From: Roseovarius sp.
GTDB lineage: Bacteria > Pseudomonadota > Alphaproteobacteria > Rhodobacterales > Rhodobacteraceae
DNA: 64,000 nucleotides
Direction: 5' to 3'
Assembly: GCA_045106595.1 (NCBI GenBank)
Contig: JBGCEW010000012.1
Span: 220,113-284,112, forward strand
The translations under genes were made by a program, and so were the position numbers. Shown in pieces: positions 1 through 64,000 of the stretch (its first letter is position 1; every line of letters begins with the position of its first letter). Below the pieces are notes generated by a model. It had not been told where the DNA came from. It saw only the letters and a program-made list of their open reading frames with translations, and searched no databases.

Positions 1-1
1 C

Positions 2-139
2 AAGATCGGCGATCATGTGCTTCTGGCGCCACCATTTATCGCAACCGAGGACGATCTGGATGGGGCAGTGGCAATGCTGGACCGGGCGATTGGGGCAGTT
101 TTGGCCGATACACCCGCGGACACACCCACAGACGCATAA
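2..139 (+). CDS. 3' end of class-III PLP aminotransferase (partial, begins before window)
   Basis: Frame from nt 2 reads KIGDHVLLAPPFIATEDDLDGAVAMLDRAIG...stop; D-H-V-L-L-A-P-P-F-I is typical of class-III aminotransferase C-termini. Confidence 0.7.
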   Translation, partial: KIGDHVLLAPPFIATEDDLDGAVAMLDRAIGAVLADTPADTPTDA

Positions 140-164
140 CGCCCAAGGCGGATAATGCGCGGGC

Positions 165-1277
165 TCAGTTGTCTTCACCCAGTTTTGGAGAAGGGCGCGA
201 TAGTGTCAGCTCGGCATCTGAAAACCTGAAAGGTGCACGCACGCCGGGGATACCATCCAGATCTAACTGCAGGCCGCGTGCCTTGACCTGCGGGTCGTCA
301 AACACCTCGGCCATATCATTGATCGGTCCTGCGGGCACACCGTGGTCTTCGCATGCAGTCAGCAAGTCGGATTTGGTAAACCTGCGTGTATAAGCGTGCA
401 ACGCATCCGATAGTTCCTGTTGACGCGAAACACGCTCGGCATTTGTGGCATACCGTGGATCATCGCCCAGCTCGGGACACCCCAATAAGGTGCAGAACCT
501 TTGGTATTGACCATCATTGCCCACTGCGATGATCAAAAACCCATTCGAGCAGTCAAACACCTGATACGGGCTAAGATTGGGATGAAAATTTCCCAACCTG
601 CCGGGGGTCTGGCCAGTGGACAGATAGTTCATGGATTGGTTCGCGGTGACGGCAACAGCCACATCCAACAAGGCCATGTCAATGTGCTGGCCCTTGCCCG
701 TGGCATGGCGCTGATGCACAGCCGCAAGGATGGCCGTGGTGGCATAGACGCCGGTAAAGACGTCTGTGATGGCCACGCCAACCTTCAGGGGCTGGCGATC
801 AGCCTCGCCCGTGATGGACATCAGACCAGACATCCCTTGTATGATATAATCATAGCCTGCGCGGTGCGCATAGGGGCCGTCTTGGCCAAACCCTGTGATT
901 GAACAGTAGATCAGTCCCGGATTGATCTGGGCCAGACTATCATAATCGAGGCCGTATTTGGCCAGGCCGCCAACCTTGAAGTTCTCGATCACCACATCTG
1001 CGCTACGGATCAGGTCGCGAACCTGTGCCTGGCCTTCGTCAGTGCGAAAATCACAGGTGATCGAGGCTTTGCCCCGGTTGCACCCATGAAAGTACGCCGC
1101 TGTGGTGTCGCCTTCGCGCTCAATAAACGGAGGGCCCCACTTACGGGTGTCATCGCCTTCGGGGCTTTCGATCTTGATCACTTCGGCGCCCAGATCAGCC
1201 AAGGTCTGACCAGCCCAGGGGCCCGCCAGAATACGTGCCAGTTCGATAACCTTCAGACCATCAAGAGGAGCGGCCAT
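165..1277 (-). CDS. CaiB/BaiF family (class III) CoA-transferase
   Basis: LDGLKVIELARILAGPWAGQTLADLGAEVIKIESPEGDDTR, NRGKASI, ENFKVG, conserved Asp in AITDVFTG. Confidence 0.92.
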   Translation of the reverse strand: MAAPLDGLKVIELARILAGPWAGQTLADLGAEVIKIESPEGDDTRKWGPPFIEREGDTTAAYFHGCNRGKASITCDFRTDEGQAQVRDLIRSADVVIENFKVGGLAKYGLDYDSLAQINPGLIYCSITGFGQDGPYAHRAGYDYIIQGMSGLMSITGEADRQPLKVGVAITDVFTGVYATTAILAAVHQRHATGKGQHIDMALLDVAVAVTANQSMNYLSTGQTPGRLGNFHPNLSPYQVFDCSNGFLIIAVGNDGQYQRFCTLLGCPELGDDPRYATNAERVSRQQELSDALHAYTRRFTKSDLLTACEDHGVPAGPINDMAEVFDDPQVKARGLQLDLDGIPGVRAPFRFSDAELTLSRPSPKLGEDN

Positions 1278-1951
1278 TACTTGGCAAGTTCTTCGTCGAT
1301 CAGAGCTTTCAGTTCGTCATAGGCCATATTGTTGTAGGACGTGCCGTTGATCACCAAAGTGGGCGTTGACCGAATACCGTCAGCTTCGGCATTCTGTTGA
1401 TACCACGCCACCAGCGCCTTGGCTTTGTCGTTGTCATTCAGACAGGCCTCAAGTTGATCCGAGCCAAGCCCGGCCACCTTACCAATGGTGCGCAGGCGAT
1501 CAGCAATCGCGACGGGGTCTTGGCCGTCTCCGATCCAGTCGCGTTGCTGTTCATAAATCATATCGGCAATGCCAAAAAACCGGTCCTGACCACCGCATCG
1601 CGCCACCATCGAGGCCCAAAGCCCGTAGCGATCAAAGAACACATCACGATACACAAAGTTGATCTGATTGGTGTCGATATAGTCGGCCTTCAGCTCTTTG
1701 AACTGGCCCTCGTGGAACCGCGCGCAATGCGGACAGGTGAACGACGCATATTCCGTCACTGTGACCTTTGCATCCGGGTTGCCCATGCTCATTTCCTGAA
1801 CAATCGAGATGTCTACATCGGACGCTTCCTGCGCATTGGCCGCACCTGCGGGAAATTCAGCCAAAGGCGTGGAACCGCCACGGGTTTGCCAAAGGGTAAT
1901 GCCAGCAACGATAGCCAGTCCTACGGCTCCGATCAGGATCAGTCTTTTCAT
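1277..1951 (-). CDS. DsbA family thiol-disulfide oxidoreductase, membrane-anchored
   Basis: EYASFTCPHCARFH (CxxC), GIRSTPTLVING cis-Pro motif, N-terminal hydrophobic anchor. Confidence 0.92.
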   Translation of the reverse strand: MKRLILIGAVGLAIVAGITLWQTRGGSTPLAEFPAGAANAQEASDVDISIVQEMSMGNPDAKVTVTEYASFTCPHCARFHEGQFKELKADYIDTNQINFVYRDVFFDRYGLWASMVARCGGQDRFFGIADMIYEQQRDWIGDGQDPVAIADRLRTIGKVAGLGSDQLEACLNDNDKAKALVAWYQQNAEADGIRSTPTLVINGTSYNNMAYDELKALIDEELAK

Positions 1952-1969
1952 GGTGTAGCCTCTTTCAGA

Positions 1970-2467
1970 TCAGCGTTTGGATTTGGATAATACATTTCGG
2001 CCCAGTGTCTCAAGGGCATCGCGCAAGCTGCCGTCAGACACGGGTGCTGCAAGACGCGCAGCATCGGCACACAAGGCAGGGTCAGGTTGCTGGGCCTGGG
2101 CCGGTTTAGCACGGTGCTGGAAACTGGCCTTGCCCTCAGAGAACCCGGTGGGTGCGGTCTGTGTCAGGCGAATGCGCGATATCGCATTATAGCCGTAAAC
2201 CGAATTGACCCGCTCGCGCAGTGCTTCTTTCTGCATTTCCAGCATGGGTGCCTGCGCGCCAGTGGTCAGCACGGTCAGTGTCGCGCCAAAACCCTGTCGG
2301 CCATAAGACACATCCACGGGTCGCGCGATCGCCGCCATATCCGGACCAATGATTTCTTCCCATTGGGTCAGAAGGCGCGACTCGGCAAAGCCCCGGGTTT
2401 CCGATGCACGTCGGATCCGGTCTTTAAGCAACTGTGACGTGCGCTTGAACCCGCGCGATTTGGCCAT
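1970..2467 (-). CDS. DUF721 / DciA-family protein
   Basis: LLTQWEEIIG...A.LEMQ...LRERVN..YGY.AISRIRLTQ pattern; usual position between dsbA and mutY in alphaproteobacteria. Confidence 0.8.
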   Translation of the reverse strand: MAKSRGFKRTSQLLKDRIRRASETRGFAESRLLTQWEEIIGPDMAAIARPVDVSYGRQGFGATLTVLTTGAQAPMLEMQKEALRERVNSVYGYNAISRIRLTQTAPTGFSEGKASFQHRAKPAQAQQPDPALCADAARLAAPVSDGSLRDALETLGRNVLSKSKR

Positions 2468-2558
2468 GGCTTGGTCCCTGTTGTTATTCCCCTATGTAAG
2501 CTATGTGCCGGGGCATGCCAGCCCGAAACCGCAAATTGAACCTAACGAGTGCGTGACC

Positions 2559-3629
2559 ATGACCCCTGATCCTGCCGCCCTATCGGGCAAATTGCTGGCC
2601 TGGTACGATGATCATGCCCGTACAATGCCGTGGCGTGTCAGCCCTCAGGCGCGGGCTGCGGGTGTGGTTCCCGATCCCTATCGCATCTGGCTGAGCGAGG
2701 TGATGTTACAGCAAACCACAGTGGCTGCTGTGACCTCTTACTTTGAACGGTTTACCGCGATCTGGCCCCGCGTCAGTGATCTGGCGGCGGCGGCGGATGC
2801 CGATGTAATGGGCGAATGGGCGGGCCTTGGGTATTACGCGCGCGCACGCAATCTGCTGAAATGCGCGCGCGCCGTTGTCAGCGATCATGGCGGTGTGTTT
2901 CCAGACACCTATGACGAATTGCTGACTTTGCCAGGCATTGGGCCTTACACGGCGGCTGCGATCTCGGCGATTGCATTTGATCGGCCGTCTGTGGTGGTGG
3001 ATGGCAACGTAGAGCGTGTGATGTCGCGTCTACATGCAATCCGAACCCCCTTGCCCGCCGCCAAGCCCGAGCTGACCGAGGCCGCAGCACATCTGACACC
3101 GGCGAAGCGTCCGGGCGATTATGCGCAGGCGGTGATGGATCTGGGGGCAACGATCTGCACTCCGAAATCACCAGCCTGCGGGATTTGCCCCTGGCGTGGC
3201 CCTTGTGTGGCCCAGCGCGAAGGCTTTGCCGCAGATCTGCCGTTCAAGACCCCCAAAAAGCCCAAACCCACGCGGCGCGGCATCGCCTATGTCGCCCAGC
3301 GCACCGATGGCGCATGGTTGCTCGAACGACGCCCCGACAAGGGACTTCTGGGCGGAATGCTGGGATGGCCCGGCGGCCCCTGGGGTGATGAGGCCGAAGA
3401 TCATCCCCCCTTTGAGGCCAATTGGGTAAGCTTGTCCGAGGAAGCGCGTCATACGTTCACGCATTTCCATCTGTTGCTTGAGGTACGCGTCGTGCGTGCA
3501 GGCCATGACGGTGCCATGCAAGGGGCTGATTGGGTCGATGTGCACGCGTTTCGCCCCAGCGATCTGCCCACTGTCATGCGCAAAGTGTTCAACCTTGCCC
3601 GTCCGGCCTTGGATGAAATGCAGGATTGA
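2559..3629 (+). CDS. mutY: A/G-specific adenine glycosylase
   Basis: PYRIWLSEVMLQQT, GLGYYARARNL, HhH LPGIGPYTA, VDGNVERV, 4Fe-4S CTPKSPACGICPWRGPC; start taken at ATG 2559. Confidence 0.95.
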   Translation: MTPDPAALSGKLLAWYDDHARTMPWRVSPQARAAGVVPDPYRIWLSEVMLQQTTVAAVTSYFERFTAIWPRVSDLAAAADADVMGEWAGLGYYARARNLLKCARAVVSDHGGVFPDTYDELLTLPGIGPYTAAAISAIAFDRPSVVVDGNVERVMSRLHAIRTPLPAAKPELTEAAAHLTPAKRPGDYAQAVMDLGATICTPKSPACGICPWRGPCVAQREGFAADLPFKTPKKPKPTRRGIAYVAQRTDGAWLLERRPDKGLLGGMLGWPGGPWGDEAEDHPPFEANWVSLSEEARHTFTHFHLLLEVRVVRAGHDGAMQGADWVDVHAFRPSDLPTVMRKVFNLARPALDEMQD

Positions 3630-3750
3630 TCAACTGAAACGCACCAATTGACGTTGCGACGGTATGGCAATTGACAGATGAAGCACCCACATAGTTGGTG
3701 TACTATATGACCCTGAAAATGGTCCTCGACCGCGCCGGAGCACGTATCCC

Positions 3751-4890
3751 ATGACTGCACAATCACCCCCCACATATTCCGCGGTGGCCCACGCGTTGCC
3801 ATTCTGGATGTCACTGTTGCTGGTCCCTGTTGCGATCTACGCCGCAACTGCGGGGGGATGGGCCTTGTTGCTGGTGCCTGTGCTGACCTGGTATTTGTTC
3901 ACTGCCTTGGACGCTGTTTTGGGCTTGGCGACCGATAATGCCGATCCTGACACCCAGGATGCAAAACTGCGCTGGCACAAGGCCATCACCATCATCTGGG
4001 CGCCCGTGCAGTTTGGTCTGATTTATTGGTCCATCTGGTACGCCACAAGCACTGATCACCTGTCTGGCTTTGAAATGGTGCTGCTGTTTTTCGGCGTTGG
4101 TGTTCTAAGCGGCACCATTGGCATCAACTTCAGCCACGAATTGATGCACCAAAAAGCCAAGGGCGAGCGCTTCTTGGGTGACGCCTTGCTGGCGATGGTG
4201 CTATATTCCCATTTTCGATCGGAACACCTGTTGGTGCACCACCGCTATGTGGGCACGCCGCGTGATCCGGTCACCGCGCGCTATAACGAAGGCTTCCACC
4301 GCTATTTTCCGCGTGTCGTCAAAGCCTGCTATCAATCCGCATTCAAGGCCGAAGCCGCAATGCTGGCGCGCAAAGACAAGCTCTGGACAGACCTGAGCAA
4401 TCCATTTTGGCGCTACTGGGGCCTGCAAGCGTACTTTGTGCTCCTGGCGGTTCTGATCGGTGGCTGGGTGGGGCTGCTATTGTTTCTCTGGCAGGCCTTC
4501 ATCGCCATCTGGCAACTGGAATTGGTCAATTACATCGAACACTACGGGCTGACCCGCAAACACCTGGGCGACGGCAAGTATGAACATGTGCTGCCACGCC
4601 ATAGCTGGAATGCGGCACAGAAGGCTTCAAACTGGTTGCTGATCAATCTGCAACGGCATTCTGATCACCACTACAAACCGTCGCGCCGGTTTCCCTTGCT
4701 GCAAAACTATACCAGCGCAGATGCGCCTCAGCTTCCCCATGGTTATCCGCTGATGACAATGGTGGCGATGGTGCCGCCCTTGTGGAAACGTGTGATGAAC
4801 CCGCGTGTGCGACAGTGGCGTCAGATGTACTATCCTGAAATCAGCGATTGGAAGCCGTACAACAAGGCGCTGAACCCACAGCCGCGTTAA
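3751..4890 (+). CDS. alkB: alkane 1-monooxygenase (membrane di-iron hydroxylase)
   Basis: His boxes HELMH, EHLLVHH, NYIEHYGL, LQRHSDHH; several TM helices. Confidence 0.9.
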   Translation: MTAQSPPTYSAVAHALPFWMSLLLVPVAIYAATAGGWALLLVPVLTWYLFTALDAVLGLATDNADPDTQDAKLRWHKAITIIWAPVQFGLIYWSIWYATSTDHLSGFEMVLLFFGVGVLSGTIGINFSHELMHQKAKGERFLGDALLAMVLYSHFRSEHLLVHHRYVGTPRDPVTARYNEGFHRYFPRVVKACYQSAFKAEAAMLARKDKLWTDLSNPFWRYWGLQAYFVLLAVLIGGWVGLLLFLWQAFIAIWQLELVNYIEHYGLTRKHLGDGKYEHVLPRHSWNAAQKASNWLLINLQRHSDHHYKPSRRFPLLQNYTSADAPQLPHGYPLMTMVAMVPPLWKRVMNPRVRQWRQMYYPEISDWKPYNKALNPQPR

Positions 4891-4899
4891 TCAACCCCG

Positions 4900-5922
4900 T
4901 TAAGGCCGACGCAACGTATCCCCAAAGCTGATCATCGGTTCTAACGCGACGCGTTGCGGGGTGTCTGTCTCGCCATTCACCCGGTCCGAGACAATCTCGG
5001 CCGCCTTGCGCCCGATTTCCAGGCGACAGGCATCCATTGTGGCCAGTTGTTTGGGCAGACCTTTCAGCAGGTTAACCCCATTAAACCCAGCCAGGCCAAT
5101 GTCGTTTGGAATGTCCACGCCCTGCTCAAGAAGATACAGCAATCCTCCTGCTCCGATCAGATCGTTTGAATTGTAGATAAAATCAATCTCGGGCTCGCGC
5201 TCCAACAAGGCTTGCGTCATCTCACGCCCCTTGGCCAAGGCAGATCCACCCGAATAAAATTCCTGATCGGCAATCTCAACGCCATTTTTGGCCAGCGTTT
5301 CGGTGAAGCCTTCAAACCGTTTGCGTGCGCGATGATCCAGCGCCATCTTGGTGCCCAGAAACCCGATTTTCTGATAACCGCCTTTCAGGATCGCCTCGGC
5401 CATTTTCTGACCCGCGCGACGGTGTGAAATGCCCACAACACTGTCAACAGGCGTGCCATCGGTATCCATGATCTCAACCACCGGAATACCGGATGCGCGC
5501 AGCATGGCACGAGATGAATCTGTATGTTCCAGCCCGGCAATGATCACACCAGACGGACGCCACGACAACATCTCATACAGAACCTTTTCTTCCTTTTCAG
5601 GAAGATACCCGGTGACGCCTACAACAGGTTGCAGTTCGGTCTCCTCCAACACCTGCGTGATACCTGTCATCACTTCGGGGAACACCATGTTGGACATCGA
5701 CGGAATGATCACCGCCACCAGATTCACCCGGCTCGAGGCCAGCGCGCCTGCGATCTTGTTGGGCACATAGCCCAGCTTTTTGGCCGTCTCCAGCACACGC
5801 TTGCGGGTGTCATCTGACACATCCCCGCGATTGCGCAGCACTCGACTGACTGTCATTTCCGACACACCCGAGGCTTCGGACACGTCTCGCAATGTAAGCG
5901 GGCGTTGGTTTTGAGTGGTCAC
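4900..5922 (-). CDS. LacI family transcriptional regulator
   Basis: TLRDVSEASGVSEMTVSRVLRN...LGYVPN HTH plus periplasmic-binding-fold domain; GTG start at 5922 chosen. Confidence 0.92.
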   Translation of the reverse strand: MTTQNQRPLTLRDVSEASGVSEMTVSRVLRNRGDVSDDTRKRVLETAKKLGYVPNKIAGALASSRVNLVAVIIPSMSNMVFPEVMTGITQVLEETELQPVVGVTGYLPEKEEKVLYEMLSWRPSGVIIAGLEHTDSSRAMLRASGIPVVEIMDTDGTPVDSVVGISHRRAGQKMAEAILKGGYQKIGFLGTKMALDHRARKRFEGFTETLAKNGVEIADQEFYSGGSALAKGREMTQALLEREPEIDFIYNSNDLIGAGGLLYLLEQGVDIPNDIGLAGFNGVNLLKGLPKQLATMDACRLEIGRKAAEIVSDRVNGETDTPQRVALEPMISFGDTLRRP

Positions 5923-6061
5923 GATGTGTCTGATCCTTGCCGCTGTGTCGGGCGATGTTACCGCAATCAATCCCCCCGGCGCAATGGGGTGTAACTTGAC
6001 GTTCCTGACCTCGGCTTTGCGGCTGACAATTCCCACGGAACACGCTATCCCTTGAACCATC

Positions 6062-6138
6062 GGCCCCGTGGCTCAACTGGATAGAGCAGCCCCCTCCTAA
6101 GGGGCAGGTTGCAGGTTCGAATCCTGCCGGGGTCGCCA
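6062..6138 (+). tRNA. tRNA-Arg (anticodon CCT)
   Basis: GGCCCCG acceptor, D-arm GCTCAACTGGATAGAGC, anticodon arm GCCCC-CTCCTAA-GGGGC, GGTTCGAATCC, encoded CCA. Confidence 0.96.
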
Positions 6139-6207
6139 AAACTGCCGAAAAATATAGCCTAGTTACAGGGCTTTGTGCAGTTCGGGCCCTTCACATCAGC
6201 GGATGGG

Positions 6208-7719
6208 TCATGAAAACACGGTCTTGTAGGTGTCACGCAGGATGTTCTTCTGGACCTTGCCCATCGTGTTACGGGGCAATTCGTTCACCACAATCAGCTG
6301 GCGCGGATGTTTGAACCGGGCGAGCCCCTTGTGGACCTCTTGCAGCACCGCATCCAGATCGGGGGTTTCACCTTTTTCGGCGACAACGATGCCCAGAACA
6401 GTCTCTCCAAAATCCGCGTGGGGCACACCAATCACAGCACTCTCCAGAACGCCAGGTTGATCGTCCAGCAACAGCTCGATCTCTTTGGGGTAGATGTTGT
6501 ACCCACCCGAGATAATCAGGTCCTTGTTGCGCCCGACAATATGCACATAGCCGTCCTCATCGATCCGGCCCAGATCACCAGTGATGAAAAACCCATCTTC
6601 GCGCAGCTCGGCGGCGGTTTTTTCGGGCATTTGCCAGTAGCCTTTGAACACATTTGGACCACGCACCTCAATCTGGCCAACGTCTCCGTTGGGCAAGGGT
6701 GCGCCATCTTCGGGGTTGGTGATTTTCAACTCAACATCCGGCAGCGCAAACCCAACCGTTCCGGCGCGACGTTCGCCGTCATAAGGGTTTGACGTGTTCA
6801 TATTGGTCTCGGTCATGCCGTATCGCTCCAGAATACGGTGGCCGGTGCGGGCCTCAAATTGAATATGGGTTTCGGCCAGCAGCGGCGCAGAACCAGACAC
6901 GAAAAGCCGCATATGTGCGGTCAGCTCTTGGGTGAAGCGCACGTCTTCCAGCAGGCGGGTGTAGAATGTGGGCACCCCCATCATGGCAGTGGCCTGAGGC
7001 ATCTGGGCAATCATCGCGTCCAGATCAAATTTCGGCAGAAAGATCATGCTGCCGCCCGTGATCAACGCGATATTCGTCGCCACGAACAGCCCATGGGTGT
7101 GAAAGATCGGCAAAGCATGCAACAACACATCATCTGCGGTGAAACGCCATTCGCGTGCCAGTGTTTGGGCGTTGGACAGCAGGTTTTCATGTGTCAGCAT
7201 CGCACCTTTTGAACGCCCTGTCGTGCCCGAGGTATATAGAAACGCCGCCAGATCATCCGCCGCACGACCAACCGTTTCAAAGGTGTCAGCCGCCGTCGCC
7301 GCCTGTTGCATCAAACTACCAGTGCCATCTGCGTTCAGCGTTTCCAGTCGCGCTCCCAGTGTTTGGGCAATGGGGGCTAACATGTCGTGCTGGGCCGCAT
7401 CACAAATGATCAGCGACGCACCACTGTTTTCAATGAAATACGAAAGTTCGGTTGCGGTATAGGCCGTGTTCAGGGGTAAAAACACCAATCCCGCTTGCGC
7501 GCAGCCTGCATAAAGCGCCAGAGCCTCGGGGGATTTGTGCACCTGTGCGGCCACACGATCCCCGGTGCGCAGGCCCATCTGCGACATGGCGTTTGCAATC
7601 TGAGCACCCACCCCGAGAAAGGTTTTGTGCGTGATGGGATTCCTGCCTGGCACATGCAAAAACGGAGTGTCTTGCCCGGCATGCACCCCGAACAACCCAT
7701 CATATAGCACGTTTGCCAT
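6208..7719 (-). CDS. matB: malonyl-CoA synthetase
   Basis: AMP-binding YTSGTTGRSKG, LPIFHTHGLF, ERYGMTET, FFITGDLG, PRNTMGKVQK; beside malonyl-CoA decarboxylase. Confidence 0.9.
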   Translation of the reverse strand: MANVLYDGLFGVHAGQDTPFLHVPGRNPITHKTFLGVGAQIANAMSQMGLRTGDRVAAQVHKSPEALALYAGCAQAGLVFLPLNTAYTATELSYFIENSGASLIICDAAQHDMLAPIAQTLGARLETLNADGTGSLMQQAATAADTFETVGRAADDLAAFLYTSGTTGRSKGAMLTHENLLSNAQTLAREWRFTADDVLLHALPIFHTHGLFVATNIALITGGSMIFLPKFDLDAMIAQMPQATAMMGVPTFYTRLLEDVRFTQELTAHMRLFVSGSAPLLAETHIQFEARTGHRILERYGMTETNMNTSNPYDGERRAGTVGFALPDVELKITNPEDGAPLPNGDVGQIEVRGPNVFKGYWQMPEKTAAELREDGFFITGDLGRIDEDGYVHIVGRNKDLIISGGYNIYPKEIELLLDDQPGVLESAVIGVPHADFGETVLGIVVAEKGETPDLDAVLQEVHKGLARFKHPRQLIVVNELPRNTMGKVQKNILRDTYKTVFS

Positions 7720-7723
7720 GGTG

Positions 7724-8980
7724 TTACCCCTTGTGGTTTTCAGGCAGCTTTGCTGCGGTGGCCAATTGCACTATCCCGGCGCTTGCGGCCACTTGTTGTG
7801 TGTTGGCAAACGCCTCGTGATTGCGCTCGATCTGCGCCAGATCATAAAGATAGTTCACCATCGCCCCCGCTGATTGGGCCTGCCCTTTGTCAGACGTATC
7901 CGCATCAGCGTGCACCGCGTGCAACAACGCCCCGTTGCCCAGGTGAAAGCGCGCAACCGGATCATCCGGCAGCCCATTGCGGGACTTGGCATGCATCAGG
8001 TAATGCGCGGCCACTTCTTTTATCTGATCGTGGTAATCGGCTTTGTCCGCCATATCCATTTCGCACAGCCAGGCCATCAAGCCGGGAATCGGGGACAGGG
8101 TTACAAATGTACCCAACCCCGGCAGTTCCGTCGACAGATCTGAGGCCACCTGTTTGATCAGTGAATTCCCAAACGAGATACTTGCCAGCCCCGCCTGACA
8201 GTTCGAAATGGAATAAAAAACGGCCGTATCCGCCTGTACCGCGGGTAAAATCGCACGGTCTTGGGCCAGCACGGTTTGCACCGATGTTGGGATGCCCACG
8301 CTCAGCGCGACCTCGACAAAAATCAGCGGCTCGTCCGGCATGGCGGGGTGGAAAAACGCAAAGCAGCGCCGATCCGTGGGTTCCAACCTGCGGCGCAGTT
8401 CATCCCAGCTGTCGATGGCGTGCACGGCCTCATAGGCGATGATCTTTTCCAGAATATGCGCCGGGCTTTCCCAATTGATGGGTCGCAACACCAGAAAACC
8501 GCGATTGAACCAGCTGGACAGCAGGTGTCTGAAATCCAGATCGAGTGCCGCCAGTTCAGGCTCGTCACGCCCAAGGCGCAGCAGATCGGCACGCATCTTC
8601 ACCAACGCACCGGTTGCGCCGGGCAGACGGTTCAGCCGCCGGATCAGCTCTTGGCGCGGTGGTTCGGCGGCGGCGGCAAAGGCGCGGTAGCTGGCTTTGG
8701 CCGGCATACGTTCATAATTGTCCAAGGTGGTGCGCACGGCTTCGGGGTCGATGTTCATTGCATTGGCGAGATAGCGAAAGAACTCCAGTTTTTCGGCATC
8801 CTCCATCGCCGCAAACCGGGTCAAGATTTCATCTGCCAAAGCCAACCCAGACGTCTCACCAGCGGACCCGATCAATGCATCGGCCAACTCCGTCAGCGGG
8901 CGGCCATCTTCGGCCTCGGGTGCATCGCGCCTGTGACGGCGTTCAAACACAGTCGAGAGAAGATCGGCCAGCAAGGTCAT
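7724..8980 (-). CDS. matA: malonyl-CoA decarboxylase (MLYCD type)
   Basis: LLSSWFNRGFL, EKIIAYEAVH, AVFYSISNCQ, FGNSLIKQV, TLSPIPG, DPVARFHLGNGA, MVNYLY. Confidence 0.92.
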   Translation of the reverse strand: MTLLADLLSTVFERRHRRDAPEAEDGRPLTELADALIGSAGETSGLALADEILTRFAAMEDAEKLEFFRYLANAMNIDPEAVRTTLDNYERMPAKASYRAFAAAAEPPRQELIRRLNRLPGATGALVKMRADLLRLGRDEPELAALDLDFRHLLSSWFNRGFLVLRPINWESPAHILEKIIAYEAVHAIDSWDELRRRLEPTDRRCFAFFHPAMPDEPLIFVEVALSVGIPTSVQTVLAQDRAILPAVQADTAVFYSISNCQAGLASISFGNSLIKQVASDLSTELPGLGTFVTLSPIPGLMAWLCEMDMADKADYHDQIKEVAAHYLMHAKSRNGLPDDPVARFHLGNGALLHAVHADADTSDKGQAQSAGAMVNYLYDLAQIERNHEAFANTQQVAASAGIVQLATAAKLPENHKG

Positions 8981-10293
8981 ACCCGTGCGCCCATCACCAT
9001 ATCAGGCAGCCACGTGGCAAGGCCCGGAAACAGGCACAGCAAAACAATAGCGATGATCATACAGGCCACGAACGGCAGCGATCCCATCAAAATGGTGCGC
9101 AGCGAGATATCCGGTGCGATGCCGTTGATCACATAGAGGTTCAGGCCAACGGGCGGTGAAATCAGACCGATTTCCATGTTGATCGTCAGAACCACGGCAA
9201 ACCAAATGGGATCAAACCCGGCGGTTGTGATGATGGGCAGCAGAATGGGCGCCGCCATCAGGATCACGGCAACCGGGGGCAGGAAGAAACCTGCGATGAT
9301 CAGGAACACATTGACCACACCCATCAGCACCCAGCGGTTCACATCCAGCGTGCCGATCCATTCGGCAATGGACTGCGTGATAAAGAGCGAGCTAAGCATG
9401 TAGGAAAACACACCTGCCGCCGCGATGATGAACAAGATCATCACGCTTTCCTTGGTGCTATCGCGCAATACCAACCAAAGGTCTTTGGGGTTCCACAGTT
9501 TGTAGATGATCATGGCGATCAACAGGCACATCAACGCACCCACAGCTGCGGTTTCTGACGGGGTCGCGATACCACCGTACATCGCATAGAGCACGCCGAT
9601 GATGATCAGGATAAATGGCACCACGCGGGGCAGGATTTCGAACTTTTCGGCCCAGGTATAGCTGCCCGAGCTTAGCAAAGACGCATCGCCGGACTTCCAG
9701 GTAGAATAGAGCGACCACGCCATGAACAAACCCACCAGCATGATACCAGGGATCACGCCTGCCAGAAACAGCCGCCCAATCGAGGTTTCCGTGGCGATGC
9801 CGTAGACGATCATTGTCACCGAAGGCGGGATCAGGATGCCCAATGTACCACCTGCCGCGATGGATCCGGCGGCCACACCGTCAGGATAGCCGCGCTTGCG
9901 CATTTCAGGGATGCCCATTTTGCCAATGGCGGCACAGGTGGCAGGGGATGACCCGGACATCGCCGCGAACAAGGCACAAGCGCCCAGATTTGACACAACC
10001 AATCCGCCAGGCACGCGGGTCAGCCAGCGCTCCAATGCCTCGTATAGATCAGCGCCTGCGCGGGTTGACGCAATCGAGGCCCCCATGATGATAAACATAG
10101 GGATCGACAACAGCGCAAAGTTATCCAGCTTGCCGAACAGGATTTCCGGCATCAACTCCAGCGACCGGGGCCCATCGAATACGATCAGGAACCCGGCCGA
10201 GACGATCAGCAGGCCAATGGCGACCGACACGCCCGAGAAAAGAACAAGAATGGTGGCAATGGCAACAACAGCGCCAAGAAGCAGCGGATCCAT
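8977..10293 (-). CDS. TRAP transporter large permease DctM (malonate, MatM-like)
   Basis: LLSIPMFIIMG, MSGSSPA, AAGGTLGILIPPS, GLISPPVGLNL; start MDPLLL at 10293. Confidence 0.93.
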   Translation of the reverse strand: MDPLLLGAVVAIATILVLFSGVSVAIGLLIVSAGFLIVFDGPRSLELMPEILFGKLDNFALLSIPMFIIMGASIASTRAGADLYEALERWLTRVPGGLVVSNLGACALFAAMSGSSPATCAAIGKMGIPEMRKRGYPDGVAAGSIAAGGTLGILIPPSVTMIVYGIATETSIGRLFLAGVIPGIMLVGLFMAWSLYSTWKSGDASLLSSGSYTWAEKFEILPRVVPFILIIIGVLYAMYGGIATPSETAAVGALMCLLIAMIIYKLWNPKDLWLVLRDSTKESVMILFIIAAAGVFSYMLSSLFITQSIAEWIGTLDVNRWVLMGVVNVFLIIAGFFLPPVAVILMAAPILLPIITTAGFDPIWFAVVLTINMEIGLISPPVGLNLYVINGIAPDISLRTILMGSLPFVACMIIAIVLLCLFPGLATWLPDMVMGARV

Positions 10294-10297
10294 GGCC

Positions 10298-10840
10298 TTA
10301 CTCCAATCCGAAGGGTTTATCGACGCCAATTAAAACGGCGTAAAGATCAGCGATCAGTTGCAGCAATAGCAACCCAAAACCAATGGGGATCGACAGATAG
10401 GGTATCCACAGACGCACACCCCAAACTGTGTCTGATTTCCAGTTCCTCTCATAGGCGAAATGCCAGTACTCATAGCCGTACCACAGCATCACCGAGATAA
10501 TTCCGATGGACAGGATTGAAGTGATCATAAACATCACGAACCGGGCCTTGCGGGGCAGGGCCAATGGGATCAGATCAACATTCACATGCCCGCGCAGGCG
10601 TTGCACATACGGCAGGCCAATCAGCGTGGCGGCGATCACCAGATAGATCACGGCCTCGGTCTGCCAGATGGTCGATCCGTTCATCACAAACCTAATCCAG
10701 ATCATCTGGCAGGTGATGGCAACGGCCGCGACAATCATGCCGGCTGAACACCATCCCGCCAGTGTCGACAGGGCCGCAACGGCGCGCAGGAACAGGTTGC
10801 CTCCGGTCTGCGCTTCGCGAGCTGAGCTTTGCGTGGCCAT
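10298..10840 (-). CDS. TRAP transporter small permease DctQ
   Basis: 4 TM helices, GHVNVDLI motif, lies between DctP and DctM. Confidence 0.9.
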   Translation of the reverse strand: MATQSSAREAQTGGNLFLRAVAALSTLAGWCSAGMIVAAVAITCQMIWIRFVMNGSTIWQTEAVIYLVIAATLIGLPYVQRLRGHVNVDLIPLALPRKARFVMFMITSILSIGIISVMLWYGYEYWHFAYERNWKSDTVWGVRLWIPYLSIPIGFGLLLLQLIADLYAVLIGVDKPFGLE

Positions 10841-10875
10841 GCGGACCTCCGAGTGTGTGGGGAATCAATGAAAAG

Positions 10876-10904
10876 CGCCGGGGCAGGTCAAGCCCACCCC
10901 GGCG
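10876..10904 (-). terminator. stem-loop between dctP and dctQ
   Basis: CGCCGGGG...CCCCGGCG inverted repeat followed by CTTTT on the minus strand. Confidence 0.65.
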
Positions 10905-10911
10905 TTGGTTC

Positions 10912-11898
10912 TTATTCGACAGACAGCGCCATATCGAGCAGTTCCTGACCGCCTTCAACCTCTTCCACGAAGAGCTTGTACGACGTGTCCTGCGCCAGTG
11001 AGCGCCAGGCTTCAAAGTCCTCAGCACTCATGTCAGCAATCTCGACACCGGCTTCTTTGAAGACAGCGGCAGATGCCGCATCCTGCTTTTTAGCCTCTTC
11101 GATATAGAACGCCTCGGCTTTGGCGGCTGCCGCTGTCAGCGCGTTTTGCTGATCTTCGGTCAAACCTTCAAAGGTGGATTTGTTCATCAACAGGGGCTGA
11201 TACATAAACCACAGCGCAAAGTCGCTGGCCGGGGTGTAGCACGACACCTGCTCATAAATCCGGTAGGACACAAAAGATGATGACGATGTGTTTGCGGCTT
11301 GCAGGACGCCGGTTTGCATCGCGTTGTAGATCTCGGATGATGCCATCGAAGCGATCGACGCACCAGCACCGGCCAGCATCTGTTCAAATGCTTTACCGGC
11401 GGCACGCGTTTGCAAACCTGCTACATCGTCAGGGGCCGTGATACACTTGTCTTTGCCAACAAACCCACCGGCCAGATAGCCGTGCACCAGAACCATAACG
11501 TCATCTTCGGCCATCTTCTCTTCGATCTTGGCCATGAAATCGCTTTCGTTCAGACGCGCGGCATGGTCGTGGTTTTTCACCAGACCGGGCATCAGCGTCA
11601 GGTTGAACGCAGGCTGCTGTCCACCAGCATAGCTGAGCGGGAACACGGTCATGTCCAGCTGACCACGGCTCAGCGGCTTGTACTGCTCACGCGGTTTGAA
11701 CAACGACTTCGAGCCAAAAATCTTGATCTCCAGGTCAACATCGGCAGCCGCCACATCGTCGGCCACCATCTGTGCCACCTGGTGGCGGATGTCTTTGTTA
11801 GACCACTGATGCGACAGGCGCAGTTCGGTTGCGGTTGCCATGGCACCCAGTGACGTCAGCGCCAGTGCGGCGGCAGCTGTCTTAAGAATGGATTTCAT
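10912..11898 (-). CDS. TRAP transporter substrate-binding protein DctP
   Basis: Signal peptide MKSILKTAAAALAL, LRLSHQW, GLQTRAAG, SEIYNAMQTGV. Confidence 0.92.
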   Translation of the reverse strand: MKSILKTAAAALALTSLGAMATATELRLSHQWSNKDIRHQVAQMVADDVAAADVDLEIKIFGSKSLFKPREQYKPLSRGQLDMTVFPLSYAGGQQPAFNLTLMPGLVKNHDHAARLNESDFMAKIEEKMAEDDVMVLVHGYLAGGFVGKDKCITAPDDVAGLQTRAAGKAFEQMLAGAGASIASMASSEIYNAMQTGVLQAANTSSSSFVSYRIYEQVSCYTPASDFALWFMYQPLLMNKSTFEGLTEDQQNALTAAAAKAEAFYIEEAKKQDAASAAVFKEAGVEIADMSAEDFEAWRSLAQDTSYKLFVEEVEGGQELLDMALSVE

Positions 11899-11981
11899 AT
11901 TGTCCTCCCAAAAAATAGAATCCTGCCCGGAAACGACCGGGAATTCGAATAGGGTAGGCTGTGTGTATTTTAAGTCAAGTT

Positions 11982-11995
11982 TTTTGTATACAAGA
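11982..11995. promoter_or_regulatory. GntR/MatR-type operator palindrome TTGTATACAA
   Basis: Perfect 10-bp palindrome at 11984-11993 between the divergent dctP and gntR starts; reverse complement TCTTGTATACAAAA resembles the MatR operator I recall from Rhizobium. Confidence 0.7.
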
Positions 11996-12039
11996 AATCC
12001 CGTATTGAATTTTATGCCCAAGCACGTATCTTGTACTCC

Positions 12040-12696
12040 ATGGAGAAACGCCACGCCGATATCATTGCTGCCGAACTGGAGGAACGTATCTTCGACGGCA
12101 CCTTCGCCGATGGCGATCGTCTGGACGAAGTGCGGCTGGCCGATCACTTTGGCGTCTCCCGCACCCCCCTGCGCGAGGCCATTCAACGGCTGGCCAAATC
12201 CGGCCTGGTCGAGTTGATCCCCCGGCGCGGCGCCTTTGTGCGCCAGCCCGGCCCGGTGGAATTGATCGAGATGTTTGAAGTCATGGCCGAATTGGAAGCC
12301 GCCTGCGGGCGATTGGCCGCCAAACGCATTTCCGATGACGCCCTTGCGGATTTACGCGATGCCAACATCAACTGCGAAGCAGCCGTCGCCGCGCAGGACA
12401 GTGCTGCATACTACGCCGAGAACGAGCGGTTTCATCAGATCATCTATGCACAATCCGGCAACACGTTTCTGGCCAAGCAAACCAGCAACCTGCATCGTCG
12501 CCTTAAACCCTTTCGCCGCCAGCAACTGAAATTGCGTGGCAGGCTGGCCCAATCCATGGCCGAACATAAAGCGATTGTAACAGCACTTGAGCACGGTCAG
12601 TCCGACACCGCAGCAACCGCCCTTCGCGAGCATGTCGCCATTCAGGGCGAAAAGTTCCACAATTTGATGGCAACGTTGAAAAAGGCGGCCGAGTAA
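12040..12696 (+). CDS. GntR (FadR/FCD) family regulator of the malonate cluster
   Basis: LDEVRLADHFGVSRTPLREAIQRL HTH plus FCD domain (NERFHQII, EHKAIV); divergent from the TRAP-mat operon. Confidence 0.92.
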   Translation: MEKRHADIIAAELEERIFDGTFADGDRLDEVRLADHFGVSRTPLREAIQRLAKSGLVELIPRRGAFVRQPGPVELIEMFEVMAELEAACGRLAAKRISDDALADLRDANINCEAAVAAQDSAAYYAENERFHQIIYAQSGNTFLAKQTSNLHRRLKPFRRQQLKLRGRLAQSMAEHKAIVTALEHGQSDTAATALREHVAIQGEKFHNLMATLKKAAE

Positions 12697-12755
12697 GCCA
12701 GGCACGCCCGCGCCCAACGCGACCGCAGACACCATATCATCAGTATTAAAGAAAG

Positions 12756-12831
12756 TGGTGAGCCGTGTAGGGTTCGAACCTACGACCTACTGATTAAAAG
12801 TCAGTTGCTCTACCAACTGAGCTAACGGCCC
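12756..12831 (-). tRNA. tRNA-Lys (anticodon TTT)
   Basis: Reverse complement GGGCCGTTAGCTCAGTTGGTAGAGCAACTGACTTTTAATCAGTAGGTCGTAGGTTCGAACCCTACACGGCTCACCA. Confidence 0.96.
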
Positions 12832-12938
12832 ACTAGGTGGCGTATCTAGAAAGACCCACGCGCCCGGTCAACCCCGAATCGTGAGGATTTTCAGGTGAAT
12901 GCTGGATTCATGAGGCACCTGGGTTTATATGCCGCAGA

Positions 12939-13772
12939 ATGGTACAGGATGACCGCATAGGATTGCCCTTCATGAAGATGCACGGGCTGGGCAACGACTT
13001 TGTCGTGCTGGACGGGCGCGCGCGCGATATTGCTGTGTCGTCGGCCTTTGCGGTGGCCATTGGTAACCGCCGGACGGGCATCGGGTTTGACCAGCTGGCC
13101 TTGATCGAAAACGGCAAGGGCGATGCGCATCTGACATTTTGGAACACCGATGGATCCAAATCAGCCGCCTGTGGCAACGCCACCCGCTGTATCGCACGGT
13201 TTTTGATGAATGAGACAGGCAAGTCCGATCTGCACCTGACCACCGAGCGCGGCGATCTGCGCGCTGTTGATGCTGGCGGTGGTCTGACATCGGTCAATAT
13301 GGGTCAGCCACAACTGGACTGGGCTGATATTCCACTGGCCGAAGCGATGGACACCTTGGAGCTGCCGATAGAAGGCGCCCCTACGGCCACGGGCATAGGC
13401 AATCCGCATTGCAGTTTCTTTGTTGAGGATGCCGAGGCGATCCCCCTGGACACCTTTGGCCCACGTTACGAACATCACCCGCTTTATCCCGAACGCACCA
13501 ATGTGCAGGTGGTCAGCATCATCGGCCCCGATCACCTGCGCATGCGTGTGTGGGAACGGGGCGCGGGGCTGACACTGGCTTCGGGGTCGTCCTCGTGTGC
13601 CGTGGCCGTGGCCGCCCATCGCCGTGGCCTGACCGGGCGTAAAGTTCAGATTGATCTGGACGGCGGTACGATCCATGTGGATTGGCGCGACGATGGCGTT
13701 TGGATGACCGGCCCCACCACTCATGTCTGTGACGGTGTGATCACCGGCGATTACCTCAGGGCGCTGGGATGA
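12939..13772 (+). CDS. dapF: diaminopimelate epimerase (second catalytic Cys replaced by Ser)
   Basis: FMKMHGLGNDFVV, NTDGS..ACGNATRC, GNPHC, PERTNV, VWERGAG.TLASGSSSCA; dapF-mtaB synteny. Confidence 0.85.
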   Translation: MVQDDRIGLPFMKMHGLGNDFVVLDGRARDIAVSSAFAVAIGNRRTGIGFDQLALIENGKGDAHLTFWNTDGSKSAACGNATRCIARFLMNETGKSDLHLTTERGDLRAVDAGGGLTSVNMGQPQLDWADIPLAEAMDTLELPIEGAPTATGIGNPHCSFFVEDAEAIPLDTFGPRYEHHPLYPERTNVQVVSIIGPDHLRMRVWERGAGLTLASGSSSCAVAVAAHRRGLTGRKVQIDLDGGTIHVDWRDDGVWMTGPTTHVCDGVITGDYLRALG

Positions 13773-15025
13773 GCGCGCCCAAATTCACAACGCTGGGCTG
13801 TCGGCTGAACGCCTATGAGACCGAAGCCATGAAAGAGCTGAGCCAAATGGCAGGGCTGGACAATGCAGTGGTGATCAATACCTGCGCTGTCACCGCCGAG
13901 GCCGTGCGCAAGGCCCGTCAGGAAATTCGAAAGCTGCGCCGCGAAAACCCACACGCGCGGCTGATCGTCACCGGATGTGCGGCCCAGACCGAACCTCAGA
14001 CCTTTCAGGCCATGGATGAAGTCGATGCAATCATCGGCAACACCGAGAAAATGCAGCCCGCCACCTGGGCTGGCCTCGCCGCCGATTTCATTGGTGCGTC
14101 TGAGGTGCCTCAGGTGGATGACATCATGTCGGTCACGGAAACCGCGGGCCATCTGATCGACGGGTTCGGCACCCGCAGTCGCGCTTATGTGCAGGTGCAA
14201 AACGGCTGTGATCACCGCTGCACCTTTTGCATCATCCCATATGGCCGTGGCAATTCGCGCAGCGTGCCCGCCGGTGTCGTGGTGGACCAGATCAAACGCC
14301 TTGTTGACCGCGGCTATAACGAAGTGGTGCTGACTGGCGTCGATCTGACCAGCTGGGGTGCTGATCTGCCGTCCGAGCCCAAACTGGGCGATCTGGTCAT
14401 GCGCATTTTGCGGCTCGTACCTGATCTGCCGCGCCTGCGGATATCGTCGATCGACAGCATTGAGGTGGATGACAACCTGATGCTGGCCATCGCATCGGAG
14501 CCCCGCCTGATGCCGCATCTGCACCTCAGCTTGCAGCATGGTGATGACCTGATCCTGAAACGGATGAAACGCCGCCACCTGCGCGATGATGCCATCCGGT
14601 TTTCCGAAGAGGCGCGCAAACTGCGCCCCGATATGACCTTTGGTGCCGATATCATCGCAGGCTTTCCAACGGAAACCGAAGCGCATTTTGAGAACTCACT
14701 GCGACTGGTTGAGGACTGCGCCCTGACATGGCTGCACGTCTTTCCCTACTCCAAGCGCGAAGGCACACCGGCGGCGAAAATCCCCAATCAGGTGAACGGC
14801 AATGTGATCAAAGAACGCGCAGCACGGCTGCGGACAGCAGGGCAGGCCCGCGTCACGCGGCACCTGCAAAACCAGATCGGATGCACCCATCGTGTTTTGA
14901 TGGAAAATCCGCGCATGGGCCGGACCGAGCAGTTTACCGAAGTCACCTTCGACGCTGATCAACCCGAAAGCCAGATCGTCACCGCCACGATCACCGGGGC
15001 GACTGACACACAGCTGACCGCATGA
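13769..15025 (+). CDS. mtaB: tRNA t6A37 methylthiotransferase
   Basis: TLGCRLNAYETE, NTCAVT, VTGCAAQ, radical-SAM CDHRCTFC, HVFPYSKREGT. Confidence 0.93.
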   Translation: MSAPKFTTLGCRLNAYETEAMKELSQMAGLDNAVVINTCAVTAEAVRKARQEIRKLRRENPHARLIVTGCAAQTEPQTFQAMDEVDAIIGNTEKMQPATWAGLAADFIGASEVPQVDDIMSVTETAGHLIDGFGTRSRAYVQVQNGCDHRCTFCIIPYGRGNSRSVPAGVVVDQIKRLVDRGYNEVVLTGVDLTSWGADLPSEPKLGDLVMRILRLVPDLPRLRISSIDSIEVDDNLMLAIASEPRLMPHLHLSLQHGDDLILKRMKRRHLRDDAIRFSEEARKLRPDMTFGADIIAGFPTETEAHFENSLRLVEDCALTWLHVFPYSKREGTPAAKIPNQVNGNVIKERAARLRTAGQARVTRHLQNQIGCTHRVLMENPRMGRTEQFTEVTFDADQPESQIVTATITGATDTQLTA

Positions 15026-15032
15026 GCCAATC

Positions 15033-15683
15033 ATGAGCTTACCTGTCCTGTGGTCTTTTCGCCGTTGTCCTTACGCGATGCGCGCGCGGTTAGCGGTGGC
15101 CTCGGCGGGGATCCCCTGCGATCTGCGCGAGGTGGTGCTGCGCGACAAACCCGGCGCGTTCCTCGACACCTCGCCCAGCGGCACGGTGCCCTGCCTGAAC
15201 ACCGGCACCACCGTGATCGACGAAAGCCGCGACATCATGCACTGGGCGCTGGCGCAATCCGATCCCGAAGGTTGGCTGGACATGCCAACATTGGGACACA
15301 GCCTGATCGACGTCTGCGACGGCGCCTTCAAGACGGCACTCGATCACTACAAATACCCTACGCGCTATGCCGGAATAGACCCGGTGGCCGAGCGGGGCAG
15401 CGCGGGCGTTTTCTTGCACGAACTGAACGCCCAATTGGGGACCACGCCCTATTTGTTTGGCCCCACGCCCAAGCTGGCCGATATGGCGATCCTGCCGTTC
15501 ATCCGCCAGGTTGCCCATGTCGATCTGGATTGGTTCACCCAACAGGACTGGACCGCAGTGACCGCCTGGCTGGACCGGTTCAAGACATCACAGACCTTTG
15601 CGCAGATCATGCACAAAATCCCACAATGGACACCCGACAGCCCGCCTTTGCCCTTTCCCGGCCCGGTCCCTGTCGCAGGCTAG
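15033..15683 (+). CDS. glutathione S-transferase family protein
   Basis: SFRRCPYAMRAR, TVPCL, ESRDIMHWAL, LADMAILPFIRQ. Confidence 0.9.
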   Translation: MSLPVLWSFRRCPYAMRARLAVASAGIPCDLREVVLRDKPGAFLDTSPSGTVPCLNTGTTVIDESRDIMHWALAQSDPEGWLDMPTLGHSLIDVCDGAFKTALDHYKYPTRYAGIDPVAERGSAGVFLHELNAQLGTTPYLFGPTPKLADMAILPFIRQVAHVDLDWFTQQDWTAVTAWLDRFKTSQTFAQIMHKIPQWTPDSPPLPFPGPVPVAG

Positions 15684-15688
15684 AGCAC

Positions 15689-15716
15689 AAAAAAACCCCG
15701 CCAACGAGGGCGGGGT
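15689..15716 (-). terminator. rho-independent terminator downstream of ccrM (converging with GST)
   Basis: ACCCCGCC-aacgag-GGCGGGGT hairpin with A7 tract on the + strand (U-tract on -). Confidence 0.75.
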
Positions 15717-15774
15717 ATAGTTGATGCCGTGGTCAGGCCACAGGCACCGGCGGTGTTCGCAAAATGTGTTGAAT

Positions 15775-16974
<1,200 letters not shown>

Positions 16975-16976
<2 letters not shown>

Positions 16977-17607
16977 AGCGTGTTACACTTTTATCTTGAT
17001 ACAAGATGTTGTGTACGGGCTTGAATGAACGTCTATGGTGTGGGGTTACCCCGAGATTTTGCAGCGCCTCTCTGTGGCTTTTCGACGGATAACCGGCGTT
17101 CGTCTCCCAGCCATAACCCGGGTAGTGTTGCGCCAACTCCCACATGACATAATCCCGACCTATTTTGGCCATACTTGAGGCCGCCGAAATCGACTGCGAA
17201 CGCGCATCTCCCTTGATAATGGCCTGTGCCGGAATGGTCAGACCGCGCGGGATCATGTTGCCATCGATCAAAACCTCATCCGGAACACGTGGCAGGCCCG
17301 CAATCGCACGCTCCATTGCCAGATGCGATGCGCGCAGGATGTTCAGCTCGTCGATTTCTTCGACCGAAGCATGTGCGATGCAGACCTCGGCGCTGGACAT
17401 GATCTGATCATACAAGACGGCACGACGCTTTGCGGTCAGTTTTTTGGAATCGTTCAAACCATCGGGGATGTTATCGGGGTCCAGGATGACAGCGGCGGCA
17501 GTCACCGGGCCCGCAAGAGGCCCACGGCCCACCTCATCCACACCTGCAATGACACGCACACCGCGTGCCATAGCCTCACTCTCAAGGGAAAAATCGGGTC
17601 CTGACAT
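16975..17607 (-). CDS. rnhB: ribonuclease HII
   Basis: AGVDEVGRGPLAGPV, LNDSKKL, IDGN, KGDARS.SI.AAS.AK..RD, NAGYPSKSH. Confidence 0.95.
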
Positions 17608-17642
17608 GGTCATGCTTGTCACATACGACCGTGTCATATGCA

Positions 17643-17670
17643 AAGGGGACGGTCCGAAAACCGCCCCCTT
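17643..17670. terminator. GC hairpin downstream of the exported-protein gene
   Basis: AAGGGG.CGG...CCG.CCCCTT inverted repeat. Confidence 0.5.
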
Positions 17671-17692
17671 CGACTGCTCTTAATTCTCAGAT

Positions 17693-18145
17693 TTAGTGCA
17701 GGCGGGCCAGGCTATAGCCCTGATTGCGCAGGCAGCGACCGCCAAAGATCACACGTTTTTTGTTTGTCTGAGGATCGCGGATCTTAATTTTGCAATGCTG
17801 CGGCAGCGCCTGAACGTTTACATTGTGACGTTTCAGACATCCGCGCGCCAGACCGCGCACTTTGTGACCTTGCAGATTGCGAACCACCTTGCACTTCGCT
17901 GGCAGCAGTCTTGGGTTATGATAGACGGTGGGGGCTGTGTACCCGTGGTTATTGTAATAATACTGCTGTTGCGCCTTGCGCTTGCGCTTCTTCTTACTCT
18001 CTTGATTGATGGCAAGACCGATGATGGCCAGGGCGGCCGCACCTGCGATCCATTTTTCAGTGTCATCGGCGCGGGCGGGGGCAGCACTGAAGCCGGTGAC
18101 GGCCACAGCGGCAGACAGGACGAGGGCGATAAATGTGCGGTGCAT
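17693..18145 (-). CDS. exported basic hypothetical protein with 2x LPxxC...CL repeat
   Basis: Signal peptide ending APARA, hydrophobic stretch, KKKRKRK, two Cys-paired repeats. Confidence 0.75.
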   Translation of the reverse strand: MHRTFIALVLSAAVAVTGFSAAPARADDTEKWIAGAAALAIIGLAINQESKKKRKRKAQQQYYYNNHGYTAPTVYHNPRLLPAKCKVVRNLQGHKVRGLARGCLKRHNVNVQALPQHCKIKIRDPQTNKKRVIFGGRCLRNQGYSLARLH

Positions 18146-18334
18146 GATGTGTATCCTTTCAATCATGGTGTGGGGGGCCCTAGCAGCAGGGCGTTGTCCC
18201 GGATGAAACCAAGATGGGGCATCCCCCGAAAGTCAGGCAATAACGCGGCGTTGCTATCCAATAACCCCAGGCAAATAAGCCTTTGGCGTGGCTTGGTTAT
18301 TGAATAGCCGAGCAGTTCAGCGCATGTTCTGCCC

Positions 18335-18583
18335 ATGACACGCAAAACACTCATCCCCGCCGCTTTGGTGCTTGGCACCGTTCTCAGCGGCACGGTCACA
18401 CAGGCGCAAGCCGCCTGCATGGCCGAGTACAAAGCCAAACGGGACAATCCGCTTGAGCTTTATTATGATGTGGCCCAGATCCCTGGCCCGTGCACGCAGG
18501 CGAATGCCACAGCGCAGCTACAGGCGATGCTGGCCGCGCAAGGCCTGACCTTGTTGAAAGTTCTATCCGTCACGGAGAGTTAA
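18335..18583 (+). CDS. small exported protein with two Cys
   Basis: Signal peptide MTRKTLIPAALVLGTVLSGTVTQAQA; mature ~56 aa; stop 2 nt before next start. Confidence 0.75.
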   Translation: MTRKTLIPAALVLGTVLSGTVTQAQAACMAEYKAKRDNPLELYYDVAQIPGPCTQANATAQLQAMLAAQGLTLLKVLSVTES

Positions 18584-18585
18584 GC

Positions 18586-19290
18586 GTGAACGACTTAAAC
18601 AGTACTGCCGCATATGCACGCCGCTCGGGCAACCGGGTGGTGGTGTTTGGGCTGGGGGCCGTAGTGGCCATTTTGGTCCTGACAGCTGTGTTCTTGTTCA
18701 TCAGCCTGCCTGACGCCAATGCCTTCAATGCACGGGTCGAACGGATTTTTGTGGAAAACGATCTGCTGACGTCGGATGCCGAATTGAAACTGCTTGAAAT
18801 TCTGGCGCTCTCAGGGACTGCGTTTTCAGAAACCCTGATCAGTTACCGAATGGTGATCTTTGTTCTGCTGGTCTTTGCTGCGGCCCTTTTGGTGGCAGCA
18901 CTGGTATTTCTGATCATGCTGATCACCATGAACCGTCGCATGGCGCAGATTGAACGTGCGGGTATTCAGGTCAGCAGCCTGCTGATCAGCCGCGAGGAAA
19001 AGACCGTCTATCTGAACAACATGGGCTTCAAGCTGACCGATGCGGCGATGGAAACCCTGGCCGTGTTGGCCGAGGCACGCATGGATGATGATGTGATGTC
19101 AGGCGCCGAGATTGAAGGGGTCATTTCAGGCCGCTCTGCCAGCGATTGCGAAGAGGCAGCAGGTGCCACCCGCATCAAGCGTCTGCGCGATGCGCTGGGC
19201 AACCAGATGGTGACCGAGTTGCTGGTCAAAAACATTGCCCGCAAAGGGTATATGCTGGCCATCGACAAGGACGTGATCAAGGTCATCTAA
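18586..19290 (+). CDS. membrane-anchored transcriptional regulator (2 TM + C-terminal OmpR/PhoB-type winged helix)
   Basis: Two hydrophobic helices flanking ~45 aa loop; C-terminal LTDAAMETLAVLAE...TRIKRLRDALG...VKNIARKGYML; no REC domain; GTG start. Confidence 0.75.
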   Translation: MNDLNSTAAYARRSGNRVVVFGLGAVVAILVLTAVFLFISLPDANAFNARVERIFVENDLLTSDAELKLLEILALSGTAFSETLISYRMVIFVLLVFAAALLVAALVFLIMLITMNRRMAQIERAGIQVSSLLISREEKTVYLNNMGFKLTDAAMETLAVLAEARMDDDVMSGAEIEGVISGRSASDCEEAAGATRIKRLRDALGNQMVTELLVKNIARKGYMLAIDKDVIKVI

Positions 19291-19404
19291 AGTCTGTTTT
19301 TGTGGCAGATGCCCGCCCGCCTCCCCCTTCGGCGCGTGCCGCGCCTGTGACCAAAGGAGGCGCGCTGCGCGCGGTTCACCCATATCGTGCCGCGGCCAGG
19401 GCCG

Positions 19405-19884
19405 CTAATGCAGCGTCATCGGTCGGTCGGGCGACTGAGCCGTAGCGCGGCACTGGGCAAGCCGCATGCGTTTTAACATAAGGCCAAAGCGTGCCGCCAG
19501 TTCTGTGACCAGCGGCGCCATGTCAGGGCGCACAAGAAGCGTGGCCATCAACATGGCATCCTCGCGCGCGCCCTCAGCAGCGGTGGCAATGAAATTGGCA
19601 AAGCACGCCTCGTCTGCGCCTAGACAATTGCACATGACCGCATGGCGCATCAGCGGACGCCGGGCATGCGTTTGGCAGATATCACACAGCGCATCAAAGC
19701 TGTCCTGCGCACGTTGCCCGGCATCTGCCCCCAAGGCCAATGTCCAATCGTGATTGATCTGAGAGCGGCCTGCATCGCCTTCCCGCCATAATCGAAGATA
19801 CAGAACTGCGGCGGCACGCGTGGCATCCAGTTCACTGACATATCCCACAGGCGCGCCCCCGGGGAACGGGCTTTGAACGCTCAT
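19405..19884 (-). CDS. conserved hypothetical protein (HxxxCxC motif) coupled to hemP
   Basis: ATGA overlap with hemP stop; RRPLMRHAVMCNCLGADEACF. Confidence 0.75.
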   Translation of the reverse strand: MSVQSPFPGGAPVGYVSELDATRAAAVLYLRLWREGDAGRSQINHDWTLALGADAGQRAQDSFDALCDICQTHARRPLMRHAVMCNCLGADEACFANFIATAAEGAREDAMLMATLLVRPDMAPLVTELAARFGLMLKRMRLAQCRATAQSPDRPMTLH

Positions 19885-20051
19885 TTGGTCAGGATCAGTT
19901 TGCCCGCACGGGTGATGCGCAGGGTGTAAATCTGATCGCCCAGAATAATCTGCGCCTGCGTGCCATTTTGGGTCAGGTCAGTCGCACTATAAGAGGGGTA
20001 TTGAGCCACAACAGCTTGCTGCGTGATATCGGGAACCGCGTGATAACTCAT
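19881..20051 (-). CDS. hemP: hemin uptake protein HemP/HmuP
   Basis: AQIILGDQIYTLRITRAGKLILTK is the HemP C-terminal signature; GGAAG RBS upstream. Confidence 0.9.
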   Translation of the reverse strand: MSYHAVPDITQQAVVAQYPSYSATDLTQNGTQAQIILGDQIYTLRITRAGKLILTK

Positions 20052-20211
20052 GAGGTCTTCCTTCCGGTTTTGTCCGGATCGCCCTGACGCGCGCCTTAGC
20101 ACGGTAACAGAACCATCCTTTCATCACATGAATGTCAGGCTTGCCCATAGGGGTGCTGGGGTGGCTGGACCTATGCTGCGATCATGGCGCAGGAGGCGGT
20201 GATGAGTCAGT

Positions 20212-20228
20212 CTGATAATTTTGGTCAG
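20212..20228. promoter_or_regulatory. Iron-Rhodo-box-like palindrome upstream of hemP
   Basis: CTGATAATTTTGGTCAG (17 bp, CTGA...TCAG) resembles the Rhodobacteraceae iron box CTGAcTrawtyagTCAG as I recall it. Confidence 0.65.
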
Positions 20229-20231
20229 GAA

Positions 20232-21233
20232 TTAATCAGCCACTTTCAGCAAACCCATCAAAGTGCTGTTCAACAAATCCGGCGTGTCAATTTGTAAACG
20301 CACAGGCAAGGTGATCACCTTGAGCCGAAACTCGGGCGGCAAGCGCACAGCGTCTTTTTCCGTTGTCACCAATTGAGCGCCCAGCAAAGCTGCCTCTGCC
20401 TCCAGACGGGAAAGCAAAGCCGGGGTCAACGGCTGGTGATCCTCCAGCGGCTCACTGCGCACCAGATCAGCACCCAATGCGCGTAGCGTGTGAAAAAATT
20501 TCTCGGGGTGGCCAATGCCGGCAAAGGCCAGATAACGCCCATCAGCCCAATCCATGCCAGTTTGCAAGGGGGCCAGATGCCCCGTCAGATGCGGCACATC
20601 CTGGCCTGACCCCAAAGTCTGTGCAAACGCCTCTTGTGCCTTGGGCGGACCAATCGACAACAGCACATCGGCGCGTGCCATGCCTGCAGAAACCGGCTCA
20701 CGCAAGGGGCCTGCAGGGATGCAACGACCATTGCCAAATCCTTTGGCGGCATCCACCACGACAATCGAAAGATCCTTGCTCAAACAGGGGTTCTGGTGCC
20801 CGTCGTCCATAACAATCACATCGGCCCCGGCAGCCACCGCAGCCTGTGCCGCAGCAGCACGGTCACGGCCAATCCAAATCCGTGTAAAGGCTGCCAGCAA
20901 CAACGGCTCATCGCCGACATCATTGGCGCTGTGCTGGGTCTCAACCACCTCAACCGGGCCTGTCAGCTGCCCGCCATGACCACGTGACACGACAAAAGCC
21001 TTTTGGCCCATAGCCTGCAGCTGTTGAACCACTGCGATCACCGTGGGTGTCTTGCCTGTGCCACCTGCGTTTATATTGCCCACGCAGATCACCGGCACAT
21101 CCATGCGCTGGCCGGTTTGTCCCGCCAAACGCCGGGCAGTCGCGCGGGCGTAAAGCCATCCTAACGGCCCCAAAAGACGGGCCTTTGGGGAGGGCTGTTG
21201 CGCTGTGGTGTACCAAAAGGACGGCGCGCGCAT
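20232..21233 (-). CDS. lpxK: tetraacyldisaccharide 4'-kinase
   Basis: [62 protein letters not shown]. Confidence 0.95.
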
Positions 21234-22450
21234 TATCCCGCCTCCGCCAGATCAAGCGTATCTTGCAGCAAATCCAGTATGCGGTCTGTCACCTCGGCAC
21301 CTTGCGAGGTGACGTCCCAGGCCGCATGGATCATGGCCGCAGCCCGGTCCGGGGCAATCAAACCCTGAACAGCCGCTGCCAACGTATCGGCATCCCGCAC
21401 GATCCGTGCCGCACGGGCCTCGGCAAAGCGCGAGTATTCGGCCATGAACCCGCGCACATTCGGCCCATAAAGTATCGCAGTGCCGTGCACCGCGGCCTCA
21501 TTCGGATTGCAGCCCTGCATCCCCTGACGCAGTGAATGACCCAGAAAGCTGATCGGTGATAGCCTGTACCAAAGACCCAGATCATCACGGCCATCAGTCA
21601 GAATGATCTGCGTTGTGTCCTGAGGCATATCGCCATCCGGCCAGGTGATATAGGCAACCTCTTCGGCCTCGATCCGGGCGCGCATGGCGGCGTGATCCGC
21701 TGCATCATACGGCACAATGATCAACAAGGACCGGTGCGCAAGGCGGCTGACGGCACGGCGCGCCTCAAGGATGACATCCAGCTCTTGCAGGTGCAGATCA
21801 GCGGCCATCCACAAAGGATGACCCCGCAATGCATTGGCCATATCTTCGCGCTCGCGCTCGTCATAAGGCAAGGGCATGGCCTCGGGGTTCAAAGTTGACG
21901 TGACGATGATATCGGCATCGGGCACGCCAATGCGACGCAGTGCGCGGGCGGTGTCCTCATTCTGAACCTGAATTTGTGCGAACATATCCATCAGGGATCG
22001 GGGTAAATCGGGAAACCAGCGCCAGCCCGAGCGCGCCAATTGCTCTTCTTCGGCATCCAGCAGGAACAGCGGAATGCTGCGCGCATCGGCCCGGCTGAGC
22101 AATGCAGGGCGCAGATCACCGCCCGTCCACAGGCAAATATCCGGGCGCCAGTGATTCAGAAAACTGTCTGCGCCAACAACGGTATCAGCCCCAAGAACCT
22201 GATGAATACATCCCAAAGGCATGTCACCCGCCAGATCAACCTCGGGCGCGGAGGTCAGCAAAAGGCGAACGCCGGGGCGTTGCTGGGCCAGCCGATCTAC
22301 GATCTGGCGCAAGGCAGCGGCACGGTTGGCATCCGTTGCATGACCCCAGATCAGCTCGCCTTTGGGGCGCGCTGTGGCAGGCGGGTCAGGTGCCTGAATG
22401 GCCCGGCCCGCATATGCCATATACGCCTTGAGGCTAAGTGATCGGGCCAA
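21233..22450 (-). CDS. Kdo transferase WaaA/KdtA-like protein (divergent)
   Basis: [14 protein letters not shown]...W...DLRP, LWMAA, LIIVP, SFLGHSL...GCNPNEAA...ILYGPN; coupled to lpxK; TTG start estimated. Confidence 0.75.
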
Positions 22451-22589
22451 AACGAAGCTTTCGGTGCTGGTGTCAAACTGCGCGCAGGGTATTGCATTGC
22501 CGGGCAGGGTCAAGCCGGGGTGGGGCTTGACGGGCAGGTCGGCACAAGGCAACCAGTTATGGTTTCTTATTGATGACAGGCAGCCTGAC

Positions 22590-23333
22590 GTGACCAAGCC
22601 CTTTTTGATCCTGCAACTGCGCCCCGAAACCGAGGCGTCAGATGATGAATACGCCGCCATCCTGCGCAAAGGCGGGCTGCGCGCCGATCAGACCCATCGC
22701 ATCCGGCTGGATCAGCAGCCTCTGCCCAAGGGGCTGGACTTGAATGACTATTCCGGTGTGATCGTCGGGGGCGGGCCCGGCTGCGTCAGTGACCCGCCCG
22801 AGGACAAAACCCCGGTGGAGGCAAAGATCGAAGCAGCCGTTTTGTCGCTGATGCCGCAAGTCACCGAAAACGATTTGCCATTTATGGGGTGCTGTTACGG
22901 GATTGGCATTCTGGGCAAGCACCTGCAAGGGAACGTCAGCAAGGCGCAATATGGTGAACCGGTTGGCACGGCTGATTGCATCGTCCTGCCCGGCGCGCTG
23001 GATGATCCATTGCTGCAAGGTGTGCCAGAAACATTTGAGGCCTTCGTCGGCCACAAAGAAGCACTACAGGCTTTGCCCGACGGATGCGTTCATCTGGTGG
23101 CATCAGACAGCTGCCCGTTTCAGATGATCCGCTATGGTGACAACGTCTATGCAACGCAATTTCATCCCGAAGCCGATGGTGCCGGGTTTGAAACCCGGAT
23201 CAACATCTACAAGCATCGCGGCTATTTCCCACCAGAACAGGCAGACAGCCTGATCGCCATGTGCCGCGCGGCCGACGTTGATGCACCCCAGCGTATCTTG
23301 CGAAATTTTGTAAAGCGTTACGCGCGGGCTTGA
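22590..23333 (+). CDS. class I glutamine amidotransferase (GMP-synthase-like)
   Basis: GVIVGGGP, FMGCCYGIG nucleophile elbow, VGHKE, ATQFHPE; GTG start. Confidence 0.88.
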   Translation: MTKPFLILQLRPETEASDDEYAAILRKGGLRADQTHRIRLDQQPLPKGLDLNDYSGVIVGGGPGCVSDPPEDKTPVEAKIEAAVLSLMPQVTENDLPFMGCCYGIGILGKHLQGNVSKAQYGEPVGTADCIVLPGALDDPLLQGVPETFEAFVGHKEALQALPDGCVHLVASDSCPFQMIRYGDNVYATQFHPEADGAGFETRINIYKHRGYFPPEQADSLIAMCRAADVDAPQRILRNFVKRYARA

Positions 23334-23819
23334 TCAGCGCCTGCTGGGGCTGCAAGGCCCACCAGATATGCATTGTGTCACCTGGCGCAGCATTTCGGGC
23401 GTGGGTCGCGCAAAGCCAAATCTGCCACAGGGGTCAGCTGCATATGTATATTCCGTTACGTCCTTGCGCAAAAACAACAGGTATTCCTCGCCCGAGGACG
23501 CCCCGGCACACCACGGTCCAAAGCAGGCCACATCAAGGGTGATATCGCGATCAAAGGCGTTGATAAAACCAGCCTGCGATAGTGATTTCCCACTGAAATG
23601 CGCTTTTATCCTGGTGCTGGGCGGGCTGTCATTGCCAATGGCTTTGGGCAACAGGCCTTGGTTGAAACGCAGCGTGCCATGCACCACGATATAGCGCTCC
23701 TCCGCCTCGGCGGCAGTGCCATAACTGGCCACAACATCAGGCGGCAAACACGACAGTGACAGCACCGGGCTGGCCAATGTCATCAACCCCGCAGCAAGTA
23801 TGGAAATACGTTTGATTAT
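23334..23819 (-). CDS. exported Cys-rich hypothetical protein; probable ATA start at 23819 (first ATG 23786)
   Basis: In-frame extension [21 protein letters not shown] completes a signal peptide; mature part begins LSCLPP; 6 Cys. Confidence 0.65.
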
Positions 23820-24301
23820 GTCAGATACTCCTGAAACTCGCTCAGCACCTGCGCGTAAACCGTGCGCTTGAACGGGACAATGCTGGCCACCAGTTCAGCC
23901 TGAGGCAACCAGCGCCATTGGCTGAACTCGGGCTCGGCGGTGGCGATGTTCACATCAGCATCACTGCCCTGAAAGCGCATCAAAAACCACTTCTGTTCTT
24001 GGCCGCGATAACGCCCCTTCCACAGCTTTGGCACCAAATCATGGGGCAGATCATACGGCACCCAGCCCTTGGTTTCCGCCTCGATGTGCACCAATTCAGC
24101 AACCACGCCAGTTTCCTCCCACAATTCGCGCAAAGCAGCGTCACGCGGGTCTTCGCCGGGATCGATGCCACCTTGCGGCATTTGCCAGGCTTGGGTTTGG
24201 TTGTCGCGGCGCTGGCCAACAAAAACCTGCTGGTCTGCATTCACCAACATCACACCAGCACAAGGCCGATATGGAAGCTTCGCAATCTCTTCGGGGGTCA
24301 T
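23816..24301 (-). CDS. rppH: RNA pyrophosphohydrolase (Nudix)
   Basis: [20 protein letters not shown], Nudix [28 protein letters not shown]. Confidence 0.93.
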
Positions 24302-24542
24302 TTTGGCCTCATTTCTTTGTATTAGAGATGTGTTCTTTTGCGGCATAGGTCAACCACCGCCCCAAAGATGAACATCCAATAAGTTTCGGATTATCGGGAA
24401 ACATTTTCAGGAATCCCGAATACATCAGAAAAAAGTCGCAGATCGCAAGATTCTACCCTAATGATCAGGCGGCATACCGGAGTACTTCTGGCAGGGTTCC
24501 CAATCCTGACCTAAGGTATGACGACAGACATAAGGACGCCAG

Positions 24543-27371
24543 ATGACATTCCAGCAACCCCAAGTTGATACCAGCCCCAAAGTCTCGGACGAGGTGCGCA
24601 AGACCACCTGTTACATGTGCGCCTGCCGCTGTGGCATCAACGTGCACATGAAGGACGGCAAGGTCGCCTATATCGAGGGCAACCGCGATCATCCGGTGAA
24701 CAAGGGTGTGCTGTGTGCCAAGGGCAGTGCCGGGATCATGCAGGTCAATGCGCCCTCGCGCCTGAAGGCCCCGTTGAAACGGGTTGGACCGCGCGGATCG
24801 GGCGAGTTTGAGGAAATCAGCTGGGACGAAGCGTTGGAGATGGCCACCGGCTGGCTGGAACCGATCCGTCAAGACAACCCCGAGAAACTGGCGTTTTTCA
24901 CCGGCCGCGATCAGTCACAGAGCTTCACCAGCTTCTGGGCACAGAACTTTGGCACGCCGAACTATGCAGCCCACGGCGGGTTTTGCTCGGTCAACATGGC
25001 GGCGGCGGGCATCTACACGATGGGCGGCGCGTTCTGGGAGTTTGGCCAGCCCGATTGGGATCACACCAAGCTATTCATGATCTTTGGCGTAGCTGAAGAT
25101 CACGACAGCAACCCCATCAAGATGGGCATTGGCAAGATCAAAGCGCGCGGCGCCAAGGTGATTGGCGTGAACCCCATTCGCTCGGGCTATAACGCTGTGG
25201 CGGATGACTGGGTTGGCATCACGCCGGGCACCGATGGCTTGTTCATCCTCGCGCTGGTGCATGAGTTGCTGAAGGCTGGCAAGATTGATCTGGAGTATCT
25301 TGCCAATTACACCAACGCCTCTGTGCTGGTGAACCGCGACAGCAAGTCGCCCGAATATGGCCTGTTCCTGCGCGATGAGGATGGCAAGCCCTTGGTGGTG
25401 GACCGGGTCACAGGCAAGCTGATGGCGTTCGATACCCCCGGTGTCAAACCTGACCTGAACGGCAGCCACCGCGCGGCTGGTATCACGCACCGGCCTGTCA
25501 TGCACCTGCTGGCCTCGCGCTATCTGGATAAACAATACGCGCCCGAGGCTGTGGCAGAACGCTGTGGCATCAAGGCTGAGAAGATCAAAGCGATTGCCGC
25601 CGAACTGGCCCGCGTCGCCTTTGAAGAAGAAATCGTGCTTGAGCGCGAATGGACCGACTTCCGCGGCCAGAAGCACACCACCATGAAGGGCCGTCCGGTC
25701 AGCTTTCACTCCATGCGGGGCATCTCGGCGCACTCAAACGGCTTTCAGACCTGCCGCTCGCTGCACATGCTACAAATCTTGCTGGGCTCGGTTGAAACAC
25801 CCGGCGGGTTCCGGTTCAAACCGCCCTACCCCAAGCCCGTGTCCGCGCACCCGGCACCGCACTTCAAGGTTACCCCGGGCAAGCCGCTGGATGGCCCGCA
25901 CCTTGGCTTTGTGCGCGGCCCCGAAGGTCTGGCGCTGAAAGAAGACGGCACCCCTGCGCGCATCGACAAGGCGTTCACCTGGGAAAACCCGATGTCGTCG
26001 CATGGCATGATGCATATGGTGATTTCCAACGCCCATGCTGGTGACCCCTACAAGATAGACACGCTGTTCATGTATATGGCGAACATGTCGTGGAACTCGT
26101 CGATGAACACATCGGGCGTGCATCACATGCTGACCGACACGGATGAGAACGGCGATTACAAAATTCCGCATATCATCTATTCCGATGCCTATTCGTCCGA
26201 GATGGTCGCCTATGCCGATCTGATCTTGCCTGACACGACATATCTGGAACGGCATGATTGCATCAGCCTGCTGGATCGCCCCATTTGCGAGGCAGACGGC
26301 GCTGCCGATGCCATCCGCTGGCCGGTGATTGAGCCCGACCGCGATGTGCGCGGGTTCCAGACCGTGCTGGTGCAACTGGCCAACAAGATGAAGCTGCCGG
26401 GCTTCACCAACGAAGATGGCAGCGCAAAGTACCAAGACTATGCTGACTACATCACCAACCACGAGCGCAAGCCTGGCATCGGGCCTTTGGCGGGCTGGCG
26501 GCTGGGCAAGAACGGCCTGACCCATGGGCGTGGCGAACCAAACGGATCGCAGCTGAAAAGCTATATCGCCAACGGTGGGTTTTTTGTGAAACATGTCCCC
26601 GAAGAAGGCTCGTATATGAAGCCTTGGAACATGGATTACCAAAACTGGGCGGTGGAACTGGGCCTCTATGACAGCCCGCAACCCTATATCTTTGATCTCT
26701 ATGTCGAAACGATGCGCCACTTCCAACTGGCCGCCGAAGGGCACGGCGAACATCAACCGCCCGATCATCTGCGCGAGCGGATCAAGCACACGCTGGATCC
26801 TTTGCCGATCTGGTATCCTCCGTTTGAGGACGACAACGTGGATACCGGCGAATACGACGTGCACGCCCTGACGCAACGCCCCATGGCGATGTATCACAGC
26901 TGGGGCACACAGAACGCGTGGCTGCGTCAAATCCACGGGCACAACCCTTTGTACCTGCCGACAAAGCTGTGGGAGAAGCATGGCTTTTCGGATGGCGACT
27001 GGGCCGAGGTAAAATCGGTCCATGGCGCGATCACCGTGCCGGTGGCCCACATGGCCGCGCTGAACGAAAACACCGTCTGGACATGGAATGCCATCGGCAA
27101 ACGCAAAGGCGCCTGGGCACTCAAGGACGATGCGCCCGAGGCCACCAAAGGGTTCCTGCTGAACCACCTGATCCACGAATTGCTGCCCCCCAAAGGGGAC
27201 GGATTGCGATGGTCCAACTCGGACCCGGTGACAGGCCAAGCTGCATGGTTCGACCTGCGCGTGAAAATCGCCAAGGTCGACGCCCCGGCGGAAAGCCAGC
27301 CTGCAATGGCCCCGATCAAATCGCCCGTGGGCCAAGGCCCCGATGAATTGACCTGGAAGGTGGGGAAATAA
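24543..27371 (+). CDS. soeA: sulfite:quinone oxidoreductase molybdopterin subunit
   Basis: TTCYMCACRCG...C FeS motif, no Tat signal, HGGFCSVN, MRGISAHSNGF, molybdopterin-dinucleotide C-terminal domain; soeABC order. Confidence 0.85.
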   Translation: MTFQQPQVDTSPKVSDEVRKTTCYMCACRCGINVHMKDGKVAYIEGNRDHPVNKGVLCAKGSAGIMQVNAPSRLKAPLKRVGPRGSGEFEEISWDEALEMATGWLEPIRQDNPEKLAFFTGRDQSQSFTSFWAQNFGTPNYAAHGGFCSVNMAAAGIYTMGGAFWEFGQPDWDHTKLFMIFGVAEDHDSNPIKMGIGKIKARGAKVIGVNPIRSGYNAVADDWVGITPGTDGLFILALVHELLKAGKIDLEYLANYTNASVLVNRDSKSPEYGLFLRDEDGKPLVVDRVTGKLMAFDTPGVKPDLNGSHRAAGITHRPVMHLLASRYLDKQYAPEAVAERCGIKAEKIKAIAAELARVAFEEEIVLEREWTDFRGQKHTTMKGRPVSFHSMRGISAHSNGFQTCRSLHMLQILLGSVETPGGFRFKPPYPKPVSAHPAPHFKVTPGKPLDGPHLGFVRGPEGLALKEDGTPARIDKAFTWENPMSSHGMMHMVISNAHAGDPYKIDTLFMYMANMSWNSSMNTSGVHHMLTDTDENGDYKIPHIIYSDAYSSEMVAYADLILPDTTYLERHDCISLLDRPICEADGAADAIRWPVIEPDRDVRGFQTVLVQLANKMKLPGFTNEDGSAKYQDYADYITNHERKPGIGPLAGWRLGKNGLTHGRGEPNGSQLKSYIANGGFFVKHVPEEGSYMKPWNMDYQNWAVELGLYDSPQPYIFDLYVETMRHFQLAAEGHGEHQPPDHLRERIKHTLDPLPIWYPPFEDDNVDTGEYDVHALTQRPMAMYHSWGTQNAWLRQIHGHNPLYLPTKLWEKHGFSDGDWAEVKSVHGAITVPVAHMAALNENTVWTWNAIGKRKGAWALKDDAPEATKGFLLNHLIHELLPPKGDGLRWSNSDPVTGQAAWFDLRVKIAKVDAPAESQPAMAPIKSPVGQGPDELTWKVGK

Positions 27372-27526
27372 TGACCCCAAACAAACGCATTCTGCTGGCC
27401 ATCGCGGCCTTCGTGACCCTGACCGTGGGCACCTTTGTCTGGTTTATCGCCAGCTGGGACCCCGCCAAAAAGCAAAGCCTGACGGGCTTGCCTGTAGACA
27501 TCCAACAAACGGAGCGCCTGTCATGA
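27371..27526 (+). CDS. 51-aa single-TM protein between soeA and soeB (absent from supplied ORF track)
   Basis: TAATG overlap with soeA stop and ATGA overlap with soeB start; MTPNKRILLAIAAFVTLTVGTFVWFIASWDPAKKQSLTGLPVDIQQTERLS. Confidence 0.7.
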   Translation: MTPNKRILLAIAAFVTLTVGTFVWFIASWDPAKKQSLTGLPVDIQQTERLS

Positions 27527-28266
27527 CGACGCTACCTGAAACCACCCAGAAGAAACTGGGCCTTGTGATTGATCTGGACACTTGCGTGGGCTGCCATGCC
27601 TGCGTGGTGTCATGCAAAGGCTGGAACACCGAAAACTACGGCGCGCCATTGTCTGATCAGGACCCATACGGCACGCCCTCGGGGACGTTCCTGAACCGGG
27701 TGCACTCCTATGAGGTGCAACCCGATGAGGGCGCCGCCCAGCTGATCCACTTCCCCAAGTCCTGCCTGCATTGCGAGGATGCACCATGCGTGACGGTCTG
27801 CCCTACCGGGGCCAGCTATAAGCGCGTGGAAGACGGTATTGTGCTGGTCAACGAAAGCGACTGCATCGGTTGCGGGCTGTGCGCCTGGGCCTGTCCCTAC
27901 GGCGCGCGCGAGTTGGATCAGGCCGAAGGCGTTATGAAGAAATGTACGCTGTGTGTGGACCGGATTTACAACGAAAACCTGCCCGAGGAAGACCGGGTGC
28001 CTGCTTGTGTGCGCACCTGTCCGTCCAATGCGCGGCACTTTGGTGATCTGGGTGATCCAGATAGCGACGTCAGCCAGCTGGTGGCCGAGCGCGGCGGGAT
28101 GGATCTGATGCCAGAGCAAGGCACCAAACCTGTGAACAAATACCTGCCACCACGGCCCAAAGATCAGATGGACCAGATTGATATTCTGGCCCCCCTTCTG
28201 GAACCTGTCGCCGAAGAGCCCAAAGGCTTCCTCAACTGGCTTGATAAAGCACTGGAGAAAATCTGA
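27523..28266 (+). CDS. soeB: 4Fe-4S ferredoxin subunit of sulfite oxidoreductase
   Basis: CVGCHACVVSC, CLHCEDAPCVTVCP, CIGCGLCAWACP, KKCTLC...CVRTCP. Confidence 0.88.
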   Translation: MTTLPETTQKKLGLVIDLDTCVGCHACVVSCKGWNTENYGAPLSDQDPYGTPSGTFLNRVHSYEVQPDEGAAQLIHFPKSCLHCEDAPCVTVCPTGASYKRVEDGIVLVNESDCIGCGLCAWACPYGARELDQAEGVMKKCTLCVDRIYNENLPEEDRVPACVRTCPSNARHFGDLGDPDSDVSQLVAERGGMDLMPEQGTKPVNKYLPPRPKDQMDQIDILAPLLEPVAEEPKGFLNWLDKALEKI

Positions 28267-29138
28267 TGCATCCCGCACCGTCCGTTATCGTTTTCACCAC
28301 CCTGTCGGGCATTGGGTTTGGTCTGCTGTTTTGGCTGGGTCTTGGATTTCCGGCGACCACCGGCTGGAGCGCGTTTGCGTTTTTTGCCATCGCCTATGTG
28401 TTGGCCGTGGGCGGGTTGATTTCGTCTACGTTCCACCTGGGACGCCCCGAACGTGCCGTCAAGGCGTTCAGCCAATGGCGCAGCTCGTGGTTAAGCCGTG
28501 AAGGTGTGGCCGCTGTGGCCGCGCTGGTGATCATGGCGCTGTTTGGGGCAGGCCTTGTGTTTATGAGCACCAGCTGGACTGTGCTGGGCTGGATCGGTGC
28601 GCTTCTGTCCCTGGCAGTGGTCTATTGCACGGCAATGATCTACGGCCAGCTGAACACAGTGCCGCGCTGGAAACAGCCTTTGACGCCATTGTTGCTGGTG
28701 GCAATCTCACTGGCCGGTGGCGCATTGCTGGCGGGACAAGTGAAGTTTGCATTGATCCTTTTGCCAGCGGCAGCGCTGGTACAAATCCTGTGGTGGGTCA
28801 TGGGCGACAAAGCGCTGGCTGAAAGCGGGACAAACATGGCAACGGCCACGGGTCTGGGAAATGTGGGCCAGGTGCGCGCGTTCGAGCCACCCCATACAGG
28901 CACCAACTACCTGCTGCGTGAATTTGTGCATGTCGTGGGGCGCAAACATGCGCTGAAGTTGCGCGTAATTGCCATGATTTTGGGGTTCGTACTGCCGGTG
29001 ATTTTGCTGCTGTTGCCATTCAACCATGTGTTTGGACTGTTGGCCGTGGCCAGCCATCTTGCGGGCATCGCAGCGTCACGCTGGTTGTTCTTTGCTGAAG
29101 CTGAACATGTGGTGGGGCTGTATTACGGCAAAAGGTAG
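28266..29138 (+). CDS. soeC: DmsC-type membrane anchor subunit
   Basis: MHPAPSVIVFTT, STFHLGRPERA..AFSQWRSSWLSRE, RWLFFAEA; multi-TM. Confidence 0.88.
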   Translation: MHPAPSVIVFTTLSGIGFGLLFWLGLGFPATTGWSAFAFFAIAYVLAVGGLISSTFHLGRPERAVKAFSQWRSSWLSREGVAAVAALVIMALFGAGLVFMSTSWTVLGWIGALLSLAVVYCTAMIYGQLNTVPRWKQPLTPLLLVAISLAGGALLAGQVKFALILLPAAALVQILWWVMGDKALAESGTNMATATGLGNVGQVRAFEPPHTGTNYLLREFVHVVGRKHALKLRVIAMILGFVLPVILLLLPFNHVFGLLAVASHLAGIAASRWLFFAEAEHVVGLYYGKR

Positions 29139-29194
29139 GGCTCTTCCGCCCTGACAGGCGGCCTCGCGAGGCGCGCAGTCAGGCGCGAAGAGCA

Positions 29195-29770
29195 TCAGCC
29201 CCAGCCATCCGTCCATTCATCGAACTTTGGGTTGATCTTGTTCTCACGGAACCGCACCCAGCGCACGCGGATCGCCCAGAAGACAGCAAACATCACTGTC
29301 AGGAAGACGATGTTGAACCATGGAATGATCCGTGTCTCAGGCCCCGCCACGGCACGCACAGAAATCGCGTTGGGATAGATCGACAAAAACTCGTTGCGCC
29401 AGCCGTAGTGCTTGATGGCTGCCCAGGTCGGATCGGCTTTGACAGATTTAAGATCGCCCGACTCGGCCTGCAAATTGGCCGTATCGAACTTGAAATACGG
29501 CGGCCAGCCCCAGCCGGTGTCTTCGTTGCGATAGACCATCACCCGGTCATTGGTCTGCACGGTCTGGATAAAAAACACATCCCGGTTCGCTGTTCCTTCC
29601 AGCTCGCCCGTGCCTTGGTTGGCCCAGAAGATCGAGTTTTCGCCAAAATCCACGCGCTTCTCATAGGTGTCCGAGATGCGCACGATATCATGCTGCGGCA
29701 GGGTGTAATGCAGCACCGCAGCGATACTCAAAAAGAGAACGGTCCAGAACAGATATTTAAGATAGACCAT
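29195..29770 (-). CDS. DUF1523 family membrane-anchored protein
   Basis: LHYTLPQHDIVRI, VYRNEDTGWGWPPYFKFD, HYGWR..FLSIYPNA. Confidence 0.8.
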   Translation of the reverse strand: MVYLKYLFWTVLFLSIAAVLHYTLPQHDIVRISDTYEKRVDFGENSIFWANQGTGELEGTANRDVFFIQTVQTNDRVMVYRNEDTGWGWPPYFKFDTANLQAESGDLKSVKADPTWAAIKHYGWRNEFLSIYPNAISVRAVAGPETRIIPWFNIVFLTVMFAVFWAIRVRWVRFRENKINPKFDEWTDGWG

Positions 29771-29881
29771 CTGGCGCTCCTGTTTGGTGGACAAAGGTTC
29801 AAGCGGATTTGATCCGATTGTCCGGCAATACATGTTATCAAGGCTACACAACACAAATACAACCAATTGGGAGGCAAGATA

Positions 29882-30697
29882 ATGTGTGACATCTGCGTAG
29901 TGAATGCGGTGAAGGACAAAATGCTGTCGCGACGTCAGTTTTTTGCAGCAACAGCAGCAGTGGGTACAGCGGCACTAGGGTCAACACTGGGGACGCCGGC
30001 AATGGCCGATGGGCACAGTATGGTCGAGGATCTAACCCACACCTACGGAGCTGACTTCCCAACTTACTTTGGCGCGCCCGGCATTGAAATGACGCAAGAG
30101 TTCAACTTTGCGGAACACGGTTTTAACCTGATGTCGCTGAATGTGAACGAACACACGGGCACGCATATTGATGCGCCTTTGCATTTCTCAGCCGATGGTG
30201 CATCTGTCGATGAGATTCCGGTCAGCTCGCTTGTGGCGCCGCTGTGCGTGATTGATATCGCGGCCAAGGCGGCCGAGAACGCGGATGCGCAGGTCACGCC
30301 CGAGGATTTGAAGGCCTGGATCGCGGCAAACGGTGACATACCCGATGGGGCCTGCGTGGCGATGCATTCCGGCTGGGGCAGCAAAACCGGAGGCGATGGG
30401 TTTCGCAATGCAGATGACGACGGTGTGATGCATTTTCCGGGCTTTCACGTGGACGCGGCCAAGATGCTGATTGAAGAAACCGGCGCAGGCTCAATGGCCA
30501 CGGATTCTCTGTCGCTGGACCATGGGCCGTCCGCCGATTTCGCCACACATTACGCATGGTTGCCATCAGGTCGGTTCGGGATTGAAAACATTGCCAATCT
30601 GGACAAACTGCCAGCGGCGGGAGCAACGATTGTGATCGGCGCACCCAAGCATCGTGGCGGCACGGGTGGGCCTGCACGTATCTTTGCGATGGTCTGA
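29882..30697 (+). CDS. cyclase family (kynurenine formamidase-like) metal-dependent hydrolase with Tat signal
   Basis: EHTGTHIDAPLHF, HFPGF, DSLSLD, IENIANL; SRRQFF twin-arginine. Confidence 0.88.
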   Translation: MCDICVVNAVKDKMLSRRQFFAATAAVGTAALGSTLGTPAMADGHSMVEDLTHTYGADFPTYFGAPGIEMTQEFNFAEHGFNLMSLNVNEHTGTHIDAPLHFSADGASVDEIPVSSLVAPLCVIDIAAKAAENADAQVTPEDLKAWIAANGDIPDGACVAMHSGWGSKTGGDGFRNADDDGVMHFPGFHVDAAKMLIEETGAGSMATDSLSLDHGPSADFATHYAWLPSGRFGIENIANLDKLPAAGATIVIGAPKHRGGTGGPARIFAMV

Positions 30698-30700
30698 CGC

Positions 30701-30994
30701 TCAGGGATCGGTGCTGAGGATCTCTCCGATCTTCAGCGCCCGCATTGGGTTGCCATCCACCTTCAGCTTGCCGGTCATAAAGGCCGTGGCAGGGTTCTGG
30801 CTGCCCTCAAATATGTTTTGAAACACGCCCGATTTGGCGGTCAGGGTGATCTCTGCCGCCTTTTCACTGATCTCGGCGCCCGTTTCATCCACAAACAAAA
30901 CACCCAAGTCCGGCATATCCAGCCGCACCGTGCCTTTTATGCGCCCCTTTGCGCGGGCGGTGACGGCATCAGCAAAATCAGTCAGGGTGGTCAT
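30701..30994 (-). CDS. SCP2 sterol-binding domain protein
   Basis: NPATAFMTGKLKVDGNPMRALK. Confidence 0.85.
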   Translation of the reverse strand: MTTLTDFADAVTARAKGRIKGTVRLDMPDLGVLFVDETGAEISEKAAEITLTAKSGVFQNIFEGSQNPATAFMTGKLKVDGNPMRALKIGEILSTDP

Positions 30995-31099
30995 GGGTGC
31001 AGCTCCTGTAGCGGTGAGACCTTTAGCTTTGGCATATTGGGAAAAATGAGCCAGCGTGACGGTGGGTCACTTGGGTTTCTGACCGGGATGCCTTATGTT

Positions 31100-31112
31100 T
31101 GAACATAGTTCA
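31100..31112. promoter_or_regulatory. TetR operator copy 1 (TGAAC-N3-GTTCA)
   Basis: TGAACATAGTTCA just upstream of the tetR RBS. Confidence 0.7.
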
Positions 31113-31127
31113 CTGGAGGGATGCGCA

Positions 31128-31727
31128 ATGGCCGGAAAACGTGAAGAACGCCGCGAGGCGTTGCGCAAAACGCTTGTCGATATTGCCGAGGCCCGCGTGG
31201 TGCAAGATGGAGCCCAAGCAGTCAAGGCGCGCGAGCTTGCCAAGGAAGCTGGATGTGCGCTGGGGGCGATCTACAATGTGTTTGAGGATCTGACCCATAT
31301 TGTTCTGGATGTGAACGGACGCAGTTTCAGGCTGCTGGGTCAGGATATGCGCAGCGCCTTGAACGAGGTAAGCGATGACACCCCCACTGATCAGCTGATC
31401 GCGATCGCCGAGGCCTATCTGACATTTGCCATGACCCAGACAAACCGGTGGCGCAGCCTGTTCGAAGTGCCGTTTTCCCCCGATCTGGAAATACCGCAAT
31501 GGTATTGGCATGAAATGGATACGCTGTTTTCGCTGATTGCCGGGCCGGTTGAACGGGCCTGCCCTGACCTTACCGCACACGATCAGGCCCTGATGACAAA
31601 GGCGCTGTTTTCGTCTGTGCAGGGCATCATTTCCTTCGGGATCGAAAACCGAACTTCGCCGGTCCCCCAGGCAGACCTGAGACGGATGATCACCCTGATC
31701 GTGACGCGGACCACTGGAAACAGCTAA
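31128..31727 (+). CDS. TetR/AcrR family regulator (WHG-like C-terminus)
   Basis: VKARELAKEAGCALGAIYNVFEDL HTH; LFSSVQGI. Confidence 0.9.
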   Translation: MAGKREERREALRKTLVDIAEARVVQDGAQAVKARELAKEAGCALGAIYNVFEDLTHIVLDVNGRSFRLLGQDMRSALNEVSDDTPTDQLIAIAEAYLTFAMTQTNRWRSLFEVPFSPDLEIPQWYWHEMDTLFSLIAGPVERACPDLTAHDQALMTKALFSSVQGIISFGIENRTSPVPQADLRRMITLIVTRTTGNS

Positions 31728-31729
31728 TA

Positions 31730-31800
31730 TGAACAATGTTCAGATTTGGTCTTGAACGCCGTTCATAAACCTCTATATCTCCATTTGTGAACATTGTTCA
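31730..31800. promoter_or_regulatory. TetR operator copies 2-4 upstream of pspA-like gene
   Basis: TGAACAATGTTCA 31730-42, TGAACGCCGTTCA 31753-65, TGAACATTGTTCA 31788-800. Confidence 0.75.
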
Positions 31801-31815
31801 TGAAAAGGAGAGCCC

Positions 31816-32490
31816 ATGTTTGGAACATTCAAAACCCTGATGATTGGCGCAAATGCCCGTGCCGAGGACCGTGTCAAAGACGCGTTTGCCATTGAACTGA
31901 TCGATCAGAAAATCCGAGAGTCTGAGGCTCAGCTAAAGGCTGCCAAGGCCACACTGGCCTCATTGGTTCAACGCCAACGCTCGGAAATTCGCTTGCTGGA
32001 TGCGTTGAACACGCGGGTCAGCACCATGACCACCCGCGCCCAAGAGGCCCTTAAGGCCGAGCGCGAGGATATGGCCCGGCAGGCCGCCGAGGCGATCGCC
32101 TCAATGGAGAACGAATCCCGTTTGCGTCAGGAAACCTGCGACAGGCTGGACAGTCAGGTGACCCGGCTGCGCGGATCGGTTGAGGCAGCACATCGCCGCT
32201 TGATCGACCTGAAACAAGGGGCCGTCACCGCCCGTGCCATTCGCCGCGAACAGCAGATGCAGGGCCAGTTGCGCACAACGATTGCCAACACCTCGGCTGC
32301 GGATGAGGCCGAAGATCTGATTGCCCGCGTGGTGGGCCGTGATGACCCGTTTGAGCAATCACAGATTCTGGCGGGGATTGAGGCCGATCTCAACCATTCC
32401 TCTTTGGATGACCGCATGGCCGACAACGGCTTTGGCCCGGCCACCAAAGTGACCGCACAGCAAGTGCTTGATCGCCTGAAACGCGACTAA
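31816..32490 (+). CDS. PspA/IM30 (ESCRT-III-like) family protein
   Basis: All-helical coiled coil; ELIDQKIRESEAQLKAAK..LA, EDMARQAAEAIA, QQVLDRLK C-terminus; AAGGAG RBS. Confidence 0.85.
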   Translation: MFGTFKTLMIGANARAEDRVKDAFAIELIDQKIRESEAQLKAAKATLASLVQRQRSEIRLLDALNTRVSTMTTRAQEALKAEREDMARQAAEAIASMENESRLRQETCDRLDSQVTRLRGSVEAAHRRLIDLKQGAVTARAIRREQQMQGQLRTTIANTSAADEAEDLIARVVGRDDPFEQSQILAGIEADLNHSSLDDRMADNGFGPATKVTAQQVLDRLKRD

Positions 32491-32520
32491 TTCTATCATT
32501 GAACGAAAAGGACAGATCCC

Positions 32521-32826
32521 ATGTTTCCAACGCAAAAATCCGACACAACCGTCATCATGCTTTTCAACCTGGCAGGGGTAGTCGCCGCCTACGTACTACT
32601 GGCCCTGTCGCTTTACAAATCCGTCGAGGTGCCATTGGCCACCAAGGGGTATTGGGGCATCGGCATTCTGCTGCTGACGCTGAGCCTGGTGAACTTTGTG
32701 AAATACCGTTTCGATAACCAGCAACGCATCGACCGCATCAATCGGATCGAAGAAGCGCGCAATGAGAAGCTGCTTGAGGATTACGTGGGTGATGCTTACG
32801 GCCCCGACAAGCGCGAGGATATCTAA
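32521..32826 (+). CDS. small two-helix membrane protein (YiaA/B-like)
   Basis: Two TM helices, LATKGYWGIG..LL..S....K..FD, charged C-terminus. Confidence 0.7.
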   Translation: MFPTQKSDTTVIMLFNLAGVVAAYVLLALSLYKSVEVPLATKGYWGIGILLLTLSLVNFVKYRFDNQQRIDRINRIEEARNEKLLEDYVGDAYGPDKREDI

Positions 32827-32841
32827 GACAAAACGCAGCCG

Positions 32842-33453
32842 ATGCCATATGGTGTCGGCTGCACCCTTATGCAGAGACAGATCATGCTGCCAGATCGAGA
32901 TTATCGAGAGAAGCCCAGCCCAGAGCTGCTGCGTACCTGGTGGATCAGTGCGGTAGTGCTGTGGGTGATCTCGGCCCCGGTCTATATCTGGTGGATCGTG
33001 CCGCGAATTGATTTCTCCAAGGCGCTGGTGCCGCTCTCAGGAATTTGGCCCGTTGTCTGGTTACTGATCCCAAGCCTCGCTCTTGGGTTGCTTTATGCCA
33101 TCGTGCGCCATCGCACGGCCACCCTGCCGCGTGTGTTCGCCCCAACACGGGCGCGGATCACCGGGGCTTTGGCGTTTTGGGTGACCTTGCCGATTGCGAT
33201 CCTTGTGATCTTTCCCGTCAGCGCCGGGTTCGTCTTTGTCGAGGCGATGCGCCATCTTAACCTGGGCGTTGTCGATGACATTGTGACCATCGCGGGCACT
33301 TTGCTTCTTCTGGGTGTCAGCTATGGTGCAGCTTGCCTGCTCAGCCACGGATTGCCACAAAAGGCCAAGCGCATGGCGGGCTATCTGTTGATGTGGCTGG
33401 GTTGTGCAAGCATGGCGGCTGCACTGGGAATGATGCAGCGTTACATGATGTGA
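32842..33453 (+). CDS. hypothetical multi-pass membrane protein
   Basis: 203-aa ORF with about 5 hydrophobic segments; start uncertain. Confidence 0.6.
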   Translation: MPYGVGCTLMQRQIMLPDRDYREKPSPELLRTWWISAVVLWVISAPVYIWWIVPRIDFSKALVPLSGIWPVVWLLIPSLALGLLYAIVRHRTATLPRVFAPTRARITGALAFWVTLPIAILVIFPVSAGFVFVEAMRHLNLGVVDDIVTIAGTLLLLGVSYGAACLLSHGLPQKAKRMAGYLLMWLGCASMAAALGMMQRYMM

Positions 33454-33492
33454 GGCAGGCCCGAACACAATCAGACCCGCCTTCGATCTTTG

Positions 33493-34701
33493 CTATCCAA
33501 CAACGTTAAACTCAGGCCCGTATGGATAGCCCGTGATGTTTTCGTTGCCGTCTTCGGTGATGATCAGAACATCATGCTCGCGGTAGCCACCGGCACCGGG
33601 TTGATCGTCTGCGATGGTCAGCATCGGCTCCATCGAAATCACCATGCCGGGCTCCAGCACCGTGTCGATATCCTCGCGTAGTTCCAAGCCTGCCTCGCGG
33701 CCATAGTAATGCGACAGAACACCGAACGAATGACCATACCCAAAGGTGCGGTATTGCAGCAGTTGGCGTTCCTCAAAGAAGTCGTTGATCTTGTGGGTCA
33801 CCTCGGCGCAGCTGACACCGGGTTTCAGCAGGCTCATGCCGTACTCATGCGCGGCCACGTTGGCCTCCCACACCTTCAGCGATGCGTCATCCACTTCACC
33901 CACAAACATCGTCCGCTCCAGCGCCACATAGTAGGCCGAAATCATCGGGAATGTGTTCAGGCTGAGGATATCCCCGCGCTGCAATTCACGCGCGGTGACA
34001 GGGTTATGCGCGCCATCGGTATTGATGCCCGATTGGAACCACACCCAGCTGTCGCGGTACTCTGCATCTGGGAAGACCTTCGCAATTTCCAACTCCATCG
34101 CATCACGCCCGGCAATGGCCACGTCAATCTCACGCGTGCCAACTTTGACGGCATCGCGGATGGCATACCCACCCAGATCCGCCACTTTGCAGCACTTGCG
34201 AATAAGGTCCAGTTCAGCCTGAGATTTGTGCATGCGCTGCACCATCGTCTGAGCGGCAATATCGACGGTCTTGGAAGGGTTCAGGAAGCTATCCAGCTTG
34301 GCCTTTTGCATCAGGGTCATGTGATCGCCCTCATAGCCAATCACCTTGCCTTCACCCGAAACGCTGCGCACGGCACGCCAATAGTTGTCGCGCTGCCAGT
34401 CGGTATAGGTGATGTTGTCTTGGTGGCTGCGGCGCCATGGCTGGCCTGCGTCAATTCCGGCCGAGATAGTGACGCTTTCGGTCGCGGTCACAACCAAACC
34501 GTAGGGGCGGCCAAAGGCGCAATACAAAAACCCCGAATAATAAGCTATGTTGTGCATGGATGTGAAAACAGCGGCGTGCACGCCAGCCTCATCCATAATT
34601 TTCCGAAGACCTGCCAGACGCGTGTCATATTCAGATGCGTCAAAGGCTTGAGTGGCTTTTTCACCGTTGTGAAAACGGTACATGTCTGGACGAATAGTCA
34701 T
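33493..34701 (-). CDS. creatinase (creatine amidinohydrolase, M24 fold)
   Basis: RFHNGEK, FLYCAFGRPYGLVV, DAGQPWRRS, YTDWQRDNY, FQSGINTDGAHNP, YRTFGYGHSFG..SHYYGREAGLELRED. Confidence 0.9.
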   Translation of the reverse strand: MTIRPDMYRFHNGEKATQAFDASEYDTRLAGLRKIMDEAGVHAAVFTSMHNIAYYSGFLYCAFGRPYGLVVTATESVTISAGIDAGQPWRRSHQDNITYTDWQRDNYWRAVRSVSGEGKVIGYEGDHMTLMQKAKLDSFLNPSKTVDIAAQTMVQRMHKSQAELDLIRKCCKVADLGGYAIRDAVKVGTREIDVAIAGRDAMELEIAKVFPDAEYRDSWVWFQSGINTDGAHNPVTARELQRGDILSLNTFPMISAYYVALERTMFVGEVDDASLKVWEANVAAHEYGMSLLKPGVSCAEVTHKINDFFEERQLLQYRTFGYGHSFGVLSHYYGREAGLELREDIDTVLEPGMVISMEPMLTIADDQPGAGGYREHDVLIITEDGNENITGYPYGPEFNVVG

Positions 34702-34872
34702 AGCGACCCTCCTAATCAAAGAAAGATCCCGGCGTTCAGGATGTTGGGATATGTGAGACCGTTCTCGCAGCGACGCCATCGCGCGCAGGTCTGAAGCCGT
34801 CTTTAACGAAGTCCGGTTTGTAATCAAGTCTTTTCAGGATAGGCTGCCCGTCATTCACCGAAAGGCCCGGTT

Positions 34873-35223
34873 ATGGACAAGATCAATCTCGCTGACAAAC
34901 TCTCTGGCTTTGACCAGCTTTGGAGCCCGCGCATCGTGGCAGGCTACAACGACAATGACGTGATGGTGGTCAAGGTCGAAGGCGCGTTCAACTGGCACAG
35001 TCACGCAGACACTGATGACTTCTTTTTGGTGCTACAGGGCGAAATCGATATCGAAATGCGCGACCGCACCGTGACGCTGCAGCCAGGCGAGATGTTCGTG
35101 GTGCCCGCCGGGGTTGAACACCGGCCCGTGGCACATAAGCAAGCACATCTGCTGCTAATCGAGCCGCGCGGCACGCCCAACACAGGCGATCCTGCGACCG
35201 CCGCCACCAAGGTGCAAATATGA
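34873..35223 (+). CDS. cupin domain protein
   Basis: FNWHSHADTDDFFLVLQG...VVPAGVEHRP. Confidence 0.88.
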   Translation: MDKINLADKLSGFDQLWSPRIVAGYNDNDVMVVKVEGAFNWHSHADTDDFFLVLQGEIDIEMRDRTVTLQPGEMFVVPAGVEHRPVAHKQAHLLLIEPRGTPNTGDPATAATKVQI

Positions 35224-36209
35224 CGGCCCATCCCGGCCCCCTCAACCTGATCACAGATGTGGCAGGGCTGCGGGTGGGCAATGCCTCGGATAGTACCATA
35301 AAGACCGGCAGCACCGTGTTGCTGGGCGACGCGCCATTCACTGCGGGGGTGCATGTTATGGGTGGGGCGCCTGGCACGCGTGAAACCGATTTGCTGGCCC
35401 CCGACAAGACCGTTCAGCAAGTAGATGCGCTGGTCTTGTCTGGTGGTTCTGCCTTTGGACTTGATGCCGCCTCGGGTGTGGCTGATGGGTTGCGCGCTCA
35501 GGGCCGTGGCTTCCAGGTCGGCACCCAACGTGTGCCGATCGTGCCCGGAGCGATCTTGTTTGATCTGCTCAACGGAGGGGATAACGACTGGGATCAAAAT
35601 CCCTACAAGGCGTTGGGAACAAAAGCGCTTAACACCGCAACAGATCGTTTTGATCTTGGCAGCGTTGGTGCAGGAACCGGGGCCACAACCGCAAACCTGA
35701 AAGGTGGGCTTGGGTCGGCTTCGCTTGTTCTGCCAAGCGGGGTCACCGTCGGAGCATTGGTCGCAGTCAACGCGCTGGGGTCAGCCACCGTGGGCGATAC
35801 CCCGCATTTCTGGGCTGCCCCGTTTGAAATGGATAACGAATTCGGCGGATACGGCATTGCCCCCTCCTATCCGGATACCAGCCTACCGCCCACAAAACTG
35901 ACCCAACACGCCAACACCACAATCGGCATCGTCGCCACTGACGCGACCCTGACCCAGGCTCAATGCACGCGCCTTGCCACCTCTGCGCATGACGGCCTTG
36001 CCCGCGCCCTGGTGCCGTCGCATACCCCGATGGACGGCGATCTGATCTTTGCCGCCTCCACCGGCGCGCGCGCCCTTGAAAACCCTATCGCAGACACGCT
36101 CACACTCGGGCACGCCGCTGCACTGTGTATGTCCCGCGCCATCGCCCGCGCTGTATTTTCTGCAACACCTGCCCCGGGTGATACACGTCCTGTGTGGTCA
36201 CAACTCTAG
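35220..36209 (+). CDS. DmpA/P1 (S58) family Ntn aminopeptidase
   Basis: ITDVAGLRVG, GGAPGTRETDLL, LSGGSAFGLDAA, VGAGTGA, NTTIGIVATDA, PMDGDLIFA. Confidence 0.88.
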   Translation: MTAHPGPLNLITDVAGLRVGNASDSTIKTGSTVLLGDAPFTAGVHVMGGAPGTRETDLLAPDKTVQQVDALVLSGGSAFGLDAASGVADGLRAQGRGFQVGTQRVPIVPGAILFDLLNGGDNDWDQNPYKALGTKALNTATDRFDLGSVGAGTGATTANLKGGLGSASLVLPSGVTVGALVAVNALGSATVGDTPHFWAAPFEMDNEFGGYGIAPSYPDTSLPPTKLTQHANTTIGIVATDATLTQAQCTRLATSAHDGLARALVPSHTPMDGDLIFAASTGARALENPIADTLTLGHAAALCMSRAIARAVFSATPAPGDTRPVWSQL

Positions 36210-36266
36210 GCTTTTGCGTCACTTACACCCTCAAATTCCGATCGCCCGGAACATGCGGGTCGGGAT

Positions 36267-37058
36267 TTATGACAGCATCTGCCGTACCATCTCGCTGCTG
36301 GGATCAACCAATGCGTCAATCACATCGAAATGGTGTTTGGCGTCTTCCACCACATGATCTGCCCCCCACGCCTCGGCCAGCCAGCGCGCCTGATCCAGAA
36401 ACACGGGGCGTTCATCAGCACCCACCCAAACGGTCACTGGAACATCCAGACGATCCGTCATCAGCACCGGGCTCTCTGCGGCGGCACTTGCCTCATCCAG
36501 TCCGAAATCATCGTTCATCTGCGTCTGCATCAAAGGCCGCAAGTCAGACACCGGCGAAATCGGCATGACCCGTTGGAGGCGGGCGGCCACGTCCGATGAC
36601 AACAGCCCCGGCGCCAGCATGCGTGCCACCAGATGCCCCCCTGCGGAATGGCCTGCCAAAACAATCGGCCCCTCGGCCATTTCAGCGATCACATTTACCG
36701 ACGATGCAATCTGGCGCGTGATATCCGCTATCGAAACATCCGGGCACAGATCATAAGACGGCATCGCCACAGCCCACCCTTGGGCCACAGCCCCTTGCGC
36801 CAGATGAAACCAATATGATCGATCAAACTTCAGCCAGTACCCGCCGTGCACAAAGATCATCAAACCCCTGGCGTCACCCTCGGGGTAAAACAGATCAAAT
36901 CGCTGTCGACCAGTGTCTCCATAGGGCAATCCATCGCGCCTGCGTCCATTGGCACCTTGCACAAATGCCCAATTGCGCGACGCATTCAACCATCGTTCAG
37001 GATAGGCCTCGGCTCCTTCAATGTATGGTCCATTGGCATAGGCATCATCATAATCCAC
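36267..37058 (-). CDS. alpha/beta hydrolase (arylformamidase/esterase-like)
   Basis: FVHGGYW, LAGHSAGGHL nucleophile, KHHFDVID; start estimated at GTG 37058 (longer track ORF is a gabD shadow). Confidence 0.85.
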   Translation of the reverse strand: MDYDDAYANGPYIEGAEAYPERWLNASRNWAFVQGANGRRRDGLPYGDTGRQRFDLFYPEGDARGLMIFVHGGYWLKFDRSYWFHLAQGAVAQGWAVAMPSYDLCPDVSIADITRQIASSVNVIAEMAEGPIVLAGHSAGGHLVARMLAPGLLSSDVAARLQRVMPISPVSDLRPLMQTQMNDDFGLDEASAAAESPVLMTDRLDVPVTVWVGADERPVFLDQARWLAEAWGADHVVEDAKHHFDVIDALVDPSSEMVRQMLS

Positions 37059-37151
37059 TGGCGCAAACCCCTTCACTGCTCTGGACAAGCTTAGCCTAAG
37101 ATGCTTTGCCATTGCGAGAGTGTACACACGATTTGACCTAAGGAGAGACCC

Positions 37152-38624
37152 ATGTCTGCGACCGATTTGAAATCCATGTTGAACGACCCCAGCCTGCTGG
37201 CTGAACAGGCCTATTCCGACGGTCAGTGGATCGATGGTGAAGGCGGCACATTTGACGTCACGAACCCTGCAACAGGCGCGGTCATTGCGCAGGTCGCCGA
37301 TATGTCGCGTGCCCAAGTCGCCGCAACTGTGGCCGCCGCTGAGAAAGCTCAGAAAGACTGGGCTGCGATGACCGGCAAGGAACGCGCGGGCATCCTGCGC
37401 AAATGGTTCGATCTGATGATGGAAAACCAAGAGGACCTGGCCATTATCCTGACCGCCGAACAGGGCAAACCCCTGGCCGAAGCCCGCGGCGAAATTGGCT
37501 ATGGCGCATCGTTCATCGAATTTTTTGGCGAAGAGGCCAAACGGATTTATGGCGAAACCATTCCGGGCCACCAGCGCGACAAACGCATCACCGTCTTGAA
37601 GCAACCCATCGGGGTTGCAGCCTCCATCACACCGTGGAATTTCCCCAATGCCATGATCACCCGCAAAGCCGCGCCCGCGTTGGCGGCAGGCTGTGCTTTT
37701 GTCGGGCGTCCCGCGGCAGAAACACCCTTGTCGGCCACCGTCATGGGCGTGCTGGCCGAACGCGCGGGCATCCCGGCAGGTGTGTTCAACATCGTGACCT
37801 CGTCGCGCAGTTCGGACGTGGGCAAGGAATTCTGCGAAAATCCTGCCGTGCGCAAACTGACCTTCACCGGGTCTACCGAAGTGGGCCGCATCCTGCTGCG
37901 TCAGGCGGCCGACAGCGTGATGAAATGCTCAATGGAGCTGGGCGGCAACGCGCCCTTTATCGTGTTTGACGATGCCGATCTGGATGCCGCCGTCGAAGGT
38001 GCCATCATGTGCAAATTCCGCAATAACGGTCAAACCTGTGTCTGCGCCAACCGCATCTACGTGCAATCGGGGGTCTACGACGCCTTCGCCGCCAAGCTGA
38101 AGGACGCCGTATCAGCTATGAAAATCGGCAACGGCATGGACGACGGTGTGGCGCTTGGCCCCCTGATCAACGCCGACGCCATCGAGAAGGTGCAGGAACA
38201 TGTGGCCGACGCCACCGCCAAGGGTGGAGAGGTTATCCTGGGCGGCGGTGATCCGATGCAGGGCGAGGGGTACTTCCTGCCTCCCACCATCATCACCGGC
38301 TGCACGCAGGATATGCAAGTCGCCCAAGACGAAACCTTTGGTCCCATGGCGCCTCTGTTCAAGTTTGAGAACGAAGACGATGTGATCGCTATGGCCAATG
38401 ACACGATCTTTGGTCTGGCCTCGTATTTCTACGCCAAGGACCTCAGCCGCGTCTACAAAGTGGCCGAGGCGCTGGAATATGGCATCGTGGGTGTGAACAC
38501 CGGCATTATCTCAACCGAGGTGGCCCCGTTTGGGGGCGTCAAGCAATCCGGCCTGGGCCGCGAAGGCAGCCACCACGGGATCGAGGACTATCTTGAAATG
38601 AAGTACATTTGTATGTCGGTCTAA
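37152..38624 (+). CDS. gabD: NAD(P)-dependent succinate-semialdehyde dehydrogenase
   Basis: ITPWNFPNAMITRK, FTGSTEVG, MELGGNAP, KFRNNGQTCVCANR, ETFGP, GGVKQSGLGREGS. Confidence 0.92.
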   Translation: MSATDLKSMLNDPSLLAEQAYSDGQWIDGEGGTFDVTNPATGAVIAQVADMSRAQVAATVAAAEKAQKDWAAMTGKERAGILRKWFDLMMENQEDLAIILTAEQGKPLAEARGEIGYGASFIEFFGEEAKRIYGETIPGHQRDKRITVLKQPIGVAASITPWNFPNAMITRKAAPALAAGCAFVGRPAAETPLSATVMGVLAERAGIPAGVFNIVTSSRSSDVGKEFCENPAVRKLTFTGSTEVGRILLRQAADSVMKCSMELGGNAPFIVFDDADLDAAVEGAIMCKFRNNGQTCVCANRIYVQSGVYDAFAAKLKDAVSAMKIGNGMDDGVALGPLINADAIEKVQEHVADATAKGGEVILGGGDPMQGEGYFLPPTIITGCTQDMQVAQDETFGPMAPLFKFENEDDVIAMANDTIFGLASYFYAKDLSRVYKVAEALEYGIVGVNTGIISTEVAPFGGVKQSGLGREGSHHGIEDYLEMKYICMSV

Positions 38625-38648
38625 AATCTCGGGTGTGGCCGGTCGGAC

Positions 38649-39716
38649 TCAATCGTCCTCCAGATCAGGCCGCACCCAAAGCATGCCGCCGCCCAGCAGC
38701 CGCATTTGCGCCTGACCGGCCACCTCAGCGATGGTCAACGGGTCCGATCCCTGTGTCCGGCCCAACACCAAAGTAGCGGCCACAAGGATCACCACCCCCA
38801 CTGCAAAAAGCATAATTGTTGAAACCAGCATCACGCCGCTCATCGCCAGAACACCAATGATCATGGGCAACGGATTAGCATCCGAAATGTTCATATCACC
38901 CATGTAAGGCAACGCCAAAGTCAGCGAAATATAGATCACCGACCCCAAAAACAGCGCACTCGAAAAACTGTTGGAAATCGCCTTACGCAGACCAGCCCAA
39001 GCCTCTTTGGCCGTTTCGGCGCGGGGGCCCCATTCGGGGTTTTCGATGTCACCCGGCAGGTCGTCTGGATCAGCCATCCAGATTTCTGCGACACAGATCA
39101 GGATCGCGGCCAGCATGATCAGCGCAGCCAGCCCCAAAGACACATCCAGCAGCCACATCGCGCCCGGCACCCCAAGGTTCAGCACCATTATGAACATCAT
39201 ATAAACCGGAAACGCAGCCCCAATTTTCAAATCTTCCACGCTCACGCGTTGTCCGTCTTCACCACCCTTCAGGGCTTTCTCAGCCAACGGCGCCATAAAC
39301 ATCAACGGCAGCACCAGAAGACCAAACAGCACAGGGGATACAGCACCAAAAATGCCCTTATCAGGGTTCTCCACAGGTGTGGTTGCAGCTTCAGTGGCCG
39401 TCTCGATAGGGATCCCGCCGAATAAACCAAATGCAAACGGGATCGCAATAATCACCGCCATGCCAAGACCAACAATCAGCTTTACCCCAACCTCACGTCG
39501 CGATTTGCCGTCGCGCAGGGCTGTGATCGGGTCTGCGAACATGATGGTAAAGAACACAACCATACTTGCCGCTATCACCGCTTGAGGGGGAAAACTGAGT
39601 GCCATCAACACCTTGCTCAGAACAAAACTGATACCAAAGGCCAAAGCCATTGACGCGACATGATCAAGAAGCAAATCCTTGATTTTGGGAAACTTCGGGT
39701 CGGCTTTATTGGTCAT
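38649..39716 (-). CDS. hypothetical polytopic membrane protein
   Basis: 355-aa ORF with about 8 hydrophobic segments; AGGAAG RBS; no family recognised. Confidence 0.7.
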   Translation of the reverse strand: MTNKADPKFPKIKDLLLDHVASMALAFGISFVLSKVLMALSFPPQAVIAASMVVFFTIMFADPITALRDGKSRREVGVKLIVGLGMAVIIAIPFAFGLFGGIPIETATEAATTPVENPDKGIFGAVSPVLFGLLVLPLMFMAPLAEKALKGGEDGQRVSVEDLKIGAAFPVYMMFIMVLNLGVPGAMWLLDVSLGLAALIMLAAILICVAEIWMADPDDLPGDIENPEWGPRAETAKEAWAGLRKAISNSFSSALFLGSVIYISLTLALPYMGDMNISDANPLPMIIGVLAMSGVMLVSTIMLFAVGVVILVAATLVLGRTQGSDPLTIAEVAGQAQMRLLGGGMLWVRPDLEDD

Positions 39717-39852
39717 GATCGGACACTTCCTGACAAAAACATGCCTTCCTTAACAACCGAATGGGGAGAAACCGTGCGGGGTGTGGGGCGATTTTGAAAA
39801 CTTCTTTTGATCACACCAAGGATTGACGTATGGCACGCGTCCTACAATCGTG

Positions 39853-40395
39853 ATGCGTATGACAGTCAGTGACCACAGCCTTGCTATGGCGGCAGGCAAT
39901 GGCGATGCCCAGGCGTTCTCGACCCTGATCGAGAAGCATTATGATGGCGTGTTCCGGCTGGCGTTTCGTCTGACTGGTGCGCGCGATCAGGCCGAGGATC
40001 TGACACAGGACATATGCGCTGCCCTGCCCGCCAAGCTGAGCAAATTCAAAGGCGAGGCCAAGTTCACCACGTGGCTGTGGCGCGTGGTGGTGAATGCCGC
40101 CCATGACCGCCGACGCCGCGCCGCCACCCGGGCAAGGCATGGCAATGGATGGGGCGACTGGGAACAAAACCGGCAGGCTGTGAACAGCGAGGCCGCAGAA
40201 GCGCTCGATTGGTTAACCCAAGCGATGCGCGCCCTGCCCGATGATTTGCGCGACACGCTGGCATTGGTGCTGGATGACGCCACCCATGACCAGGCAGGCG
40301 AGGTGCTGGGGATTTCGCCCGGAACAGTCGCCTGGCGTGTCTCAGAGGCCAAGAAACACCTGCGCGCCCTGCGCGAAAAGGAGGATCAGATTTGA
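39853..40395 (+). CDS. ECF RNA polymerase sigma factor
   Basis: AEDLTQD, FTTWLWRVVVNAAHD region 2; ALPDDLRDTLAL...LGISPGTVAWRVSEAK region 4. Confidence 0.9.
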   Translation: MRMTVSDHSLAMAAGNGDAQAFSTLIEKHYDGVFRLAFRLTGARDQAEDLTQDICAALPAKLSKFKGEAKFTTWLWRVVVNAAHDRRRRAATRARHGNGWGDWEQNRQAVNSEAAEALDWLTQAMRALPDDLRDTLALVLDDATHDQAGEVLGISPGTVAWRVSEAKKHLRALREKEDQI

Positions 40396-42392
40396 ACGAT
40401 GATTTTGATGATCTGGATGACCTGAAATCCACTCTGCGCGCCGCAACCCCTGCGCCGGATGCCTCCAAACGCGCGACCAATATTGCGCTGGCCAAGAAAA
40501 ATTTCGCTGATCTCCAAGGATCGTCCGATCAGCCACGTCCTATCTCTGACCGCCCCCAAACGGGGTTTCTCAGAGGAGTACGCACAATGATCACCAGTCT
40601 TTCCACCCGTGGCGCTTTGACCGCGACCACCGCTGTTGTGGCCTTTGGCCTAGTCGTGGCGCTGCCGCAGCTGACCCAGAAACCTGGCGTGATGGAAGGG
40701 TTTAGCCTGCCAGAACCCAACCCCATTGTCGCCAATGATGAGGCCCCCGTGAGCATTGAAGCCCCGGCGCCGACCCCGGAAATGGAAGAAACGGCACCCA
40801 GTGAACGCAGCGAAAGCCGCCTGCGCGCAGACACCGCCGATTCAGGTGGCGCAAGTGTGCCACAGGCCGCACCCGAGGATCTGTTGGTGTCCAGACCTTT
40901 GGCCGCAAAGCGGACCGTTGTTGATGGCACAATCGCAGGAGGTATTGTTCCGCAGGCGCCTGCGCATGATGATATCGTGATCACCGACCGCGACACCGAG
41001 GCCTTCGCCAATGCCGAAAGCAACCCCTTGAAAATCACCTCCGAGGACCCCGTCTCGACCTTCTCGATCGATGTCGACACGGCCTCATATGCGATCCTTC
41101 GCAATTCGATCAGCAATGGCCAGCTGCCCCCTGCGGAGATGGTGCGCATCGAAGAGATGATCAACTATTTCCCTTATGACTACGCAGCCCCCGATGGCCT
41201 ACATCCGTTTGAACCCACCGTATCTGTCGTCCCAACCCCTTGGAATACCGGCACGCAGCTGGTCCATATCGCGATCCAGGGCGAAAAGCCCGCCGTTGAA
41301 GATCGCCCGCCGTTGAACCTTGTGTTCCTGATCGACACCTCAGGATCGATGAACCAATCCAACAAGCTGCCATTGCTCAAACAATCGCTGTCCTTGATGC
41401 TGTCGCAACTCAGCGAACAGGATCAGGTGGCCATCGTGGCATACGCGGGCAGCGCCGGGCAGGTTCTGGCCCCCACCATGGCCAGCCAACGCAGCACGAT
41501 CTTAAGCGCCCTGGACAACCTGTCGGCGGGTGGATCCACCGGCGGGCAAGCGGGATTACAACAGGCTTATGCCGTGGCCGAAGGCATGGCCCAGGACGGC
41601 GAAGTTACCCGCGTGGTTCTGGCCACGGATGGTGATTTTAACGTTGGCCTGTCGGACCCTGAGGCGCTGAAGGACTACATTGCAGACAAGCGCGACACCG
41701 GCACCTACCTGTCGGTCATGGGTTTTGGTCGCGGCAATCTGGACGATGCCACGATGCAGGCACTGGCCCAAAATGGCAACGGCAACGCATCCTACATCGA
41801 CACCCTGTCCGAGGCACAAAAAGTGCTGGTCGATCAGTTTGCCGGCGCATCCTTTCCCATCGCGGATGATGTGAAAATTCAGGTAGAGTTTAATCCCGCC
41901 CAAATCGCTGAATACCGCCTGATCGGCTATGAAACCCGCGCCCTGAACCGCGAGGATTTCAACAACGACAAGGTAGATGCCGGTGACATCGGCGCAGGCA
42001 CATCCGTGACCGCGATATACGAGGTGACGCCCGTTGGATCAGACGCAGTGCTCAGCGATCCCTTACGTTATGGCGAGGCAGCCGGAACGGCTGAAGAGCA
42101 AACCGACGAGCTGGGATACCTCAAGCTGCGTTACAAAGCGCCCGGAGCCTCAACCAGCACGTTGATCGAAACGCCTATTCAATCCGGCACCACCGACGCC
42201 ATGGGCGAGACGGGCTTCTCCATCGCCATCGCCTCATTCGGCGAGCTGTTGCGCGGGTCGAACTACACCGCCGATTGGTCTTATGCGGATGCCATCGCAC
42301 TGGCCAGCGCCACGAAGGGTGCAGATGTCTATGGCTACCGCGCCGAGGCAATCCGCCTGATGCGTCTGGCAGACACCCTGTCCCAGCAGTAA
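40392..42392 (+). CDS. membrane-anchored vWA-domain protein (YfbK-like with DUF3520), putative anti-sigma
   Basis: TTG start overlapping sigma stop; short N-domain, TM helix, linker, STFSIDVDTASY, MIDAS DTSGSM, LATDGDFNVG, LIGYETR. Confidence 0.88.
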   Translation: MNDDFDDLDDLKSTLRAATPAPDASKRATNIALAKKNFADLQGSSDQPRPISDRPQTGFLRGVRTMITSLSTRGALTATTAVVAFGLVVALPQLTQKPGVMEGFSLPEPNPIVANDEAPVSIEAPAPTPEMEETAPSERSESRLRADTADSGGASVPQAAPEDLLVSRPLAAKRTVVDGTIAGGIVPQAPAHDDIVITDRDTEAFANAESNPLKITSEDPVSTFSIDVDTASYAILRNSISNGQLPPAEMVRIEEMINYFPYDYAAPDGLHPFEPTVSVVPTPWNTGTQLVHIAIQGEKPAVEDRPPLNLVFLIDTSGSMNQSNKLPLLKQSLSLMLSQLSEQDQVAIVAYAGSAGQVLAPTMASQRSTILSALDNLSAGGSTGGQAGLQQAYAVAEGMAQDGEVTRVVLATDGDFNVGLSDPEALKDYIADKRDTGTYLSVMGFGRGNLDDATMQALAQNGNGNASYIDTLSEAQKVLVDQFAGASFPIADDVKIQVEFNPAQIAEYRLIGYETRALNREDFNNDKVDAGDIGAGTSVTAIYEVTPVGSDAVLSDPLRYGEAAGTAEEQTDELGYLKLRYKAPGASTSTLIETPIQSGTTDAMGETGFSIAIASFGELLRGSNYTADWSYADAIALASATKGADVYGYRAEAIRLMRLADTLSQQ

Positions 42393-42412
42393 TCCCAACT
42401 GCCAGATGCAAG

Positions 42413-42442
42413 AAAGGCCCGGGCAATCACGCCTGGGCCTTT
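42413..42442. terminator. bidirectional terminator between vWA gene and hsp20
   Basis: AAAGGCCCGGGC-aatcac-GCCTGGGCCTTT. Confidence 0.75.
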
Positions 42443-42465
42443 CCGATGTTCAAAGACAAATGTGC

Positions 42466-42936
42466 TTAGTTCACAGCTTTTGCGTCAACCACATCCTTGT
42501 CATTCGATGTGCTGTTCGCAATCTCGATCCGGCGTGGTTTCAATGCTTCGGGCACTTCGCGCACCAGGTCGATATGCAGCATCCCATCGGTATGGGCGGC
42601 ACCTTCGACACGGACATGATCCGCCAGCTGGAACTTGCGTTCAAACGCGCGGGTGGCGATGCCACGGTGCAGGAATGTCCGGTCCTTGGCATCATCGTCG
42701 GACTTCCGCGCCGACACAATCAACTGGCCTTCGCGCAGCTCGACATGCAGGTCCTGGTCTGCAAAACCGGCTACGGCGATGGAAATGCGATACGCATCAT
42801 CAGCCGTCTTTTCAATATTGTAAGGGGGGTATGTCGGTTGGGCGACATCATTGGACAAAACCCGGTCCATCATGTCTGCAATTTGGTCAAAACCGACAGT
42901 GGCACGGTACAGCGGTGCCATATCAAAGTTACGCAT
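42466..42936 (-). CDS. ibpA: small heat-shock protein Hsp20 (IbpA type)
   Basis: VGFD, YPPYNIEK, AVAGF, FLHRGIATRAFERKFQLAD, GMLHIDL..EVPEALKPRRI. Confidence 0.92.
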   Translation of the reverse strand: MRNFDMAPLYRATVGFDQIADMMDRVLSNDVAQPTYPPYNIEKTADDAYRISIAVAGFADQDLHVELREGQLIVSARKSDDDAKDRTFLHRGIATRAFERKFQLADHVRVEGAAHTDGMLHIDLVREVPEALKPRRIEIANSTSNDKDVVDAKAVN

Positions 42937-42938
42937 GG

Positions 42939-42961
42939 GTCATCCTCCATTGAGCGATAAC
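42939..42961 (-). ncRNA. ROSE-type RNA thermometer hairpin in hsp20 5' UTR
   Basis: GUUAUC-G-CUC AAUG GAG-GAUGAC: stem with bulged G of the U(U/C)GCU motif opposite the SD. Confidence 0.75.
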
Positions 42962-43072
42962 AATATGTTGCAGCCTTCCCAGCATGGGACAGGCCAGTGT
43001 CACCAACCCGACTAAGCGGCGTTGGATGATGCAAATGTGTGTATGGATTTCCCCGATTCAAGGGCCTGCACT

Positions 43073-43876
43073 TCAGGGTTTGGCGAATTTCGCGCCTGAT
43101 GCACGCTTTTGCTCGCCCACCTTGACCCGTTTGACATTCCCTATAGGCGTCTGTGCCCGTGGCATCGCGCGCAAATCCTGTTTCAGGCGGCTGACCAAGG
43201 GCGCAAGTTCCATGCCATAGGCCGCCCGTGCGCCCCCACCACTGATCAGGGTCAAAATGCGCCCCCGGCCATTTTCGCGCACAAACACCGGCGCTCCGGA
43301 TGAGCCAAAGGTGACATTACAATCAAACGCAATCAGCCCCTGACCCTTGCCCAGAACTGAACATTCACGTTGCCAAGACAAGGCCGCATCACGCCCCTGC
43401 CCATAAGACACAACACTGACGTTTTGCCCGTCGGTCACCCGTTGATGCAGCACAAACGGGTCTGCCAGGGTTGTCGAAATCGGTGTTGTCAGCTCCAGCA
43501 AAGCGGCATCATAGCGGATCGTATCCGATCCAAAGCGCGCTGTCGGATCATACCCCTTGTGGGCCACAATCCGGGCAATCTGGCTGGTGGCGATTGCCTT
43601 GCCATCTGCAAGGCCCGCGCGGAATGTGATTTTGTCAGCATCGCGCAGCTGGTTGTTGGAATCATAAACGCAATGCGCAGCCGTCAGCACCAGATTGGTG
43701 GCAATCAATGCACCAGTGCAATAACCGCCGCCGCCTAGCTCTACGCGGCCCACGGCCTCCCATCCCAGCAGATCATCACGATCCGTCAACCGGATCAGGC
43801 TGCTGCCCGCCACGACAGGTGCAGCCGTCGATACAAGCGCTGCAATCAATGCCATATGAGCCTTGCGCCAGACCAT
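43073..43876 (-). CDS. exported trypsin-like serine protease (paralog 2)
   Basis: Signal peptide; CTGALI..LVLTAAHC, DAALL, GSSGAP. Confidence 0.9.
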   Translation of the reverse strand: MVWRKAHMALIAALVSTAAPVVAGSSLIRLTDRDDLLGWEAVGRVELGGGGYCTGALIATNLVLTAAHCVYDSNNQLRDADKITFRAGLADGKAIATSQIARIVAHKGYDPTARFGSDTIRYDAALLELTTPISTTLADPFVLHQRVTDGQNVSVVSYGQGRDAALSWQRECSVLGKGQGLIAFDCNVTFGSSGAPVFVRENGRGRILTLISGGGARAAYGMELAPLVSRLKQDLRAMPRAQTPIGNVKRVKVGEQKRASGAKFAKP

Positions 43877-44679
43877 TATGGCTTGGCGAATTTGGCACCC
43901 GTCTGGCGGCGTTCGCCCTGAGATGCCATTTCGGGGGCGGGTTCCTGAAACACACCCCGGCCTGCGTCCAGTTCGCTGCGCAACAGCGCCAGTGGATCTT
44001 CCAGCTGTGTGCCCAGTGATACCTTCTCACCGTCCACCTCGGCCATGGCCGACACCACTGACACAACACGCGGCGCACCACTTTCGAATGAAAAGACCGG
44101 CGCCCCGGATGAGCCAAAGTTGACGTCACACGACATGATCAACACACCTTGCTGGCGGGCTTTTACGTCACACACTTCCTGCAGAGATGGGGCTTCGGAT
44201 CGGTCACGCGCATAGCTGACCACACCAATCCGTTGGCCCTTGCGCGGGCGGCGGTCAGTTTCAAAGGGCACCACAGAAGTGTTGTTGATCGGATGATGCA
44301 ACTCCAGCAGCGCCACATCATTGCGTACGCGCTCGGCGGCGATGTCACCGTCATATGTGAAATCAGGATGCGTCACCGCACGTTTGACCCATCGATAAGC
44401 CGAGGCGCGGCCATTGCGCCAACCAGCCAGAAATTCGATTTTGCCATGATCAATGCGTTCGCCGGTGGATTTTTCAAACAGGCAATGCGCAGCCGTCAGC
44501 ACCAGATCAGGGGCAATCAGCGCGCCGGTGCAAAACCCACGCCCGTCGATATCCAGACGGCCAACCGCTTCCCAACCGCGACTGTCATCGCCGGTGTGAA
44601 GGGCGGTCAGCCCCGTGTTGCCGGCAACAGCGATGCCGCCAGTGACCATAAAGGCCAGCGATAAAAGGAATATGCGCAT
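43876..44679 (-). CDS. exported trypsin-like serine protease (paralog 1)
   Basis: Signal peptide; FCTGALIAPDLVLTAAHC, DVALL, GSSGAP; TAATG coupling to paralog 2. Confidence 0.9.
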   Translation of the reverse strand: MRIFLLSLAFMVTGGIAVAGNTGLTALHTGDDSRGWEAVGRLDIDGRGFCTGALIAPDLVLTAAHCLFEKSTGERIDHGKIEFLAGWRNGRASAYRWVKRAVTHPDFTYDGDIAAERVRNDVALLELHHPINNTSVVPFETDRRPRKGQRIGVVSYARDRSEAPSLQEVCDVKARQQGVLIMSCDVNFGSSGAPVFSFESGAPRVVSVVSAMAEVDGEKVSLGTQLEDPLALLRSELDAGRGVFQEPAPEMASQGERRQTGAKFAKP

Positions 44680-44764
44680 GGGCTGCCCGAAATTATACTT
44701 TTCTCGGTTCAGCAACTATCAGACCTTTGAGGCAAAATTGCGGCACCCTAAGGAAGCGTGCGGC

Positions 44765-46054
44765 TTAGTCTCTGTCCAAGGCAGGGGGTTTAGGCCCGCC
44801 AGTGGCCCAGTCCAACAGCTCGACCGTGTGAACCATGGGAATATCCGTACCACCACCGATCTGCATCATGCAGCCGATGTTACCCGCCGCGATGATGTCG
44901 GGCGTCTTGGCCTCAAGCGTGCGTACTTTACGCTCCTTCAGCTGTTTGGAAATCTCGGGTTGCATCAGGTTATACGTCCCTGCTGAACCACAGCACAGAT
45001 GGCTGTCCGCAGGCTCAACCACCTCAAATCCCACACGTTTCAGCAGGTCTTTGGGGAAGGTTTTAATCTGCTGTCCGTGTTGTAGCGAACAGGCGGCATG
45101 ATAGGCCACTTTCAGCTCCTTGGGCGCGCCCTCAGGCAGATCCAGCTTCATCAAAACCTCGGACACATCCATCGCAACGGCCGCCACACGTTCAGCGTCA
45201 CCCGCCAGCGGTTCATTGCGGAACATGTGGCCGTAATCCTTTACCGTTGTGCCGCACCCTGAGGTGTTGATCACAACAGCATCCAGACCCTCGCGGTCCA
45301 TCTCGCCTGCCCAGGCGGTGATGTTCTTGGCCGCCGGGCCGTGGCTTTCTTTGGTCTTGCCCATGTGATGGGTCAACGCACCGCAACAGCCCGCACCTTC
45401 GGCCACCACCACTTCGCAGCCCAGGCGGGTCAGCAGGCGGATGGTGGCATCGTTGATATCAGTGTTCAGCGCCTTTTGCGCACAGCCCGTCATCAGCGCG
45501 ACACGCATCTTCTTCTCGGCCTTGGGCGCAAAACTTTGCGGATCATCATTGCGACTGACCGGCGGCACCTGTTTGGGTGCCATTTCCAGCATCGCACGCA
45601 GGCGGGCATCCGGCATCAGCCGTGCAAACGGACGGCCGATCTTGGCGCCCAGCAGCGCCACCCGAAACCGCATCGGATAGGGCAGGATTTTGGACAGGAT
45701 CCAGCGCAAAACACGGTCATCCCAGCGGCGTTTGTAATTCTGCTCGATATATTCGCGCGCGTGATCCACCAGATGCATGTAATGCACGCCCGACGGGCAA
45801 GTGGTCATGCAGGCCAGACAGCTAAGACAACGATCCACGTGTTTGACGGTTTTCTCGTCAGGTGTGCGGCCTTGCTCCAGCATATCCTTGATCAGGTAAA
45901 TTCGGCCACGCGGGCTGTCCAGCTCGTCGCCCAGCACCTGATAGGTGGGGCAGGTTGCGGTACAAAACCCACAATGCACACAGTTCCGCAGGATCTCATT
46001 CGATCGCGCGATTGCCGGTTCTTTTAGTTGCAGGTCAGTGAATTCCGTTTTCAT
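44765..46054 (-). CDS. glcF: glycolate oxidase iron-sulfur subunit
   Basis: CVHCGFCTATCP, CLSCLACMTTCP, CCG domains (GCCGA, LCCGSAGTYN). Confidence 0.93.
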   Translation of the reverse strand: MKTEFTDLQLKEPAIARSNEILRNCVHCGFCTATCPTYQVLGDELDSPRGRIYLIKDMLEQGRTPDEKTVKHVDRCLSCLACMTTCPSGVHYMHLVDHAREYIEQNYKRRWDDRVLRWILSKILPYPMRFRVALLGAKIGRPFARLMPDARLRAMLEMAPKQVPPVSRNDDPQSFAPKAEKKMRVALMTGCAQKALNTDINDATIRLLTRLGCEVVVAEGAGCCGALTHHMGKTKESHGPAAKNITAWAGEMDREGLDAVVINTSGCGTTVKDYGHMFRNEPLAGDAERVAAVAMDVSEVLMKLDLPEGAPKELKVAYHAACSLQHGQQIKTFPKDLLKRVGFEVVEPADSHLCCGSAGTYNLMQPEISKQLKERKVRTLEAKTPDIIAAGNIGCMMQIGGGTDIPMVHTVELLDWATGGPKPPALDRD

Positions 46055-46417
46055 TTAGTCCGCCACCACTTGTGCCAGGTTCAGGCCGAACCAAGGCAAG
46101 GTTGTTGCAATTGCTCCGATGGCGAAGGCCCAGCGCGTCGCTGGCCCATCCCCTGTGCGACGGCGCACGGCCAACACGCACATCGACAAGATGACGATCC
46201 ACGCCACCCAAAGAACCGTCAGGATCACCACACCAAAATAGACCCACGTCAGCCACGATTGTCCGGCCCCCCAGGGCACAACGACGGCAAACACCAACAA
46301 AGCGCACGCCAAAAGCGCCAGCTGCGCGAAATAGCTTTGTTCGGGTTTGTGCCGTGCCAACGTCCAAAACGCCAGCGGCCCGGCCGCGAAGGTCAGGATG
46401 TAGGTCAGTGTGATCAT
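46055..46417 (-). CDS. small 4-TM membrane protein between glcE and glcF
   Basis: TGATG overlap with glcE; its stop abuts glcF ATG; very hydrophobic. Confidence 0.7.
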   Translation of the reverse strand: MITLTYILTFAAGPLAFWTLARHKPEQSYFAQLALLACALLVFAVVVPWGAGQSWLTWVYFGVVILTVLWVAWIVILSMCVLAVRRRTGDGPATRWAFAIGAIATTLPWFGLNLAQVVAD

Positions 46418-47553
46418 CAGGCGGCATGCCCCATCATGCCGGCGTTCAGAATACCGCGCGGATCAAAGCGCGCGCGCAGGCCATGTTCCAGTTGCATCAG
46501 CGGTGCGGGCTGAGGATGGAACGTAGGCAGCGGCTGTTGCGAGTCCGCGCTGGCGCGGATCAGGGTCGCATGTCCCTGAAATGCCCCAAGGTGCGCGCGC
46601 AGATCAGTGCCTGACGGGACGCAGGCCCAGATCAAACCGCCGCCCCAATCCAGTTGCAACTGCGCATCTTCGCCCAGTTTGGCAACAATATCAGGTGCAT
46701 CGGTCGGTTTGATGGACACGCGCCACACATCGCCCGTGGCATCCGCCAGCAAATCCACATCCCGAATGCGCTGCCATGCTTGGCGCGATGGCTCTCCGTG
46801 TACGTCGTTCAGATCACCAAACTGGGCCAGGATGGATTTCAATTCGCCCAAACGGTAGGCCACAGAGGCCTGCGATCCTTCGATGCGCAGCAAGGTATCG
46901 GCCTGGTCATCCGCGGTCAGTGGGATATGCGCCGCCCCTGTCACCTCATAGGGCGAGCCAAGTGCTGCCGACATCGCCGCCACGGCATTTGATGTGTCAG
47001 CACCATGCAGGATCAATGTGGATTCTGTTTCCGTGCGAGGCAGTACTTTCAGCGCCACTTCGGTCAGGACACCCAATGTACCGTAGCTGCCCGCCATCAA
47101 CTTCACCAGATCATAGCCGGTGACGTTCTTCATCACGCGGCCCCCGTTTGAGATGTGCTGCCCCCGGCCATCGACAAACTTCACACCCAGCAGGCTGTCA
47201 CGACAAGCCCCCACCTGAATACGGCGCGGACCCGAGGCGTTGGTGGCCACCATGCCGCCCACCGTTGGTGTGCCCGTCGTGCCCAGCAAGGCGCGGTGAT
47301 CCATTGGTTCAAAGGCAAGACGCTGACCTTCGGCGGCAAGGGCCGCATCGATGTCCTCCAGTGGCGTGCCGGCCTTGGCAACAATCGTCAGCGCACCCGG
47401 TTCATACAGCTCAATGCCCGTCAATGCAGCCGTGCTGATGGTGTCACCCGCGCGTGCGTGTCCAATCGGGCGTGTACCACCACCCTGAACACGCAGCGGC
47501 GCGTCAGCTGCCATGATCATCTCGGCCAGATCTGTTTCGGTTTTCGGCGTCAT
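46417..47553 (-). CDS. glcE: glycolate oxidase FAD-binding subunit
   Basis: YEPGALT, GGRVMKNVTGYDL.KL..GS.GTLG, RFDPRGILN. Confidence 0.92.
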   Translation of the reverse strand: MTPKTETDLAEMIMAADAPLRVQGGGTRPIGHARAGDTISTAALTGIELYEPGALTIVAKAGTPLEDIDAALAAEGQRLAFEPMDHRALLGTTGTPTVGGMVATNASGPRRIQVGACRDSLLGVKFVDGRGQHISNGGRVMKNVTGYDLVKLMAGSYGTLGVLTEVALKVLPRTETESTLILHGADTSNAVAAMSAALGSPYEVTGAAHIPLTADDQADTLLRIEGSQASVAYRLGELKSILAQFGDLNDVHGEPSRQAWQRIRDVDLLADATGDVWRVSIKPTDAPDIVAKLGEDAQLQLDWGGGLIWACVPSGTDLRAHLGAFQGHATLIRASADSQQPLPTFHPQPAPLMQLEHGLRARFDPRGILNAGMMGHAA

Positions 47554-47595
47554 GGCACTCATCTTTCTCAAAATATTCAACACCGCAGAAAGCGG

Positions 47596-49035
47596 TTACT
47601 CGGCCGCAATCCGACGAGCGTCACTCGAGGCCAAAGGAAACACCTTTGCCGGGTTCAACAACCATTTGGGATCAAATACATCCTTCACGGCCATCTGAAT
47701 CTCCAGATCTTCCGCGCGGTATTGATCGACCATCAGATCGCGCTTTTCGATACCCACGCCGTGCTCGCCGGTCAGGCAACCGCCCACCTCAACACACAGC
47801 TTCAGGATCTCGGCGCCAAACTCTTCGCAGGTTTCCAGATCGCCGGGTTTGTTGGCATCAAACAAGATCAGCGGGTGCATATTGCCGTCGCCCGCATGAA
47901 ACACATTGGCCACATCCAGTCCAAACTCTTCGCTCATCTCACCGATGCGTTTCAGCACATGGGGCAACTGGCTGACCGGGATTGTCCCATCCAGACACAT
48001 ATAGTCGTTGATCTGCCCCATCGCGCCAAACGCCGATTTCCGACCCAGCCAAATGGCTGCACTTTCTTCAGCGCTTTGGCTCTGACGCAGCTCAACCGGG
48101 TCATGCTTGCGCGCGATTTGCATGATTGTACCAAGCTGTTCATCAATTTCAGCCTCCGACCCTTCGACCTCGACGATCAGCAAAGCCTCGCAATCGGGGT
48201 ATCCTGCCCCGGCAAAGGCTTCGGTCGCGCGAATACAGGGACGATCCATGAATTCGATGGCCACGGGCAAAACCCCTGCCTTGATGATATCTGACACACA
48301 GGCCCCGGCCACTTCGTTGCTGTCAAAGCCGATCAGCACTGGTCGTGCGCCTTCGGGCTTGGGCAGAATACGCAGCGTGGCCTCGGTCACGACACCCAGC
48401 TGCCCTTCTGAGCCACAGATCAGACCCAGCAGATCCAAACCAGAAGCATCCAGATGCGCGCCACCGATTTCTGTCACGGTGCCGTCCATCAGCACCATAG
48501 TGACGCCCATCAGATTGTTCGTGGTCACACCGTATTTCAGACAATGCGCCCCGCCTGAATTCATCGCAATATTGCCCGCAATGGCACAGGCCAGCTGACT
48601 GGAGGGATCAGGGGCATAGAAGAACCCGTTTTCCTCAACCGCGCCGGTCACGCTTAGGTTGGTGCGGCCCGATTGTACACGAATGAATCGGTTGTCGTAA
48701 TCGGTCTCAAGCACATCATTCAAACGCGCCACGCCCAGAATCACACTGTCTTCGGTGGGCAAAGCGCCCCCGGCCAATGACGTACCCGATCCGCGCGGCA
48801 CGACAGGCACGCCCATGTCGTGGCAAATCCGCAAAACATCCGACACCTCTTGCGTGCTGGACGGTAAAACTGCCAACAGTGGCGGGCACTTATACGCGGT
48901 CAGCGCGTCACATTCATATGCTTTGGTCTCATAGGGATCCGAGATGATGGCGTCCTTGGACATCACCTTTTGAAGCCGCTCGATCAGCTGAGGCTTCTTG
49001 GCAAGGATGGCAGGATTTGGTGCAGGCATTTCCAT
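47596..49035 (-). CDS. glcD: glycolate oxidase FAD-linked subunit
   Basis: PRGSGTSLAGG, FYAPDPSSQ, NSGGAHCLKYG, FHAGDGNMHP, LTGEHGVG.EK. Confidence 0.93.
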   Translation of the reverse strand: MEMPAPNPAILAKKPQLIERLQKVMSKDAIISDPYETKAYECDALTAYKCPPLLAVLPSSTQEVSDVLRICHDMGVPVVPRGSGTSLAGGALPTEDSVILGVARLNDVLETDYDNRFIRVQSGRTNLSVTGAVEENGFFYAPDPSSQLACAIAGNIAMNSGGAHCLKYGVTTNNLMGVTMVLMDGTVTEIGGAHLDASGLDLLGLICGSEGQLGVVTEATLRILPKPEGARPVLIGFDSNEVAGACVSDIIKAGVLPVAIEFMDRPCIRATEAFAGAGYPDCEALLIVEVEGSEAEIDEQLGTIMQIARKHDPVELRQSQSAEESAAIWLGRKSAFGAMGQINDYMCLDGTIPVSQLPHVLKRIGEMSEEFGLDVANVFHAGDGNMHPLILFDANKPGDLETCEEFGAEILKLCVEVGGCLTGEHGVGIEKRDLMVDQYRAEDLEIQMAVKDVFDPKWLLNPAKVFPLASSDARRIAAE

Positions 49036-49117
49036 GGCGGTCCCTTTCGATTGGTAAAGAAATATAACCAATTTTAATTTTAGTGCAAGTCCCTCTGTGC
49101 CCGGTTAAGAAACCGCC

Positions 49118-49837
49118 ATGACCATGATGGATACATTTGCCCTTTTTGACCCTGTCGATTACGCCGCTTTGGCTGCGTTGGTGGTCGGGTGGTGGGTGAT
49201 TGGCTGGATCATCGAACACGGCATCGGACAGCGGTGCTCGGTGTCGATGCTGATGGTGCAGTACCGCGAGGAATGGATGACCCATATGATCACCCGTGAA
49301 CCACGGGTGTTTGATGCGCAAATCCTCGGATCGTTGCGCCAGGGGACTGCATTTTTTGCCTCGGCCACAATGATCGCCATCGGCGGCTGTCTGGCACTTT
49401 TGGGCAATGCAGAGCAATTGGTGAACATCGCGGAAGATCTGACACTGGGCCAAGACCCGGTCATTGTCTGGGAAATCAAAGTGCTGGTGATCCTGGGATT
49501 TCTGGCAAACGCATTTTTCAAATTTGTCTGGGCCAATCGCTTGTTCGGGTATTGCGGCGTTGTGATGGGGGCTGTGCCAAACGACCCTAATCACGCCGAT
49601 GTTGCATTGCGCACCAGCCAGGCCGCCGAGATCAGCAATTTCTCCGCCCGAAGCTTCAACCGTGGCTTGCGGGCGATCTATTTCTCATTGGCTGCAACGG
49701 CGTGGCTGTTGGGGCCTTGGGCCTTGATGGCGGCGGCTGCCACCACCTGCCTGATGTTGGTTCGGCGCGAGTTCATGTCGCAATCACATGCCACCTTGTC
49801 CCGCGGGGCATTGTCACAAACGCCCACGCAGTCGTGA
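49118..49837 (+). CDS. DUF599 family membrane protein
   Basis: YREEWM..M..RE.R..D, FFAS, FFKFVW, FNRGLRA.YF. Confidence 0.8.
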   Translation: MTMMDTFALFDPVDYAALAALVVGWWVIGWIIEHGIGQRCSVSMLMVQYREEWMTHMITREPRVFDAQILGSLRQGTAFFASATMIAIGGCLALLGNAEQLVNIAEDLTLGQDPVIVWEIKVLVILGFLANAFFKFVWANRLFGYCGVVMGAVPNDPNHADVALRTSQAAEISNFSARSFNRGLRAIYFSLAATAWLLGPWALMAAAATTCLMLVRREFMSQSHATLSRGALSQTPTQS

Positions 49838-49872
49838 CTGCAAAGCCCGCGCAAACCGCCTATATCTGACAC

Positions 49873-50232
49873 ATGAAACTTCGATTCGCCCTGACCCCTC
49901 TGCTATTCGCCACCGCGCCCCTTTGGGCGGGGTCCCCTGAAATTGTGGATGCCAAGATCACCAAGCAGGGCATGAATTGGCGGATCGAGGTGACGTTGCT
50001 GCATGAGGACACCGGCTGGGAACATTTTGCCGATGGCTGGGAAGTGCTGGACGCGGATGGTCGCGTGCTGGGCTATCGCAAGCTGCACCATCCGCATGTC
50101 GAAGAGCAACCTTTCACCCGGTCGCTCAGCAATCTGATGCTGCCCGATGGCACGCGCGAGTTGTTTATTCGCGCGCATTGTTCGAAAAAGGGCTGGAACA
50201 GTGAAACGGTCCGGATCGAGCTGTCACCCTGA
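49873..50232 (+). CDS. exported His-rich hypothetical protein
   Basis: Signal peptide; HEDTGWEHFADGW, RKLHHPHVEEQPFTRS, RAHC. Confidence 0.75.
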   Translation: MKLRFALTPLLFATAPLWAGSPEIVDAKITKQGMNWRIEVTLLHEDTGWEHFADGWEVLDADGRVLGYRKLHHPHVEEQPFTRSLSNLMLPDGTRELFIRAHCSKKGWNSETVRIELSP

Positions 50233-50249
50233 CTGCATCTGGGCGCGTG

Positions 50250-52298
50250 TTACCGGCGTCCTTCGCGCAGCCATCCGGCCAGAACCAACCCTGAAATCAG
50301 GATCAGCACCAGCCATGCAGGCAGAATTGGTGTTTGGGTCAGGCTCAGCGTCTCATAGGCGTTGCGCGGTGTGATCCCGATCCAACCCCGGCCCACAGCA
50401 GGGCGACCTTCGCGCACTTGCCGGATCGACGGAACACCATCCTCAAGCGCCAAAACCCCGCCATTTGTGGCCTCGGTCAGGGGCAACAGCGGCGCAGCAC
50501 TGGCCAGCGTTTCTTCAAACTCGACCGGGGCGGCAGGGCCAAGCCCGATCACCGCACTCAGCGCGCCGACACTCAGACGATACAGACCAATGTCTGGACC
50601 GTCATACACCGCCTCAAACCGGCCTGGGCTGGTCTCGTTCAGCTCAACCTCCAACGTGTCACCCGACGGAGTGATCACGGTGACAGGGTCAGTGACCTCG
50701 TCCAGTGTCTGACGAATGATGCGCATGGTCTGGCCCGTGGCCTCGGCCCACAGGGCCTCTTCCTCCAGCTCGGGTTCCTTCATCATCCAATGGGCCAGAC
50801 GGCGCAGCAGTTCTAATTGCGGTCCGCCACCCTCATAGCCACGGTTCCACAGCCAGGCATGATCGGATGCCAAAAGTGCCACGCGCCCTTCGCCCACGCG
50901 GTTCAGCACCAGCAGGGGCTTGTCATCAATTCCCGTCATCACGGTATCGCCTGCCTCGGCGGTCACCTCGATCTGGCGCAACCAGCGGCCCCAGGGTTCA
51001 TCCTCGGGCGGGGTCAGCCCGGCAGTGACGGGGTGACGCTCACCCAGATCCGTGACCGTGGGCAGATAGGCCTCCTCCAGCACGCGGGCAGTGGGGCGCG
51101 CAGGTACAACACTTTCAATTGGGGTCCGGTAGATGCTGTCGGCACTGGCGAAATCAGGGCCAGCCGCGATCAGCACCGCGCCGCCCTTTTCCACATAATT
51201 GCGTACATTGTCCAAATAGATCGATGGCAGAATGCCCCGGCGCTTGTAGCGGTCAAAGATGATCAGATCGAAGTCCTCGATCTTCTCCAAAAACAGCTCG
51301 CGCGTTGGAAAGGCAATCAGAGACAGCTCGCGCACCGGCACGCCGTCTTGCTTTTCGGGTGGGCGCAGAATGGTGAAATGCACCAGATCAACCGAACTGT
51401 CCGATTTCAGCAGATTGCGCCATGTGCGCCCGCCAGCATGCGGCTCGCCCGAGACCAGCAAAACGCTCAACCGGTCGCGCACACCGTTTATCTGCACAAG
51501 GGCCGTGTTGTTGCGGTCAGTCAGCTCGCCCTCGACAAAGGGCGTGGAAAATTCCAGCACATTGCGGCCACCATGGGGCAGGCGCAATGGCAGGCTGATA
51601 TCGGTGCCCAGCGCCACCTCAAAGCGTTGCGGTGGCTCACCATCAACCGACACATCCAAAGGAACGCTGGTGCCGGTTTCAGGCGCAGCACCCACATCTT
51701 CCAGTCGCAAGGTCAACGTCACTTCTTCGCCAAGGATGGCAAAGGCGGGTGCGTTCGACACGGTGACCTTTCGGTCCCAATCGGTGCTTTGCCCGGTGTG
51801 CAGCAGATGCAGCGGCGCGGGCATATCAGGCGCGCGTTCCAGATCGTGTAAACGGCCATCTGACAGCAAAATGGCACCGGCAATGCGCCCGCGTGGCTCT
51901 TCAGCCATAGCCTCGCTCAGGGTGGTCATCAATTGCGTGCCAGTGTTTTCCGCGCCATCAGGCACGGTGATGCGGCGCAGTTCGGTGTTCGCCATGGTGC
52001 CCAGTTTGGCCGCCAATGCATCGGCGGCAGATTTGGTGCGGTCGGCACGATCCGACAGCGTTTGACTGGCGCTTTGATCTTCGATCAGCAGCACAATATC
52101 GCTCAGCGTGTCGCGGTCCTCTTGCTGGTAGATCGGCCCGGCCAATGCGCCCAGCACGACCAACCCGGCCAACGCCCTATAGGCCCAGCCCGACAGACCA
52201 CGCCACAAGGCCAACGCCACAACGGTCAGCACCATCCCGCCCAGACAGGCAATCAGCCACCAGGGCAACAGGGGATCAAAGACAACGGATCCGGTCAT
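50250..52298 (-). CDS. membrane protein with vWA-like and GATase-like domains (MoxR cluster)
   Basis: N- and C-terminal TM; DQSAS...LLSDG MIDAS-like; VLLVSGEPH..RTWRNLLKSD..VDLVHFTILR. Confidence 0.8.
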   Translation of the reverse strand: MTGSVVFDPLLPWWLIACLGGMVLTVVALALWRGLSGWAYRALAGLVVLGALAGPIYQQEDRDTLSDIVLLIEDQSASQTLSDRADRTKSAADALAAKLGTMANTELRRITVPDGAENTGTQLMTTLSEAMAEEPRGRIAGAILLSDGRLHDLERAPDMPAPLHLLHTGQSTDWDRKVTVSNAPAFAILGEEVTLTLRLEDVGAAPETGTSVPLDVSVDGEPPQRFEVALGTDISLPLRLPHGGRNVLEFSTPFVEGELTDRNNTALVQINGVRDRLSVLLVSGEPHAGGRTWRNLLKSDSSVDLVHFTILRPPEKQDGVPVRELSLIAFPTRELFLEKIEDFDLIIFDRYKRRGILPSIYLDNVRNYVEKGGAVLIAAGPDFASADSIYRTPIESVVPARPTARVLEEAYLPTVTDLGERHPVTAGLTPPEDEPWGRWLRQIEVTAEAGDTVMTGIDDKPLLVLNRVGEGRVALLASDHAWLWNRGYEGGGPQLELLRRLAHWMMKEPELEEEALWAEATGQTMRIIRQTLDEVTDPVTVITPSGDTLEVELNETSPGRFEAVYDGPDIGLYRLSVGALSAVIGLGPAAPVEFEETLASAAPLLPLTEATNGGVLALEDGVPSIRQVREGRPAVGRGWIGITPRNAYETLSLTQTPILPAWLVLILISGLVLAGWLREGRR

Positions 52299-55042
52299 TG
52301 GCCCAACCTGTTCAGCAACGCAGGCACATGGACCTGATCAGATTTGTAATTCCCAGTCAGCACATGCATCACCAGATTGACGCCAAACCGATACGCCAGT
52401 TCGCGCTGGCGTTCCCCGGCAAAACCACGGCCCACAGGCAGCATCGGGTTGCCCCGCGCATCCATCGCCCAGGCCGACATCCAGTCATTGCCGCCGATCA
52501 CCACAGGGCTGACCCCATCGTTGAGATTACGGAACGGCATGCCCTCGATCTGTTCAGCATCGGCAGGGGCTGCCTCAACCCAAACCCGGCGGCCGGAATG
52601 ACGGCCCGGGAAATCCTGCAGCAAATAGAACGTGCGGGTCAGCACATGATCATCCGGCATTGGCTCAAGCGGGGGAATGTCCAGCGGCGCAGCCAGCTGT
52701 TGCAGTTTGGCCCCATTGGGCGAAGACGCCCCAAACCCCGAGACATTGGCATCACGCGTGTCAAACACGATCATGCCACCGGTGCGCAGATAGGTGTTCA
52801 GCTTGGCATAAGCCTCGGTGCTGGGGATCGGCTGATCAGGGGTGATCGGCCAGTACAGCAACGGAAACACTGCCAGCTCGTCGGTTTCCAGATCAACACT
52901 CACCGGATCGGCAGGTTCAACAGACGTGCGGAAAAACAAGGTTTGCGTTAGCCCAAACAGCCCTGCGCGCGCGGTGTCGTCAATCTCGGGGCTGCCGGTC
53001 AGAACATGGGCCAGCACAACCTCGGACGTGGCAGCAAGGGTCTTATCCTCTTGGGCAAAGGCATCCTGTGGCACCATGAACAGCGCCAGGATCATCGCCA
53101 CAGCGCGGGCAGGCAACAACCGGCCCGACAGGGCAAGTGATGCCAACACATCCACCGACAGCAAGATCAGCGCCAGAGCCAGCAACCAGCCACCAAGGGG
53201 CTGCTGCACCGGTCGGGTCAACCCTGTGACAGGCACATCCGCAGGCCAGCTGACCGGGGTCAATTCGCTGTCCGCCGTCACAACGTTGCGGGCAATCCGC
53301 CGATCCGGCCCATCGTACAGACCCGGCTGCAATTCAGTCCCCAAAGGGGCATCGATCAAACGTTCACCCGGCACTCCGGGCAGGTTGCCCGCATCCAAAA
53401 GAGCACCTTGGGCGGCCAGCACCTTGATGGGTTGCCATGTGGTGCCCGCCAGCTCTTCGCCGGTGGGCAAACTGGCCGAAGCGGAAATGGCCAGCCGTTC
53501 CAGCATCTGCACAAACAGGCCCGACAACGGCAGGCTGGACCATTCGGCATTGGCAGTGACATGGAACAACACCACCTGCCCTTGCCCGATGCGTTTGCGT
53601 GTGACCAAAGGCGTGCCATCAGTCAGCTGCGCCACAACGCGGTTGGCAAGGGTGGGATCAGGCTGCGCCATGACTTGCGCGCTGACGGTTACATCACCCG
53701 GGATCTCAAGGCCAAAGAAGGGGCTGGTTTCACTGAAGGGGGCCAGCGCTTTCGGCTCACCCCAACTCATGGCACCACCCACCGACCGGCCTCCGGCGCG
53801 CAGACGCACGGGCATCAACGCGTCCTCTACCTCGCGCGAGACATCACTGGCCGCCAGCCGTGGCCCGGCAAACCGCAGCAGAACACCGCCCTGCTCGATC
53901 CATTCCAGCACCTGTGCGGCCTCACCCTCGGACAGGGTTGCCACATCAGCCAGCACGATGGCATCCGGGTTGGCAGGCAAAATATCGGTCAGCGCACCGT
54001 CCAGCAAATCAGCAGTGGGGATCAAGGCTTGTTCCAGGTAATGCAGCGGCGATAACAGCTCCAGCCCTTCACGGTCTTCGCGACCGGCAAGCAGCGCCAC
54101 TTCGCGCCGTTTCAAAGTATCATCTGACAAGGTCACAGCCCCTGCGGTATCCTGACCAACAATCTGGAACTGGCTCAGACGTGCGCGCAATTCAGGTGGC
54201 AGCGACAGTTGGCCTTTGACCTCGGTTTCGCCCTCATCGAATGTCATGGGCAATGTGGCCAGCACCCGCAGCACGCCCGACGGATCACGCCCCGAGGCCG
54301 CAACGTTGATGTCTCGCGCAGGGCCAGGTGCCGCACGCCGGGCCGTCAATTCCAGATTGCCATCCACCAACGTGGCCGGAGCCAGCGCCAGAATGGGTCT
54401 GGGGCTTTCGTATACCGACACCGGGCCCAGTGCCTGCAACGCGCTCAGCAATTCATCGCGGCCAGAACGTGCCAGCCCATCCGAGAACCAGCGCGTTTCA
54501 ACCTTGTCTTGCCCCAACAAACTGGCGGCCAAACCCATGTCATCCTCGCTTGCCATCCAAGCGTCCGGGCCCATGCCCGTCAGGCGACTGCGCCACACTT
54601 CGGCAGATTGAAACACGGGCGCCTCGGGCGCACTGAGGCGCATCAGGGCCACGGGCCGACTGTCGCGCCCGGCCTCGCTCAGCATATCCCCAAGCAAGGC
54701 ACGTTGTGCGCCCCAATCGCGTGCACTGGCCCACGAGCTGTCAAGCACCACCAGCAAAGGCAGCTCTGATCCGGCATCCGCGTCGTCATCGGGGTTCAGG
54801 ACCGGACCTGCCAGCCCCACGATCACAGCGGCCACCGCCAGCATGCGCAGCAACATCAGCCACCATGGTGTGCGATCTGTTACGCTGTCATCGTCTTTCA
54901 GCCCGATCAGCAACGCCACACCGGGGAACATCCGGCGCACCGGCGCAGGTGGCACGGCGCGCAGGATCAGCCACAAGACAGGCAACAGGGCCAATGCCAA
55001 CAGCAACCACGGGGCTGCAAATCCCAAGGGGCCAATCGTCAT
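52295..55042 (-). CDS. BatA-type N-terminal double-TM / vWA-like / DUF4159 fusion protein
   Basis: APWLLLAL..LP.LW..L, LRML.....GLAGP, C-terminal FPLLYWP, YLRTGGMIVFD, AYRFGVNLVMHVLTGNYKSDQVH. Confidence 0.82.
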   Translation of the reverse strand: MTIGPLGFAAPWLLLALALLPVLWLILRAVPPAPVRRMFPGVALLIGLKDDDSVTDRTPWWLMLLRMLAVAAVIVGLAGPVLNPDDDADAGSELPLLVVLDSSWASARDWGAQRALLGDMLSEAGRDSRPVALMRLSAPEAPVFQSAEVWRSRLTGMGPDAWMASEDDMGLAASLLGQDKVETRWFSDGLARSGRDELLSALQALGPVSVYESPRPILALAPATLVDGNLELTARRAAPGPARDINVAASGRDPSGVLRVLATLPMTFDEGETEVKGQLSLPPELRARLSQFQIVGQDTAGAVTLSDDTLKRREVALLAGREDREGLELLSPLHYLEQALIPTADLLDGALTDILPANPDAIVLADVATLSEGEAAQVLEWIEQGGVLLRFAGPRLAASDVSREVEDALMPVRLRAGGRSVGGAMSWGEPKALAPFSETSPFFGLEIPGDVTVSAQVMAQPDPTLANRVVAQLTDGTPLVTRKRIGQGQVVLFHVTANAEWSSLPLSGLFVQMLERLAISASASLPTGEELAGTTWQPIKVLAAQGALLDAGNLPGVPGERLIDAPLGTELQPGLYDGPDRRIARNVVTADSELTPVSWPADVPVTGLTRPVQQPLGGWLLALALILLSVDVLASLALSGRLLPARAVAMILALFMVPQDAFAQEDKTLAATSEVVLAHVLTGSPEIDDTARAGLFGLTQTLFFRTSVEPADPVSVDLETDELAVFPLLYWPITPDQPIPSTEAYAKLNTYLRTGGMIVFDTRDANVSGFGASSPNGAKLQQLAAPLDIPPLEPMPDDHVLTRTFYLLQDFPGRHSGRRVWVEAAPADAEQIEGMPFRNLNDGVSPVVIGGNDWMSAWAMDARGNPMLPVGRGFAGERQRELAYRFGVNLVMHVLTGNYKSDQVHVPALLNRLGQ

Positions 55043-55917
55043 GCGCCTGCCCCTCCGTCAATGGCCGTGTAGAGCCACAACAACGCCGACTGAGCACTGT
55101 CAGACGTATGGTGGCACTGATACCGCCAACCGGTCATGGCACACAGCTGTGCCAGTTCAGCCTTACGTTCGGCCAGACGCGCAAGATACCTGTCGCGCAG
55201 ATCGTTGGCCTTCAGCGTTTCATGCGCAAGCGTGCCGCCCATAGATTGAAAGATCGTGCGCCCGCGGTAGGGAAATGCCTCTTCGGCCGGGTCAAGAACT
55301 TGCATCACGATACCTTGCACACCGCGATCTGCGGCGGCGGTCAGTGCGGTTTTGACGCCTGCAATATCGCCCATGAAATCTGACAGCAGCAGCGCACGGC
55401 CATGTGCAGGCATGCCGCGCATATCGGGGCTGCCATAGTCGTCGTCATGATCGTTCAGCAACGCATCCGCCAAGCGCATGATCTGCGCCTCACCGCGCCG
55501 GGGTGGCAGGGTGGTGCCGGTCAGGCCCACACGTTCGCCCGCACGGTTCAGCAATATGGCCACAGACATCGCCAAAAGCTGCGCACGGTCGGCCTTTTCG
55601 GGCAGGCCTTTGTCAGACGCAAACCGCATCGAAGCGGCGTTATCCACCCACAGCATCACCGATTGCGCAATCTGCCATTCGCGTTGCTTTACGAACTGCG
55701 TGTCCGATTTGGCCGAACGTCGATGGTCGATCAGCCGCCGCGAGTCCCCAGGCTGCACAGGGCGGTATTGCCAGAAATCATCCCCCAACCCCGAGCGCCT
55801 GCGCCCGTGTTCACCCAATAGCACGGCACCGGCCAAATGCTCGGCGCGGGCCAGCAAGGGTGGCAGGCGGGCGGCCTCATGTTCGGCGCGCGCACGAAGA
55901 GGAAGGGTTTGGGTCAC
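55039..55917 (-). CDS. DUF58 domain protein
   Basis: GEHGRRRSGLGDDFWQYR..QPGD..R.ID.RRSAK, SDF. Confidence 0.88.
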   Translation of the reverse strand: MTQTLPLRARAEHEAARLPPLLARAEHLAGAVLLGEHGRRRSGLGDDFWQYRPVQPGDSRRLIDHRRSAKSDTQFVKQREWQIAQSVMLWVDNAASMRFASDKGLPEKADRAQLLAMSVAILLNRAGERVGLTGTTLPPRRGEAQIMRLADALLNDHDDDYGSPDMRGMPAHGRALLLSDFMGDIAGVKTALTAAADRGVQGIVMQVLDPAEEAFPYRGRTIFQSMGGTLAHETLKANDLRDRYLARLAERKAELAQLCAMTGWRYQCHHTSDSAQSALLWLYTAIDGGAGA

Positions 55918-56921
55918 GCAGCAGCCTCAACCCGAGTGATGTTTTGAGTGGTCGCATTGATCAGCCCGGCCAGCGTATCACCGCGTGCCCGCGCCGCAAA
56001 GCTTAGCGCCATGCGGTGGCTGAGCACCGGTGCGGCCATGGCAGCCACGTCGTTGACGTCAGGTGCCAGACGCCCTTGCAACATGGCACGCGCCCGCACG
56101 GTCAGCATCAGGGCCTGCGCTGCACGTGGGCCAGGACCCCAGGCCACGGTTTCGCGCACTTGGTCGCTGGCATCGGGATCTTGCGGACGGAAAGCCCGCA
56201 CCAGATCCAAGATGGCTTCCATCACGCTTTCGCCTACGGGCATCCGGCGCAGCAGCGTCTGCGCCTCGACCAGCTCGGCGGCGGTAAAGACCTCATGCGC
56301 GTTGTCCTCTTCCACGCCGGTCGTGGCCAGCAGGATGTCACGCTCGGTGTCACGATCGGGGTACGGCACATCAATCTGAACCAAAAACCGGTCAAGTTGC
56401 GCCTCGGGCAAGGGATAGGTTCCTTCCTGCTCAATCGGGTTTTGCGTGGCCAGCACATGAAACGGTTTGTCCAATGCACGGTCTTGCCCGGCCACCGTCA
56501 CCTGACGTTCCTGCATCGCCTGCAACAGCGCCGATTGTGTACGCGGGCTGGCACGGTTGATCTCATCCGCCATCAGAAGCTGGCAAAAGATCGGGCCTTC
56601 GATAAATTTGAACGCCCGGCTGCCATCACTGCCCGTTTCCAGCACTTCCGACCCCAAAATATCCGAAGGCATCAGATCCGGCGTGAACTGAATGCGGTTG
56701 CCATTCAGACCCATCACGGTGCTCAGCGTTTCAACCAGCCGTGTTTTGCCCAATCCCGGCAAACCAATCAGCAATCCGTGCCCGCCACACAAAAGCGCGG
56801 ACAGCGACAGATCAACCACATTCTGCTGGCCGATAAAGCGCCGGGTGATCGAGGCCCGCGCCTGCGCCAGCTTGTCTTCCAGCGCCTCGATGCCTTCCAG
56901 CAAATCGGTCTGATCGGTCAT
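55914..56921 (-). CDS. MoxR family AAA+ ATPase
   Basis: Walker A GLPGLGKT, RIQFTPDLMPSDI, Walker B LMADEINRA, ATQNPIEQEGTYPLPEAQLDRF. Confidence 0.95.
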   Translation of the reverse strand: MTDQTDLLEGIEALEDKLAQARASITRRFIGQQNVVDLSLSALLCGGHGLLIGLPGLGKTRLVETLSTVMGLNGNRIQFTPDLMPSDILGSEVLETGSDGSRAFKFIEGPIFCQLLMADEINRASPRTQSALLQAMQERQVTVAGQDRALDKPFHVLATQNPIEQEGTYPLPEAQLDRFLVQIDVPYPDRDTERDILLATTGVEEDNAHEVFTAAELVEAQTLLRRMPVGESVMEAILDLVRAFRPQDPDASDQVRETVAWGPGPRAAQALMLTVRARAMLQGRLAPDVNDVAAMAAPVLSHRMALSFAARARGDTLAGLINATTQNITRVEAAA

Positions 56922-56978
56922 GGCAAAACTCCTAAGTGAACTATATTCGTATGGTAGAGTGTATAGCGCCCGATCAAA

Positions 56979-57575
56979 ATGGCAAAAGCAATGAGCGACA
57001 AACAGATCACGACACCGTCAGCAGACGGAATAGAGGCCTCGGCCCGCGCCGCGCGCAATCAAAAAGGATTGCCGCCGGTTCACAGCTGGAACCCGCCGTT
57101 TTGTGGCAATCTGGACATGCGTATCGCCCGTGACGGCACATGGTATTACCAGGGCACGCCGATCACGCGGCCAGGGCTGGTCAAACTGTTCTCGACCATT
57201 TTGCGCCGGGATGGCGACGATTATGTACTGGTGACCCCGGTTGAGAAGGTTGGAATCACCGTAGACGACGCGCCCTTTGTGGCCGTGGACTTCGAAGTTG
57301 CCGGAACAGGTGCCGCACAAACACTGTGCTTTGAAACCAATGTTGGCGATCACACCGTGGCCAGCGCTGACACGCCCCTTCGCATTGAACGCGACCCAGA
57401 CACACACCAGCCCGCGCCCTATGTGGTGGTGCGCGACAACCTTGAGGCGCTGATTGACCGCAAGAGTTTTTATCGCCTGATTGAAATCGGCACGCATCAC
57501 GATGGGTGGTTCGGGCTGTGGTCCTCCGGGCAGTTTTTCCCGATCATCGCATCGGATGAGCTGCCGGCTGATTAG
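56979..57575 (+). CDS. DUF1285 domain protein
   Basis: PPVHSWNPPFCG.LDMRI..DGTW.YQG.PI.R..LVKLFS.IL, LVTPVEKVGI.VDDAPF. Confidence 0.85.
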   Translation: MAKAMSDKQITTPSADGIEASARAARNQKGLPPVHSWNPPFCGNLDMRIARDGTWYYQGTPITRPGLVKLFSTILRRDGDDYVLVTPVEKVGITVDDAPFVAVDFEVAGTGAAQTLCFETNVGDHTVASADTPLRIERDPDTHQPAPYVVVRDNLEALIDRKSFYRLIEIGTHHDGWFGLWSSGQFFPIIASDELPAD

Positions 57576-57708
57576 CCCGCCACCAACAATATGATTGAAT
57601 GCAAGGAAAGTTATTCAACTTATAGTATAAATAAGTGAAGACGTTTGCGCGCAGTTCGTGCTAGGATGCCTCTATTAGGGATAACCTGTCGTCATAGGGG
57701 TCGACCGG

Positions 57709-59277
57709 ATGGCGAAAAATTTACTGCGCTTCTGGCGTGAAGATTCTGATCCTTTCGAGGCGCTGTTTGATCTTGCGCCGATTGCGATGCATTCGATTGA
57801 CCGCGATGGTAAATTGCTGAATGCCAGCCACTTCTGGGCCGAGAAGCTGGGTTATACCCGCGACGAAATGATCGGCAGAAAATCTACTGAGTTTTTGACA
57901 CCCGCCTCGCAACAAGACGCGATTGACAAGGTGCTGCCCGGTTTCTTTAAACATGGCGTCACGGACGCAGTCGAATACGATTTCGTCAAAAAATCCGGAG
58001 AGGTTGTTCCGGTCATCCTGTCTGCCATCGCGCAATATGATTCCCAGGGCAATTTTGCGCGGTCACTGGCGATCATGTTCGACAATTCAGAAAACAAGCG
58101 CCTGTGGTCCGAGCTGACGCATAACCTGCGCATGCGGGCCTTGGGACAGCTGGTCGCCGGTGTGGCGCATGATTTCAACAACATCCTGACAGTGATCAAA
58201 GGTAATATCGAATTTCTGATCGAAGACCCGAACGATCCCAACCGTGACGATCTGATGCGCGACACGTGGCGTTCAGCGGAACGTGGTGCGGCGTTGACGC
58301 AGATGTTGCTGTCTTACGGGCAACGCAGCCACCTGCGCCCCAAAGAGGCCAATCTGAACAACGTTATCCGCGAGATGGATCACATGATCCGCAGGGTCTT
58401 GCCGTCAAAACTGGATATCTCGGTGGTGACTGCGGGCGGGCTGTGGGGCGTCAATCTGGACACCCACCAGCTGGAAACTGCGCTGATGAACATCCTCAAC
58501 AACGCCCGTGACGCAATGCCCCTGGGCGGGCAGATCACGATTGAAACCTGCAATGTTCGGATCTCCGAAGAATTCATCGCCGCGCGAGACGAAGATATCC
58601 TGCCGGGCCGCTATGTGATGCTGGCCATTTCGGACACAGGTGATGGGATCAGCCCCGAAATGGTCGACCGGGTGTTCGAGCCTTATTTTACGACCAAACC
58701 CTTTGGGCAAGGCTCGGGTTTGGGGCTGTCGATGGTGTTTGGCTATGTCAAACAATCAGGCGGCACGATCCGGGTCTACTCGGAAGAAGGGTTTGGCACG
58801 ACGTTCAAACTGTATTTTCCAGCTGTCAGCTTTGGCTCTACAGCGTCTGAGGCCAATCAGGACACCAAACCGCGTGTTGTGCCCACCCCTCTGGCAGATG
58901 TGTTGATCGTGGAAGATGAAAACGATGTGCGCCGGGTGCTGGCGAAACAAATCGCAAAGGGGGGCTACAGCGTGTCGCAGGCCAAGAATGGCGATGAGGC
59001 GTTTACCCTGTTGAACACCGGATACCGGCCAAAGGTTATGGTGACAGATATCATCATGCCCGGCGCGTTGCAGGGGCCCGAACTGGCCGAACGCGCCCGC
59101 GATCTGATTGACGGGCTTGAGGTGATTTTTGTCTCGGGTCTGCCGCAAGAGGCGGCGATCAACAGCAGCTCGATGTTGGAAAATGATGTGCTTATCCAAA
59201 AGCCCATCGACAGCGGGGCCTTGCTGCGGGAAATCGAAACAGCCCTTGGTGCGCAGCCGCCCGAGGACGACGCATAA
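57709..59277 (+). CDS. cytoplasmic PAS hybrid histidine kinase/response regulator (CckA/NtrB-type kinase core)
   Basis: PAS domain; H-box AGVAHDFNNIL; NILNNARDAM; DTGDGI; FTTKPFGQGSGLGL; REC with VTDIIMPG. Confidence 0.92.
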   Translation: MAKNLLRFWREDSDPFEALFDLAPIAMHSIDRDGKLLNASHFWAEKLGYTRDEMIGRKSTEFLTPASQQDAIDKVLPGFFKHGVTDAVEYDFVKKSGEVVPVILSAIAQYDSQGNFARSLAIMFDNSENKRLWSELTHNLRMRALGQLVAGVAHDFNNILTVIKGNIEFLIEDPNDPNRDDLMRDTWRSAERGAALTQMLLSYGQRSHLRPKEANLNNVIREMDHMIRRVLPSKLDISVVTAGGLWGVNLDTHQLETALMNILNNARDAMPLGGQITIETCNVRISEEFIAARDEDILPGRYVMLAISDTGDGISPEMVDRVFEPYFTTKPFGQGSGLGLSMVFGYVKQSGGTIRVYSEEGFGTTFKLYFPAVSFGSTASEANQDTKPRVVPTPLADVLIVEDENDVRRVLAKQIAKGGYSVSQAKNGDEAFTLLNTGYRPKVMVTDIIMPGALQGPELAERARDLIDGLEVIFVSGLPQEAAINSSSMLENDVLIQKPIDSGALLREIETALGAQPPEDDA

Positions 59278-59287
59278 ACTGCATTCG

Positions 59288-60625
59288 TCAGCTGTTCAGA
59301 TGCGCCTGAAGATCGGCAAAGCTACGGTCCAGTGCGTCCAGCACCGGGGCAATGTCATCCATCGATAAACACAGCGGCGGCACCATGCGCAGCACGTTCT
59401 TGAAGTTGCCAGACTTGGACACCACCAACCCATGTTCGCGCGTCCGCTCAAACACGAATGCGGTCTCATCCGGGGCTGGCTCTTTGGTGGCGCGGTCCTT
59501 AACCAACTCAATTGCTTGCATAAATCCGGTTCCGCGCACATCACCAATGATCGGATACCGTGCGGCCAGATCTTGCAGGCCCTTGTGCAGCACCGCCCCT
59601 ACATCGCGGGCATTTTCAATCATGTTGTCGTCGCGGATAACCTGCAACACAGCCCGGCCCGCAGCACAGGCGGCGGGGTTTGCGCCGTACGTGTGGAACA
59701 GAAATTTGCCATCCATCGCCTCGGCCACATCGCGCCGGGCGATCACTGCGCCCAAGGGGATGCCATTGCCGATGCCCTTGGCCAACACCATGATGTCAGG
59801 CACCACGCCGTGGGCGTCTGAGGCCCACATGGCCTTGCCGGTTTTGCCAAAACCTGACTGCACCTCATCGATGATCATCAGACCACCTTTGGCGCGGATA
59901 CGCTCGGCGGCGCCTTGCAGATAGCCCTCGGGCATCTCGACAATACCGCCATACCCTTGCACCGGCTCAACAATCATACCGGCCACGTGACCAGAGGTGG
60001 TGCAGGCCAAAACCCTGTCCAGCTCATCCAGATAGGGCTGCGTGCCGGCACCGAATGCACCGCGATATTGGTTGGGTTCGGCTGCGAAGGTGATATTGGC
60101 TAACATACCGACATTATGGCGGAAATTCTGCACACCTGTCACGGCCTGGGCCCCATACGTGGCCCCGTGATACGAGTTTCTGAGTGCCACAATATCGTGG
60201 TTGCCGGTCGCGGCCCGCGCCATCATCAGCGCCAGGTCAATCGCCTCGGTGCCGGAGTTGGTGAAATGCACCACCCAATCGTGACCGTCGGGCATGGTCG
60301 CCGCCAGCTCCTCGGCGAAATGAGCGGGGACGGGATGGTAGAACATCGTGGTGCAATGGGTCAGCTCGGCCACCTGAGCCTGCACCGCAGACACCACCGC
60401 CGGATGCGCGTGGCCCACGGAAATACACAGGTTCATTCCCAACAGATCGGTCAGCTTGTTGCCCTGCTCGTCCCAAACGTATTGCATCGATCCTTTCTTC
60501 AAAATCAATGGCTTAGCATAGGGCACAAAGCCCCGCTGCGAGGCGGCATAGTAGCGATCACGCTTGGCGATAATGTCTTGCGTTGACCATGTGACCGGTG
60601 CGGGGGATGATGATGGGCCGTCCAT
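59288..60625 (-). CDS. class-III PLP aminotransferase (AGXT2-like)
   Basis: FTNSGTEAIDLA, SYHGAT, IVEPVQGYGG, IDEVQSGFG, VLAKGIGNG. Confidence 0.88.
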   Translation of the reverse strand: MDGPSSSPAPVTWSTQDIIAKRDRYYAASQRGFVPYAKPLILKKGSMQYVWDEQGNKLTDLLGMNLCISVGHAHPAVVSAVQAQVAELTHCTTMFYHPVPAHFAEELAATMPDGHDWVVHFTNSGTEAIDLALMMARAATGNHDIVALRNSYHGATYGAQAVTGVQNFRHNVGMLANITFAAEPNQYRGAFGAGTQPYLDELDRVLACTTSGHVAGMIVEPVQGYGGIVEMPEGYLQGAAERIRAKGGLMIIDEVQSGFGKTGKAMWASDAHGVVPDIMVLAKGIGNGIPLGAVIARRDVAEAMDGKFLFHTYGANPAACAAGRAVLQVIRDDNMIENARDVGAVLHKGLQDLAARYPIIGDVRGTGFMQAIELVKDRATKEPAPDETAFVFERTREHGLVVSKSGNFKNVLRMVPPLCLSMDDIAPVLDALDRSFADLQAHLNS

Positions 60626-60757
60626 GAAACCTCCTGATATGCGAGTGCATCAACAGCGTAGGAGGACCGCGTGATTTAGGCAAAGGATATGTGCGGTTGG
60701 GAAGTCGGCACAGGTTTTCCCCTTGGGCATGCAGCGCTTAAATCTTAGGTTAGAAGC

Positions 60758-61162
60758 ATGAAACGACGTGATTTCTTACGCACTGTGGGTGTGGCTGCGG
60801 CTGCAACGGGCCTGCCTGCACCGGGGGTGTCAGCCAGTACTGTGGCCCCTGTGGCCCGCTATGGCATGACGCCCTATGCCTTCGCCAAATACACCGCGCG
60901 GATCAACAAAAGGCTGACGCCTCAGATGCTTACACAGTTTTGTGGTTTCTCTGAAGGTGAAGCAGCGCGCATGATCCGGCGCCTGACGTTTGAGAACATA
61001 TTGCTAAGCCCAGATGCCAAAGGTGTCAGCCAAACCAGCCCTGATGTGCTGGCCGCTGCGAAACGTCGGCGCGATGCGATGCGCCAGATGGTGCGCACTC
61101 TGCGCGACCAGGTTGAGGATGCGTTGACCGACGAGAATACCCCGGGTCCAGATCCCGAATAG
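60758..61162 (+). CDS. hypothetical protein with twin-arginine-like N-terminus
   Basis: MKRRDFL..., central helix-turn-helix-like segment. Confidence 0.65.
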   Translation: MKRRDFLRTVGVAAAATGLPAPGVSASTVAPVARYGMTPYAFAKYTARINKRLTPQMLTQFCGFSEGEAARMIRRLTFENILLSPDAKGVSQTSPDVLAAAKRRRDAMRQMVRTLRDQVEDALTDENTPGPDPE

Positions 61163-61369
61163 TGACCCAAAACGGCGCATTACAGAGCGAATCTGTGCAG
61201 GCCGCGTACGTGCTGTTAAGCATTGGCAGACTGCCAATTTGACCACAGTGAAATGCCAATGCCGCCCCATTACGACACCTGGCGCCGACCCCGCCAACGT
61301 GCGGTAGATTCATGATTTGGACAGACGTCCCAGTGCAAGGTGCCCTCCTCGTCATATCCGAGGTTCGCC

Positions 61370-61624
61370 ATGTACGACACGTTGTCTGCCTTGCAATTCC
61401 GCTCTCAGTTCAGCCAGTGCCTGACCCATGTGGGCTATACCGGCAAGCGATTGTTGATCGTGCGTCATGGCCGCGATGCCGCAGCGTTGGTCACGGTTCA
61501 GGACCTGGATGCGCTGGAGGAAGCACAGCACAATTCAGAGGCGTTCATGAAAGCGCGCCATGACGCGAAGATGCGCGAATGGCAGTTGTTGAAAGACGGG
61601 CTTGCGAAAGAGCGCGGGTTCTAG
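61370..61624 (+). CDS. Phd/YefM-family antitoxin-like protein, no adjacent toxin
   Basis: LSALQFRSQFSQCL..V..TGKRLLIVRHGRDAAALVTVQDLDALE; GAGG RBS. Confidence 0.75.
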   Translation: MYDTLSALQFRSQFSQCLTHVGYTGKRLLIVRHGRDAAALVTVQDLDALEEAQHNSEAFMKARHDAKMREWQLLKDGLAKERGF

Positions 61625-62655
61625 CTGATCCGTCGCCGCAGCAGCCAGACAAAGAACATCCCGCCGATCAGGCCCGTGACGATACCGATGGGCATGTCAT
61701 CCGGGGCCATGATGTTGCGCGCAATGATATCGGCCCACAGCAGGATGATGGCCCCCAACACGGCCGAGGCAGGCAGCACACGGCTGTACTCGCCGCCGAT
61801 CAGCAGGCGCACGATATGGGGCACCATAAGACCGACAAAGCCGATGATGCCGGAAAAGGCCACCATGACACCGGTGATCAGCGCGCCCACCACGAAGACC
61901 GACAGCCGGAACCGGGCCACCGGAATACCAAGGGTGGTGGCGGTTTCATCCCCGATGGTCATGGCGTTCAGGTTGCCGGCATTCAGGCGCAGGTAGAGCC
62001 CGCCGATCACAAGGATAACGAGCGGATAAATCAGCTGATCCCATTGCGCGAGGCCAAGCCCGCCCAGCATCCAGAAGACAACCGTATGCGTGGCACGCGG
62101 ATCGCCCAGAAAGATCAGCACATTGGCCAGCGACATGACGATAAACGACACAGCCACCCCTGCAAGGATCAGCCGGTCAGCACTGGTGGCCGAGGCAAAT
62201 TGCGAGACGGCCAGCACCAAAAGCGTGGCCCCCAACGCGCCCAGAAAGGCAAAGAGCGGCACGGTCAGAAGCCCCAGGAACAACCCGGTGTGCAGTAAGG
62301 CCAGGATCGCCCCGAAGGCACCACCTGCCGAGATGCCCAGCAAATGCGGATCGGCCAGAGGGTTGCGGGTGACGGCCTGCAAACTGGCGCCCACAATGGC
62401 CAGACCGGCCCCCACACAGCAGGCCAGAATGGCACGGGGGAACCGGATATCCCACACGATGGACGCACGTCCCGGTGACCAATCCGGGGCAATCGTGGCC
62501 GGTGCGATTTTGTTCAGCACGACGCCCCAGACGGTGCTCAGCGGGATCGATACGGCACCCACGCTGACAGCGATAGAAATCGACAAGGCCAGCACCCCAA
62601 AGCCCACAGCAATCGCGATGCGAAACGGGCGTTGCTTTGGGGGTGGCGGGTGCAT
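61621..62655 (-). CDS. FecCD/BtuC-type ABC permease
   Basis: WDIRFPRAIL, QAVTRNPLADPHLLGIS.G, GIIGFVGLMVPH, MPIGIVT. Confidence 0.93.
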   Translation of the reverse strand: MHPPPPKQRPFRIAIAVGFGVLALSISIAVSVGAVSIPLSTVWGVVLNKIAPATIAPDWSPGRASIVWDIRFPRAILACCVGAGLAIVGASLQAVTRNPLADPHLLGISAGGAFGAILALLHTGLFLGLLTVPLFAFLGALGATLLVLAVSQFASATSADRLILAGVAVSFIVMSLANVLIFLGDPRATHTVVFWMLGGLGLAQWDQLIYPLVILVIGGLYLRLNAGNLNAMTIGDETATTLGIPVARFRLSVFVVGALITGVMVAFSGIIGFVGLMVPHIVRLLIGGEYSRVLPASAVLGAIILLWADIIARNIMAPDDMPIGIVTGLIGGMFFVWLLRRRIS

Positions 62656-62660
62656 TGTGC

Positions 62661-63596
62661 TTACTCGCCCCGGAATGCAGCGGCCAGTGTTTTGACGGCC
62701 TTGATGTTGCGCGGGCCCGGTGTGGCCTCGACGTATTCAAGGGTGACAAAGCGGTCGTTTTTGACGGCGTCGATTTCGGCAAAGGCGGGATTGGCCCGCA
62801 TGAAATCGCGTTTTTGTGCTGCTGTCACTTCGCCGTAGTTCACGATTACAATGACTTGCGGGTTGCGTTCGACCACGGCTTCCCAGCCGACAGTGGCCCA
62901 GCTTTTGTCGACATCATTCATGATGTTGATGCCGCCTGCGGCCTCGATCAAGGCATTGGGCATGGCATAGCGCCCCGCGGTAAAGGGCGCATCTTCGCCG
63001 CTGTCGTAGACAAAAACCCGCGGGGCGTCGCCCAGCGCGGGCTGTGCCGCCAGGGTCTGAGCCAGCTGCGATTGGTAGCTTTCGATCAGCGCCTCGGCCC
63101 GGTCTGAGACATCAAAGATTGCACCAAGGTTGCGGATGTCATTGTACATGTCCTGCATTGAGGCTGCGTCTTTTTCGCCGATGTGGATGCAGCTTTCGGT
63201 CAGCTCGTAGACCTGAATGCCGAAGGGCGCCAGCGTATCGGGCGTGACATCGCCGCCGACCTTCATGCCGTAGTTCCACCCCGCAAAGAAGAAATCGGCA
63301 TCGGCGCCTACCAGTACCTCGCGGGTGGGGTATTTCGATGACAGTTCGGGCAATGCCTGAATGCCCAGTGTCATGTCGGAGTCCAGCGTTTTCCAGCCTG
63401 AAATCCCGGTGTAGCCGACCATGCGATCGGCCAGGCCCAGGACCAGCATCATCTCAGTCAGGTTCACATCATGCGAGATGGCGGCCTGTGGGGGTGCATC
63501 AAAGGTCACGCTGCGATTGCAGCTTTGGACGGTGGTCTGCGCCAGAGCGCCAGAGGCACATAAGATGGCCGCAAGGGGTGTGAGGATCCGTTTCAA
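62661..63596 (-). CDS. Fe-siderophore/cobalamin-type ABC substrate-binding protein
   Basis: Signal peptide, SCNRSVTFDAPP, DADFFFAGWNYG, DAVKNDRF, TPGPRNI. Confidence 0.88.
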   Translation of the reverse strand: MKRILTPLAAILCASGALAQTTVQSCNRSVTFDAPPQAAISHDVNLTEMMLVLGLADRMVGYTGISGWKTLDSDMTLGIQALPELSSKYPTREVLVGADADFFFAGWNYGMKVGGDVTPDTLAPFGIQVYELTESCIHIGEKDAASMQDMYNDIRNLGAIFDVSDRAEALIESYQSQLAQTLAAQPALGDAPRVFVYDSGEDAPFTAGRYAMPNALIEAAGGINIMNDVDKSWATVGWEAVVERNPQVIVIVNYGEVTAAQKRDFMRANPAFAEIDAVKNDRFVTLEYVEATPGPRNIKAVKTLAAAFRGE

Positions 63597-63608
63597 TCGG
63601 TGCGCCTT

Positions 63609-64000
63609 TCAGTCTGGCAAATGGTAAGAGAAATGTTTGGTGTTGCTGGGCGACAGATGTTCGCGGCGCGCATTGACGCGGAACGCGGTGGACACCGTTG
63701 CCTCGGTCAGGACGGTTTCAGGCGGGCCGAACCCGATGGTGTGACCCTGCTCCAGCAGCAAGATTGTATCGCAGATATTGGCCGCGATATTGAGGTCATG
63801 CAGCGAGACGATGATGGTCAGATCCAAAGCGCGGATCAGGGCCAGCACCTCAAGCTGATGACGGATGTCGAGGTGGTTTGTCGGCTCATCCAGCACCAGA
63901 ACCTGAGGTTCCTGCACCAAAGCACGGGCCACCATGACCCGTTGACGTTCGCCCCCCGACAGCGAAGCCAGATCGCGGTGGGCCAGCTGAGGCAGGTTCA
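63609..64000 (-). CDS. FepC/BtuD-type ABC ATPase (partial, starts beyond window)
   Basis: [32 protein letters not shown]...HQL, VSLHDLN. Confidence 0.93.

Follow-up and report, generated by a model that had tools for sequence, protein, structure and literature searches.

Two adjacent genes in a 64,000-nucleotide stretch of Roseovarius sp. DNA, hereafter the window, encode a small exported protein (P) and a membrane-anchored regulator (R), and a third gene, div157, is transcribed divergently from them (Table 1). As P, R and div157 are conserved across hundreds of genomes, they represent real genes and not chance ORFs. The GTG start codon of R is preceded by a GGAG box and follows the TAA stop codon of P by 2 nt, and from this distance we infer that the two proteins are encoded on the same mRNA.

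Table 1. Genes, protein segments and conserved intergenic elements of the P-R locus (window positions).
Feature	Position	Strand	Description
div157, predicted target gene	17693-18166	-	157 aa, signal peptide
Putative operator site 1	18232-18244	+	half-site GTCAGGCAATAAC; family consensus gaCAGGCAATAWC
Putative operator site A	18252-18266		7-1-7 inverted repeat TGCTATCCAATAACC; consensus TGTTATCnGATAACA
Putative operator site B	18295-18309		second inverted repeat GGTTATTGAATAGCC
GCGCAT element	18320-18325	+	conserved; 10-15 nt before the P ATG, at the expected Shine-Dalgarno position
P, small exported protein	18335-18583	+	82 aa; starts MTRKTLIPAALVLGTVLSGTVTQAQA, then mature AC...
R, membrane-anchored regulator	18586-19290	+	234 aa, GTG start
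R TM1	18640-18708	+	residues ~19-41
R periplasmic helical loop (side inferred)	18709-18849	+	acidic, ~47 aa, residues ~42-88
R TM2	18850-18930	+	residues ~89-115, followed by NRR
R OmpR/PhoB winged helix	18964-19263	+	C-terminal

The first 125 residues of R consist of a TM segment, a loop and a second TM segment. The N-terminus is basic (R12, R13 and R17), and both hydrophobic helices have positive-inside flanks. The C-terminus folds as an OmpR/PhoB-type winged helix according to profile searches, AlphaFold2 and Foldseek. A profile of the R family matches the DNA-binding domains of ArlR, RstA, PrrA, ToxR and SaeR in the PDB over residues 127-224, although the similarity to OmpR-family domains is weak (E ~1e-4 even by profile). 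The Pfam model PF00486 (Trans_reg_C) scores only 17 bits on the window R (E 0.006) against a curated cut-off of 26.2; among other family members, L113 and P0144 score 23.9 and 19.6 bits, and P0133, which is 48% identical to the window R, clears the cut-off with 38.9 bits. A precomputed PF00486 match is present on many Ruegeria orthologues. The AlphaFold2 model, which is just moderately confident (pLDDT 66), comprises a beta-sheet, three helices and a wing (E132-149, H152-166, H173-181, H190-204, E215-223), and Foldseek aligned R to the DNA-binding domains of ArlR, GlnR, PhoB, ToxR and CadC with target TM scores of 0.6-0.75 (~0.7). In the family alignment, hardly any position of the recognition helix, GATRIKRLRD, varies.

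No receiver domain was found in R with Pfam or NCBIfam; the NCBIfam response-regulator models align solely to the C-terminal ~110 residues, with 13-15 bits against cut-offs of 270-350. No kinase was evident by eye among the ORFs listed for 15000-23000, which we take to be a CcrM-like methyltransferase, RNase HII, HemP, an LpxK-like and a KdtA-like protein.

P carries a signal peptide (residues ~1-26) and a mature part of ~56 aa with exactly two Cys residues, C28 and C53, which are invariant in 39 orthologues. Conservation covers the mature domain, with both Cys residues and the motif C-x-x-[ED]-YKAK-x-D-x-P-L, while the signal peptide drifts. P is likely an exported, disulfide-bonded protein, both export and disulfide being inferred. 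AlphaFold2 predicted a beta-beta-alpha-beta fold for the mature part with high confidence (pLDDT 97-98). P matches no Pfam or NCBIfam family, and a fold search against the PDB returned nothing significant, the best match being an archaeal ribosomal protein (E 0.44). In the absence of known fold relatives, there is no hint as to the binding target of P.

The div157 protein has, besides its signal peptide, a Gly-rich, Gly-zipper-like second hydrophobic segment followed by KKKRKRK, and it may therefore be membrane-anchored rather than freely secreted. Members of its family, as judged from ORFs at 70 loci, most of them orthologues, share a basic linker rich in Lys, Gln and Tyr and, at the C-terminus, a 4-Cys domain; several orthologues have His-rich tails or the 4-Cys domain. 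Homologues occupy the same position in 62 of 80 loci and in most of a separate set of 41, and no Pfam family matches div157.

The earlier note, written from the sequence alone, had described a protein with a signal peptide and two Cys residues at 18335-18583 and, after a 2-nt gap, a TM-loop-TM-winged helix protein at 18586-19290; these features are present in the sequence as described, and the loop, put at ~45 aa, spans ~47 aa. The claimed absence of a receiver domain and of a nearby kinase also held, within the Pfam and NCBIfam models and the ORFs of 15000-23000. That the C-terminus might fail to model as a winged helix, which would have refuted the proposal, did not apply. The description of the divergent gene product as secreted held in part, in that the signal peptide is present and membrane anchoring remains possible.

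We then compared the locus across genomes. R is a single-copy gene in 37/37 Roseovarius genomes and in 240 of 301 Rhodobacteraceae genera, and was found in 0/24 genomes sampled outside this family; thus ~80% of the sampled Rhodobacteraceae genera carry the P-R module. A search of 1.84 billion representative proteins for R gave only 199 hits. Members of the R family are 70-93% identical, and the module, with 70-80% identity between genera, is about as conserved as the adjacent RNase HII gene. More distant members, at 48% and 37% identity, retain P, the palindromes and a divergent gene. This gene is div157-like in the former and encodes a different exported protein in the latter, where no RNase HII gene was called in the 5.7-kb locus.

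P and R form an uncharacterised, strictly linked gene pair. P lies directly upstream of R in 79/79 loci that hold upstream DNA and in 41/41 loci of a further count, the two genes overlap or abut, and P is absent from 60/61 genomes without R. The expectation that the small gene would be conserved with R was hence met. One genome (G073, 63% complete) was considered as a case of P without R and rejected, as R on its contig breaks off after ~38 aa into unrelated AhcY-like sequence. A conserved partner downstream of R was also rejected; the genes after R vary between genera, and the hemP pair of the window is therefore outside the module. In a covariation check, a single R position (82, E vs D) tracked the short and long forms of P, a result confounded by phylogeny. 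We found no characterised member of the P-R family in database names or in the full-text literature searched with architecture terms, roseobacter and envelope terms, and locus tags, so that no earlier description of the architecture came to light. Database names of R orthologues are generic or wrong, such as 'histidine kinase' or 'response regulator', and a homologue search aimed at locus tags of model roseobacters returned just Ruegeria-type entries with generic names.

What this analysis adds is a conserved putative operator in the divergent intergenic region, which recurs before small exported-protein genes. It comprises the half-site of site 1 and the two inverted repeats, sites A and B, and is conserved in about 70 genera. 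The like-oriented half of site A follows the AATAAC of site 1 at a distance of 21 bp. Site A is the top PWM match in its own genome, and its center is ~93 bp upstream of the start codon of div157. Site B is centered ~33 bp upstream of the P ATG and, at this position, probably overlaps the P-R promoter. A consensus sigma-70 promoter was not found in the intergenic region, the sole match being inside the P ORF. In 70 of 71 sequences the A-B spacing, 43 bp in the window, takes one of the values 21/22, 32/33, 42/43 or 53 bp; the remaining sequence has 26 bp. This quantisation at ~10.5-bp steps indicates that sites A and B are held in helical phase. The GCGCAT element, seen in an alignment of 71 upstream regions, is non-coding, since it stands in different frames to the ATG in different genera (two alignment rows read: the window and L043). 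Rfam returned no family in 17600-19450, which rules out a known RNA as the identity of the conserved intergenic block.

The composite of sites 1 and A occurs in 160 of 301 family genomes, compared with 0 for a reversed control. By cross-tabulation, 157 of 240 genomes with R contain the composite, versus 3 of 61 without R. The palindrome alone yielded, by tally, at least about 130 sites in the 240 R-positive genomes and at least 5 in the 61 R-negative ones, and its control matched 3 times in 301 genomes. The enrichment in R-positive genomes is partly trivial, since R and the primary operator are neighbours on the DNA. Where a secondary copy has a plausible leftward gene, this gene encodes an exported protein whose start is 55-150 bp away, and two of these genes, at L154 and L158 in other genomes, are div157 paralogues. 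The genome of the window has a secondary site of its own on contig 33, at 113415-113449. A few secondary copies have no clear leftward gene. One complete genome (G278) contains two composite sites and neither R nor P.

The neighbourhood itself could suggest that P-R functionally belongs to the adjacent ccrM-rnhB block and serves the cell cycle or DNA metabolism instead of envelope signalling. In support, the module is flanked by ccrM and rnhB in about 70 of 80 loci, and the block is equally conserved. However, ccrM and rnhB lie behind div157 and are read in the direction leading away from the operator; an Amylibacter-type locus retains the module with no RNase HII gene called within 5.7 kb; no CtrA-like or GANTC motif is apparent in the operator consensus by inspection, without a dedicated scan; and the predicted targets are all exported proteins. 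We consider this explanation very unlikely.

A more serious possibility is that the operator belongs to a Fur-family, Zur-like protein, with R merely co-located and having its own targets elsewhere, and with the His/Cys/Arg-rich div157 and P-R being metal-regulated. The 7-1-7 palindrome is the classic Fur-family layout, as in the B. subtilis 7-1-7 consensus and the E. coli Zur box consensus, and sites A and B are 15-bp inverted repeats of this form. The E. coli-type Zur consensus is TGTTATA-n-TATAACA, from which TGTTATC-n-GATAACA differs just at the innermost base pair, and the box between zur and znuA in the same genome, TGTTATAAAGTAACA, has the half-site TGTTAT in common with the operator. 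The His-rich tails or 4-Cys domain of several div157 orthologues and the two composite sites kept in G278 without R or P also fit this explanation.

Several observations speak against it. The zur-znuA box is a different variant, with innermost bases A-n-T where the operator has Y-n-R, and it ranks below the 50 best PWM matches in the genome. Unlike the Zur box, the operator palindrome is always paired with a CAGGCAATAWC half-site 21 bp away and is found almost solely in R-carrying genomes; Fur-family regulators are in general near-universal, whereas the composite is present in just 3 of the 61 genomes without R. The secondary sites precede assorted exported proteins of unknown function, not zinc-uptake genes. 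At loci whose surrounding synteny has broken down, the operator is still found beside P-R, and the motif, like the R recognition helix, is almost entirely invariant. After examining the znuA loci of the same genome, we did not adopt the Zur-box identity, because the half-sites are similar while variant, context and distribution differ; it remains a possible rival.

We instead lean towards the reading that R is a membrane-anchored one-component regulator with P as its periplasmic co-component, which autoregulates its own operon and controls div157 and a small envelope regulon, working like ToxRS without being a member of that group; both the partnership and the DNA binding are inferred. R would reside in the inner membrane with its N- and C-termini in the cytoplasm and its ~47-aa helical hairpin facing the periplasm, a topology that is itself inferred, and the winged helix would sit where a response regulator has it after the receiver domain. 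P and R would be translated from one mRNA, an inference made without transcript data, as no public RNA-seq run covering the locus was found. Exported P may then act on the periplasmic hairpin of R as a co-sensor or stabiliser; this contact is inferred, and no model of the complex supports it. R, probably as a symmetric dimer formed through the long TM2 helix, would bind the operator at 18232-18309, for which there are no binding data. Site B would serve autoregulation of P-R, sites 1 and A, ~90 bp upstream of div157, would control this gene, and composite copies elsewhere would act on further genes for small exported proteins. Whether R activates or represses, and what signal it senses, are also matters of inference. 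The earlier note had proposed control of the divergent gene, and this proposal gains support from the helically phased operator in the shared intergenic region and its recurrence before exported-protein genes, with DNA binding still inferred.

Alternatively, R might be a constitutive membrane-tethered DNA-binding protein without sensing, and P a co-transcribed envelope protein or a product of R regulation rather than a co-sensor. The periplasmic part of R is indeed just ~47 aa, with no sensor domain recognisable by Pfam or AlphaFold2, P lacks detectable relatives of known function, and only R position 82 tracks the forms of P. On the other hand, the R loop roughly equals the DNA-binding domain in conservation across ~240 genera, which would be surprising for a passive linker; P and R strictly co-occur in overlapping or abutting genes; and it is mature P with both Cys residues that is conserved, while the signal peptide drifts. 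This alternative thus appears unlikely.

On the preferred reading, in which R is a regulator with P as its periplasmic co-component, the closest known systems are the membrane-bound one-component or 'co-component' regulators ToxR/ToxS, TcpP/TcpH, VtrA/VtrC, PsaE/PsaF and CadC. R likewise has an OmpR/PhoB-type winged helix tethered to the inner membrane without a receiver domain or kinase, its DNA-binding domain matches those of ToxR and CadC by Foldseek and profile search, and P resembles the ToxS-type partners in being small, periplasm-facing and encoded in the operon of the regulator. The domain order is inverted, however. In ToxR-type proteins the winged helix is N-terminal and is followed by one TM segment and a C-terminal periplasmic domain. 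R departs from this order with its N-in TM, loop, TM and C-terminal winged helix, and its periplasmic part is a ~47-aa helical hairpin instead of a folded sensor domain. P is encoded upstream of R, whereas a homologue of ToxS, TcpH, VtrC or PsaF would be expected downstream. It is also soluble, has a beta-beta-alpha-beta fold behind a cleavable signal peptide, and shows no sequence or fold similarity to known ToxS/TcpH-type partners. ToxR-type sites are direct repeats, unlike the palindromes of the putative R operator. The description as a reversed 'ToxRS-like' pair consequently holds as an analogy only, given the dissimilar partner and inverted domain order. Like the OmpR/PhoB response regulators (ArlR, RstA, PhoB and GlnR), R ends in a DNA-binding domain built from a four-strand sheet, three helices and a wing, but a two-TM membrane module replaces the receiver domain and there is no phospho-acceptor.

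On balance, we favor the view that P, R and div157 constitute a three-part envelope signalling module confined to the Rhodobacteraceae. A bolder interpretation, which we regard as tentative, is that P-R represents a class of transmembrane signalling not described before and belonging to the core of the roseobacter group, in which the receiver domain has been swapped for a two-TM periplasmic hairpin, the small disulfide-bonded periplasmic P gates R, and R acts as a symmetric head-to-head dimer on 7-1-7 palindromes to control a regulon of small, fast-evolving exported proteins. Direct repeats are the usual binding sites of OmpR-family domains, which also counts against the preferred reading, and a head-to-head dimer on palindromes would be unusual for an OmpR-type winged helix.

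If the proposed mechanism is true, it would extend the ToxR-type membrane one-component regulators by a mirror-image form, provide a defined operator and a predicted regulon that are directly testable, and present an OmpR-fold domain that reads palindromes as a membrane-held symmetric dimer. Few marine heterotrophs are as abundant or as well studied as the Rhodobacteraceae (the roseobacter group). The module, carried by most of their sampled genera, suggests that a set of small exported proteins, so far unannotated, is co-regulated as an envelope response.

The three ORFs that the earlier note had placed at this locus were all confirmed in position: R, the gene for the regulator, P, the gene for its small exported partner directly upstream, and the divergent gene div157. 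The stop codon of P ends at 18583 and R starts with GTG at 18586. The R protein consists of a basic N-terminus, a hydrophobic helix (residues ~19-41), an acidic stretch of ~47 aa, a long hydrophobic helix (~89-115), the motif NRR and a C-terminal domain of ~110 aa. The positive-inside distribution, read from sequence alone, suggests that both termini are cytoplasmic and that the loop lies outside.

Features of the P-R locus and of related sites (window coordinates unless stated)
Feature	Position	Strand	Description
CcrM-like methyltransferase ORF and RNase HII	15775-17643		flank module in about 70/80 related loci; conserved across the family
div157	17693-18166	-	157-aa ORF with signal peptide
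Site 1	18232-18244		gaCAGGCAATAWC, from alignment
Site A	18252-18266		7-1-7 inverted repeat TGTTATCnGATAACA, seven bases beyond site 1
Site B	18295-18309		second inverted repeat GGTTATTGAATAGC, about 33 bp ahead of the P start codon
GCGCAT	18320-18325		conserved in most genera, 10-15 nt before the P ATG
P	18335-18583	+	82-aa ORF; typical signal peptide ending AQA|AC
R	18586-19290	+	234-aa ORF; GTG start preceded by GGAG
hemP pair	19405-20102		hemP (PF10636, E 4e-15) overlapping a 159-aa ORF
66-aa ORF and composite	contig 33, 113158-113449 (outside the window)		PWM scan of own genome
P forms compared	loci L060-L121 vs L042-L059		small gene, which occurs in a short and a long form

The C-terminal domain of R is a winged helix, as found computationally by profile, AlphaFold2 and Foldseek. 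Pfam Trans_reg_C matched the R of the window only weakly (E 0.006, 17 bits; cut-off 26.2 bits), yet over the whole model; a relative with 48% identity scored 38.9 bits, and precomputed PF00486 matches exist for many Ruegeria orthologues. A family profile built from 10 sequences matched the DNA-binding domains of ArlR, RstA, PrrA, SaeR and ToxR in the PDB over R residues 127-224. In the AlphaFold2 model (mean pLDDT 66; about 80 across most of the DNA-binding domain), the C-terminal domain comprises strands at 132-149, helices at 152-166, 173-181 and 190-204 and a hairpin at 215-223, and Foldseek returned only OmpR-family DNA-binding domains as top matches (ArlR, GlnR, ToxR, PhoB and CadC; target TM near 0.7). 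The N-terminal half, modeled as helices 8-40 and 44-57 and a single long helix 64-125, is predicted to form two TM helices linked by a short periplasmic helical hairpin. Family-model searches found no receiver domain in R, which is therefore not a response regulator.

The names of its closest matches place the window in Roseovarius. R is single-copy in all 37 Roseovarius genomes (78-93% identity) and is present in 240 of the 301 genera sampled from Rhodobacteraceae, at about 70-80% identity. A profile search confirmed that the R family is truly missing from the 61 family genomes without a match, and R was not found in any of 24 genomes drawn from other families in this order and class. Exhaustive HMMER searching of 1.84 billion representative proteins yielded just 199 matches, nearly all of them fragments of the same family; the most distant full-length relatives, one of them from Amylibacter, share 37-48% identity. 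The homologues carry generic names in their sources ('winged helix-turn-helix domain-containing protein') or wrong ones ('histidine kinase', 'response regulator'). No characterised member was found in the literature searched, the coverage of which was partial, so that 'uncharacterised' remains provisional.

A block of ccrM, rnhB and div157 followed by the divergent P-R operon is conserved in most loci. The methyltransferase ORF is one which we take to be CcrM-like by reading of its translation, while the identity of RNase HII rests on a Pfam RNase_HII match to a syntenic homologue. The genes downstream of R differ between genera; the hemP pair, not conserved beside the module elsewhere, was therefore rejected as a part of it, and the 159-aa ORF overlapping hemP had no family match. 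In the div157 protein, KKKRKRK follows a Gly-rich hydrophobic segment; a linker rich in Gln and Tyr and a C-terminal part with four Cys are also present. Its homologues, for which Pfam has no matching family, share a hydrophobic segment of Gly-zipper type, a very basic His/Arg/Tyr-rich linker and a signal peptide (commonly MHRKFIA...), usually with a C-terminal domain containing four conserved Cys.

P and R form a strict pair, since a P homologue lies directly upstream of R wherever this could be checked (41/41 loci in one set and, in a second, all 79 that include upstream DNA) and P was not found in 60 of the 61 genomes lacking R. The exception, G073, is a genome only 63% complete that keeps P; its R (contig 13, locus L166, 1785-2500) is broken off at ~38 residues, where unrelated sequence resembling AhcY/S-adenosylhomocysteine hydrolase takes over, probably through a chimeric join or a deletion. 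The signal peptide of P drifts, whereas the mature core C-Y-A-D-YKAK-x-D-N-P-L-R-L-H-Y-G-V...C...GWTLL is conserved; mature P has exactly two Cys, both invariant among orthologues, and AlphaFold2 folds it as beta-beta-alpha-beta (pLDDT 97-98). P had no Pfam or NCBIfam match and no significant fold match in the PDB. The short form, as in the window, ends in ...LTLLKVLSVxE (Roseovarius, Planktotalea and others), whereas the long form has ~20 extra residues with a conserved tail, FGPEGLxERKxSAGxYYLRF, and an aromatic last residue. Only one R position, 82 (E vs D), tracks the two forms. The long-form ORF overlaps the R start, which suggests translational coupling; counted from the beginning of the R alignment, the overlap reaches 29 nt.

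The present analysis adds a conserved operator in the div157/P intergenic region; its conservation is shown, and there are no binding data. When the 220 bp ahead of P were aligned across 71 genomes, three nearly invariant blocks, sites 1, A and B, stood out from otherwise unalignable DNA. Like-oriented halves of sites 1 and A are 21 bp apart. Sites A and B are spaced start to start by 21/22, 32/33, 42/43 or 53 bp in 70 of 71 sequences (43 bp in the window; the remaining one, 26 bp); these are whole helical turns, so that both sites stay on one DNA face. Neither a sigma-70 consensus promoter nor an Rfam family was found in this region. Separately, GCGCAT occupies the position before P where a Shine-Dalgarno box is expected, and no purine-rich box is present there; its frame relative to the ATG varies, and hence it is not coding.

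The composite of sites 1 and A (CAATAWC-N8-GNTAT-N3-ATANC) occurs in 160 of 301 family genomes and the reversed control pattern in none. It was found in 157/240 genomes with R vs 3/61 without, a contrast that is partly trivial because the primary operator adjoins R. The palindrome alone, TGWTATYNRATAWCA, gave about 130 sites in the 240 genomes with R, 5 in the 61 without and 3 reversed-control matches in all 301; among sites whose position could be compared with that of R, many lie away from it. Across the family, the recognition helix of R (GATRIKRLRD) shows almost no variation, and the same holds for the operator motif. In the member with 48% identity, P is present, the divergent gene is div157-like and palindromes are still recognisable. 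The Amylibacter-type member (37% identity) has P together with a perfect TGTTATTGAATAACA; its divergent gene encodes another exported protein, and gene calling in its 5.7-kb locus returned no RNase HII.

The main rival, which remains possible, is that the operator belongs to a Fur-family (Zur-like) regulator instead of R. A palindrome of 7-1-7 form whose half-site is TGTTAT follows the layout of the Fur family in its published consensus sequences, and the operator matches it. The zur-znuA box of the genome that holds the window is TGTTATAAAGTAACA, some div157 orthologues are His-rich, and one genome, G278, keeps the sites without R. Against this reading, the innermost operator bases differ from the Zur-type box, the palindrome is always combined with site 1, genomes lacking R almost never have the operator, changes in the surrounding synteny leave it next to P-R, and the genes that follow it code for exported proteins, not for zinc uptake. 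On contig 52 of the window's genome (~218340-218380, outside the window), a nested palindrome, GTTGATATGTTATAAAGTAACAGGTATCAAC, lies between znuA and a divergent ORF, which we take to be zur; it is likely to be a Zur box and has the TGTTAT half-site in common with the P-R/div157 operator. Three genomes have a composite and no R: G072, in which the site lies at the edge of a contig, G073, with its broken contig, and G278. The last is complete and carries two good composites (contigs 14 and 31, loci L164 and L165) ahead of genes for exported proteins, despite which neither R nor P was detected; an assembly gap, recent loss or another protein binding the sites could each explain this. Ranked below the Fur-family rival are an unlikely reading of R as a passive membrane tether and, lower still, a role of P-R tied to ccrM-rnhB, which we regard as very unlikely.

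A full composite at 113415-113449 of contig 33 is among the best PWM matches in the window's own genome after sites A and B; it stands 62 bp ahead of a 66-aa ORF that lacks annotation and has a signal-peptide-like N-terminus (MSLNNTLRASVLAALIAIGSTVSSEA...). Related Roseovarius genomes (G015 and G002) conserve both this ORF and its site, and at an equal distance other species carry small exported ORFs that differ from it. Family-wide, where a secondary composite has a plausible gene on its div157 side, that gene encodes a signal-peptide protein and starts 55-150 bp away, which is the geometry of div157 in the window; a clear leftward gene is missing at a few sites. These genes include two div157 paralogues (L154 and L158), one lipoprotein and several secreted proteins. 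A secondary copy in another Roseovarius (G026, locus L212) has an extra adjacent palindrome, CTGTTATCCAATAACA, and stands ahead of a gene for a secreted protein of 170 aa in which short Gln/Gly/Asn repeats abound.

The observation in the earlier note was confirmed overall, and, within the limits of computation, its interpretation of a topologically reversed ToxRS-like pair that may control the divergent gene is supported. The module resembles the ToxR/ToxS class in its membrane-tethered OmpR-type winged helix, the absence of a phosphorelay and the small periplasmic partner in the same operon. In contrast, the domain order of R is inverted, R has no folded periplasmic sensor domain, and P is unrelated to ToxR-class partners and encoded upstream. 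By analogy, P-R may work like this class while failing its defining features.

We lean, by a modest margin, towards a mechanism that unites R, P and the operator, in which neither the sign of regulation nor the signal is established. R would be a membrane-anchored one-component transcription factor, and P, exported and probably disulfide-bonded, would act on its very conserved periplasmic hairpin, either relaying a signal to R or stabilising it, the role that ToxS and TcpH have towards their partners. R would bind sites A and B; the simplest arrangement is a dimer of two-fold symmetry, held together by the long TM2 helices, and such a dimer would naturally read palindromes. Through site B, R would autoregulate P-R, and through sites 1 and A it would control div157 and other exported proteins.
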